A DNA stretch of 63,857 nucleotides, filler included, from Lenisia limosa (taxonomy: Eukaryota > Protista > Breviatea): NCBI GenBank assembly GCA_001655205.1. It is 11 parts of 11 records of this genome, joined end to end, with 100 filler letters (N's around TTAATTAATTAA, not from the genome) between each part and the next. Parts side by side here need not be neighbours in the genome. Positions count along the whole stretch, not along the records: positions 33,165 to 37,963 come from LPNZ01003856.1; 10 more parts are not named here. One strand, written 5' to 3'. The notes beneath the pieces were generated by a model. The model did no database searches. It was not told the DNA's origin and worked only from the letters and a program-made list of their open reading frames with translations. This document shows positions 1-63,857 of the stretch, piece by piece. Position 1 is the first letter of the stretch; every line of letters begins with the position of its first letter. The position numbers were made by a program, and so were the translations under genes.

Positions 1-86
1 GTTCAGCCCTACCCCCTCGTTTGAAAGAGCAACATGACCCGCATAGCCCCTCAGTTCTGTATAAAAAGGTTTGTTTTTTTCTTTAG

Positions 87-3000
87 ACGTAATGGAATAC
101 TGCAACTGCTTAATATAACAAACCAGGTACCTCTTGTGGCTGAACCTGAGATATCCCCCACTGATAGTCAAGATTTGCCACCAGCAGTATTTTCCCCTCT
201 TCTCCCGCTCACCCCGAGTCTCAGTGATTCTGAAGCCTCCGTATCACCAGCTCCTGAGCCTATTGCACAGGTTGAAGAAAAAGACCAAAGCCATCCTCAA
301 GGCAATAAAGTTATATCGCTATTGTCAAACGATGCGGACAAGTCTTCTGAGATATTTACTCCAACAATTTCCTCCTCAATTGTGTCACATTCTGATGATC
401 TCGATGCAACAACAGAACAAACAAGTCTCACCAGCATTTCTGCACCCCTCAATGATGACATGGAAAGTTGGGGAAGGTGGTTTGAACAGAACATTTGTGT
501 TCACGGTCATGCTGATGCGCAGAAGGCCGAGTCTGTCAGTTCTAAGGATGATCTTGAACATTTCAACTTTGATGTCACAGAGCCCCGACAAGAAGGACAA
601 GAAGATGTTCCTCAACCTCACCCCTTATCCCAGGCATGTTCCCAAGAGGATCTTGTGCGTAGCGTTTCGCAGCTGCTTGACGAGGAATGGCCATCGGGCC
701 CAATATCAAACGATGAGCAGCAGCGCTATCTTACGGCGCTCAAAGAAGTTGAGCTTATTGACGAGTTCAGCGAGACAGCATCTGGGTCCGAGAACTGCTT
801 GACCCCAATCAAAGAATCTTGTGAGCTATCTCTCTCAAACGATGCCCTTGTTGCAAGTGTCTCTGCCCTGCTTTCTGAAGAGAAGGAGTGTGAATGGACT
901 GAAGGCTATAACACTTTTGACTTGGACCAGTCATTGGAAAGTGTCAACTGGACCGCTGATGCTCCCCTTCTTGAAGCTGAAAGTTCCACCTTTGGTGAAC
1001 AGTCTGATGATGGAGATGACGAATACTCGAAGTTCACTGCAATGTACTCGCAGTCAGGATCCGGATTTGACATTCATGCACCACCAAACGATGGTTATTA
1101 CGCCCTTTCGGATGATGAGGATAGTGACGTTAGTTTGGTTATTGACTCCGAGCCAGACGCTAACTCTGAGGAGCTAGCGCCTATCGAGTTCAATGTCTAC
1201 GGGCAAAGTTCCTCTGCATCGCAATCTGACATTTATCTTTTGGTGGATTCGGATATTGATGTTCCCGCTCGGTGGAGTCAGGAGGATATAAGGCTAGAAG
1301 AGGAAGAATGGGCGAGAATGGAAGCGGAAGAAGACAATGACGAAACGTGTCCTCTTGAGACATCAGATGATGAAAGGTGGGATAATATAAAAAGAGCAAG
1401 CGTTGTAAGTGTCAAGAGCAATATTGTAGTTGTTGAGCAAGAAGCTTCACCTACTACCTGTGAATCAGAGGAAAGTAATTTTTCCGGCCACTTGGTGAAT
1501 ATTGTTAAGGATTCCGAAGAAGAAAAGCCTGTTTCTGAAAAGGAAGCAATTAAGATGAATGAAGAAGTGAAGCGACCAGACTCACCATTACCTTTGGAAA
1601 ATGAAGAAGATCACCCGTTGCCAATTCGCCTGAGTGATTCGGATATTTCTGAGAGTTCCGAAGAGGAAGAGGATATCCAAAAGGAGGAGGACCAGTTTGA
1701 TACATGGCAAACAGAATCTGTCTTTAAAAAGGAGGAAGAAAAAACAATATTGAATGAAGAACATTCATTTGAAGAAAAAGTCGAAGAAGAAATAGAAGAG
1801 AAATATGATGAAGAAAAGGAAGAAGAAAAGGAAGAAGGAAATGAAGAAGGGAAGGAAGTTCAAGAAGAAAAAGAGGAAAGTGAAGTGGAAGATAATATAG
1901 ATCATAATATTGAAGAAGAATCTGTTGGGTTCAAACCGGGGCAGGAAGATGAGACACTGCAAGAAGAGCCCGAAGAAATGAAGCAAGGAGACGAAGACAA
2001 GGAGAAATTGGAAGATGAAGAAGATGAACAGGACTACAAAAAGGAAAATGAAGAGGTGGAAATGCAAGAAGATGGGAAATTAAAGGAAAAGGAAGTAGAG
2101 GTTGAGGTGAAAGAAGACAGAGTGAATCAAAAGAGAGAAGAGAAAAAGGAGGAAGAGAAATATAAAGAAGTCAAGGTTGAAGAAATCAATGAAGAGAGGG
2201 TGGAACAAAAACTTGAAGATGAGCAAAAAGACCAAGCAGATAATAACTCAAACAGTGGGAGCGAGTTGTTCACTTGGGACGATATGAGCGAATCTTCTGG
2301 AGAGTCTGAGTTGAAGGCAAATGATTTGGAAGCGGAAGCAAGCTGGGAACGGCTTGATCAAGCTCTACATTATTCTGAGGCAACAGAAAATGCTAAATGC
2401 AACCCTAAAGCATGGGATGACATTCCTGTTCAATCTACTCCCACTAATTCGATATCAATTCCATTACCAAATTTGGAAGATAACAGTCCTACTGAATCCA
2501 TGGAAAGTGATGAAATTCAGCGTGTTATTTCCCAGTTTTCTTTCACCATCCACTCCGACCACTCTTCGCATTCTGACGTGGCTGTTTCAAATTGGACAAA
2601 TGAAACACCGGCACATTCCTTTGTTGACTTACCTCCTGGTCTTGCCGTCTCTCCCCCCGCCTCCCTCACAAATCCTATTGAAATTCCTGAATTTACCCCA
2701 GCCAAATCTGTTCATCAACATGACGACTCCACTCAGACCCCTGCGACTAACAATTCCCTACACCGTTCTTCCACGTAAGCATGGGTACTTTTTCCATTGG
2801 TGACGTCGTTTTTTTTGGAAATAGTAAAAAAAAAGATCATTTTGAGTATCATTTCTTACCACTGTAGTACCCCAAACATTCGATCTGTTGGCTTTGAAAA
2901 GGCGTTCATCACCCCTCCTGATACCCCAATGCGAATGTCTTGCATTGACCTCCACACCAAAAGTACTGCTACCCAGCCTATGCGCACAAATGCCCTTATT

Positions 3001-4162
3001 GCAAAGGTATAATCGGGGTGCCCCAATCCCTAAATATTGACCAAATTAGTGTTTCTCAAGTGTTTTTTTTACCTATAATTCATCTTTTTTTGAAAAAAGC
3101 GCACAACCAAACCTGGCAACAATGCCAAGGCTGCTCTCNNNNNNNNNNNNNNNNNNNNNNNNNNNNNNNNNNNNNNNNNNNNNNNNNNNNNNNNNNNNNN
3201 NNNNNNNNNNNNNNNNNNNNNNNNNNNNNNNNNNNNNNNNNNNNNNNNNNGACTCCATTTCTGCTGAGCTCTTGTCCTTATCCTCGCGGCATTCATTTGA
3301 GCGTTTAGAACATGCAAAAGAAGCAGGTTGGTACCCAATCGTTATTTTTTAATTATGGGGTGGTGCAATATTATGCATACAATATTATATGATATTTCAT
3401 AGATAATCTGGTATTTGGTTTCAAAGTTAATAAACAAGAATGCAAAGTTGGCACTGAACCACAGCCGCTATCGCCCCAAAACCCAGCTGTTTCTGGACCA
3501 AATGTAATGACCTCTCCGTCTAAACCCCATTTTGATGAGCCAAGTCAAGTTTTTGGGGTTTCTATTTGTATATTCTACCTGCATCTTAATGTTGACTTTC
3601 CTCTAGGAAGACTCTCTGCCAGCGCCCTTTCAAGAAATGCTCCGACGGTCACAAAGTAGGTGCAATGTTGTCTCCTCCACCAGGTTGATATTATTGACCG
3701 ATATTGATGTTGTTGACATCTTCATCTATATTTCCCTTCCTCTCCTCACTCTTTTAAATTTCCTTTTAGCACCCACGACTGCCATAGCCACTAAGTTGCT
3801 TTGCTTTCTTTCGGATGAAGAGCGAAAGTGAGGCTTGAGGGGTGCAATATTAAAGACCCTTTGCGTTTACTGTATTGTATGATATATCATATTCTGTTTG
3901 TTCTTTTATATATCGATATTAAATATATTATATCCTCAATTCTCCGATACTGCTTATAGTTTCAAATCCTGTCTTATTTTTGGGTGTGCCAATATATTCA
4001 ACAATGTGTACCCCCGCCTCTATTTGTGAGTCTGCTTATCACATCTCCCTTCTACCCTCCCTCCCAGCATCCCTCTCTCTGGCTAGCGTTTGCCTCGGTA
4101 ATATATCAGATTCCTCTATGAAGAGCTACAGCAGCTACAGAAGTCTCCCTGATCCTATGTAA
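87..4162 (+). CDS. Multi-exon hypothetical protein, 5'-partial, with a very long acidic (Glu/Asp/Ser-rich) low-complexity exon
   Basis: ORF 34..2778 is bounded by an acceptor (ctttag|87) and a donor (2774|gtaagc). Downstream exons give TPNIRSVGFEKAFITPPDTPM..., DSISAELLSLSS... and ...ATKLLCFLSDEER/VCLGNISDSS...PDPM* (stop about 4162). No recognisable domain. Confidence 0.7.
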
Positions 4163-4299
4163 ATAAAGGTGTATTTTTTTTGTCTATGTTTCTATTCTAT
4201 ATGTTCTTGACTGATTTCATATTAATTGTGTGATATATTTTCTTTTCTTATTTTAGGAGACACTTTTTTTACGGATTAAGTGCGGGAATGAAACGCCGT

Positions 4300-6821
4300 T
4301 TAGGACTCATTGTAGTTTGGTCCGCCTCCTCCCTCAGGAACCCTCCACTTGATATTCTGTTCAGGGTCCTTGATGTCGCAAGTTTTGCAGTGCAGGCAGT
4401 TGCTTGAGTTGATACGGAGCTAAACGTGACCACAACACTGAAGGCATACCTTATTCCCCCCATCCTCTTCAGGGGGGTATTCAAACACGTGGGCAGGGCA
4501 ATAGAATTGCTTGAGGGGATATAATAAGCTGGTTTAGATCTACCTCTGGTCCTCCGTATCGCTGAATGTTGTTTTTAATATCACCCGGGCGGCTAACCAC
4601 AATGTGTGACGGTTGATTTTCATCTGCGAGGGTGAGAAAACAAATTCATACTGTGTCCAGTGGCAGAATAGGGGAGATTAGAAAGGCGGTCGAAAACGGC
4701 ATTTTGAAGATCAGTTGGAACCTGGAGGGGGTGTATGATTTGATATAATGTACATCATACGTTTTGAGCATCTATTTGGTAATTATTTTTGATTGAGGTG
4801 TGTATTTGATGTGGAAAATGAGACCAATTATCTCGTGGGCATGGTGAACTAAAACGTCAATGTTAGAATATCCTTACATTGATCCCATATCACAATATGC
4901 TTGCAATGGACCCATCAAATTTGTGCGAATAAAATGAATATTTGAAGACATCTTCAGTTCGTCGTACATGTGTGATGACTTCACCCAAATGATAACATGG
5001 AAATAACATTTTTTCAAAGTTGGGATTGTCTGCTGAAAAAGACCCAGTTTCTTGAAACACGCCAAATAATGATCTTGCAGCAAGGATTCCTGAAGTAATA
5101 GCATTGTGAGTTCCCTGAATTACAAAAAAAGACCCTGACCTTTATTTTGAAATTGTCAATAAAGCCTGCAGAATCCCCAATTAGCATTCCACCAGGAAAA
5201 GTCAATGTTGGTAACCTGTGAACGTAAATAGCAAAAATATCACCCACGATTGAATTCCGCCTTTTGCAATTGCCCTTGCACCATACTCAATTCTCTCTCC
5301 TTCCTTGAATATCCGTTCAAAATCGAAAATCTTGTTATAGGTTTAGAAAACTGTTCCATATTTGGAATTGTTTTGGAATAAATGCACCTTGTACTCTTGT
5401 AAACGATCAGCAGTGTTTGAAAAGCTAAAAGTGACATCATCTTTCAGTTACCTTTTGAAGTCCATGTCACAAATCATACCGATTGCTAGCTTGTCATTGG
5501 GTAAATCATAAACAAACATTCCTCCTTTAATGTTATTTTTTGTCATTCGCTCACTGTCTTTGAATCTACCGTCGTGGTATACAAAACATCGCGCCGGGTC
5601 CCTCATACCTTCAGGCAGCTGCCAAACCTACAATGTTGATTTTCTCTCAAGACCGTCAACATCTTCATTAAATTCTTTCCAGACCTCTTTAACACCCAAA
5701 GCATATTTCTGTGGGCAACTTGGTTCTAATTGAAACTTCTCAACAACATCCTGGTGAATAAAGCAAGGAGGAATAAAGAGAATCACAAACCGATGCAACA
5801 CTACCTCGAGCGCCCTCCGCAACAATGGTCACTTTTGAGTTGATCGCAATTCCCTTTTCGAAGTCATTCTGGAACGTAAGTACACTTTTGTTTTTCGGAT
5901 CTTAAATCTTACTGATAACGTGCCATCTTTATTTATACCAGTGTCCTTGGTAATAACTCCTTTGACAGTGTCTTGGTCATATATGACTTCGCTACATGGA
6001 AAAGATGGAACCACATCAATGTCCAGTTCATTTGCTTTTGTACCAAGGTACTGTACCAACTGGGATAAACTGCAAGGTTAGAAAAGTATCAATATTCAAA
6101 CATCCACTCATTTGCAACAGCTTGCCGAAAACCCCCCAAACGATCCAGTATATGACCTGACACTATTTGGAATTGCCCATCGGTTTCTCTCAGGTTTGAT
6201 CATGAACATTGAAAGGAAGTCATCTGTAACTTGGCGTAATGGTGGTGCGTCCTGTCAGAATGAATTTCATTTTTTGTTGAACTTACTGGGTCTGTTCGCC
6301 ATTCAGGTAAGAGAACATCTAAAGAGACAGGATCAAGGCATAAGCCTGAAAAACTATGACCACCTGAGTAGCATAAGCCAATTGTCATTTGTTGAAAGTT
6401 GAAAATGAAAACTTTCATACCAATTTCATCTGATTTCTCAAGAACGCAAACAGCCACATTTTCTTCAAATCTTCTGGCCAGGGTTTTCAGTTCAATGGCT
6501 ACAGTGTATTATTTAATAGAAATGAAGCGAGTAAACTATTTACTAACCAGCAGCAAGGCCAGCAGGTCCAGCACCAATGATTGAGACATCAAAGTCAAGT
6601 TCTTCTCTTGTTTCACAAGTGCTGCCAAAGTACCTTGATGGTACCTACCCAGATTTAATGATTCATAGTCACTTTGAAGTAAATTTAATATGATGAGTTA
6701 CTTGAAAACATAGTAGTTTATGTAATTGACGAAACAAAAGATATTTACCCACAGTCACAGAACTGGTTTTCATCAAGTGGGGGAAGCACTCATTTGTGAG
6801 AGTTCGCCTTAGAGCAAGCAT
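4300..6821 (-). CDS. ETFDH: Electron transfer flavoprotein-ubiquinone oxidoreductase (ETF-QO), complete, many short introns
   Basis: Spliced translation gives an MLALRR N-terminus, FAD motif [108 protein letters not shown], and the C-terminal [4Fe-4S] motif [36 protein letters not shown]. Confidence 0.96.
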
Positions 6822-7249
6822 GGTAAATGCAATCAGAAATATTCTGGTGGTGAAACGTCTTGCGCAAATAAAAAAATAAATGAAATAATAAAATAAAATT
6901 TGCTGAGCGTTACCACTGGCTGGCTGAAAGGAGAGAGATAAGGCGGCACATCCAAATGAGGCAATATTGTTACGGCCGCGGCGCCGTGTGAAACGTGAAT
7001 CCGCGCATCGCTTCCCCAGTTTGCCACTCACCACACATTTCTCTCTCCGTCCGAGGAAGTCGTGGGAAGCACTCCCCCCCCCCCTCNNNNNNNNNNNNNN
7101 NNNNNNNNNNNNNNNNNNNNNNNNNNNNNNNNNNNNNNNNNNNNNNNNNNNNNNNNAGTAATTCTAATATGAGGTCAGTTATTGGTGGCTGCTTTGATAA
7201 TTTGCCCTTTTGCTCAGCCAAAAAAAAAAAAAATTGACCTCTCCTGCAG

Positions 7250-8644
7250 CTCTTCAGATGGCCCACCACCAACTCAGACACCAGTATTTGATCCCCTCAA
7301 AATGGTGGGAGTGCGGATACCAAACAGAAAACCTAAGCAAGTTCTGATTTGATGAAAAAATGTGTCTTTTGAGCAAACCAAATTTTTTCCTTTCATCATA
7401 ATGGTTTCGTCCCTGACCCGCTATCAGGTGATTGTGATTAACATGGGTCTTGGCATGGGCGTAGGGAAGATCGCATCGCAAGCCGCGCACGCTGCGTGCA
7501 CTGCTTATAATGTATGTGTGGGAGGGATTGATTGGTATGGCTAGGTGCACTCACTATCAAAAAGATCGATGATTATTAGGAAATTACGAGAAGTGGGGGG
7601 GGGGGGGGNNNNNNNNNNNNNNNNNNNNNNNNNNNNNNNNNNNNNNNNNNNNNNNNNNNNNNNNNNNNNNNNNNNNNNNNNNNNNNNNNNNNNNNNNNNN
7701 NNNNAGAGAATATTTTTGATATAGTTACGCAGCCTAGTTGAGCTTACTTCTCAACTATATTAATCTTTCGTTATGGCATGTGCTTCAATGAGAGAGATAT
7801 TGGCGGGTTGAACATATGTGGTTTTGTTTACAGACTGGTTTATTATCAAACCCTAGTCTTATATTATTCCCAATCATTATTTACTATGCCGGGTTTCTGG
7901 GTAATTGTACATGTTATTTCTTCCAATATTACAATATTTCTTCTATGCGTGATGATGCTGAAATGCATTGGGGCATTTTGCCCAGATACTATATACACTG
8001 TTTCCTCTTCTTTTTTGTTTCTTCGTATGAAATACTGTGACTTTGTCTAGATGCCAAGGGTACATAGGTATTACAAGAGATTTTTAATCTATTGAATGTT
8101 CCTCCCACGTTAGTTAAAAAGATATTAACAACCTAGATGACTTCTTTTGCCAATCAAGCAACGCATGAACAGAAAATGGTTAAATGGAAGGAGAATGGTG
8201 AAGCCAAGATTGTGTTACAAGTATCTTCAAGTGAAGAACTGTTTGCAATATCATTGATGATCACTATAATATTCTAGATTAACACTTGCTGGAAATTGCA
8301 TTCAACTTGGTATTAAAACTGGCCTAATTGAAGATCAGGGGAGAACTGAGGTATGCAGTGTGTTTTTTTACTTCTTGATAATATCCCAAATTTCATTTTG
8401 TTTTTTGTGAGGCTACCTTTTTTATATATATTTCATATATAGTACTATTATATTGGCTACACTCTCAATATTTTTAGATTGAAGCAGGTAGTTACACAGC
8501 AGTTGCGTTTGGACCAGGTTTGTGTGATGTTTTGGACCAACCCCACTTTTGAAAAGTTGAAAAATGACAATGTGCTTCTTCTAATCCCTCTCAGAGTATA
8601 AGTCAGTTATTGATACTATTACTGGCCACTTGCAGCTTCTGTAA
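7250..8644 (+). CDS. PTRH2: Peptidyl-tRNA hydrolase 2 (PTH2/Bit1 family); start lies upstream, probably in or near the gap
   Basis: Exons give PLKM|VIVINMGLGMGVGKIASQAAHA, WKENGEAKIVLQVSSSEEL, LIEDQGRTE|IEAGSYTAVAFGP|EYKSVIDTITGHLQLL*. These match the PTH2 motifs KMVLVV...MGKGK.AAQ..HA, KIVL, DAGRT, GP...ID.VTG.LKL. Confidence 0.92.
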
Positions 8645-8793
8645 TATTGTATGGTCTAGGCTCTAGGTATTTAAACAATGTATGGTTCAAAAAAAAAAAA
8701 AGTCTCAGAGAACATTTAACTCAATACACAATAAAAATACATTAAAAATAGAAACAAGAGCAATATCATACAAAACCAAACACAAACACCATT

Positions 8794-10825
8794 CTACGCC
8801 TCAATATCCGGAAGAGTGAGAGCGGAGACGTTATCTAAGGGCATAGTAGGAAGAACAACGGTCTCCATATTCATATCTTCCACCGGAAGCAATGCATTGG
8901 CAAGAGAAGTGTCCATATCAGGTAATGAAGGCACTTCTGGCTGGTCCATGGGGGCGTTTTCGTCAAGACCAAGGGACTTTCGTGCTCTTGAAATCTTGAT
9001 GTTGAAGTCGTACTTCACTCGTCCAATAGTTTCCACCCCAAGCTTCTTTGCAACCTCCAACGAATTGTACTGTCCTTGCTCTGGTGTAAGCACCCATGTG
9101 AGATCGCTGAGGGAAGCACTTGTGAGAGAACACATTGCTCGGAACACCATGTAGCCATCAACAACGTCCAGGGGTGTGAGCTCCGGGTAGATTTCGTTAA
9201 TATGCATCATAGCTGCTTTCTGAAAGGTAAGGTGTCGTAGAGAAAAAGAATCACATTATTCTGGGCGCTAAAGCAAACAATAAGAAAGTTTTTCGATGTG
9301 GTTTATATGGAGCAGAATGAGAGAAAGTATTGAGAATAAATCACTCTCCTTTCTTAGATCATTGCCCCAACCCACAAAAATGACGAATAACTCCTCGGCA
9401 AATAGAGTGGGTCTCACACAGAGTGGGCAATCTTCCACCACCGAGTAACCCATAATCTCAAGAGCTGACAAGAGGTTATCAGCTTGGAGAATACGGGGGT
9501 CACGGAAGAAGTTTCCAAGTCCCATGGTGATCATGTTGGTGTACTACATTTGAGTAACAAGGGATTGTTTTTTAAAAAACAAGATTTAAGAAACCCAATA
9601 ACCAGGTTAGCCAATGAGTCATTATATTATCAACCCTTCCTGAAACAAAACCAAATTATACAATTATTTTAATAGTCAAGATGACTCTTGTCTATCACAC
9701 TATTATATTAAAATACTGGACTTCTCAATTTTTTTGACTCTTTTTAGAAGCCTATTTGGTTAAAACAAAACAAAACAAAAAAAACTGTATGTTAGAACCC
9801 CCCTCAGTGAAACTTATATCTTCTTTAACCNNNNNNNNNNNNNNNNNNNNNNNNNNNNNNNNNNNNNNNNNNNNNNNNNNNNNNNNNNNNNNNNNNNNNN
9901 NNNNNAAGAAGACCCTTCATTTTCATTTCATTTGATAAAGGGGTCCAGGTTGCAACACAATGGTGAATCACTCGCTTTCCTGCATTCTTGAAGGTTATAT
10001 TCAAAGAACAGTTTGGCCAAAGCCATAGTGGTAAAGGAACATACACGATACCTTGATATTGCATAAATATAAATACGCACTTTTAATACCCCCCTCTCTG
10101 TCTCCGCCCTTAGATGTGTTTGATAGGGTGTGTAACAAAGGGAATACTTCATTGATAATATGCTTAAATTTCACATCATCACAGGTGACAAAGCAGTCCA
10201 CAACAGCATTTATATATTATGTACATGTATCAGACAAAAGCCGGTTTTATTCTTTGTTTTAATTCTGTTTTTTGTTCTTAGTCTATTGAAAAATTCTTTT
10301 ATTTCTCATTTCTACATACCCCCTCCCCCCCCCCCAAAACTCTGAGAACAGCAGCACTGTTTGGAGCAGCACGGAAACGTTTCCGTCTTTGCATATTCGG
10401 TCCAGCATTTTCAACCTCAGCTCTGAGCCTAAAGAAATAAGAAGAGGGTTATACCAAAAATATCCCAGATTTTTTAATCAAAATATAGTTTCTTTTATGT
10501 ATATCTTAATCAGGTGGGCAACGTGAGTTGACCGAAGTTACAGGAATCAGGGCCAGAGAAGGAAGAGCCATCCATACCTTTGGACTTCTTCAAGAATATT
10601 CATCAGGTATCCGGCGGTCACAATCATATTTTGATCAGGGTTAAACACTGACAGTGTGTCCTTCATAACTGCAATCTTATTTGACCCCTCAGGAACTTCG
10701 TTGTCAAGCATTCCTTTGAGAACTGGGGAGAACGTGGAAGGTTGGGGGAACCCAATGCTGTTCAGCATTTCCAAGTTTGGTAACTCAGGTAGTGGTTCTA
10801 AGGTTGGAATAGGCAACTCAGCCAT
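8794..10825 (-). CDS. Multi-exon hypothetical protein with a basic NLS-like segment
   Basis: Long coding-like exons: MAELPIPTLEPLPEL... (10547-10825), ...NMQRRKRFRAAP... (about 10350-10430), MGLGNFFRDPRILQAD... (9268-9534), MHINEIYPELTPLD...PDIEA* (8794-9210). No family recognised. Confidence 0.6.
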
Positions 10826-11055
10826 TGTATACAGAGAAAATCGACTTTCATTTTTTATGTTGCCTTTATATGTATAGCTGGTACCCCATGTAACCGTATT
10901 AGCCACTCCGTAAAAATCCAATAAAACTCAAACCCAGACACCAATAATGCTGCGGTAATATCTTGTCTTATTCTTCCACGCACACATTCTCAACGTATTT
11001 ACAGAGTGAANNNNNNNNNNNNNNNNNNNNNNNNNNNNNNNNNNNNNNNNNNNNT

Positions 11056-11067
11056 TAATTAATTAAN
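11056..11067. other. Artificial scaffold joiner TTAATTAATTAA (stop codons in all six frames) inside Ns
   Basis: The identical 12-mer is embedded in N runs at 11056, 24516, 26157, 33109, 38008, 45459, 54782, 56170, 60208 and 62023. Confidence 0.95.
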
Positions 11068-11399
11068 NNNNNNNNNNNNNNNNNNNNNNNNNNNNNNNNN
11101 NNNNNNNNNNCGCAGGTAATAGGCCTTATGGGTATGGAATGAAATAATTCACCACATTTGTCACTGAGAATATCTATTACTAGCTTTCTATAATGCAGCG
11201 ACCAACACTCACCTCTCCCATTCCCATGACCGCGCGACATGTGGGGCCTGCGCGTGTGCGTGGAATAGTATCCGCTGAATAACCATATACCTGGTTAGAC
11301 CTGGGGGTGATATGATATGCCTGGTTAGACCTGGGGGTGATATGACATGTTAAGTATTAGACGTGCTTTTGTGGATATTATTTAGTAAAGTGTTGCAAG

Positions 11400-13350
11400 T
11401 TGAATTCTCGACATTTATTCCCTCCACTCCTCATTGCTTGCACCAGTATTTGCACCAAAGAGACACCCACAAAGCCCACATTTTCATTTCAGGCTTGCGA
11501 GGGTTGAGGAGATACACGGTTGTAACGTCATCAACATTGGTGTCAAACGACTACATGCTATGTCAAACGACTGGATGTTATTGCCTCACTTTGCCCCCAT
11601 ACAAGCCCTACTGAATACTGAGGTCTTTCAAAAAAGGCAATTATTTATATGATATCTAGATTTCTAATGTATATTATTTCTCTTGTTTCAAAAAAAAAGA
11701 TATATTATGTATACTTATGTATATAGGGGGTAACTACGGCTAACATTGCAATCGAGTTCCACACCTACCTGTCCAATAATTCGGTTCATGTCATCTAGAC
11801 GAAGGGAACCGGTTTTCTGGGGTGCCTGGCTGACAAGATGCTGGACTTTTGGAAGAAGATGCTCCGCACTGGATACCTGGGGGAGGGGGTCAACAAAGCA
11901 AATTTAGGTCAGTCTTGAAAAACAACTCCTGACAAGAGATGCCCCTCCCCCCACATGAGTGATATGATGGACATGGATTGGTGATGTGTGTGGCTTTGTG
12001 TTGACGGTGTGGACCTTGGTATCCGCTACCACGTGGTCAAAATAGCGCTGCACGGCTGCCTGTGGGGGGGGGGGGGGGGGNNNNNNNNNNNNNNNNNNNN
12101 NNNNNNNNNNNNNNNNNNNNNNNNNNNNNNNNNNNNNNNNNNNNNNNNNNNNNNNNNNNNNNNNNNNNNNNNNNNNNNNNNNNNNNNNNNNNNNNNNNNN
12201 NNNNNNNNNNNNNNNNNNNNNNNNNNNNNNNNNNNNNNNNNNNNNNNNNNNNNNNNNNNNNNNNNNNNNNNNNNNNNNNNNNNNNNNNNNNNNNNNNNNN
12301 NNNNNNNNNNNGAGGATTTGAAAACAAACAAATAACAAAAGCCACAGCCTAGAAGGTAATTTCTCTTTTGATGGGCAAAATTCCGAGAAAAAAAAACAGG
12401 GACAAGCTTAAAGTAACCAAAGAGGGGAAAGAGAAGAAAGAAGATGAAAACGGGTGTGTGANNNNNNNNNNNNNNNNNNNNNNNNNNNNNNNNNNNNNNN
12501 NNNNNNNNNNNNNNNNNNNNNNNNNNNNNNNNNNNNNNNNNNNNNNNNNNNNNNNNNNNNNNNNNNNNNNNNNNNNNNNNNNNNNNNNNNNNNNNNNNNN
12601 NNNNNNNGGAATGAAGAAACACAATGCATACCGGCTGAATGTCAATTTCACCGTTGCCGTCCCTGGAGAATCCAACCAACTGCTGAGTTAGAGAAAAATC
12701 CAACAATAAACTCAATTCTCTGATACATCTTCATAGAGACAGTTCCGTGCTTCCCAACACGTATGAATATTAAGCGTGCCACCCCCCTGCCTTAATGTTA
12801 ATAACAGACGCGGCGTTGAGGTGCGAGAGGCTTCGGTGCATAGCCTGCGATGTCATTATGAGCACCTCAAAAGGATAGTGTTCACAATGGTTACAATGTC
12901 ACCACAATCGGATCAAAAAAAGTTGGTTAAAAAAGAGCTCAACACTTCAATATAATGAGATCAGCCCTGCTGGATATCCAGACTGACTTGCTGTAATACA
13001 GTACATTCCCCAATATCATCGTACCCCCCATCACTGTACCCAGGCCTGACCTTCATTGTAGTTGGAAGGATACCCCCGGGATATGGCTTGTCAAGGAAGG
13101 CCCTGTCAGCATCTTCCAACTGCAGAAAGGCATCTTGCTCGGCCGCTGGGTCTGGGGGGGGGTGTTACAGAAGTCGTTGTTGCCCTTGCTCTCTCATGGA
13201 GAATCCTGGTTGGTTTCTTGGACACCCTTCATCAGCCACAGTAACGTCACCACGCTTGCTTACCTTTTTGTGGGAACGCTGCCAGCTTCTCATAGGCAAC
13301 ATTACGATCCATAGAAAGACGGCTGCTTTGGAAGAGGTCTCCAATTCCTG
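11400..13350 (-). CDS. Fragmented multi-exon hypothetical gene
   Basis: GT-AG-bounded coding-like exons: PDPAAEQDAFLQLEDADRAFLDKPYPGG, VSSAEHLLPKVQHLVSQAPQKTGSLRLDDMNRIIGQ, FFERPQYSVGLVWGK|SFDTNVDDVTTVYLLNPRKPE. Interrupted by gaps. Confidence 0.4.
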
Positions 13351-13755
13351 CTGACGCCAGCATAAACAGCAAAGTCACAAAATATAATCTCATTTTGGGC
13401 CTAGGGAGAGGCAGGCACCTCTTTATCTAGAAAGGAAACTTGATTTCTCCCAGCAGAACAATCTTCTCCTTGTGCACACTCTTCTATTATTTATGTCACA
13501 CAATAATGCCCCAATACCCTTGCGAAAGAGGTCATTCTCATCTCTCCTAGGGATTTGGAAGGTAAGTATAACTACCCCAGATGCGGAAGTTTGGAAACCA
13601 GGGTCAAAGTTGGGAAGTTGGGTCTTGCTTGGGTCAAACGTTTATGTTGTGATAAGCAAACCACATGCAAACCAGCGAAGAAGACTAGAACACCACCAGA
13701 GCGATAGGCAAAGAGTTTTGTTGGAGAGAACAGCGGTACATTTTTAAATCTTGCC

Positions 13756-16700
13756 ATGGTGTTGATGAACCTATTTCTGCTCTTGGTGCTTTACGGAGCC
13801 CTTGGAAGTACACCAGTTAAGTGAGTAGGGTCAGATAAATGTGGGGGNNNNNNNNNNNNNNNNNNNNNNNNNNNNNNNNNNNNNNNNNNNNNNNNNNNNN
13901 NNNNNNNNNNNNNNNNNNNNNNNNNNNNNNNNNNNNNNNNNNNNNNNNNNNNNNNNNNNNNNNNNNNNNNNNNNNNNNNNNNNNNNNNNNNNNNNNNNNN
14001 NNNNNNNNNNNNNNNNNNNNGTTTATTATCTCTTTTAATTTTTCAAAGCTATATTACATACTCATATAATTACTATATTATAATATCTCTAGTATATAAC
14101 ATATATATACTGTACATAATATGTACAGATATAATTTCGATATAATCGCATAATATGGCCTGAGCTTTGGTTGCTTTGTTTTCACTATTCAACCAACAAA
14201 GGCTTTTTCTCTGATATTCTATTTTCACCCCCCCTGCAGCATGGATACTACAGGAGATGCCCAGATCTACCTCACCCAAGCCACCCATCCTCGTCACGCT
14301 GTTGCCTTGGTGGGTGGTGTTTCGTTCGTTCCCTCTTGTTAATTGTAGCAAGTTCATCTGTTCTTCCGACCCCCCATCATCCCCCATCACAGTTTTTCAT
14401 CGAATGCTGTTGATACTTGAGGTTTTTTGAGCACACTCATCAGACACTTCTTGTACATATCATATGTATACTACCCATTGCACATATATGACCCGACAGT
14501 AAATATGATAACATATCGTGTATTGGAGTCAATAACCTTAATACTTCCCATTCACCTTGTAGGAACAATTTGATGCGTTCAAAATCGGTTTGGTGGGTGC
14601 TTCCTTTGTGGAACTATGATCAGCTCTTATCTGATCTTTTTGTCTCATATTCCTGGAATAGTTATTCAGATTATGGCTTTGCTGACTTCATAGAGATGAA
14701 CTGCCTGGTTGGTGCTCCACCTGTATCAGAAGGAGTTTCGGTCACCGTCAATTCACGGATTTATAACTCGGATAACGTTGTCGCCGGTATTACTGTTACA
14801 GTGAGGGGCTGGCCTCAGTTGGTAAACAAGCGATTGAACAGTAATTGTCAATAAGACATTGGTGGTAGCGAAGAATCGTATCCTCACCTTTTCTCTTCTC
14901 ATTTGACGTCTTCTACCACTAATGATCCCAGGGTGCCTGTCCGGCCGGAACTGAACTGTTAGTTCCGACAACCTCCGTCACGTGCTCCTATTCCGCCGGC
15001 TGGGTGGACGGGCCAGTTTGCCTTCCCGGTATGGGGTTAATGGGGGATTGAGATCTTTGATATATTGATATGATTAGAATATCATGGGTTTCACTTTGGT
15101 TCGAGAAAAGACTAAAATTTGACAACAAAAACTCAGAAAATATTGATATTTTTTGGGCATTTTCGGAGGCCGAGAAATGTGAAACTCTCATGCATCACAA
15201 AGTATTTTTTGATACATTTATTGCCTAAAATAATTGACCGTAGTAACCTGCGACAATTCTGTGCTCGCTGATGTAACATTGACGAACTGCACTGGAGGTA
15301 AGCATATCCAATATTTGGTGTTCTCAAATGGGATGAAGCAGTATGGGTGTACTCAAATGAGATGAAGCAGTATTTGACTTTTTCTCCAGCCACCACAGCA
15401 TATGGAGAAGTCTGTGCCACCGAATGTGCTGCAGGTACACCTTCAGGTAAGTGGCACTACCACTTTCACCACTTTCATCACACACAGGTCATCCATTTCA
15501 TTTTCCCTGTCTCTTTTACATCCTTGTCATTTGGAAATGCCTTTACGTTATAGGAACGGCCACAGCCAAATGCGGGCAAAATGGATGGGTTACTGACTTT
15601 TGCTGCGGTTGGAGGGGTCAATGATATCATGGGCTTCATTTTGATTAGCCCTTATCGTATCGATATTAAGGGTTTATTTTCGGAAGCTATGGAGCCGTCT
15701 TATTGATGCAGGTGGATCCCTGACGACTTGTGGTACTTTCAATAGCTATAATCTTGGAGTGGTAGGAGGTTTTCTTGAAGAACTATTAAGACTCTTGAAA
15801 TCCGTTTCAAATGCCGAAATTCACGTTTCCAGCCAGGGTCATCAGACAACAAGTACGATGGTGCCAGTAACGACCTCGAGGCCCTCTGGGGAAGTGACAT
15901 CAAATACGTTGCGAAGAGCTACAGGGGCTTCTGCAGTATTTCTGCTGGTTTGCAGGGTATTGTTTCTTGGTGATTAATGAGACGAGACAATCATGACTCA
16001 CCTCATATTCCTCATTATCCTCACCTCATATTCCTCATTATTTTACACTTTGATTTTTTTTACTAACCACTTAGATTCCCAAATCCAATGCATTGGCTCT
16101 AACAGCCAAGAGCAGGTGGGGGGGGGGGGGTCCNNNNNNNNNNNNNNNNNNNNNNNNNNNNNNNNNNNNNNNNNNNNNNNNNNNNNNNNNNNNNNNNNNN
16201 NNNNNNNTTAAACAGGTTTTTAGATTATCTCAACTTTCACTGGGTTCGCCAAGCCAAACCTAAACAATTTATGATGTTTAGATTGTCGGACAAACCAGCA
16301 ACCCTGTATCTGTGATAGCGTCCTATAGCGGCCTCCTAAATGCTCCTATTGACTACTTTAAAGGAGGACATTACTTCTTTGGCCTATTGAGTATGAGGAT
16401 ATCCATGCGCCTTTCGGCTTTCTTTGAATCGTGGCTTCTAGTCACTTTTGGTTTGGCTATATTCGTGTCTTAGAAACGAGTTCCGTGGTGAATAGAGTGT
16501 TTGCTCTTTGCTTGCGTTTGTTTCGGAGTTCTTTTTTCAAAAGTTGAAATTTGCTCAAAATCACAACCCTCAGCCGAAGGCAAGGCCTATCTTTGGGGAC
16601 AGAACTCATATGGACAGCTCATGAGGTCGGACAAAACCTCCTCCAACATCCCGACCTTGGTGGGCTTTTGTTGGCTTGTTCCACATATTCGCCACTGACA

Positions 16701-18869
16701 CTCTGCCTTATTTCCTTTTTGAATCTCATTTGGGTGTAGTCTGAAGTGACAAACGTCGTCAAAATGGACATCCAATCATTTGCGACTGTTTTACAGAAAA
16801 GTTTGAAGATTATAAATCAGATAAGTCTCAAATTATGGCTAGGCTTGGTGTCTTGGTGCTATCCTATTTTTTTTTCATACCTCCCTGGAGTTGCCCCCCC
16901 CCCCCCNNNNNNNNNNNNNNNNNNNNNNNNNNNNNNNNNNNNNNNNNNNNNNNNNNNNNNNNNNNNNNNNNNNNNNNNAGGCGGCTACGGTGAACAGGGG
17001 TGATCGGGGTGTATTTTGCCCTTCTTTTTCTTTTTTATTCTCATAATGTATCGCTGGCAAGGGGGAGTAATAATATTGTTTCTATGACAAGGAGTGGAGA
17101 TGACAAGGAGTGGAGCAATATTGGGTTCTTAAAAGTCAAGTTTGAGTCATTTTAATAGTGTTCAGTATATGTACACACTATGCACGTCGAACCCTCATTT
17201 CCAATTAACTTTCATAGAGTCTTTGAAGGGATTTCAGTCATTGCAGTTTTACTCCACCCCTTGCCAGCTAACCTTCCTGGGGTAGGCTCTTCAATATCGT
17301 TGATAAATACACTTAAGATGTCAACTCGAAAGATGGGCAATGAACGTAACATATCACTTGGAACATCATTCCCCTTCCTTCATCCCTCTCCACCCAATTC
17401 ACGTGTTCATACCTTTGATAAAACAAATCTGAATACATTTTGTTATTGCTGAAGGGGCCTACCTCACGCCTTCAGGGCAAAGTTCCAATGTCTTATTCGG
17501 TCACACATAACTTCGGTTTTGGCGTCACTGGTTGGAAACTGTTATTGATATCGTTTGTTTGTTACACACGAGAGTGGGATGACAATCCTTTAGAGGACAA
17601 TTTTGTCTACGGAATCAGTAGTTCAGCAGGGCACCCTGCAGTCTGTTTGTCATCAGTGGTATCGTCATTTACACTGGTGGGAGTTTTACTAGGAGGTGAA
17701 AAATGTATACTAGGACTCCCCATTGCACTCAATAGAGTCCCTCATTATCCCAAGGTCAACGACGCCGCGGGGATGCAGGGCACTGTGGATGAGGTGGCAT
17801 GTGCCTACAACCAGTGCGTCTTTCGAACGAGTACGCTGGCTTTATTGCAGGAGTGAATAGCAAGTTTAAAGAAGTTTCATGATCATATTAATGTTTTGTA
17901 TTCACTTGAGAAGGGGTAAAGAACAAACTTCTTCAATTGTTTTGAATAAAATATCCTCATCCGGAAGACGTTACACCCGATATTGATGTATTCTAAAACC
18001 TTCAGACACTGGCAAATTGTTTGTGTGTGCCAGCTCCACCAGTACATTCGGGGGGTCTTCTATTAACTCAGGAATTCCGGTTGGTGGGCTGTTCTGTCAA
18101 ATTATGTGGCAGTTTTTGTTGACCATTCACTGCTCCTGTACGAGAAATTATTACTTTATCAAAAGTTAGGAGCATATTACTGCACCAGAAATAGGAGTTT
18201 TGTTATTTGTTTGGCTATATCCCTCATGTGTCATCATTCAAAATAGAGTTTTGGATTGACCCCCCCCCCCCAGGTCGATATTACTGCGGCTCTGAAGGTG
18301 GATTGCCCCGCTGGCCGGCTTAACTTCTCCTCTGACCACTACGGTTTTGCTTTCTGGGGGCGTGGGAAGGGGATTATGTACGAAAAAAATTTAATCGCTA
18401 TATCCTACATGCTTTCCTCAGTCCTGGTCCGGTTTGGCAAACACACTGTGATGCACTTTCACCTTTTCAGAGTGCCCCAACGTGTATTCGTTCTCAATTG
18501 GCGGCAATGGGGCCACGTGTGAATCCGCAGCGGCCGGGTCCACGGTTCGTGGCACTTCTTCTATAATGCATCTAATATACTATCCATACCTTCTACATGC
18601 TTGACGATTCAGCTTGTCAAGGTGAACAGCTTGCCTAGAAGTGACTACAAAAGTGTTTACGGTAGGCAAAATCGCAATGTGTACACTACCGCATTGACTT
18701 GGGATTCTTGTCACCAAATTGGTATTCCCATATTTTACATGGGAATCCCATATACTAATTATAAATCGGATGAAATTTATGGGATTGTCAAATAATACCA
18801 GGGAATCCCAACTCGATGCGCCGTAGTGTATGCCTCGTAAATGGCCACTTTGTCGGACCAAAGCCCTGA
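13756..18869 (+). CDS. Secreted protein with Cys-rich sushi/CCP-like module(s) and RCC1-like repeats
   Basis: Signal-peptide exon MVLMNLFLLLVLYGALGSTPVK|gtgagt. Spliced Cys module TCDNSVLADVTLTNCTGATTAYGEVCATECAAGTPSGTATAKCGQNGWVTDFCC. RCC1-type segments EGKAYLWGQNSYGQLMRSDKT, IKYVAKSYRGFCSISA and VDEVACAYNQCVFRT. The 3' end (CLVNGHFVGPKP*) is tentative. Confidence 0.7.
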
Positions 18870-19015
18870 CCAGGCAACAGGCAACATTCCTATTCAGTAG
18901 AATGTGTTTTTCATGGAGCTTACACTTTAGTTGGCGATACCTTCACTGTGGCCCTCCAATAGTATTTTTTTCAATATTATATACAATACAATTAGAAAGA
19001 TGTGATATGGCATAC

Positions 19016-19084
19016 AATAATCCAATATCTCTGAAAGTGATGGCGTGGACGGCTTCGGCAATACAACCTTGTTTTATTTCTCTA
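19016..19084 (+). repeat. Family C dispersed about 75-bp hairpin repeat
   Basis: aataatccaatatctctgaaagtgatggcgtggacggcttcggcaatacaaccttgttttatttctc. Located between two convergent RCC1 genes. Confidence 0.75.
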
Positions 19085-19099
19085 TATTATAGCTAAACA

Positions 19100-22000
19100 G
19101 GTAGTCAAAACTGAATTGGTCCGTACGCAGACCCAATTGCCCCCGACAAATATCCCTCTGCCAACCCCTTCCCTTGTGTAGTAACAAATTACATAATAAC
19201 ACCTCATCTCAATTCAGTGACATACTCTTAAAGTGGTGAGCTGAAGTTGCACAAATTATAATGTTACTTCCTGAGGGATTTTCCTTTCATTTAAATTGAA
19301 CCGCACAAATGGTAATATGTAGAAGGCAAATATCGATATTTCAAGCGATACGCTGACAGAAGAGTATCATATTGGCCCACCAAAAATGGAGCCGCCGCCA
19401 TTGATTGACGATATTCTCCTGCCGGCCGGGGCGGTGTAGGCCACGGTCACCATGTTTCGGGGCATGGTGGAACAAAGGGTGAACTCAGAAATGGTCGAGA
19501 CGTAGTAGGCGTCTTGGCTCTCTTCTGCGGTTCATGAATCTTCAGATAATCGTGTCAACGGCCTCTTGGGTATCATGTGTACTCGAGAATATTCTTCATA
19601 GGGTGCTCCAACCCACCTCCATAGTAATGAATGCCATAACCATTGTAGCTTCGAGCCTCAACATAATCAATCTGGGGTGTGAGACTGTTGGAGGAAGAAT
19701 GGGGTTGTATAATGCAAAATCTCATATGATGTTGATTGTCCTACTTGTCTCCAAACCTTGGTGGGGAACTTAGAAGTGATTTTATGGGGAGTGTCTTGGT
19801 CTACGGTAATGGCAGCATCACCCATTCCAACTGCTTGTCCACAGATGTAAACCTCGTGCACCCCTGCAACCTATAAACAGAACCAGTATAATACTATCCA
19901 GCAACAATAAACTGTAAATCACACCGGAAGACAGCCAAGCTTAAAAATAGGGCATTTCTGAATCCTTCTGTTATCATTACTGCTTACCCGCTTCTTCGAC
20001 TACAAAAGCGCAATTGTTGATGTTACAACTTGCCGTGACGACAGAGGTGAATGGTGATGAGTAGACGCCGGTATCAGTCTTATCGCCGTTACACAGCTGA
20101 CCGTGGTCATTACGGCCTCGGAGATACGGCTTGTTCGCGTCTAAATGGTGACCTCGTCCCCAAAGATACATAACATGTACAGCATAGAAAAATAAAAAAC
20201 CATACCATCAATGATGACAGAAACGTAATACGGAGCCTCATAGGAGACAATTTTAGATGATGGGAGCGCGAGGTCTCTTCCTTCCTGAAAAAAGGTGAAA
20301 ATGGACTTTGAAAAACAATGAACAAGCAGTCAGAAGCAAGGTTTGCTTGAAAGCCCACAATAGAAGACACAAGAGACCCAAGTTGGCCATGGAACGAGTA
20401 TCCACCCTCGAAAATGGTCCCGTCATCTGGTGCGTAAAATGGTGGAATATGACAAGAAACCGCCTCTGAAATAAAAAAAATATGATATGAACAATGTAGG
20501 TTTTTCAATATTTGTCTCAAGTGCTGCATATCCACATGACATTTCCACAAATTACACCAGATCATCGTAGAGGTATCACCACCTTCACACCATCCATGAG
20601 TACCAACCGTAAATCAAGGCACTGCAATGAACGCCCGATACGACGTCAACGACCTTTTTGACTCCTGGGTAGATCGCCTGATGTGGAAATGAAAATAGAA
20701 AAGGAAGGTCTTGTCCACTCTGCTTATAGTCGTTCAGCTTTCGCCCATGGTACAGCTATGGTGACCATGGTGTAATAGTATTATATACGATATCAAATAA
20801 TTTCGTTGACCATAATTCTTTCATTCTCCTCAGTGGTAAAATCGCTCAACCAACCGGGATGAGAGTGGATACGGTGGTGGTGCTGGTACCTTGTAGGCAT
20901 TCTTTGTAAGTGCATCGCCCCCAAACATACGGTACGTGGTCAGCTGCATTGTGAGGAAATCTCAAGGAGCGGATGGAAATACAGAATAGTGTTATCCATT
21001 ATGAAAGTTGCAATATGAAGCTTCTCATAGACCCCCCACACCCCACTCCCCCGGGGGATTCTGCATCTACTGAACAGGGATAAATGTATGACTGAAGCTA
21101 GCTGGATATCCTTTTACTTCTACTCCCATTCATTAACAAAACGATAAAAGTAGGCCCACTTGATAACGCCATGAGAGTCATGTAATTGCCCGAGATTTTA
21201 GTAAACGTAATTGTCTCATGAATGAGCTGAAAAGTTAGAGGAAATATATATTATCCTATCTGATATATACAGCAATGAGAAATAAAAAATAGGTTGTATC
21301 TCGCCGAAGCCGTCCATACCATCACGCTTATAAGATATATTGGATTATAGAAAAACATTAGTTCACTGTGCAATAATATATTATCATATAGCTAATATAA
21401 TACTAGTACGTATAGTGCATCATTCCGATCCGATCCGATCAGATCAGATCGAATCGGGTCGGATCGGTTGGGATATATAGTTTTTTTTTAGTAAAAAAAA
21501 GGTAAATTATATTAATTTTGTGTGTTTTAAAAACCAATTATACTTTCTTTTGACTTTTGTTCAATACATAACTTGTTTTAATAAACCATCTCTGTGTACT
21601 TTTAATCAAAACATACTGAGTTCGATTCCTGCTAGAGCTTTTTTGTTTTGTTTTTTGCCCAACAATATATTTGCTTTTCTTTTTTCAACTGATCCCAACA
21701 GATCCACGAATCCGGATCGGTTTAAAATATGTTCTAGATCCGAACCGATCCGGCAGTGAGTATGTATCACACATATGATATCAAACATACGAAACAATTC
21801 ATTATATATTTCGTAAGTCTGAAGAAGACCAGGTAACAACAATTGAAGCAGACAGATGAGCAGAAAAGGTGTAGTATTCCTAAAAAAACTTACAGTAGGA
21901 GTATACGTTGTTCCCGCGGGCATTAGCGAATACTCGTCCGTGCCCCATATATAGAGGTGTTCGTCTAGCAAGTAAAACGCATGATGTGATAGCATTCAAC

Positions 22001-23401
22001 TGGATACATATGCCTAACCTTCTCCAATAGCCAGTGCGACTTGTCTAGCGTACGCAGTAACAACTGGTTTAATACCTGGGGTGTCACGCTGCCAGTTATG
22101 ACACATAATAGAGCAAGATCGTTTGATTTAGAAATACAATTCAAAATGGTATGATATGATGTACTACAATATCAATAATACCCTGTCGTGGCGTAGATTT
22201 GACAACATGATATTTTCTGTCTAACAAAGGAGCTATCAAAGAAGAATCGAGCAATCCGGCCAATTCTGCCACACCAAGAAGCCTCGTACCAGAGGCCACC
22301 TCAGGAAGGGTGTAGGGCATGGACGCGGGCAGGGCCACGTCACCGGTCCCGAAGGTGCCATCGGCATTGGACCCGCAAATGTCGAACTGTCGCACTGCGA
22401 GGGTGCAAGATGAGGAAGAACATTCATTTGATTTACCAATACGTACACACAGCACTTTTTATACGTATGTATACAAAAGTGACAAAAAACCCCACAGTGC
22501 AAAATATCGCAATATACCAGCTTAGGAGTCTTTTATTATTAATAAAACCCAGGATAGTAGGGACTATTTCCTTTTACCCACAACAAAAAACCTCTCATTT
22601 CCCCACCATAGCAAGAGGGGGCCTCATCAGACCATCCATTAGCTGAATTACATGTTTGCGTTGCACTATTGAGCAAAGCGTGCTAAAACTGTGAAAGGGG
22701 TAGAAGTGGGGAACGTAATATACAATGGGATGAATTGCGAAAAGGTCCCCCCCCCCCCAAGACTAANNNNNNNNNNNNNNNNNNNNNNNNNNNNNNNNNN
22801 NNNNNNNNNNNNNNNNNNNNNNNNNNNNNNNNNNNNNNNNGAAGCAGTCTTCTCACAAACGCTTGTCAGAACTAAGTCATCTGCTGACCTGTCCAAAAAA
22901 CATGTCACTTCTAAAAAACGTCAAGTTGTTGGGCAATGGCTCATCAAACTCCTAAACCAGAATATATACTCGAAATCTAATAAAACATCGGTCTGAACCG
23001 TCCACACCACATGTTAATAAGCTGTAGGACTCCCCAATATGCCCAGTAAATGTTTCAAATGAACCACAAACTGTTTAAGGCTTCTTGGAGCGCATATATA
23101 TCGCTCTGAAAGCGTCACAGTGAAAGAATATTGCGGGGCGGTTAAGATACCTCACCAAGTAACATACCATTTTTGCGGGAGCAGATGGGTCAGTTGAGTT
23201 GGCAAGATTGCCAATAGCGACCTCATTATTGGACGTGAGCAAAATAGGGGCCGTCAAGCTTCGAGGTCAAAATGGAGTGTATGAGAGGAGGACCGATTAT
23301 AGGGAATATGGAAACCCCCTCCCCAAGCTGACACCATGATCCATATCCCCCAACCTCAAGCTGAAGAGCAACGCGAGAAAAAGTGTGATTGGTATAATCA
23401 T
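19100..23401 (-). CDS. Secreted RCC1/BLIP-II-like beta-propeller protein
   Basis: Signal-peptide exon MIIPITLFLALLFSLS. RCC1 blades: FDICGSNADGTFGTGD, EHLYIWGTDEYSLM, VPYVWGRCTYKECLQG, VVDVVSGVHCSALIY, DGTIFEGGYSFHGQLG, YLRGRNDHGQLCNGDK, HEVYICGQAVGMG. The 3' end is approximate. Confidence 0.8.
21275..21350 (-). repeat. Family C repeat
   Basis: tgagaaataaaaaataggttgtatctcgccgaagccgtccataccatcacgcttataagatatattggattatag. Confidence 0.8.
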
Positions 23402-23788
23402 TTAATCGAACATTAAAAAATCCCCTAATCCCCTTGCTGTCTGCTCTATTCTTTCTTTCTTATCCTTCTCAATTCTGTGATTCTGTCTCTCTAGCTCCTT
23501 TTCTTCCTCTTTCACCTCTTTTTCTCTTTTGAACGGTTTGATGTTTTTGATCGTTTGATCACTGGCAGGCTACGGGGTCTGTGCCCGCGGGGAGCCGTGG
23601 TAGCTTGCTTGATATACACCCCACTATTCTTTTTTAGAGAATTTAATTCCGCTCTGCCCACCTCCAAAGTAGCACAACAAAATGGCATAGAGTTGAGAGA
23701 AAGTTGCTAGATGACCCCACTTACCAATATTAATAAAAGGGTAATCAAGCACGCTAACACTGAGTCAAATCAACCATTAAATACATTT

Positions 23789-24224
23789 CTACTCTACATC
23801 TACTTCCGAAACTGTTTTCAGCACTTCTGCCCCTGCCGGTAGTTCAGCGAAAGTCACTAACGATCGAGAGGCGTTGATCTAGGAGCAGTGTTAGAATTAG
23901 GACTACGCGATTAATAAAACAATAAAAATGAATGACATTTCACATTGAACGAAAACGCCATTTTATTTTTGCTTCAGTAGATTCCCCCTTCAAAAACCCT
24001 TCTTTTCACATTTGAACATGTTCAGCTTTCAATAAAAAGCTGAACACTCAAGCACAGCTCAAGCACTATAATAAACTTCCAACATTATAATACCCTGTAA
24101 TTTTTACTATTTTTTGCCAAACCTTCGCATTGTCGTCGCCGTTTTTAGAGACGTCCACAAGGTCCTTGACCATGTCCGGAAGGATGGAAAGGGCCCATCG
24201 TCCGTCTTCCGACACCATCAAGTT
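23789..24224 (-). CDS. Two exons of an armadillo/HEAT-like helical-repeat protein, fragment
   Basis: A 102-nt exon NLMVSEDGRWALSILPDMVKDLVDVSKNGDDNAK is spliced in phase to INASRSLVTFAELPAGAEVLKTVSE. This fits an ARM-like pattern and recalls RSPH14/RTDR1 from memory (not verified). Confidence 0.45.
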
Positions 24225-24708
24225 CTGTGAAGTGAAACTGGGGGGGGGGATGATATAGTTTATGATATAGCTATTTTACGTATATTATATGCATATTATA
24301 TAATATATCATAGTATAAACATCAGATATATACTAGTTTACATATTTTATACATTATACTAGTATATATACATGTATATATATATAAAATACTATATCTA
24401 GCTATTAGTGATAGTTGGGAATCACAACCAGTTCAACAAAGGCAGGTTTCATGTAACCCCCCCCCCCCCCCNNNNNNNNNNNNNNNNNNNNNNNNNNNNN
24501 NNNNNNNNNNNNNNNTTAATTAATTAANNNNNNNNNNNNNNNNNNNNNNNNNNNNNNNNNNNNNNNNNNNNGGGGGGGGGGGTCAAATAAAGTGACAGTG
24601 ATGGTGTGGACGGCTTCTGCCAGATATTTTACTTATACCTTCCTTTAAAAATTCCATTCTATTCTAACGGCAGTCTTAAATTTCAAAAAGTTTTCCTATT
24701 ACTATATA

Positions 24709-24786
24709 CAGTGACTGGGATAAGTCCTGACCGATTTTCTAAATTAAATCGTATTACAAATCGGTCAAGACTTATCCCAGTCACTG
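24709..24786. mobile_element. Tc1/mariner-type MITE (family E), 78 bp
   Basis: TA|CAGTGACTGGGATAAGTCCTGACCGATTT...AAATCGGTCAAGACTTATCCCAGTCACTG|TA. The TIR is about 29 bp with one mismatch, has CAGTG ends, and TA on both sides. A half copy lies at about 56069-56097. Confidence 0.85.
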
Positions 24787-24934
24787 TACAAACATATGTT
24801 AGTCCTTGACCTGCAATGACAACCTGAATGGCCACCTTAACTGCCCCTCAGAACGAGATCAGCGTGCTTTGCATCGATTACATACCGTCAAATCAATTTC
24901 TAGTTGGAGGTTTCTGCTCTATAAGTCATATCTA

Positions 24935-25014
24935 GGGCTTACCTACGGTCCCAAAATAGACTGAATTTCCCTATAAATTCTCGATAAAATCGTTTTTGGA
25001 CCGCAGGGAAGCCC
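24935..25014. mobile_element. MITE family B copy (TIR GGGCTTCCCTACGGTCC)
   Basis: ta|gggcttacctacggtccc...ggaccgcagggaagccc. Related copies at about 29985-30048, 30619-30701, 36834-36908 and 48072-48140. Confidence 0.75.
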
Positions 25015-25028
25015 TTGTCATATCGTTA

Positions 25029-25118
25029 AGGCTTTACTTCGGTTCGGGAAAATATCGAAAGTTGTCGAAGATTTATCGAGACATTCGGTCTTTTTTTTTT
25101 GAACCGAAGTGAAGCCCT
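25029..25118. mobile_element. MITE family A copy (TIR GGGCTTCACTTCGGTTC)
   Basis: Ends in gaaccgaagtgaagccc; the core is the reverse complement of TCGATAAATCCTCGAAAACTATCGAT. Confidence 0.7.
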
Positions 25119-25150
25119 GCATATCATATAATACTAGTATTCAATTTAGC

Positions 25151-25267
25151 AATAATCCAATATCTCTTATAAGCGTGATGGAGTCGACGGCTTCGGCCAG
25201 ATACTATAATCCAATCTCTTACGAGTGTGATGGTGAAGACGGCTTTGGCCAGAAACAATTTCTCATC
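25151..25267 (+). repeat. Family C head-to-tail dimer
   Basis: Two units joined at ...ggccagatac|tataatccaat... Confidence 0.8.
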
Positions 25268-25906
25268 TAGTATAGTATATAATATACTATATTATTTACA
25301 TAATATATGTATATATACTGTATATCATATAGAATACAATATTTACATCTTTAACCTTCCAGAGTGTAGAAATGCTTTCCGCCTGTGATTGGACGCATGA
25401 CACGATGACTCTCCCCCACACCTACGCCGTACCCCCTTATGTAAGGCTCCATATCTAATATGGGGGGGAGGCGAGTATTGATAACAGAATAATCGAAATT
25501 TGTATGTTCCAATGTTCTACCCCCACTCCGAACTAGAAAAATAAATCGTCGAAAATTACGATAGTTTACCAGCATTTTTGGGACCATTGGGAAACCTTAG
25601 CTGTGATTTTTATGTTCTTAAAAAAACTATATAACGAAAACTTCACACCAATCCTAAAATATGTATTGTACATTTTTATTATATTCTTTACATAAAATAA
25701 CTTTTTTATATTGTTTGTTGGATAATCACATCGATATATTTCGATTGTTTACCTATTTTCGTACTGGAGTGACGCCCAAGGTATTCATCACAGCTGAGTC
25801 GCCCCTTGGTGCCCCTGTAGAGAGCAGTGTCCGTATCTTCCAATCGCCTGAGCCTACGACCACCACCGTGGGGGGTAGATGAAAGGGATTATGGGGGATT
25901 ATGGGA

Positions 25907-26002
25907 GGGCTTCACTTCAGTTCGAAAAAGACTGGCTAAATATCGATTGTTTTCAAGGATTTATCGAGACATGCAGTCTTTTTTCGAACCGAAGCGAAGC
26001 CC
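25907..26002. mobile_element. MITE family A copy
   Basis: gggcttcacttcagttcgaaaaagac...gtcttttttcgaaccgaagcgaagccc. Confidence 0.8.
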
Positions 26003-26051
26003 TCAGGGGGAGGGGATAGATGAAAGCTGAGGAGAGTTGGGGAATTATGTA

Positions 26052-26112
26052 GGGAGGGATTATGGAGGGATTATGGAGGGATTATGGAGGGATTATGGAG
26101 GGATTATGGAGG
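26052..26112 (+). repeat. 11-bp tandem repeat running into a gap
   Basis: GGAGGGATTAT x5 or more. Confidence 0.85.
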
Positions 26113-27651
26113 NNNNNNNNNNNNNNNNNNNNNNNNNNNNNNNNNNNNNNNNNNNNTTAATTAATTAANNNNNNNNNNNNNNNNNNNNNNNNNNNNNNNN
26201 NNNNNNNNNNNNCCCCTCCCGCTCCCCCTGGTCTCCCCTCTCCCTTTTTGGGGACAAGAATACTAATGTTGAAGGAAGATAAATACAAATCCCTCTCATG
26301 CGTTGTCTAGTTGCTCTCCACAATTCAACCACGTATGAGTACTCACACGGATTTCTAGTCCCTCCTTGGGCGTTCAAGGTTGGTTTGCTCAAACTATATT
26401 ATATCGATGGGTAAGTTGAATTGTATACATGTATATAATATATCGATATACTATATATATATCATTTGAATTGGAGCTTCCTGGAGTCTTTTCAATTGAT
26501 GGCTCTCTCTCTCTCAATCACTGGTCGCAGAAGTGACTGACCTGAGCTTTGTTTGTTTTGCTGTAACACTTGTGTGTTTCTAGCCAACATAGTTGATTTT
26601 GGGCTTGTTTGTTTCAAATATTCCAATTTACCCCCTGCATTGCATTTTCACCATTTTAGCTTGACGATAATCCCTTCGACTTTGGAACCAGATGGTAAGC
26701 GAAGGATCTTTTTTGTTCTTTTTGACAAGGGAAGTAAAAGTGATAGAATAGGGTTTACTAACATTAAGGAAAATTAATTGAATCAAAATTTAAGCTAACC
26801 CCTCAGGCAAAACTTCAAGCATTTCTGGAGTGAAAGCCCAAGCTATGTATACTCTCAAACGTCACGATATCGTCTTGGCTTCCCCCCTCCTGACTTGCCA
26901 AAGACCTAGATTAGTGGATAGCTTGAGCGGAAGATATTTTTGGGATGTTGTTCAGTTCCTGTAGCCTCTATTTTCATTTTAATGTTTCTTTTTATTTTAT
27001 GGTATTTATTGCAGTGATGAATGTAATCCAAAAACCATGTCAATACCGTGAAAAGTCGATTTATGCTTGAAAAGGAGCCCATATATCCTTTATATTCGAT
27101 TTTTTGATGACTTTATGGTATGAACAAGAGGGGTAAAATTAGTTTGAGATTTCGAGATTCAGCTCGCAGGAAGCTATGAAAATCTTGGGCGGCGTCACGG
27201 GGGTCAAACTTCTCTTATATGCGTGATGACCATACTTTATTTTTTTATTTCTCATTGCAATATTCTGTGTTTCCTTTTTGTCTTTTACACATCAGTGGAA
27301 TCGGGGTATAATTACCAAAATTTTAAATCTGCAAGAACCTTAAATAAAGTGTATTTAGCATCAAGAAACCAAAATCAAACTCCAAAACAAATCAGAAGAA
27401 GCCTTTTTTACTTCGGAATCGGCCGGTTAAGAATTTGGAACACCTTAGTGGCAGCGACACCTGTGTGGGGTGACATGATAACCAGCTATGAAACCATGGG
27501 TTTGTAATTGAAAATAAATGGAAATAGGTGTAGCAATTATAAAAGGGGGTTCGCAAGTAAAGAATGAGGTTCATACAATTAAATTAAACAAAGGAATTAA
27601 AGTTCGCTCAAATAAAAAAAGGAATACAAAACAAAGGAGGAGGGTTTATAA

Positions 27652-30600
27652 TTAAAGTTCGCAATTAAAGACTTGGCGCCAACATGAAGAAGAGGCACAG
27701 AGGTCCTCAAAAGAGACATGCTGGAAGCAGGTGACCCTGGTGTTCGACAGCACTCCATGCACAGCAACGCCAATTTCCGCTAGCGTAGGCGGCACTGGAA
27801 AGTCAGGTGTGGGGGATTAAAATTGAACAAATTATGAAACGGAGTGAGGCGCAGCGTCAAGGAGAATGGGCGGAAGTAGGGTATTTATGGTACCCCTATG
27901 TGTTTATTTTTTTCCTTAGATTTCTAATGTAAATACTATTTCTCTTGTCAAAAAATAAAAGTGAAGCTCTAATTATTCCCCTAGTAGGATATAATACTCA
28001 CATTGCTGCACGGCACTTGGGCTATTGAGGATCTGTCGGATCAGAACGCGAGTGACTTGCGATGACGCTTTATCAAGGTCCCTATCGGAGATATCCTGGG
28101 AGGGGGGGGGGGTAAAATTGGAAAATTTGTGAAAAAAAAAGTTCAAAATCAACTCTGCGTGTCTGTGTGTTGTGTGTATGGGTGGGAAATGTTGCGATTT
28201 TAAAAAAAAAAGAAAAATGTTACCAGAACTCACCAAAAAGAACGACAAACGAGTGGAACTGCAGACGCCAGCAACAGAGAGCCCTGCCTCCCCGAGAGTG
28301 TGCATGGCTGAGACAGTGAATTGAGGAGTTTGTATGTGCTTTATTTTCACCGATTCTATCATTTTTGTTCTCATAAAAATTGATGGATCCATGCAACAAT
28401 CTACATGACGAAAGAGCTATCATATGTTTAATCATATTTTCATAATAATATCGTATCATATCAGAATACAACACAGTCTAAACACCAAGTATTTCACGAA
28501 TTTAACGTTGGAAATATGTCTAAAATCTGTACAAACAAAACAAGCCATCAGGTGACATACCCGTTAATGTGTTGAAAGCAGGTCGGGATGAGGGCACTGT
28601 TACCGCCTGGGGTGTCACAAAGTCAATACAATCCCTTAACAAAGTTTCAAGTATAGGACATGTAAACTCTATGCATGTATTTTGGTCCAAAAATTTATGA
28701 TTTTCTCGTGATAATATAAATATTGATATTGAGGCTCTTCAATAAAGTGATCATACTATGAACAAATATTACAATAAAAGGTCATTTGCAACTACAGACG
28801 GTTTTTTTTTAAAAAAATACCACCATATTTTTTGACAAGCCTATATCATATATGATCTTTGATCCAACCTCATTTGAAATTGGCTTGGCCCGGGTATTCG
28901 CTGCAGGCATCTGGCGTATCCAGCCATTTGAGCGCGAACGCTCATTTTGGCGCTGTTTGTTACGCCAATCTGATGCCTCTGCACGTAATGACGCCTCAGG
29001 AATGCGTGGCGTGGGGGACGGGTACCTGGTTTCAGACGCGGCCGGGGGCGAGGGGGACTTCGGGGTTCCAATGGTGACCCTTTTTTCAGTTGTGTTGGTT
29101 TGCTTCTTTTTTGATGTTTTCAGTGATGGTGCTTCTACTTGTTGGAGCTTTTTGCGGTTTTCTTCCTTCTTTTTCTCTTCTTCTCTTCTCAATTCCTCAG
29201 CCTTCTTCGCTTTCAGCTCTTCCTGTCTTGCCTTTTCTTCTTCTTCCTTCCTCTTTCGTTCTTCCTCCTTTCTTTTCTCTTCTTCCTTAATTTCCGCTTC
29301 TTTCTTCTTTTCTTCTTCCTTCTTTCGCTTTTCTTCTTCCACTTTCCTCTTCCTTTCCTCTTCCTTCCTTTTCTTTTCAGCTTCCTTCTTCTTCTTCTCT
29401 TCCTCTTTCTTCAACCTATCCTCCTCCTTCTTCTTTTTCTCTTCCTCTTTCCTCAGCTTCTCTACTTCTCTTCTCTTCTCTTCGTCCTCTCGCCTCTTCT
29501 TCTCATCCTCAAGTTTTCTCTTTTCCTCCAGTTCATCATCATCTATGTTGTCCTAGGAGCTAAGTTTGGAGTATTTTGAAAGAAATAGAATTACAAAGAG
29601 AAATAACAACGAAGCATAACCTTCCATTATCTGTAAGAATCAGGATTTAACGATAAATCACCCATACATACGGTTCGTGATTAGTACCTTCACGCCAATT
29701 TCTTCATTTAAACTTCCTTTGTTTTACCCCCCGACCCCCGCACTTCAAGAGGCGGCTGCTCATCATCCGAAGGGAGTTCATCAGAAGCCGTAGAAATGGC
29801 TCGGACCGGCTCGGTTTTCTCAGTTTCCTCTCCGGTCTTCTTCTTCTTCCGACGTTTCCTTGACTTCTTTGCCGGGGCAATTTCCTCGAGGACTTTATCC
29901 TATAAGGTTAAAAATGACTATTGTGGGCATTTGGATTATGTGCATATATATCAGATGCTTACATAAGGTACCAAAATGACGGAATATCTCGGAAAATCCC
30001 GGAAAGTATCGATACTTTACCGGTTTTTATCAGAGTGTAGGGAAGCCCTAATTAACACACTAACCTTGGCAGATGCAGGTGCAACAAAGCAGACGGGTTG
30101 AGGGAAAAGATCAAGACTCTCATGGGGGATCACGTTGTCACTATCTCCAATCTGCCCCATTAGAGAATAATATAGATTTTTGATGAAATAAAACGTTAAT
30201 TTTTTCAAATGTTCAATACAACAAAATGCTTATTCATGTGTAGCTACGGACATCCGCTTTCTCAATATTAACGGTTTAACCCCCCCCCCCAAAAAAAAAA
30301 ANNNNNNNNNNNNNNNNNNNNNNNNNNNNNNNNNNNNNNNNNNNNNNNNNNNNNNNNNNNNNNNNNNNNNNNNNNNNNNNNNNNNNNNNNNNNNNNNNNN
30401 NNNNNNNNNNNNNNNNNNNNNNNNNNNNNNNNNNNNNNNNNNNNNNNNNNNNNNNNNNNNNNNNNNNNNNNTGATCCTCGGATTTAATCATGACCTGCCG
30501 TGATGCCTGCAATTTTGTGAGCTGACAATGATGTAAATATATTATATCACATACATTTATATCACATAGTAGTATAATACATAGTACACATATGATATAT

Positions 30601-31970
30601 GATATACTAGTACATTAAGGGGTTCCCTACGGCCCCAAAAAGACCGAATTTCTCGATAAATCCTCGATATGTATCGATATTTAACGGACCGTAGGGAATC
30701 CATATACAATGTGTATACAAATACTGGACGCGATAATTCCTGACATGATTGACTAAAGATAAAGTTCAATATCCGTATCAAGACTGATCGCTAGAAAGTC
30801 TTTTGGTTTAACATTTCACAACAAAAAACCAATAATTATCTTGGTCAACCCCCCCCCCCCCCNNNNNNNNNNNNNNNNNNNNNNNNNNNNNNNNNNNNNN
30901 NNNNNNNNNNNNNNNNNNNNNNNNNNNNNNNNNNNNNNNNNNNNNNNNNNNNNNNNNNNNNACCCCCAACCCACAGGTCCAGGTTTGAGAGTGACAAGAT
31001 TACCGGCACGACTCCAATCCTCAGTAGCCCACTGCGGCTTGTTGTGGCGAAGAGGCGTCTCCGTCTCCCCGGCCTGGGCTGTGAGCATGTGCAGAGGTGC
31101 GGAGTGAAGATAATCTCATATGGGAAAATGATACTTGTCATTTATTATGAGGAATAAGAATTAGGGCTTCACTTTGGTTCAAAAAAAGACGAAATTTTCC
31201 ATAAATCCTCGAAAACTATTGATATTCACCCGAACAGAAGTGAAGCCTTGTAAAGAATATGACCCCGTCAGATAGTAGAATGTAAAGAGGAGGCGGGAAA
31301 AAATATAAGTTAATGTTAATGTTATAATATGCACAGATAGAATAGCAGGAGGGCCCATACCATTTATCATAATGAGAGATGATAATAACAATAGGTTGTA
31401 TCTGGTTGAAGTCGTACACCCCATTAAGCATGGGCTGTTAAAAAGGGGAAAAGTACATAATGAGGATTGAATAGGTAGGTTTCACAATTATGGATGTCAC
31501 AGATAAGTTGAAGGTTCATTATTTGATGATGATAATGATCAGATTGTGAGGAAGGTAAATTGATCAATAGAAATTATTTTACCTCCATGGAGGAATATGA
31601 ATTGGTGATATGTATAGATGAGATGCAACGTTGTAACATTGGGATACTGACAGGGCAACAGCATACCATGAGTTTAATTGGATAGTGGTAGATCTTCTTC
31701 ACACGAGAAAAGCATGTCGATAACACATACACAGTCTCAGGAGGGCTAAACATCTCTAAATATATCAGAATTGCGACACAAAAACATTCAGTTGTACGAC
31801 AGACAACACACGTTTATTACTGGAGAGGATTGCCTGTATATCAAGTGCGACACTGATCCATCCTGCAGGAAGCTTCTTAGCTTCAATAGGAAACTCAGTG
31901 CAGCCATCTGCAACCAGCAGGTTGACTTTAGATGGGAAGAGATCCTGGTCAGCTGGCATTCTTGATTATG
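27652..31970 (-). CDS. Multi-exon hypothetical protein with an NLS-like basic stretch and a long Lys/Glu-rich coiled coil; 5' extent uncertain
   Basis: Exons: GQIGDSDNVIPHESLDLF..., DKVLEEIAPAKKSRKRRKKKK..., DNIDDDELEEKRKLEDEKK...(KEEE repeats)...PKSPSPPA..., FTVSAMHTLGEAG..., DISDRDLDKASSQV..., PPTLAEIG...FNCEL*. All have GT-AG boundaries. Confidence 0.6.
30619..30701. mobile_element. MITE family B copy
   Basis: ggggttccctacggcccc...tctcgataaatcctcgat...ggaccgtagggaatcc. Confidence 0.75.
30739..30786 (+). repeat. Family D short dispersed repeat
   Basis: cctgacatgattgactaaagataaagttcaatatccgtatcaag. Near-identical at 58939-58999 (+) and partly at about 53518-53610 (-). Confidence 0.7.
31164..31248. 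mobile_element. MITE family A copy
   Basis: ta|gggcttcactttggttc...ataaatcctcgaaaactattgat...gaagtgaagcc. Confidence 0.75.
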
Positions 31971-33259
31971 CTGATCAGACGTCGTTATTATTGTATTACC
32001 TAATTACCTATATATGTGTTTTTATGATTAGCTTCAGAAAAGACCATTTGAGAGAATCCAGCTATTTATATAGAGAGTACTGTTATTCCGAAATAGTTTT
32101 GACTGAAAATATAAATGGTTGTTTTATATTATAAACACAATTTAATAGGCTTATTTATTAATAATCCAATTATATATTATTAACGTTAAGGTGTATTTAA
32201 ACTTTTTTGTTCATGTTTTTTTAATAAACAAAACTTAGAGGACTGTGATAAACTGAACTGCGTGGTGCTAGCTTAATATCCTGTCACCAAAATGACAAGA
32301 TTTGTCAGCATTGTCTTCCTGTTCCTTCTAGGTTAGCTATCTCGAAGTACTCTTGCCCAGTAACTGTTTTTATTAGGAATTGGTGGACTTCACGGACTTA
32401 AACTTCGAGGAGAGGACTTTGGTACTAAGTATGATGTCGTCCAAGTTAAGAGAGTAGGTCTTTTGCGTATTTTCATTTTATAATTCTTATAAAAATTCGA
32501 TTAGATAGGAAATTGAGACCACCCTTTTGAGATTTCTCTCTTTTTGTCCAATCACAACTTTAAAGATCAATGTGTGAATCATTTCCGCGTACCTGGCGTT
32601 ATGAAACTTGTTTCATATCAAGCATGTTATATTTGATTTGGATTTCTTTTGTTTTAGAAATATCCTCGGTGATAATTCTCCAAATCTCGAATTTTCTATT
32701 TCACCGACATTCTATTATTACTCTCACTTTCACACTGATTCAATCAAAATTGGGACTCCCTTTTTTGCCTATTATCAACGGAAAAAGCCATCTTTAAACA
32801 TCTCCATGGCTTTCTCCATGACTAGCAAAAGAAGAATACAGCAAGGTGACAACCTTAGGGTCGTGTTGTGCGTGATGACGGACCGCATGGAGTATCCGAG
32901 TCTGGCCTGACTTTCACTGCCTTCAACAAAGACATTACTCTTGATCTTGAGCGTTATGATGACGTACGAGGGGCTGGACAGGGTGAAGAACCGTGTACTT
33001 TATATATTACATTTGTTTTGTTGTTTTTAATTCGCTGGCTGCTTTAGTGCTTAACTTCGCACACNNNNNNNNNNNNNNNNNNNNNNNNNNNNNNNNNNNN
33101 NNNNNNNNTTAATTAATTAANNNNNNNNNNNNNNNNNNNNNNNNNNNNNNNNNNNNNNNNNNNNTCGCCCCCCCCCCCCAAAATTCAAATTATTCGGTTC
33201 GTGATTAGTAACTTTACTCCGATACATTTCATTGAAAGTTCCTTTGTTTTACCCCACAG

Positions 33260-36200
33260 GATGAGGGCCGAATTAAGCTGTCTATCAGATGGGTGTCACA
33301 AAGCACTGGTGAAGACCTTGACCCTCAGAATAGTGGGGCGCTATAAATCGGGCATGTTTCTTAAATGCTTCAGCTGAGTTGATTTGGGGGTTGTATTTTG
33401 TGTGTTGCCAGCCAACATAATTAAATTTGTGCTTTTTGTTCAATATATATTATGTATATTGTCCAATTTCACCCCCCCCCCCAGTTGGAGTGTCTCAAGC
33501 CGAGCAGNNNNNNNNNNNNNNNNNNNNNNNNNNNNNNNNNNNNNNNNNNNNNNNNNNNNNNNNNNNNNNNNNNNNNAACGAGCCCATCGCCCTCGAGGCC
33601 ATTTTGGCGGTCACGTGCGCTGATGTGGGTCTTGGGAGGGGGGGGGTTAAATACCTGCTTCTATGGTTGACATTGATCATTTCAGTGTTTCTGTCTCTTT
33701 CTGTAGATGTTTCTCATGTACAGTTCAACCGACGGATCGTGATGTTCCTAGTTTCAATAGAAACTTACTGCAAAAAAATGACATTTCAGTGCGGACAAGA
33801 CGGCCACCTTGCCTACGAATGCCGTTCAGCCGGCAAGTCTTATGACGTCATGGAGGTGGGGGGATATCTATCGTCTATGATATCTTATAATGTGATAGAG
33901 ATGGGGCTCAAGTTGTATGAATGCATATACTGGATAGATTTGTCTTGATCTATTTATATTCCATTTATATCTTTAATTACAAAACTGTTTTTGAACGACG
34001 TCTTAATAGTGAGACGTCAGATTGCGTCCAATGTTCTTCATTCCACTTTCCCTGCCATTATGACGAATATCGATCGGTTTTCACGCGTTTCAGGGAGCCA
34101 GTTTAACTGAGGAGGAAGTAACCCAGGTGTTTGCCATGGCTAAAAAGGTGTGTTTGCCTCCGCTGATTGGAGCTGGGTAACTAGTTCTTTTTTAAGATAA
34201 AATAAACTTCTTAATACTGTAAATAAAATCTAGGGATGCAATAATACATAGCAATCCCATGAAACAAAATCACCAAACATTTGCGGCACCGCTGCTATAA
34301 TCTCTTTAGTTCTTTTTTTTTTGTTCTTTTTTCAACCCCCCCCCCACCCTCGTGACCGTTCCAGGCCGGATGTCTGAAGCACTTCAAGGAGCGTTTGGAG
34401 TCAATTCGAANNNNNNNNNNNNNNNNNNNNNNNNNNNNNNNNNNNNNNNNNNNNNNNGGTGGGGGTGGTAGATGAAAGATGCTAGCAGAGTTGAATTCGA
34501 TTTTTTTCTTTGTTTCAAACCTGAAATTACGGGACTATCAAGGCATAGTCGCGATAACATGAGTTTTTATTTTTGTTTCATAAATTTTAGATTCCAATTT
34601 TATCCCCCCCCCCCCAGCTTTAACAATCATCGACACGTATGTGGCACAAAAAATGGAGAAGAGGGAAGCGAAAGAAGACAAGAGAAGGGCAAAACAGGAG
34701 AAGAAGGACAGGAAGGAACGCAAGCGCAGACACAAGGAGGTCTGTTCGACTCTTTAGCTCTTGATGTCAGATAATGCATACATTTGCCTGAATCTGTCTT
34801 GTCGGCAGAGATTCCTTTTATTATTTCTCATTTCTACATATTTTCTCCTTCTACTCCTGAATATGGGCCAACTCTCACCTTGTAGGGCGTCTTCACCCCT
34901 TCACCGTCCCCACCCCGTCGCTAGTAAGCTGCCTAGTAGAAATAGTGCATTGTGTTTAGGGATTCACTTCGGTTGGAAAAAACACTGAATTTGTCGATAA
35001 ATCCTCGAAAACTATCGATATCTTCCCGATTTTTTCGAAGTGAAGCCCTAATTGTGATACGACTACTATACCTATTATCTCTGAGAATGTGATGATGTGA
35101 ACGGCTTCGGCCAGATATAGCCTTGTTTTGTTTCTCATCTCGACATACTCCCTTTTGACCCTTCAAAACCGTCGTGTCCACTTGAATTAATATGAAACTT
35201 AAGCCAATACAAGATCGATTTGTAGACGTTTTCACCCAAGCATTTTTTTCACTTGAGCCTTTTTTCACCTAAGCCTTTTTTCACCAACAAGCCGTCGCAG
35301 CCGCTCACCACGCCGCCGGTCCCCTATGAGAAGGTCTAGTCCGATGTATCGCCGACACTCTCCTGACAACAGGAGGTGGGCATACTGAGGATTGCTACTT
35401 GTCTTGTTATTATCTATTTGTCACTTTTGAGAATGATGTGAGTTTTGTTTTGTTGTCAGCAAATTATTGTTGAAGAGCTCTCCACACACACACACACACA
35501 CACAACTCCCTACCGCCCGCTCAATTATATTTAAATGCAGTAAATCATCATCAATGTATAGGTCATATCATATATATATGTGTGTTGTCGAGTATTCTTT
35601 TATACTTTAGACGGTCACGCTCCCCAGTACAAAGACGGCGCTACAGGTCCCCCTCAAGTAGATGGGATGCAGTCCCCACGTTTTTGTTGTTTGTTTTTTT
35701 TCAATCCTCATGTGTTCCCCCTTTTTCATACATTTTCCATATTAATTCTTACGTTTCACCATAGTCTTTATTCAACTTCCCTTTTCCCCCCCCGCTCTAT
35801 AATTAACCGAAGCTCTACGGACCTCCTATCTTGGGCTTCATTTCGGTTTTAAAAAAAGACAGAATCCTCGATAAATCTCAATAAATATCGATATTTTCCA
35901 GGTCTTTTCCAGACCAGAGTGACTTATATCTTGGTTGATTTCTGCGCCTTCAACGAGGTACTTCATATCTCACCACTCCAGGCTCTCCCTCGCCGGTTCG
36001 TCGTAAGGCCCCATCCAGTAGGCTGGCTAAATGAGGGGGTATAAGCGGAGAATGTAACACACAAAATTTGAGAAACACACAAGTGTTAAAAACAACACGC
36101 TGATCATACTTGTTTCACTTCAAAAGACTCCGTCTCACTTCAAAAGACAGTTAATCATGTTTTTCTTTTTACATATTGTACAAACCCACTCCCCTTCCCT

Positions 36201-37790
36201 CACTTTCTCTAACTCCCCAGACTCCCCTCGTCGCCAGCGCCGCTCACCGTCAAGTAAGCTTTGAGGCCGAAACCTGAGGCAAATGATTGGGTGAATTAAT
36301 ATTATACGATAATCCAATATTTCTTAAGCGTAATGATGTGGACGGCTTCAACCAAATGCAACCTTATTTTTTTTCCTCATCTCTGCATAACAATACAATT
36401 GGCCTTCTTTCTGACTTCCAGGCTCACCATCCCCTCGTAAAGGCCGCAGAGCCCCTTCAGGTTGGCCATAATGGGGTACATGGTTTTGCCTCTAATGAAT
36501 GGGTAACGTTGGTGGCCAAACTGAATATGCTTTTCAATATTACATCTGCGAGGCTTTTTTTTTCAATGGGGGGGGGGGCTGTTTTTCATTTTATTTATAT
36601 ATCGTTGATACATACATATGAAGGGGTACCTGTTCCATAAGAGCAGCAGTGTGACTAGTCCAGGATCACCACCCCGANNNNNNNNNNNNNNNNNNNNNNN
36701 NNNNNNNNNNNNNNNNNNNNNNNNNNNNNNNNNNNNNNNNNNNNNNNNNNNNNNNNNNNNNNNNNNNNNNNNNNNNNNNNNNNNNNNNNNNNNNNNNNNG
36801 TCTTCTCCATTGATGGTGCCATGTTATGACAGAGGGATTCCCTGCGGTCCGAAAAAGACCGGTGAAACATCGATTTTTTTCGAGGATCTATCAAAAACAT
36901 TCAGTTTTTTATAAATATTATTATGAGTATCAGTATCCCCATGATCTGCTTTTGATTTTGCATTTCCCCGTTTCTGACTTTGCCAGGCTCCCCTCCGGCA
37001 CGCAGAGGTCGCAGGTCCCCCTCAGGTATCTCTCTCTCTCTTTCTCTGGACAATATCTTATAATATTGATAATTTTTTATTTTGTTTAATATTATGATGT
37101 TCCTCAGAACTCCTTTTCTCAGCCTGGTACAAGGTTAACAGCAGGACAAGACCCTGTAAATATCGATATTTATTGGGTCTTTTTTGGAACCATCACGTAT
37201 TTGGTATTTACCAACAAGCTAACCACCCCAGGCTCCCCACCTCGCAGAAACCGCAGATCGCCCTCAGGTATCTTTTGTAAAAAGAAATAAGAAATGCTAT
37301 CATATCATATATATCATATCTACATTATTAATAATCTAGAGAAATTAATAAATGCATAGGGGAACCCATCATAGGGCTTCACTTCGGTTCGATTGTATTC
37401 TCATTTTCACATTTATGCCATTATTTTGACTGATTTCAGACTCGCCCCCTCGCAGACGGAGAAAGCCTTCAAGTTTGCTTGGGGCTTTGTGAGGCTTTTG
37501 ATAGAATCCTCTGGGCATTTTCTCACCTGGAGGGCGCAGGAAGTGCTTACCATATGGTATTATATATAAAATCCCTCCAGGGATAGAATACCATCTGTGA
37601 TATATTAAAATTAATACGTAGAGAGACCTTAAACCAAAAATTGGCATATTAAAAGCATTATCCCTTGTAAGCGTGATAGTGTGGATTGCTTTGGCCTTTT
37701 TTTTTTCTCATTTCCCAGATGATATGATATTGTACTCTCACTCACACCATGTAGGATCACCCCGTCGCCGCAACAGTCGTTCCCCTTCAA
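33260..37790 (+). CDS. ZCCHC17: ZCCHC17/pNO40-like S1 + CCHC zinc-knuckle protein with a Lys-rich segment and a long SR/SP tail encoded by microexons; partial at both ends
   Basis: DEGRIKLSIRWVSQSTGEDLDPQN matches the S1 C-terminus (...SLSMK.V.Q.TG.DLDP.N). EPIALEAILAVTCAD|CGQDGHLAYECRS forms a CX2CX4HX4C knuckle preceded by I.LEA.L, as in pNO40. Then KEDKRRAKQEKKDRKERKRRHKE and phase-consistent RS exons. Confidence 0.8.
34959..35048. mobile_element. MITE family A copy, intronic, TA on both sides
   Basis: ta|gggattcacttcggttgg...tcgataaatcctcgaaaactatcgat...cgaagtgaagccc|ta. Confidence 0.8.
35833..35925. mobile_element. MITE family A copy, degenerate, intronic
   Basis: gggcttcatttcggtttt...ctcgataaatc...ggtctttt. 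Confidence 0.6.
36310..36382 (+). repeat. Family C repeat, intronic
   Basis: ataatccaatatttcttaagcgtaatgatgtggacggcttcaaccaaatgcaaccttattttttttcctcatctc. Other copies at about 24597, 31383, 35085, 37660, 42452, 48397 and 60091. Confidence 0.7.
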
Positions 37791-38639
37791 GTATGCATCA
37801 GAAAAATACTATTCATATTGTGAAATTAACCATAACATGAAAAAGAGAGTCACAGAAAATTGAATTAACGACAATAATTCGAGTCAACGACAAAATTTTG
37901 GACCTTGAGCATATAATATTATACTATGTATAGTATTGTCTCTTTCTTATACTTTACTCTCAGNNNNNNNNNNNNNNNNNNNNNNNNNNNNNNNNNNNNN
38001 NNNNNNNTTAATTAATTAANNNNNNNNNNNNNNNNNNNNNNNNNNNNNNNNNNNNNNNNNNNNGGACTAAATCTTGCTACTGTTGTCATTTTGCGATGTT
38101 CTTAGATTTGGAATTAAGTTTGCCGAAGTTTCATAGCTTTTGCGATTTTTTTTTTGATTTGGGACCTAAATGTTCCAGAAAGTTCGATACTTGCCTAATT
38201 GGGAAAACAGGGTTGAAAAAGTCGAAAAACGGTCATTTCTCATCATATGACCCTTTAAAACTTCTAATGACGTCAGAAACAGAAAGCCAGAACCCCAAAA
38301 CCCTTAAAATGGTCGAATCGGATTTTGCCTCAGAATCAAAAAAAGTAAATATATATAGGTGGGGGTGCAAAACCTCGACACTGTTTTTTGTTTCGTGTTC
38401 ATGTGGGATGTTTGATGTTCGTGCGACAACTAATTCTGTTCTTTTCGTAATGCAATCTTAGATTAACATTTGTAAAAATATTTCGTGATTAATACAATAA
38501 TATGTAAAGGCTTGTTTTAATTTCTCTTTAAGATGATCAAATCGATATTTCATCGAATGTAATGGTCGGTTTTAGGGCTGATGTTTATTATCGGAACTAT
38601 TGTACTACAGATATAAGGTCCTCATAATTGTCACAACAT

Positions 38640-40585
38640 TCACGAAAAGAATAGCATACAAGAGCACAATATATACCTATTTAAAACGTGTTTATCCCAA
38701 AATAAGTGAATATCGTAGTAAAAAAAGAGAAAAAACAGTACAATCTTTCTGGTAGGGGTGTCGTTGAGGACAGTGCTTTCCAAAGACTTCCGCCTCAGTG
38801 GAGATACAGGTGCGTCAAGATCGGTCACACCAGGGCAACGCTTGAGAAGGACTGACGGTCTAATCGCAACACNNNNNNNNNNCTCTGGACAGAAATCGGG
38901 TCCAAAACCTGTGTAAGTGCGGAGAGACCGGCTGCAAGAAGCAGAACACGCAGCTCCAAAGACTTGTTGTCAGACTGGATGGGCTTTGAAATGCGGTCAA
39001 GTTTTGCGAATAACTTTGCCTTAAAAGCGCCAAATGTCACCAAATCGAGGGGCTGAGTTCCATGGGATGTAGAAGGAAGAGGATGATATTGTGTTCCGCA
39101 AGAAGATCGAGGGCTGCTGGAGTCAAGCGCGAGTTGAGCCCGTCAGTGAGAAGCAAGGCAGGGGCATCGTCAGGAAGACCGTTCTCTTTTCGTTAGGCAA
39201 CTACATGGAGGATGATGATGGTCTTGACGTAGTGGAGGAAGGAGTCAGAGTTCTAAACAAATGTGAGACNNNNNNNNNNNNNNNNNNNNNNNNNNNNNNN
39301 NNNNNNNNNNNNNNNNNNNNATAGTGATTCTTACTTGATACTTCTCAATAGCATTGATCAAGTTACCAATGTATGTTTGTTTTGTTAACATTGAAAGAAT
39401 CAACATGTGCCTTGGTGACAGGTCTTGGCCACTACAAGAAAAATAAATCATGGTGTATGACCTAATTGACAAAACATATAACAGTACAAGCACAACTATT
39501 ACTGCGGATAAATTATGAAGGAAACATCTTTACCCACATACGACAAGTTTTAAGGAAGGGTGACGTTTAATAAACCCATTGACGAAGTCAGGGCCATGCG
39601 AAACAACTTTTTGTTCAACTTCAAGAGCAAGTCGTTTTGTCTTTCCAGTAAGAAATATGGCAATAACATGATAATAGTCAAGGTAATTTCAATAAACCCT
39701 CCAACAATTTGTATAACATTGTCTTTGGTGTTATGTTGGTCCTCGATAATCTTGACGTAGCATTCAACCAAAAAAAGGTCTTCTGTTGCAGTCGTAATCA
39801 ACCGTTGACCACCAGATTGCTTAATTGATTCAATGCCTTCTGCATTTAAGTATTTTGAAACTGTAGAGGTTGATATTCCGCAGTACGACGCAATATAACG
39901 GTAGGTTATATTTATACGTCTGCCAATTTTCTCATCATAAAACCAAACTTTTTTCAGTGCATTCACCTGAAATATTAATCACACTAAGGGGTACTAAACC
40001 ATCCATACCTGTTCTACAGGACCNNNNNNNNNNNNNNNNNNNNNNNNNNNNNNNNNNNNNNNNNNNNNNNNNNNNNNNNNNNNNNNNNNNNNNNNNNNNN
40101 NNNNNNNNNNNNNNNNNNNNNNNNNNNNNNNNNNNNNNNNNNNNNNNNNNNNNNNNNACCCACATTACCAGGATACTGGGTCATTTTTGGTTCTTGCTGA
40201 TAGCTTTAGAGAGGTTAAACGAGTGGTGAAAGAAATCAAACTTTTTGTTCGAGGGCTTTGTTCTTGTGTATTAATGCCAAATGAAGGACACCTCAATAAC
40301 AACGCTGTAAAAAACTTCTTTTTTCACTTTAAAAGGGGGTTTTTAAAATAAAAAAAAGGCTATAAGGCAACTGGGTGACCACGTAGTTCAGTTCAAAATT
40401 AGTCTCTGAAATGTTTCATTGCTTGCCTCTTCAGAAATTATATATTGTACATAATTCTCGTTTTTTAGGAATTTTTATTGATTTTTGGTCGAAATGGAAT
40501 TTTGCATCACAAGTAGGCACCTCTGTGATCGCACTCATACTGGTGATCGCACTCATACTTGCGATCGCACTCAGACTGAGAGACT
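38640..40585 (-). mobile_element. Degenerate pogo/Fot1-like (DDE_1) DNA transposon, left copy
   Basis: End TA|AGTC... at 40585. HTH exon TYRYIASYCGISTSTVSKYL...GGQRLITTATEDLFLVE (39550-39966). DDE_1 core LLLTDGLNSR...LLAEHNIILFLL..HGTQPLDLVTFGAFK (about 38880-39170, frameshifted). The 3' boundary was not found. Confidence 0.75.
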
Positions 40586-40720
40586 TATATATATATATAT
40601 ATATCATATACTATATAGCTAGTACATGTATAATATGTAATACTATAGTAATATTTATGATATATCTGTACCTTGATATACATGTAGTATAGTATGTACT
40701 ATATTTTTATATCATATATA

Positions 40721-41430
40721 AGTCCCCCGGTCTGATTGCAATCACAGAACTGCCTACTTGCGATGCATAATTCCCATTTCGACAAAAATTCAATAAAAAA
40801 TCCAAAAAACGAGAATTTTGTACAATAAATAATTTCTGAAGAGACAAGCAATGAAAAATTTCATAGACTAATTTTGAACTGGAGTGCGTGGTCACCCAAT
40901 TGCCATAGAGCCTTTTTTTTTGAAACCCCCTTTTAAAGTGAAAAAAGAAGTATATTACAGTATTGTTATTGAGTTGTCTTTCATTCTAAAGCTGTCAACA
41001 AGAACCAAAAATGACCCAGTATCCCGGGCAAGCGAGTTCCAACTCCGGTATAGTGACTTTTTCTTTTTGAATTCCCCTCTTTTTTTTCTTTTCTTTTTTC
41101 TTTTTCTTTCTTTATTCTTCTAGTAAATGAGGCTGAGGCTGCTTATTCCCCCAAAGGATGGATGGTAAGCCAGTTCATATCGATTAAGTATCGAAAGCAA
41201 ACTCATAAGATGGTTAACACAGTCTCACATTTGCATTTGTTTAGAACTCTGACTCCTTCCTCCACTACGTCAAGACCATCACCATCCCCCATATAGTTGA
41301 GAGAACGGTCATCCTGACGATGCCGCTGCCTTGCTTCTCACTGATGGACACAACTCACGCTCGACCCCAGCAGCCCTCTATCTTCTTGCGGAACACAATA
41401 TCATCCTCTTCCTTCTCCCTTCTTATGTTT
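40721..41430 (+). mobile_element. Internally deleted pogo-like transposon, right copy
   Basis: End TA|AGTCCCCCGGTCTG at 40721, followed by about 310 bp homologous to the left copy's subterminal region. DDE_1 fragment ALLLTDGHNSRSTPAALYLLAEHNIILFLLPS at about 41325-41430. Confidence 0.75.
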
Positions 41431-44233
41431 GATGCTTCCCTTTGAATGACTTGATATTATAGAGCTGGTGTGAGTGGTGGGATCGTAGCGAGCTTGGAGG
41501 GTTCTGTCTCCATTACCCTTGGCTGCTTGTTCTCCGCCAGCACTCTGAGGTACACCACAGCCCCCATGAGGTATGCTCATATGTTTTAAGTGTATATACG
41601 GGATATTGATACCAAATTAGTCGTTGCTCCTTTAAACAAAAGGAAATATTGGATATAGTATTTAATTAATAAGGATATGATATGTGTACAATATCCAGAA
41701 AGATTTTTTATCCCTATCAGACAAAAACCTTCTTCGGTGTGGACGTCTGCGTCGAAGGACAGGAGATTGTTGTCTGCTCCCTGTGCCAGCCGGTGGAATT
41801 TGGTATGGTGTTCACCATGGGTACCAAGGAGGCCACGTTGTCAAGCAACGGATGTAAGTTACCAATTGATGAAAAACTGGTGTTATATCCTAGACGTTCA
41901 GCACCACTGTCCGCACACTGCAACCCTCAAAGACCTCCTCTGTGGGTACCACCCAAGCCTTTCACTTACTCTTGACCCTGCCACCAGGCACATTCCTGTA
42001 AGTATACTCCTATCTATCACTCAAAACCAGGTCTGCAAGTCCGCCAAGAGCCACTCTGCTGTGAGCCTCACTGCACTCCAGCCATCGCAGTATGTAATAT
42101 ATCATACATAGTATGTATATATATGTTTGTGGTCAAAATTTTTCTTGTACTTCTTTAAAAAACATACTTTTTTTCGATCAAAAAAGATTAAATTAACACA
42201 ACTACTTCATTGTATAGAGCCTCAACAGACGCAGCAGGGTAGAGCAAGTATTTCTCTAATTATTATTATATATTCTTTTTTGCTAAAAAGGTAAAATCAA
42301 CAAAACAGCATAAAAAAAAATATACCATGTATATTTTTGCCCCTGACCCCATACCCCATTATGTATATATATTTTGGGGGTCTTTATAATATATATTTGA
42401 CAACTACCTAAGTATATGGCAAATAATTGGGTGAGTCAGGATTCCCACCCAGTATCTCATATTGAGGTGTCGGTTTGGACGGCTTTGGCTAGATACCTCC
42501 TATTTCTTCACTCTACATAAATATGCAAAAAACATACTATGATATAGTAAACATATGCTGTATATATCTGTAGTGTATCAATAATAGTATAATACTATAT
42601 CGATATATATGATATACTATGTACATGTATACATCTCTATCAGAACCAACACTGTGTAAATGAGATTAACTTAAGTAGTATTAAATCCTTATACCACTTT
42701 ACTTTGCGGATGTAATATTATATAGTACTAGATCTGATTCTATAACCGTATCAACCAAATGTTCTCTTAATTTGACATAATGAATAAAGATAGCCCCATC
42801 TGTACTTGTACGCGCAGGCACAAGCATTTGGTGAAATACTATCCGCTTGTCATATTGTAGTATGGTATGCACAGTGGGTGTTTCAACCAGAATCAGCATG
42901 AAGGTGTCTTCAGAGTGTTTCAAAGTTTTATCTATCTCTAGTTGAAGGATGAAGTTTCAACTCCTGGACGCCTGTTTGTTGAGAACTTTACCACACGGCG
43001 TGTGAACAGTAGGAGATTGTCATTTTACAAACAGAGGCTAGTTTTATTCACTTGAGGGGGATTGAGCCTACTGGAATAATCAATGGCAGATTAGTAGTAT
43101 GCAAATCAAAAGATTTGTATTACAGATACAATGTTGTTTTTCTTTTCTTCTCGATATATTATAGTTTTCTATAATATGATATGGATTCTAAATTATCTTT
43201 TCAGTTAATACATTTTGATGGAGTTAGAGTTTTGAACATGTGTTTGCGACGACGCTTCCAAGGATGATGGTTTTGTACCTGCTCTTTCAAAACATTCAAA
43301 TGACAATGATTGTGGTTCTTGGTGCGCACTGTTGGTTGACCAGTAATTTCTCATACTGTTGTTTCTTAAAAAACGTATTAACCTTCTTTATGTTAATGAG
43401 TAACTCTTTAGATTTTCTGGGTTCTTGATTCATTTGACGAAGTCTGATTGCTGAGACATGGAAAATTTTTTTTTTATTATATTTCTTTCACAAATTTAGG
43501 GTTCCAAATGTTTGTAACAGTTATTGTTGTTATTTTGGAACAAATTTGAGCTTTTCTGGTAAGAATAGTGGGATGTTGAAACTGGATTTTCATGTTTAGT
43601 AGAATGTATTAAAACAACTGATTGTCCTGCCTTTTTGATCGATTTATCAAGTCCCTTCTCAATTGGGTTGAGGATTTTGAGTGAACTTATCCTTTATTAT
43701 ACCAGGGGGGTGGCCCTTGGAGTTGGGGAGCTTGCACCAGTGTAAAAAGGGGTCTTATTTTGCTGATTTAAACTAATACTGATTTCGAGTATAATGTGTA
43801 TTTTTATCTATTTAATGTTTGAAAAGGTATGCGTGCTAACACTTACCCATCTGACATTTCATACCGTTCATAACACACACTTGTACTTCCATATTATATA
43901 TTGTGCTCAATGCTTTTTCCTTCTTGAAAATGATCATAACCTCCCTATCATTGGTTTTTTCACCTTTGTGCTTGCCAACTTGTCACCATTTTTTTTTTGT
44001 TTTTGGTTTCACATTGCACCTCAAGCTGTTGATGGAGCAGTTGCTGTTGACGACACTTTTTATTTTTTATCAACAGGAACCAAAGTAAACTGCCAGCACG
44101 CTCACAACCATTAATAGCACCGTGTCAAATAACTCTCCTTCTCAAAACTGAGAGCTTCCGATTTGTGTGCTGATTTATTTTGACTGCGATATATATTTCT
44201 TTATATATCATATTCATTTCTTCCAAGAAATTT

Positions 44234-44318
44234 GCTTCACTTTCGGTTCAAAAAAAGACTGATTTCTTGATAAATCCTCGATAGTTTATCAGGTCTTTTG
44301 TAACGGAAAGTGGAGCTC
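44234..44318. mobile_element. MITE family A copy, degenerate
   Basis: gcttcactttcggttcaaaaaaagac...gataaatcctcgat...ggtctttt. Confidence 0.65.
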
Positions 44319-45529
44319 TAAAAATTGCACTATGTAGGATTGTATCGATTCTTGCTTTATTAGACTTCACTTGTCGGTATATACATAATATATATGTATA
44401 TGCTGCTCCGCATAAACCTTGTGATTAATTAAAAACTATGTGATTAATTAAATTTGGGTCTTTTTGCCTGTAAAACCTGGTATAAATTGCTTGAGTTTAT
44501 CTTTAGTACTGTTAAAGTGATAGATTTAAACATTAGTTACTAGTCCCTCATAGAGTAAGCGAAACCNNNNNNNNNNNNNNNNNNNNNNNNNNNNNNNNNN
44601 NNNNNNNNNNNNNNNNNNNNNNNNNNNNNNNNNNNNNNNNNNNNNNNNNNNNNNNNNNNNNNNNATTTAATTGTGTTTTATTTTTATTTTTATCCCTTTT
44701 TTTACATTATCACTGTGTTACAGTAACTATATTTTAAGAGCTGACAACGAAGGCAACTCAAACGTAAGTGTGATTCTGTTGATTTTGTAAAAATATTATC
44801 GTCAGAAAAAAATATTTAGTATTTTTTAAAAAAGGGGTTCGAAATAAAAAATATTTGTATTTTTTTCGCCCCCCTCCCCTTTTTCACCTTATTGTGGCTT
44901 TCATGATTACGTAGAAATTTAGTACGTTCAAAATGAGTGAAATCGGAACAAAAAAGAAAATTAACCATTATGTGAAAAAAGGTCCAATATTAAAAATATT
45001 CTTATAACTTCTTCATTTTTTGAATTTTCCAACCCCCCCTTCATTTTTTTTACATTGGTGAGGGTATNNNNNNNNNNTATGTGAAAAAAAGGTCCATTAA
45101 TTAAAAATATTTTTAACTTCTTCATTTTTAAAATTTTCCAAACCCCCCTTCATTTTTATTACATTGGTGAGGGTATTAGCTCTGTATAGAAATTTCGTAC
45201 GTTCAAAATGAGTGAATCCAGATTTTTTTAAAAAAATCAACCTACTTTTCTCGATTTTGCTTGCATTTGTGATTTTTTTTCTTCCATTTTTTTTCTGTAT
45301 TTCACAGATTTAGGATGGGGCGCGGTCGAAAATCAGCCCCGAATTTCTACGATATCGCTGACATGCATGTTGAGAAGAACGTCTGGGAAACTCACCTTAC
45401 TGACACTGAAAAGCNNNNNNNNNNNNNNNNNNNNNNNNNNNNNNNNNNNNNNNNNNNNTTAATTAATTAANNNNNNNNNNNNNNNNNNNNNNNNNNNNNN
45501 NNNNNNNNNNNNNNCCTTCTTGCAACATT

Positions 45530-48500
45530 TTAAAGCGTCTTAACGACATTGAATTTGAGCATTTCTGATAAAAGGCAAAAAAGAAAGGATAATGTCAACA
45601 ACTCCACCAACTCTGGTCGAGCTTCCACGGATGCTTTTTGGGTTTTGGCAGGATGAAGAGCTGCCATGATGGCCTGATGATCACTGGCACGGCCTGAGGT
45701 TGGCAGAAGCTGGGGATGGATGATGATGGTGATGGCGAGAATGATGATGATACGAGGATGATGTGATGGAGATCGTTTAATTACCTTCTCAGAGAAATCG
45801 CCTGGGGCTGAAAGAGGCAAAGTGGCAAGACAATCCCAATGCGGCGTGTAGAAAATGAAGTCTGTTGTCACTGAAAGTGTAAGTAACAAAAATTTGACCT
45901 CCCTCTTGTTCATCCCCCCCCCCTCTCTCTCTCTCCTTTTTTGTTCATCCACCCCTAATCTATCAGTGACNNNNNNNNNNNNNNNNNNNNNNNNNNNNNN
46001 NNNNNNNNNNNNNNNNNNNNNNNNNNNNNNNNNNNNNNNNNNGACAATATCACTCTTGACCTCTCACAATCTATCAGTGACGACATTGATGACAATATCA
46101 CTCTAGACCGCTCAGTTTTGGACACCATATACCCACACATACACTTTTAGATATATACATGAAATATATATATATATCTAAAAGATGGACTTCACTTCAG
46201 TTCGAAAAAAGACGGAATTTCTCGATAAATCCTCGAAAACTATCCAAATTGTACCAGTCTTTTTCGAACCGAAGTGCCCCCCCCCCCACTTTTGGACCTG
46301 TCCATGTTGATGCTTTGACTCATTTCCTTGCTATAGGGCAGCAGGGGATAGGCGGAACTCAGTTTGAAAGGATGGTATGCCGCAGTCCTATCCCAAGGCC
46401 AATACTGGGTCGTGAAAGCTGACATTTGATATAATCCAAGATTATATTGTTATAACTGTTAGGTCATATTAGGACTCTGTGTAATTGATTAATGAACAAA
46501 AATGAATGTAATATGTCTCATTTCAAATTTATTTGATTTAGTCTTGGTCTTATTTGAACCTACCCCATTGTTCGCGAGTGCTGCTTTCATTTTCTCTATA
46601 AACTGCAGCTGAAAGGTAAGTATTTTTATTGACATGTAGGTATTAGGTATTGAAAGATTGCTCTAGGGGGGAGTAAAACGAAGGAAATTTCGATAAAGAA
46701 CATTAGCGTACTTGGGGGAGGGGGTTGATGGTGGATACGATTAAGAAAAGTAAACGATCAAATTATATCGATGATTTAATCAGACATTAGGTCATGGTCG
46801 GGATACAAGTGAAACCGTTGTAATGATGTTTGAGGCGCGGTGAGATGGACATGATAAGTTCACCCCTCCCCACAACGAAAGGTTCGTCCTTGATAGGGGA
46901 GTTATTTTGGGCAGCATGATAGATTTTCTACAGAAGATTAGTCATTTTTCGTTATTAATTCATGTTAGAAGATTAATCTTATATCTACAGATATTCCTGC
47001 TTTTTGGGTAGAAATGCTTTAAGATATTTATGAGTTGGTTGTGCAATTAACAAGAAGTTATTCTCTGAATTATCCAAATTTATGAGTCCGAAAGAGTGTT
47101 TTTGTTATCTTATGTCAAAATAATATTCAAAAATTAAATTGATAACTTTTTTTTAATATGTGAAACTGATTTAACTCCCATCATCAGTTTCCCTCAATTT
47201 CCCATCATCTATCCCCCCCCCACAGCTCCGCAAATTTTGACTTCTTCCGCCTTGTCAAGGGGTAAAAAGCCTACGAGAGAATATTAGGATAAATAGGTTT
47301 CATCCATAGAAAAGTTCAAATAAACCCACATACACCTTTCTTTTACTTCGGTTTGAAAAAAGACTAATTTATCGAATAATCCTCGAAAACTATCGATATT
47401 TTACCGGTGTTATTCGAACCGAAGTGAAGCCCTACTCACCTCCTTGCAAGAAGGCCGCAATATCGGACTGAGGGTAGATGTTCAGATCGCCCGCAAGAAT
47501 CAGGGGCGCGTCATGGCCTGATGGGGGTGACATGGCAACAGGATAACAAGGTGACATGGCAACAGGATAACAAGGTGACAGGCAACAAGATAACAAGGTG
47601 ATATGGCAACAAGATAACAAGGTGATAACAAAACATGACATGATAACAGGATAAGAAATAAAACGAAGTGACATGGTAGCAAGCAAACAGAAACAATATT
47701 TCCCTACCAAAGATTACAGTGTCCGTAATATTAGCCTTGACCTATTTTCCCACGGAAATATACATAGAGAAAATCGGGACTTATCTCAGTCACTATACAT
47801 TTACCCATTTACCCCCAACCAACCAAAGCAAGCCGCAACTGAGTTCAGCATCAACTGCAAAAGAGCAAGCTTTTGGTAGCCAGCTCTAATATGGTGAAAC
47901 CAAGAGAAACCCTCTTGATCCTTACGGGTGAAGCACAGAATATAACCAGAGCTCCGTGATGTGTAAATTAATGGCAAATTTTGAAGTGACACTTTATTTC
48001 ATGGGAACTCCATTTCAGACTCTTTAATATCAAATTTTGTCAACGGTGTACTAAATAGTGTAGTACAAGTAGGGCTTCCCTACAGTCCCAAAAAGTCTAA
48101 ACTTCTCAATAGAGATTTGAGTTCCCTTTTTAGGACCGCATTTATATTTAGTCAATAGTAAATGTTACAATAAAGAGAATAAAAAAGCAAAATAGTACAG
48201 TAAATAGTAGTAGTGAATAGGAAAAAGAAATAATAAAACAAATAGGAGAGCAAATTGATAGTAAAAAGAGTCTCCAACGTACTTTGGATTCCAATATAAA
48301 TGAGACGTTGCAATGACCACCGCCTAAACCTCGTAAAATGGCTTAAAATTCCTGAAACCTTTCTTCCAAGAGGTTTTCACTTTGGAAGAGATGATAAATA
48401 AAACACGCTTGTATTCGGCAAAAGTCGTCCACACCTTCACGCTTATACGATAATATAATATTAATTCACCCAATCATTTGCCTTACAACTCCGTGCACAC

Positions 48501-51269
48501 ATCCTTCGAAAGTACCATAATGAGAAAAATGACTTAAACATACCAAAGAAGAATGGTTCGACTAATTAGGAACATGGCTCGAAATAACTTCAGCAAGCGT
48601 CCCCAAACATACCTGTTTTGGAAGGTTGACAGCAGCAGGTTTAATAGGGTTCACCAAGCACGGAGGTTTAATTGAAGAACTGGAAGGGGAGTGAAAAAAT
48701 AGAACCCCTTAATTTAGACAGTAACTTCAAAATTTAAAGGGTCATATTTTCATGCATGATAACTCCATTTTTGACACAAAAATTTTCGATTCAGATTTTC
48801 AAAAAATTAATTGCACCTATAAAAAAAGGAACTTCTGGTTTAACTGCTCACCTTGGTCGACTCAAAAATTCAGGGAGAAAATCCCAAGACGTTTCTTTCA
48901 GAGGCTTAACAGGGCATTCAACTAGATAGCTATGACTGTCGACCCATAAACTGTATGAGGAGAATGGGATAATACCCAAATAGAAAAAGAAAATTGCTCC
49001 CACCTTCAAGAGGACATACGACGGCAACTAGAGCAACATCTTTGTGAGGATTAACAAAGTTGGTTTGGTCCATGTACAAGGGGTGGACATGGATCAGTTT
49101 AAACCTGGATTGGTGAATAGAAACAATAGGTGGGCATAGATTGCTGGATTTGGGGTACAACTCAGAATACCTCCCATCATCAAGATGAGAGCTTCACTTC
49201 GGTTCAAAAAATACCGGTAAAATATTTTAAATTTTCGAGGATTTATCGAGAAATTCAGTCTTTTTTGGAACCGAAGTGAAGCGCTCACCAAGATAAACTT
49301 CCAGCTTAACTTCCCAGCAAAACGCCTTCCCCAACTTATAAATACAGTAAGAGAATACTCCCCATTAATATAAGATTATCCAAAAATAGATAACCCACAT
49401 CAATACCCCCCCCCCCAACTTATCAGCACGATAGGAGAATACGATGCCGTCTTGGAATCCTCCAGACTTCTTCTGATAAAGCGAGTTGTAGCCAAACCTA
49501 GGAAAATATGTTGGTTAAACCTGGTGAAAATATTTTTTAATTGTATCATAAGAGTATCAATTTTTATATAACTACAGACGCTGCTACCACCTTTTTAGAT
49601 GACTGACCCCTGAACATTTATACACTCCTCGCACTGGTTCAGCCTTGCCTCCAGGTCACGGAACTCGGAAAAGGCCCCAACTTCTTGGAACACCACAACA
49701 TCTGGCCGAAACGAGATAACCTCATTCTGGGGGTGATGATGAGAATATTTAAGGAGATTATGATGATATTTAAGGAGAAGATGATGCTATTTCAGGAGAA
49801 GATGATGATACTTGAGGAGAAGATGATGGTATTTAAGGAGAAGGTGATGATACTTGATGGTATTTAAGGAGAAGGTGATGATAATTCAGGACAAGATGAG
49901 TTACTCATTAGTGTGTTTTAAGCGGAGGAGAATGAAAAAAATATACCCTACATACTTTTATAAAGCCCATTTTAAACCCCCATCACCACAATGGGGCGAA
50001 CTCGTGCAGCAAACTTGGGGAGGTTGGGTGTTTCATCTTCACGCACATACCCGTCGTAAAGCACATTGAAGCTCATAACGGTAATCTGTATTGATGATGA
50101 ATGTGGTCGAGTGGATATGGGCCAACATTTCAACTCAGCTCGAAAGGCGGTCACATGACCGTCCCCTGTGGACATGGAGAACATAAAAAACAAAGCCCAG
50201 GTCAGTCGCTTCTGCAGCACCGCATCCCATCACTCCATTAACAATGACGGTAGCAGATTAATCAAGGATACTTTTGCTTCAAGGCTCACATTGGGAACTC
50301 CGTTTCGGTCACACTGGTGTGTCTCTGGAATTTCGAGGCTTCGTGTAGCAACACTAAGATATCAGTAATATTGACATGGGAAATAAAACAAGGTTGTATC
50401 TGGCCGCATCATCACGCGTATGAGAGATATTGGACTATAGTATCTGGGCGAAGCCGTAAACACCATCATCACGTTTGTAAAAGAAATTGGATTTAATAGT
50501 AAATATTTCACCCATCGTTTGCGCACCACCCCCCTACCCGTCATCAGAATCATAAGCACAGTAAGCTCCCGAAGTTGCCTCATAAGGCTGGATAAAGAAC
50601 GGAGGAATATCAGCACGACCAAAGAGTTCAACTGCTGACAATTGTTAAACCAATACACTATAATAAAATCCGGTTTGCTTTTTTCATAGAATGAAAAGTA
50701 TAGGATGAGAGTTAATTACTTAATATCACCAGTAGACATCATATGGGCAAACTTTCTTTTCTTAAAGGAGCAGTTAGGTAGTTTTCCTTGGTCTAAAAGG
50801 GGTGAAGGGATCAGAGAAATTGAAATTGAGCAAATCAAAGCGGAGCGCAATTTAGTTGGTGACAAACCCCCACCCCCACGTTGTTAATTTCATCACAGGT
50901 GGGGGGGGGGGACTATTTGATCTGCCCTCCCCCCACGTTGTTAAATCTGCCCCCCACGTTGTTAAATATGGACTGGTAGTTCGAGAGTGGTGCTCGTTGT
51001 TGGGTACCTGTGGGGGAAGTAAGAGAGCTTCACTCCAATCCAAATTAAGACAAATATCTCGATAAATCCAGACATCCTCCACTTTTCATGATTCAAAAAA
51101 TAAGGCAGTTCACCACTTCTTGTCACATTTCATCATTCTATAGTCCCACAAAACGCTGTATCCCCCCAACCCGTGCCGGCAGCGACATGTGAATTCCCGT
51201 GAGCGGTTCCACAATAATAACACTTCACGCGCGATCCGAAGTTCATTGCGCCACAAACACAGCCCCAAT
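45530..51269 (-). CDS. Angel/CCR4/nocturnin-type EEP nuclease/phosphatase with an N-terminal RanBP2-type zinc finger
   Basis: EEP motifs appear in order: ITVMSFNVLYD, PDVVVFQEV, GYNSLYQKKSGGFQDG, FKLIHVHPLY...KDVALVAVVCP, QKLALLQLML, PLILAGDLN, HPFKLSSAYP, DFIFY, TSGRASDHQAIMA. The upstream exon at 51171-51269 encodes WGCVCGAMNFGSRVKCYYCG. Confidence 0.82.
46187..46280. mobile_element. MITE family A copy
   Basis: ggacttcacttcagttcgaaaaaagac...tcgataaatcctcgaaaactat...gtctttttcgaaccgaagtg. Confidence 0.75.
47341..47432. mobile_element. MITE family A copy abutting a splice donor
   Basis: ...acttcggtttg...cctcgaaaactatcgat...gaaccgaagtgaagccc|ta. The TA overlaps the GTGAGT donor of the EEP exon. 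Confidence 0.75.
47527..47680 (+). repeat. Intronic 24-bp minisatellite
   Basis: GTGACATGGCAACAGGATAACAAG x4, then degenerate units. Confidence 0.9.
49187..49286. mobile_element. MITE family A copy, core in reverse orientation
   Basis: gagagcttcacttcggttc...tcgaggatttatcgag...ggaaccgaagtgaagcgctc. Confidence 0.8.
49738..49900 (+). repeat. Intronic 21-bp minisatellite
   Basis: ATGATGATATTTAAGGAGAAG-like unit, about 7 degenerate copies. Confidence 0.85.
50377..50495 (-). repeat. Family C head-to-tail dimer
   Basis: The reverse complement has the junction ...gcccagatac|tatagtccaat..., the same junction as the 25151 dimer. Confidence 0.75.
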
Positions 51270-53739
51270 CTAAAAGGGGTTACAGAGAGGTATTATAAAT
51301 AAACGTATATTATGTGTATAGTAATAAAGTTATACGATAAGGGGGGTAAATTGGAAAATTTATGAAACAAAAAAAGCCCAAAATCAACAAAACAAACAAA
51401 GCCCAGGGCAGTCGCTTCTGCAGCACCGCATCCCACCACTCAGGCGTACGGGGAGTATTAGTGTTATATGATAAGGTGCGGGGCATGTGTGATGATACAT
51501 GTCTAAACATAGTTCTCCCTTAGCATCTAAAAAAGGCGGTAAACATGGTGCCTAATTGAATAATCAGGGGTGTAATGTTATGAAGTCCCTATCTAGAGGA
51601 ATAAAAACTGACCCTTGAAGGAGGTCATCATCATCTACAAAAAAGAGGGGGGAAGAGTAATAAATAGTTTTCAAAACGGCTAAAACCTCCTGTATCATAC
51701 GTAAAAACATATGTTAGTGTTATAAAGAGTCCAAAATGGTGATAGATGTTATAAAGAGTCCAAAATGATGATAGATGTTATTCACAAGGGAAAGTGTAGT
51801 GCATGCAATGATGCAATGATGTATTAAACGAATCAAGTTGGAATCATATATCTGTAAGAAAATGATTTGCCACTGGTGTTAGCTCTTCCGCGGGATGTAG
51901 AATATTCACAGTCACCCCACCGTTATTGCTAGGCACTTCCTGCCACCACCCACCAGAAGATTGGCGAGTAGAAGTCCAGTTATGAACGCTCATCTTTCGG
52001 TATCGCTTGAAATCGAAGTATCTTACAAGTTATACTCAAATTTGACGGAAAGCACGGAGAAAGAGGCAAAAGGCGGCAAAAACGGACGGAGCTCGCGCCT
52101 CCGTGACGGGGCCTCGGGCTCAGGTATCCTCAAAATCTGGTTTGGGACAACTAAGAGTCGAGCAGTTCTCTATGTTGTAGTAGTATGTATTTCAGAAGGA
52201 ATTTCGAAAAATAGACTGTTGTATTTAGAGATTGCTTGGTATTTATTGAGTTGCCCGCATGGTTGTGGCGTGAAGATCTCCTCGCATTTAACTTAACTTA
52301 GTGCGAATGAGACCATTTCAAGGGTTTGAGCTGATGTAGTTTCACAGTCAATGGAGAGTCCTCGACCATCCCCCGGAGACGAGGCTGTTGGCCTTTCAGC
52401 GTATTCAATATCCTCCAATAAGCGGAGTAACGCGTTTATTTCGAGTACAAGGTCCTCCGATTTCAAGCATGTTCAGCAGCTCGCTAATGCCAACACTAGT
52501 GTTGGCAACGACTTCATTGCTGGAGCTACGGAGCTTTGGAGAACGCGGGATGCGGTGAATGGAATTGAAACGTGTTCATTTATTCTGATTGGTTCCTACT
52601 TCCTACTTCTCATCTCCTACGGCATTTCAGAAGGCCAGGTCAAGTCCTTTGAATTGTTTCTCGTCTTCGGGAACATCTTTACGCTTCTTTTCGTCCTCTT
52701 CTTCACCAAATCCACGACAGTGCATAGTCGTGTTTTGACGATCTCAACGTGGCTTCACACAAGCTTCATCGCCGACCGATCAAAGGAACAGCTTGCTAAG
52801 AGCGTCAAGAACCAGCTTCGGCGTGATAACCGCACCAGATGGCGAGCATTGACTCTTGACGAGGCAGTTCAGACAGTGAAGTATGGTGGAGAATAGAAGA
52901 AACGGCTTTCTTTTGTGTTATTACCCAAGGTATTTCATACAGTCATAAACGTACCAACTACAGGTGATAAGTTTGGGCGGGGGAATAGGTGGTTTTCTAA
53001 TATCATTCCAGTCTCCCAACAGATTCATTTGGTTCTAAGTCCAAGCGTTTTCTGTAACCGAAGGGAGGCTCCTAATGTTTTACCCATATTTACGACATAT
53101 ATTTATCTTTGTACTTATGTATTCTCAAGATGGTGTTGATGGTTTTTCATGTGATATTAGTTTATCCGAATTCAATTGATTTCACATCTCGGTATAGTTA
53201 ATTTTTATATATATTTATATCTGAGCCACAAGAGTTTTACTGAGCTTTGCTATTTAACACGATGTGTCGAAGGCAAAAGTGCACTCTTCATTTTTCTGTA
53301 ATATGTGGAAATTTAAGGATTCGGGGTGGCCTCGGATGTCTGACTCATCAGGAATTGTAGGTTTTTCTCTCGATTAAATCCTCGAAAACACTCGATAACT
53401 CACCTGAGATTCCGAGCCAGCATCCAATTCAACCCAAATCCTTAATATTATGGATCCGCTAAAAAAATAGGATATATTCTTGGGCTTTCCCCGTTTTCAT
53501 TATTTCGATATATATGCACTGACCATGGTAAGCCATGATCGATTTTTTAGATTTTATCAGTCAAAACTTGCGGTGATAAGGCTTGACACGGATATTGAGC
53601 TTTATCTTGTGTTAGTGTGTACTAACTAGTCTGCAAAGTTGATTTTGGGTTTAAATTTTCCAATTTTATGGACTCGTGATTAGTACCTTTACGACAATAT
53701 TTCATCGAAATTTCCTTCGTTTTACTCCCCCCTCCCCTT

Positions 53740-56700
53740 ACAGGACCCAGCCCTTCCCCTGCAGCCTGATCTGGCACTATGAAGTTCTCTGTGTTGCGGC
53801 TTTCTTCATCTCCAGCGTCTGCAAGATTTCTGGCAATTTCATTGGATTATTGTTTTTTTCGGATTTCTTTCGCTTTTATTCAGATTACAAAATATTATGA
53901 TATTGTTCAGTTTTATTAAGATTTCTGCCACTTTGATTCACTTCAATTGGATATCGTGCCCATTTTACTGATGTAGTGCTGTAACGTCCTGCTCGTGTTC
54001 AACTCGGAGTTTCTTCATCTTGATGGCGACTTGACTTTCACTTTCATTTTGCTGCACTGCTTCGCGCCAGGTTGGTGGGGAGTAAAATGAGGCAGGTAAA
54101 GTGGGAATTTGAGTCNNNNNNNNNNNNNNNNNNNNNNNNNNNNNNNNNNNNNNNNNNNNNNNNNNNNNNNNNNNNNNNNNNNNNNNNNNNNNNAGTGCTC
54201 TCAAGCTCATTTCTAACAATTCTGTCACTTTTATTCACAATTCTGTCACTTTAACTCACATTTCTGTCAACATTTCTGTCACTTTTATCGGGTTTCTGTC
54301 AAGATTTCTGTCTCCTGACACTCTAGTTCTCACGAGCTCATTCCCTCCGATTGTTTCCACGTCGCTCTTTAGCTTTTCAATGGTAAGGGGTGGGGGGTGA
54401 AGTTGGACATAAACTTCAGAAACTAAAAAAGGCAAAAAACACACAATGGTTGGTTGAAAAAATCAAAAACGTTTTATCTGGCTATTTTTTTAAAAAAAAA
54501 GTACTTTTAAGTGCTCTCTATTTGTTTTTTCCTCTTCCATTTCACCTTTTTAGGCTCTGTGTTTCCCTCTCAATTCAACATTTTAGGTTTTATATCGTTA
54601 TTTTGTTCTGTATTACTTCATTTTATCTTTGTAGGCTCTATATCTGTGTTTTGCCGTTTACAACGGGCTCTTCTTCGACCGGGTATTCGTAGCTATTGTG
54701 GGGGGTTTTATAGTCTTGACACGAATATTGGAAGCGANNNNNNNNNNNNNNNNNNNNNNNNNNNNNNNNNNNNNNNNNNNNTTAATTAATTAANNNNNNN
54801 NNNNNNNNNNNNNNNNNNNNNNNNNNNNNNNNNNNNNAAAATGAAAAAGTGCCCACACTCATGTGGGTGCCCACACTCATGTGCCTCCACCTATATGATT
54901 TGTTTTTTTGGAGCGTAAAGTGACGATACAGAGGTTTCAGATTGCAGCGGTCGTATCAAAGCCCTCCAAAACGAAAGTGCCACTTCCAAGGCCAATGTTG
55001 ACAAAGTTAGTCAGATTTAATAAATATGTCATTGAGCATTTTTAGAGAAATTTGTACCAGCCCAAATTATGATATCGAGAATATCGAGAAACCCTTGTAC
55101 ATATTATATTGAAATGAGAAACACCCTTATAACATACCATATATACATTTACTAGAGTACTTTTGATACTATGTACTTTATTATGAATCTCCTGAAGGTA
55201 CATATGTATGCTGAAACATAAAGGCCCCTCTAACGCAGCAGCTCCTCTGCTCTCTTGTGCTCTTGTCAAGGGTCCAAAGAAGCGAAAACATGAGGCTACA
55301 GGCTCTGATCTGGCAGAAAAATGTTAGTGCAAAACAGGCTATTAATTTGAGGGCAATCAATATATTGATACACTATATCACCAAAATTTTATTCCAAATG
55401 GGGTTCACCTTGTAGACGCTGGCACGGCTGCTGCGGCCGCACTTTGAAGCCATCCACATTGCCAATGTCCTCAGGTTCGTAGGGATGAGCAATGGCTCAA
55501 CTACGATGCTAAAAAGACTCCTTTTCAAATTCCAACTACTATATATAGTGATATATTATTACATGTACTATGTACACATACTGTATTACTAGTAGAAAGG
55601 GAGCCCTATTCATAACCTCAAAGGTGCGCGCTGACGCTCTCTCCGATGCCGACAAGAAAGCGGTCCTTCCGAGCGGCTGGAATAGCCGTTCTCGCCTCCC
55701 TACGTTTCAGGAAAATGAAGCCCGAAATCGAGTCATGGGGTGGGTCTCTGGGAAATGTTTCCCCCCTCCCGCCCCCGGTTCAATCATTGTTCACTAACTA
55801 GGTCAAAACTATCATGTTGGANNNNNNNNNNNNNNNNNNNNNNNNNNNNNNNNNNNNNNNNNNNNNNNNNNNNNNNNNNNNNNNNNNNNNNNNNNNNNNN
55901 NNNNNNNNNNNNNNNNNNNNNNNNNNNNNNNNNNNNNNNNNNNNNNNNNNNNNNNNNNNNNNNNNNNNNNNNNTAAGAATCTGAGTCCCAAAACGCAAAT
56001 GGCTATCAACCTAAGTATTGTGAACAATAGATATAAGTCTTGACGATTTTCTTAGGGAAATCAGCAGATCGATCAAGACTTATCCCCGTCACTGTATATC
56101 ATATCGTATGTATTTCGTTATGGGTNNNNNNNNNNNNNNNNNNNNNNNNNNNNNNNNNNNNNNNNNNNNTTAATTAATTAANNNNNNNNNNNNNNNNNNN
56201 NNNNNNNNNNNNNNNNNNNNNNNNNGGAGGAAAACGGAGGAAATTTCCGGCGTAAAGGTAAAATCGTTTGAAACACAGGGATGGGATAAAATGAAAAAAA
56301 ACTCTAATCAAAGTCGTAACCGTGTCTAAATAAAGAAATTCAACAAGTGTTGACATTTTTATTTCATAAAATTGCTTTGTAAGTACCCCCCCTAACTTGT
56401 TGATAGTCAAAATGTGGGATATCATCAAGGCTGAAAGTGACGACCGGTGCAGGTGAATACTCAGCCGTGCCAGAGTAATGAAACGCGGCTGCCTCCTCCA
56501 TGTAGCCATAATCAGTGACGTCATCGTCATTATCACTCGCACTTGAAGGCTCGGGTTCTACTGGTTCGACAGGGGTGTCTACAATAGTGAAGGTTGTTTG
56601 TTTAATGTTGAAACTTTTTGAAAAAAAATGCAAAAGGAAACAAATAAATTGTGCTCTTAAAACAGTGACAAACATACATATGATAGAGTGTTGACTCATT

Positions 56701-57225
56701 AATTTTTTCCTCATGAATTTATATCCCATGTAGAAGAGTGAAAGGAAAATCTGAGAAATATACAAAGGATACAATAATGACAATTGTGCTTGTAGAATTG
56801 GAAGGAATTTGGTGAAAATTTTAAACTAAACTTGTTTTATTAAAAGATGGGTGCCTTCCCATACTTGCTACTCATTGAATGGATTTAATCAATATAATAA
56901 AAATAATGAGTGCCCCNNNNNNNNNNNNNNNNNNNNNNNNNNNNNNNNNNNNNNNNNNNNNNNNNNNNNNNNNNNNNNNNNNNNNNNNNNNNNNNNNNNN
57001 NNNNNNNNNNNNNNNNNNNNNNNNNNNNNNNNNNNNNNNNNNNNNNNNNNNNNNNNNNNNNNNNNNNNNNNNNNNNNCAGAAAGGGTTGAATTGAGCTGG
57101 GGAGGAGACGCACTCAGTGTGACTTGAAAGACCTTGCTGCTGGTACTGAAGAAGACATAATGTGACGTCAGAAAGATGACGAGGATGACAAAGAGGATTG
57201 TCAACGCTGGTCTTGTGGAAAGCAT
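53740..57225 (-). CDS. Possible type II membrane protein; fragmented, and the exons may belong to more than one gene
   Basis: MLSTRPALTILFVILVIFLTSHYVFF resembles a signal anchor. It is followed by an acidic/Pro stem exon TPVEPVEPEPSSASDNDDDVTDYGYMEE and further coding-like exons across several gaps. Confidence 0.35.
54225..54320 (+). repeat. Degenerate tandem repeat
   Basis: TTCTGTCA(CTTT) recurs about 6 times. Confidence 0.7.
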
Positions 57226-59529
57226 GCCACTGAAATGCTGACGATCTCACGAGTTGCGGGAAGAGAAGCGGATTGGGAATCAGGGGAGGGTTCTCAACCA
57301 ATAAAATACTCGAGGAAAAATAATAATTATGAGGGGAAAGCGGGGAAGGAAGGACATTTAGAGAAGGGAACCAGCAAATCTTCCAACGGAAAAATTGCTG
57401 TCAGGAATGTTCTAGAAGGATAATTCAACCGGCTGACATAATTTCTTCTTCCGGTTATTGGTGAAAGCAGCTTGAAAATAGCCAGAATTCTCTTTCTAAC
57501 AAGTAGTTTATATATTTATATGTGTTTAGAAGTCGGAAATACATCAATAGCAGCCTTCAACATGGTATTTTAGTTAGATAATAATACCTGGGGTGTAACC
57601 TAGAGCCCTTCCAGTGAACGCAAAACACCTACACCTCATCCAAGGGCTCATCACCACGCCGCTCAATTCAACTCCTTCTGTTCCATCAGCGGTATCAGCT
57701 TGATATCACACCTTATCGTTCATCACCCAATCATCACCCAACTGAAGAGTACTGTACCTAAAACGAAAAGATCTCCCCACGCTATTTAAGGTTGGTCCAT
57801 GTATGTCACTTGAGTATATTTGAGCAAGGAGTGATATATCTAGATTTGAGCAGAAGAAACAAAAAGGGGGGGGGGTGTAATTATGTTGCAATATTTCTGC
57901 TCTACTACCAAGAATAACTGAAAAAGATCTCTTTTGGAATATTGGATAGTAAACAATCCAAAAATAAATACCTTCGACATTTTATTGCGAACACAGGAAG
58001 CATGTAAAAGGATATTAACATCCTTTTACTGCTTCCTGTGGAATCGGGGGAGAAAACTATTGAGAGTGTTGGGGGGGGGTTACATTTGCTGGAGAAGCAT
58101 GCAGAAAACTGTGTTACAGAATTGTCACACAAATGATGATGTGAAAATATTTTATATCATCCAATATGTGGTGATGTGTACGGCTTTGAACAGATACTAC
58201 CTTTTTATTGCTCACTCACCCCCCAGTGCAAATAGACTTGGACTCAAAAACAACTGGAATAGTTGTTATTTCCTAGCTTCCTACTGAATCATGATGTCAC
58301 GGACAGCTCTCAGATTCCTCTTGCCTCTGGTATTCTTCTTCTTTTCAGGTTACCATGCCATGTAAGCGGGGTATTTTATTTGAGCAAGACATCATGGAGG
58401 ACAAAGAAGTTCAGAGATATAGTACTTGACCTCCATGAAGAGATATAGAAAATCTAGGGGTATTGTTTCTGAGCAGTTTGACCACTCTGTACCCCCCAAA
58501 ATCTCCCCTTGAGTACAAGCGTCGCTCGGACCCTGGGGGTACAGGGTTCAGTTTGACAGTTTAGCAATGCAAAGTTGTTTATTTACCATGAGGGGAAATG
58601 AAATATGAGGATGGGAGGAGTGTGTGACTGAAATGCGCTAAAACATCACCGTATCACTTTTTGGGACGTTTTCACACGTTTAAGCCACAGTATCACCATT
58701 TTGGTCATTTTCACAAGTCAGAACTATCATCTTCCACACAGTGATATGATACCTCATAGGTGTGATGATTGACCAAAAATTCTGTTTGGCTCAATAGGCC
58801 TTACCTTCCTTTTAGCTCCATGACCTCATTGGGAAATGTTCAGGCAACAAATTTCGTTACAGGTCGGTTGTGGGTTCATAGATAGATCACTGTGTATTTC
58901 TATAGTATAATATCAACATATACTGTGACACATTAAGTCCTGACACGATTGACTAAAGATAAAGCTCAATATCCATGTCATGGCTTATCGTGGTCAGTGA
59001 ATATGATTACGATTTCTTACTAATTTACTAGCTGCAACAACTCAAATTGACCTCCAAAACAAAGGTTAGTAATTCTTCGGAAAGGGGGGGGGGGGGTNNN
59101 NNNNNNNNNNNNNNNNNNNNNNNNNNNNNNNNNNNNNNNNNNNNNNNNNNNNNNNNNNNNNNNNNNNTTTTCTAAGAAAAAACTGTGTACCCGAAAAAAT
59201 TTTGTTCTCCAAATACAGTTTTCCTATTCTTTAACAATTATTTTTCTTCGTGAACTTTCAGTTGTTGAGCTTCAAGAGACTATTGATCGCCTAAACTCAA
59301 GTAGGCTCATGTTTACAGGAGTCATATTTAAGGTTAAACTCCAATAAATCCTCGATAAATTCTTGATAAATCCCCGATAAAACCTCTCTCGATAAAAATG
59401 ATATTAACCAGTCTCCTTCAGCCGGCACGACATTGGTGTCACTTGAGGGAACTACAAATAGTGCCTACTCGNNNNNNNNNNNNNNNNNNNNNNNNNNNNN
59501 NNNNNNNNNNNNNNNNNNNNNNNNNNNNN

Positions 59530-61980
59530 CGGCCAATACACCATTTTCTAATAATGTACCAGGCACTGGCTTTACTGCAGCCTATTACATCGTCCAAGAG
59601 GGGACAAAGAATGTTGTATGCAGACCGTCGTCGGAAACTCTTATTGTTTGCCCAAGGAATCCTGGAGGTTGGTACATACCCTGAAATGAATTGGGATAGT
59701 GTTTCAAAGTTGCTTGTTCCATTTTAGCCCCTTTTATTATTGTTTTTTTTTATTGATTTCCTCAAAAAAAAAAGTAGGTGTGTTATATTCAGTTTATTTT
59801 TTATTCTTAATGAGAGGGTGTGGAAGGTCTCGGTCAGATACAGTAATCAATATCTCTTATTGACACTTGTTTTGGAAATCATTTTCGATCCTTCTTGCTC
59901 CCCATTTGTTTTAGTAATTAGCTCTCCCCATTTATCCCAGTATTATACAATATATTACCTCTTTTGATCCTTTTTATTTACACACTTCAGATGCAGAAGT
60001 AGTTGAAGTGTACTCACCGACTGCCTATCTGGGTTCCTTGAAATTGTGTATGTTGGATGGGGTGGATTTGTGGGTGGATTTGTATTTTATTACAATCCAA
60101 AATATCTTATAAGCGTGATGGTCCGGACGGATTCGGCCAGCTCTCTCTCTCTCTCTCTATATANNNNNNNNNNNNNNNNNNNNNNNNNNNNNNNNNNNNN
60201 NNNNNNNTTAATTAATTAANNNNNNNNNNNNNNNNNNNNNNNNNNNNNNNNNNNNNNNNNNNNCCAAAAGAGTTCAATAGAGCGTCCATTAAGAGAGCAA
60301 TTGGAGAGGTCAATACGAGACAATGGGGATGACCACTTAGCAAAGGCTGTAGAGGGTAAGAACGTGAAAAAGCTCAACCAAAGGGTGAGAGAATAGCATG
60401 TATTAGCATACTAGTTCATTTATTGAAAATATTGCTGTTTGAAAACCCACCTTGGCCCAAGATTTCCATGCCCTTTCCGCCAATGTTGTTACGTGCGAAA
60501 TTAACCCGCGTGAAAGACATGGTTTCTTCAGACTACACAGTGAAAAAAAAAAAAAAAAAAAAANNNNNNNNNNNNNNNNNNNNNNNNNNNNNNNNNNNNN
60601 NNNNNNNNNNNNNNNNNNNNNNNNNNNNNNNNNNNNNNNNNNNNNNNNNNNNNNNNNNNNNNNNNNACGCTGGCGATGTTTGTGAGGATAGCGTTGCCGA
60701 CTTCAACAAATGCCTCAGGCTTGCCCTCAACATTCTCAAAGTTTATCTGGGAGAATTATGATGGATAATCTATTATGAATGAGTATTTAAGAAAGATAAT
60801 GATATCAGAGAAGCTTCACAATTTGAGGGGCCCACGGATTGGAGAGTTTTGTTTTTGGAGAGACAAAGTGCTAGGGTCTTGATAAGCTCCTTGTTTGCCA
60901 CGTTAGTAACATTGACAGATGTGTAATGCCGACTGTGCCTGAAGGAGTGAACAGCGCTGTGTTAAATCGAATAATTTACAACAGGACAACATACATAATA
61001 ATATATTTATATGCTACGATCGCAACAAAATAGCCACTGTACCTACCCCAGAGCAAGCATAAGAGGGATAAGGTCTACAGCAGCGCTTCCCTTCCCCTCA
61101 ATTCCGGGGCAGTCAGTGATGTTGAAGCAGGCAGTCTCTAGAATGTCATTGAATCGCGAAAAAAATAAAAGGAAATTGGAAGCTTGTGTTAAAATGCTGT
61201 CTCCTAGGATGCATCCCCAGAAATAAAAGGTCAACATAAGCCCCGCGCACGAGACTCAGCCAGGGTCTTGATGTGGGTGATGACGTTAAAGTTGGGGGCG
61301 GAGTTGGTCTTTGCACAGTACGCCTTGTAGGTGTCTACGAGGCCGTGCTCGAGGGACTCTGGTTCTTCATCAAGGTCCACAAGACTATGGGTTAGATCAT
61401 GGGTGAGATGAGTTGATCATCTGCAATCTTCTGAAGAAAACAGTAATTTAGAGAACAACAGCCCCTCACAGGTTAGGCTCGATGTTGAAGACTGGCAGGT
61501 CTCTTTGGCCGAAGCCCTGGGTGGTGCGTCTGATGGCCATGCGGATGGCCTTGACAAAGGCGGGGGCCTCTGAAGAGTCCACATCAATGAAGAAGTCGTC
61601 AAAACGGACATGGAACTACAGGGATCAAAGGGGGCAGGAACTAAAGTACGCCTGAAAAAAGTCATCAATAGCAAGGTACAAAACACATCCGGATGTTGCT
61701 CACGTTATCAGCTTGCATGTGGATAACTTCTCTCAGATCGAAGAGGTAACCCTCACGTCGAACCTGTCAGTGATTAGGAGGTAATGCGATGGGAAAATCA
61801 CATCGTTTATCAGTGGTGTGCGTTGTCATAATTATAATTGAATTTCAGTGTATCTCTACCGGACCAACGACAACCCAACAGCACAAATTTCCATTCAGTG
61901 ACAGATCAACTCAATGAGCTGATTCTAATGGACAACCATACCTTCTTGCCCGTAGCTCCACGTTTGATGGACATGATTNN
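59530..61980 (-). CDS. CARMIL/Acan125-like protein (PH-like domain, linker, leucine-rich repeats); both ends extend further
   Basis: Spliced: VRREGYLFDLREVIHMQADN|FHVRFDDFFIDVDSSEAPAFVKAIRMAIRR...|LVDTYKAYCAKTNSAPNFNVITHI...|VDLIPLMLALG|HSRHYTSV...LALCLSKNKTLQS|INFENV...GNAILTN|FTRVNFARNNIGGKGMEILG|LSRIDLSNCSLNGRSI. This is CARMIL domain order. Confidence 0.72.
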
Positions 61981-62113
61981 NNNNNNNNNNNNNNNNNNNN
62001 NNNNNNNNNNNNNNNNNNNNNNTTAATTAATTAANNNNNNNNNNNNNNNNNNNNNNNNNNNNNNNNNNNNNNNNNNNNACCAACTCAAGATCAAATCTGT
62101 TGGCTAACAACTA

Positions 62114-62209
62114 AGACTTCACTTTGGTTCAAAAAAAGACTGAATTCATCGATAAATCGCCAAAAACTATCGATTTTTTACCGGTCTTTTTTGAACCGAT
62201 TTGAAGCCC
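62114..62209. mobile_element. MITE family A copy, TA on both sides
   Basis: ta|agacttcactttggttc...tcgataaatcgccaaaaactatcgat...gaaccgatttgaagccc|ta. Confidence 0.75.
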
Positions 62210-62917
62210 TACTGACAACACGTCAGACGACACTAAAATAACTTACAAATAGATTAATTCCATCACACCCTCAGCTTATCTAAATGAACAGCTTTACATT
62301 ACCTCCCCCCTCAGTTTCTTAAAGAAAGCCGTTTTACCACACCCTCACCTGTCCTGATTTGACATTCAATTCTCTGCCAGCAACCAGATCTCTGAAGGTT
62401 GATTTGCCTGCAAAGCAAGGTAAATATATTGTTATTTACGTTCATCGATTGGGTGTGTGTCTTGGTGATTAAAGTTTCATATGATGTGGATGTGAATGTT
62501 ACAAGTTTTACAAAAAAAAAAAAGCAAGAACGACTTGTATGAAGATTCCATCAAGGTTGATCGAACAAGTGGCAACAAAAAACAGACAGTACAAAATAAC
62601 ACACTATTATTTCTTAATAACAGGTGTATATGAATGCTGTTCAACCATCATATTCAAAATCTCCCTATAAGACCTCATATAACGATCAAAATATCCAGAA
62701 AACCAACGAAAACACGCTAACCATACCCACCAAGCTCAACAGCTGATAAAGTCACGTCAGTGGGTCCGTCACAAGACGATAGCGGTATCAACGCCCCGCC
62801 ACCTGCAACATCAACTCGTCGTCTGGTACCCCCACGTTTTTCCTTATTAATGGTGTTATTATTAGCAAGAAGATAGCATGATAAAGTGTGAGAAAATGGT
62901 TAAGAGAGTTATTCAGA

Positions 62918-62975
62918 AATGAGAAATAAAACAAGGTTGTATCTGGCCGAAGCCGCTCACACCATACTCTTACAA
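62918..62975 (-). repeat. Family C repeat
   Basis: atgagaaataaaacaaggttgtatctggccgaagccgctcacaccat. Confidence 0.75.
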
Positions 62976-63221
62976 ATTTTTAACGATCTGCCGAATACAT
63001 CGCACCTTTACGTCAATATTCTTCATCAAAATTTGCTTCATATACCCCCACCCCCCGCGCGCACCAAATCCGGAAGCGCCATTTGCCATGTCATCCGTGT
63101 TGGAGAACGTGGCAAAAAGTCTTGCTCTGTCCAACACCTCGGAGCAACATTGCAGAAACGCGCCGAGTTCCTCCGGGGTGTCCGCGACCGTCCCGAGCCG
63201 GGAGCTCATCATGGCAGACAT
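62970..63221 (-). CDS. Coding exon of an unidentified gene, possibly upstream of or part of the CARMIL-like gene
   Basis: GC-rich open frame MSSRLGTVADTPEELGAFLQCCSEVLDRARLFATF..., with a donor after ...ASGF G|gtgcgc. Confidence 0.4.
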   Translation of the reverse strand: MSAMMSSRLGTVADTPEELGAFLQCCSEVLDRARLFATFSNTDDMANGASGFGARGGWGYMKQILMKNIDVKVRCIRQIVKNL

Positions 63222-63857
63222 GAACAGCGATTCAGTCCTGTGAGAATCAGAAGCAATCGTCGTTTCTCTAAATCTCTGGGAAGTAGTGGCTTGTTTCAGA
63301 TGGAAATAGAGTCCTTGGGAGTCTAGTCAAGGTACCCAAGCTTACAACAAGCTCTGACGTAATAATGAAAAATCATTGTTTGAATGTGGATATATGATGA
63401 TCACAATCTTGCCATCTATGGCTCAAGGCTTACAAATTGTCAGCAGGGGGGTGCTGCAGAGGTGGCCCCAGGGTCCAATCATGTCCCGTTCCGTCTCCCG
63501 CTATCACAAACTAAGGTGTTAGAAAGTGTACCTTAAGTCAGCTTTGTTATGGTATCCCTACGTATTATAAAATACTTGATTTAGACTTTATTATTTAAAG
63601 GTATTTTCTTGTTCTTTAAAAGGATGAGATAGTGATACTGCCATTAAATATCATTGCTGCTAACTAAAGTGAGTGGATAACACAAAACCAAAGTGAGAAG
63701 ATAACTCAAGATTCTACACACACTGTTGACCGTTGATTGCTTCTTACCTCCCCCACCCCCGACGAGTGGATTTGTTTTTGATTTTTGCTTCTTATTCCTT
63801 GGTTTTATTACCCCTCCCCCAAAAAAAAAATAATAATAATAAAAAAATACAACACAC

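Follow-up and report, generated by a model that had tools for sequence, protein, structure and literature searches.

An array of nine symmetric microexons encodes part of the RS-like tail of a putative ZCCHC17 orthologue in Lenisia limosa

Introduction

Duplication of PEVK exons has been described for titin (PMC6469411), and titin PEVK, collagen, tropoelastin and ameloblastin share an organization in which successive short homologous exons of one phase class each encode one low-complexity repeat (PMC3632108). Such runs of same-phase symmetric exons, when they encode disordered repeats, typically derive from internal tandem duplication (PMC3632108). Runs of symmetric exons of 3–81 bp, with lengths that are multiples of three, also characterize the micro-exon genes (MEGs) of schistosomes (PMC10526429).

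The locus considered in the present study lies in a 63,857-nt window of Lenisia limosa DNA (the window being the whole stretch that was analysed, to which coordinates refer unless stated otherwise), in the piece between positions 33,260 and 37,790. It resembles the titin PEVK, collagen, tropoelastin and ameloblastin arrays in having nine consecutive phase 1-1 exons that are mutually homologous, but its units are much shorter (33–39 nt), its introns retain none of the residual homology expected of a tandem symmetric-exon array, and it encodes a nuclear RS-like module instead of a structural or elastic protein. With the schistosome MEGs it shares the runs of symmetric exons in multiples of three. 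Those genes, however, encode secreted, fast-evolving proteins, have introns of up to 5 kb and vary by documented exon skipping, whereas here the protein is of a nuclear RNA-binding type, the array introns measure 168–403 nt and all exons are present in the transcript seen. Moreover, a MEG coding sequence consists mostly of symmetric microexons and its product is secreted, whereas the nine units here make up 324 of 1311 coding nucleotides, and the N-terminus carries an S1 domain, not a signal peptide. Finally, in the 5′ mini-exon cassette of troponin T (TNNT3 exons 4–8) combinatorial use has been demonstrated, while at the present locus it is an arithmetic possibility only.

Results

The full spliced model comprises 24 coding exons with a median length of 46 nt and GT-AG introns throughout, forming a single open frame of 1311 nt from ATG to TAG with a product of 436 aa; at approximately 17 introns per kb of CDS, the gene is hyper-fragmented. 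The piece was compared with L001, a gap-free public ENA contig of the locus that differs from it in one poly-C length only, and with X1, a contig assembled from a DNA run; all of this DNA evidence (window, X1 and L001) may derive from the same reads. Neighbouring genes on L001 appear as short exon-like pieces only, among standard-code ORFs. The exons from the end of the S1 domain onward are as follows.

33260..33332, + strand: E1, last part of the S1 domain (DEGRIKLSIRW...); RNA contig 380-452, Pfam S1 match on the spliced domain
33485..33624, + strand: E2, 92 nt as required by the RNA contig, carrying the first two knuckle Cys at its end
33790..33855, + strand: E3, remainder of the CCHC zinc knuckle; RNA contig 545-610, PF00098 match
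34094..34147, + strand: E4, 54 nt; collinear with the RNA contig, frame open
34365..34458, + strand: E5, 58 nt; RNA and DNA contigs, exact length accounting
34618..34739, + strand: E6, 122 nt, Lys/Glu/Arg-rich, NLS-like; RNA contig 723-844, translation
34886..34923, + strand: E7, 38 nt as the RNA contig requires between E6 and E8, opening the R/S/P-rich tail, phase 0 to 2
35292..35375, + strand: E8, 84 nt, roughly three SP..RR units not separated by introns, phase 2-2; RNA contig 883-966
35611..35657, + strand: E9, 47 nt, phase 2 to 1, 3′ half forming the repeat unit SPVQRRRYRSPS; RNA contig 967-1013, repeat family D2
35982..36017, + strand: microexon E10, 36 nt, phase 1-1, SPSPVRRKAPS; bounds, phase, RNA depth
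36221..36253, + strand: microexon E11, 33 nt, phase 1-1, SPRRQRRSPS; bounds, phase, needed by the 288-nt RNA accounting
36422..36460, + strand: microexon E12, 39 nt, phase 1-1, SPSPRKGRRAPS; bounds, phase, fitting RNA bin depth
36664..36699 (end nominal), + strand: microexon E13, 36 nt, phase 1-1, SPPRRARRSPS; L001 13092-13127, RNA length
36987..37025, + strand: microexon E14, 39 nt, phase 1-1, SPPARRGRRSPS; bounds, phase, RNA contig
37232..37267, + strand: microexon E15, 36 nt, phase 1-1, SPPRRNRRSPS; bounds, phase, RNA contig
37440..37472, + strand: microexon E16, 33 nt, phase 1-1, SPPRRRRKPS; bounds, phase, RNA contig
37755..37790, + strand: microexon E17, 36 nt, phase 1-1, SPRRRNSRSPS; bounds, phase, RNA overhang
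L001 14584-14619, past the end of the piece: E18, ninth unit, 36 nt, SPPRRPVRSFS; RNA overhang match
L001 14926-14980, past the end of the piece: E19, 55 nt
L001 15169-15256: E20, terminal exon with the presumed TAG stop

The limits of E19 and E20, like the stop codon, are presumptive, having been placed by frame and composition. An alternative acceptor 19 nt upstream of E20 would yield a non-RS ending.

E2 and E5 span the assembly gaps 33508-33576 and 34411-34457, the true sizes of which are 21 nt (X1 contig and L001) and 11 nt, respectively. The gap at 36678, for which the initial annotation had called for closure, is bridged by X1 and closed by L001; its true size is 84 nt rather than 122 nt. 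The window reads only 36664-36677 of E13, and the remaining 22 nt fall in the N gap, followed by a GTGGGG donor, so that this exon is completed as SPPRRARRSPS.

The transcript evidence comes from a 1432-nt spliced contig of a polyA RNA library (depth 11.8), which is collinear with every exon in genomic order. Its length agrees with the model to the base (380 + 922 - 1 = 1301; 1301 + 131 = 1432), the last 131 nt being the overhang beyond 37790, and this fit places the microexons, all of them included, in one mRNA with the S1 domain and CCHC knuckle, as had been proposed from the genomic sequence. Between 35657 and 37790 the contig has 288 nt; since the seven microexons other than E13 sum to 252 nt, E13 must be exactly 36 nt. 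The RNA bin depth at E10 (2.65) likewise equals 11.8 x 36/160.

The encoded protein begins with an S1 domain; a zinc knuckle and a Lys/Glu/Arg-rich segment follow, and a tail of 212 aa completes it. The spliced 68-aa S1 segment matched PF00575 with 57.5 bits (E 1.8e-15), and the best single-domain PDB match was 2cqo, "Nucleolar protein of 40 kDa", with 52 bits. The CX2CX4HX4C knuckle, split between E2 and E3, matched PF00098 with 22.8 bits against a cut-off of 20.8 (29-aa segment), and the 40-aa Lys/Arg/Glu-rich segment of E6 is basic and NLS-like. The upstream exons had been described as phase-consistent back to a ZCCHC17 knuckle, and the frame is indeed open from ATG to TAG across an S1 + CCHC architecture. 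Based on this domain architecture and the one PDB match, the gene is a candidate ZCCHC17 orthologue. A protein search with a 173-aa stop-free query (E2, the intron and E3) matched only the ORF call of the locus itself, P0001, and P0001 in turn had no relatives in a metagenome scan.

The human protein, whose S1 domain is the 2cqo structure, has 241 aa and a Lys/Ser/Asp-rich end. The likeness to ZCCHC17/pNO40 thus extends over the N-terminal S1 domain, the single CCHC knuckle that follows and the basic NLS-like segment, but the human protein is not known to have an Arg/Ser/Pro repeat tail, while here 212 residues of RS-like repeats are added by 14 small exons.

Arg (33%), Ser (24%) and Pro (21%) together constitute 78% of this tail, which contains 31 SP and 25 RS/SR dipeptides and has a net charge of about +71 when unphosphorylated. 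A classical SR protein has one or two N-terminal RRMs and, in the definition reportedly given by Manley and Krainer in 2010, an RS domain no shorter than 50 aa whose RS/SR content exceeds 40%. Here RS/SR dipeptides span about 24% of the tail, and the RNA-binding parts are the S1 domain and the CCHC knuckle, with no RRM (the S1 and knuckle segments having been profile-scanned and the rest of the protein judged by eye). The tail is RS-like, or SR-related, and not a classical RS domain. In its R/S/P composition and repeated SPxRR / RRSPS motifs it resembles SRRM1/SRRM2-type proteins; it differs from them in that no RRM or PWI domain accompanies it. The RS-like domains of that type usually occupy a single large exon or a small number of them, without a separate exon for each repeat. 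The SPxRR / RRSPS motifs are presumably of a kind that fits SRPK/CLK/CDK-type sites.

For the eight microexons initially described, the AG/GT bounds, lengths in multiples of three and phase-1 flanks hold in every case, for E13 through the gap fill; the seven that are fully read have AG before and GT after, and frame +2 gives the SP..RR..SPS peptides listed above. A count of the full array added E18 beyond 37790, found in L001 and supported by RNA, its first 30 nt being equal to the start of the overhang. E10–E18 are thus nine consecutive phase 1-1 exons of 33–39 nt each, coding for the middle of the tail, and the array has eleven repeat units when the ends of E9 and E19 are counted. Each array exon carries one x-SP(P)RRxRR(S)PS unit cut in phase 1 at one and the same codon. 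The ten introns of the array share a single site within the unit, and the units of E8 and E20 are intronless. When both strands of 20.6 kb were scanned for the motif, no such exons came up outside this array.

Nucleotide identity among the central units is 56–81%, E14 and E15 being the closest pair (81%, also a BLAST hit), and the edge units are least alike, as expected for a tandem array. At the invariant Ser and Pro positions all synonymous codons are in use, which indicates selection at the protein level; the last Ser codon is TCA in eight of the nine units, which points to a constraint from the splice donor.

The array introns had been regarded as unrelated and MITE-bearing, and this was borne out, dispersed MITE-type copies being all that they have in common. 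With repeats masked, no homology was detected among them (mean z 0.46; adjacent pairs 0.10), the values being like those of shuffled sequence. Two repeats were delimited.

34957..35053, no strand assigned: MITE of about 95 nt, TA-flanked, with terminal inverted repeats, in the E7/E8 intron
36277..36384, no strand assigned: second dispersed repeat, occupying most of the E11/E12 intron, with a copy at L001 19347-19454

The first has related copies or fragments in five other tail introns and outside the gene, and its DNA word depth is about 100,000, compared with about 25–33 for single-copy sequence; the depth of the second is about 25,000. MITE-borne introns were rejected as an explanation, as the MITEs take up only a portion of the introns and do not include the splice sites. 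An Rfam search of the piece returned no matches.

Discussion

The locus is probably the 3′ half of a single protein-coding gene in an intron-rich eukaryote, with a tail array that arose by old exon duplication and is spliced constitutively. The idea of an exon-duplication cassette stood as regards the homology of the exons; the duplication itself we infer from the exons and intron positions only, because the masked introns have no homology. Synonymous sites between units look saturated, and loss of intron homology is therefore expected after an old duplication. On the most likely account, one symmetric exon and its intron were copied long ago by tandem duplication or unequal crossing-over. The introns would then have diverged completely and taken in MITEs, with the peptide and the splice sites held in place by selection, and the array would now be spliced constitutively.

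It is unlikely that the array arose instead by parallel intron gain, in which an ancestral single repeat exon took an intron at the same motif in each repeat, through a proto-splice site or a transposon-borne, introner-like insertion, with no exon-intron unit being duplicated. This route would account for introns with no detectable common ancestry and for the intronless units of E8 and E20, and most introns do hold copies of MITEs that are very numerous in the genome, in a gene so fragmented that intron gain may be active in the lineage. However, it requires ten independent insertions at exactly one codon position, the MITEs fill the introns only partly and supply no splice sites, and a likeness to the CAG|G proto-splice site occurs at only half of the junctions, the others being CAA| or CCA|; the saturation of synonymous sites, moreover, makes the loss of intron homology expected under old duplication as well.

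Also unlikely is the combinatorial splicing suggested by the initial annotation; alternative inclusion of the nine symmetric units would give up to 512 in-frame isoforms tuning length, charge and phosphosites. The arithmetic for it is sound: all nine units are multiples of three with phase 1-1, and omission of any subset would keep the frame and introduce no stop, since the junction codons start with A or G and never with T, every skip giving a sense codon (S, N, R, M, G, D or V). The donor sites of the units are heterogeneous, alternative symmetric exons tend to encode disorder (PMC3632108), and precedents exist in the troponin T mini-exons, which are of one phase class (PMC2447309), and in the schistosome micro-exon genes (PMC10526429). 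Nevertheless, donors elsewhere in the gene are equally heterogeneous. The sole transcript contig runs unbroken through every unit, and among the 8 RNA records no junction skips a unit and no contig breaks off at the border of an internal exon. These records are assembled contigs rather than reads (depth of about 12) from one small library; their power is low, and since assembly drops rare variants, minor isoforms may exist. All units are constitutively included in the mRNA seen, i.e., in one assembled contig. That the nine exons form a regulated cassette, in which a ZCCHC17-type factor for splicing or ribosome biogenesis would have its charge and phosphosite load set by the number of units, is likewise improbable; if it were true, inclusion might feed back through the capacity of the exon sequences themselves to bind SR proteins.

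An artefact, whether a pattern thrown up by chance in repeat DNA that does not code or an assembly that wrongly fuses two genes, to which the three gaps in the window and the possibly shared reads of window, X1 and L001 might lend some colour, is to be dismissed, being ruled out by the spliced polyA RNA contig, which follows the genomic order of all exons across GT-AG introns and in an open frame, and by the motif scan, in which nothing alike was found elsewhere.

Under the preferred reading of old duplication with constitutive splicing, the structure of the gene is unusual, and it reveals no new mechanism. It offers a natural example of a disordered, phosphorylatable RS-like module grown one short symmetric exon at a time, and the known association of phase symmetry and tandem exon duplication with protein disorder is thereby extended to RS-type domains. 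Vertebrate exons this small usually need dedicated enhancers. Here nine to eleven consecutive exons of 33–39 nt are faithfully recognized, presumably by intron definition across the short introns, and the locus may serve as a test case for microexons recognized in this manner.

Human ZCCHC17, with its S1 domain, CCHC knuckle and two NLS, binds pinin, SRrp37 and SRSF1/2, partners through which it is connected with splicing (PMC10055234). From what is generally known of RS-like domains, the tail described here may act as a phosphorylatable, SRRM-like interaction and localization module, and it might supply in cis the SR-type contacts that the human protein achieves in trans through SRSF1/2, SRrp37 and pinin. 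Such a tail in cis, set against SR binding in trans by the human orthologue, would support a splicing-related role for the ZCCHC17 family.

Microexons and closure of the assembly gaps

The seven complete microexons of the initial annotation were reproduced in a scripted test of each one: all are preceded by AG and followed by GT, have the expected length, and yield exactly the expected peptide when the frame leaves out the first two bases and the last one. The gap exon (E13), beginning at 36664, offers only 14 readable nt before a run of N's.

Microexons and gaps in the window
35982, 36221, 36422, 36987, 37232, 37440 and 37755: starts of complete microexons of 36, 33, 39, 39, 36, 33 and 36 nt
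33508-33576: 69 N, true length 21 nt
34411-34457: 47 N, true length 11 nt
36678-36799: 122 N, true length 84 nt
33475-33484, 34335-34345, 34604-34615 and 36568-36578 (also L001 13129-13139 and 14555-14569): poly-C or poly-G runs of 10-13 nt

True gap lengths were taken from contigs of the DNA run X1 and from L001, an ENA contig of the same locus (NODE_274 of ERZ3820729, 32 kb), which was reached by a protein search with the stop-free E2/E3 reference through the ENA ORF call P0001. L001 is free of N and matches the gene-bearing piece of the window exactly except for one poly-C length; since it and X1 possibly derive from the window's own reads, they represent gap closure and not independent biological replicates. 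Each of the three gaps breaks a coding exon, and all had been overestimated in length. The gap at 36678, whose closure the initial annotation had proposed, is now resolved: an X1 contig passes from 36677 to 36800 with 84 letters, L001 continues past 36677 with 22 more exon bases and a GTGGGG donor, and the RNA contig demands exactly 36 nt, all of which agree on a 36-nt in-frame exon encoding SPPRRARRSPS. Poly-C/poly-G runs are frequent, and several take the place of a mixed pyrimidine tract immediately before 3' splice sites. One lies inside the 36678 gap and another approximately 25 nt from the 33508 gap, and these runs may be the reason for both assembly breaks.

Gene model and domain composition

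The complete gene model comprises 24 coding exons (27-122 nt, median 46) with exclusively GT-AG introns, 1311 nt and 436 codons.

Gene on L001
8298-15256: gene, with ATG at 8298 and TAG at 15254-15256

The positions of the start codon, of E19 and E20 and of the stop are predictions from frame, splice sites and composition, and are covered by the RNA contig by length only. The encoded protein consists of an S1 domain, a CCHC knuckle, a basic segment and an R/S/P-rich tail. In Pfam, the spliced N-terminal region scores 57.5 bits against S1, and the E2/E3 junction region 22.8 bits against zf-CCHC (cut-off 20.8). The best single-domain solved structure is 2cqo, "Nucleolar protein of 40 kDa" (ZCCHC17), with 52 bits; ribosomal protein bS1 ranks above it overall solely through the summing of several domains. 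Together with the Lys/Glu/Arg-rich, NLS-like stretch encoded by E6, this matches the human ZCCHC17 plan of S1, CCHC and two NLS (PMC10055234), and the assignment of a ZCCHC17-type knuckle upstream of the SP exons was upheld. No orthologues were found by the protein search with the E2/E3 reference or by a metagenome scan with P0001, and Rfam detected no RNA families in the piece.

Fragmentation extends over the whole gene, the S1 domain alone being divided into five exons of 27-74 nt. The 5' splice sites of its 23 introns (L001 8343-15168) are unusual, with G at +5 in 18/23 and at +4 in 13/23, GTGGGG-type donors being common rather than GTRAGT. The upstream neighbour (L001 about 3100-4360, minus strand) is a DEAD-box helicase, according to a Helicase_C match on an ENA call and an LHGQMSQ..R motif in ORF 4020-4355, and is apparently also divided into short exons. 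The ENA ORF calls on L001 (e.g., P0001, 10001-10606) read through TGA, and several are untranslatable under the standard code; made in prokaryotic style across introns, the ENA calls are not to be treated as genes.

Organization and origin of the exon array

The tail (residues 225-436, coding exons E7-E20) contains 70 R, 51 S and 45 P, together 78%, with 31 SP dipeptides, 25 RS/SR dipeptides and 14 S/T-P-x-K/R sites. Exons E10-E18 form an unbroken run of nine phase 1-1 exons (36, 33, 39, 36, 39, 36, 33, 36 and 36 nt), each encoding one SP..RR..SPS unit. A further unit lies at the 3' end of E9 and another at the 5' end of E19, so that ten introns occupy one identical position of eleven units, behind the first base of the codon after SPS. 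Two or three similar units in E8 and E20 are intron-free.

All synonymous codons are used at the invariant Ser (TCC, TCA, TCT, TCG) and Pro (CCC, CCT, CCA), and the last Ser codon, which forms the -3..-2 positions of the donor site, is TCA in 8/9 units; this pattern indicates conservation of the peptide and of the splice sites, but not of the underlying DNA for its own sake. Nucleotide identity between units peaks centrally (E14/E15 81%, E15/E16 76%) and is lowest at the edges.

The array introns have only dispersed repeats in common, copies of which lie elsewhere on L001, outside the gene.

Dispersed repeats
Window 34957-35053; L001 5936-6046, 12261-12350, 13228-13300 and 14843-14885: TA-flanked MITE, ~95 nt
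Window 36277-36384; L001 19347-19454: second dispersed repeat, GTRATGATGTGGACGGCTTC...CTCATCTC

The MITE, with terminal inverted repeats of roughly 20 nt (GGGMTTCACTTCGG ... CCGAAGTGAAGCCC), looks Stowaway/mariner-like. Its DNA word depth is ~100,000, and that of the second repeat ~25,000, versus 25-33 for single-copy sequence; the MITE is therefore present in thousands of copies, some of them transcribed in the polyA library. The second repeat occupies most of intron E11/E12, with weaker copies in introns E7/E8 and E16/E17. After repeat masking, local alignment found no homology between array introns, scores being no different from those of shuffled controls (mean z of 0.46, and of 0.10 for adjacent pairs), so the description of these introns as unrelated and MITE-filled was correct. 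A 16-nt tandem repeat (3.5 copies, window 35229-35285) directly precedes the E8 acceptor, and intron E8/E9 carries a (CA)11 microsatellite (window 35483-35504).

The most economical origin is tandem duplication, long ago, of a single symmetric exon together with its intron, after which the introns turned over completely; same-phase exon runs encoding disorder typically arise by tandem duplication (PMC3632108), as in PEVK (PMC6469411). Parallel gain of ten introns at a single motif is improbable, and it is the extreme intron density of the gene that keeps this reading under consideration beside duplication.

Transcription and splicing

X2, one small polyA RNA library in contig form from the same study as the DNA run, provided a single contig for the gene (1432 nt, depth 11.8).

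RNA contig blocks listed (window)
33259-33332
33790-33853
34092-34145
34617-34737
35292-35373
35609-35657

Every block coordinate was recovered by the GT-AG boundary model. Exon sequence between 33260 and 37790 totals 922 nt; 37790 is contig position 1301, and with the 131-nt overhang past it the full 1432 nt are accounted for, the first 30 overhang letters matching L001 14584-14613 in the next exon. Between 35657 and 37790 the RNA has 288 nt, equal to eight microexons with the gap exon counted as 36 nt, and RNA depth per bin for individual microexons equals 11.8 × exon length / 160. From this collinearity and exact length accounting, the SP exons are transcribed and spliced into one polyA mRNA with the S1/knuckle exons, as had been proposed, with all units included.

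Since the last base of each upstream exon is A or G, skipping of any unit leaves a sense junction codon, and the arithmetic behind in-frame skipping of any subset holds. Combinatorial splicing itself, which this arithmetic permits, was not borne out: the sole gene contig contains all units, and none of the eight RNA records at the locus (the others being repeat transcripts) has a skipping junction, these being contigs in which rare isoforms may be missed. Such skipping is quite unlikely. For the constitutive inclusion observed in the contig, the small exons would be recognised through intron definition over introns of 168-403 nt.

Relation to known systems

The protein does not qualify as a classical SR protein, having no RRM and RS/SR dipeptides over ~24% of the tail (< 40%), nor as a schistosome-type MEG (PMC10526429), since it is not secreted and the array accounts for just 25% of its CDS. 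With the troponin T mini-exon cassette it shares phase symmetry only (PMC2447309). Full-text literature searches found no described RS domain made of duplicated short exons. In the ZCCHC17-like protein of L. limosa, the one-repeat-per-exon RS-like tail would act as an SR-related module, controlled by phosphorylation, for interaction and localisation.
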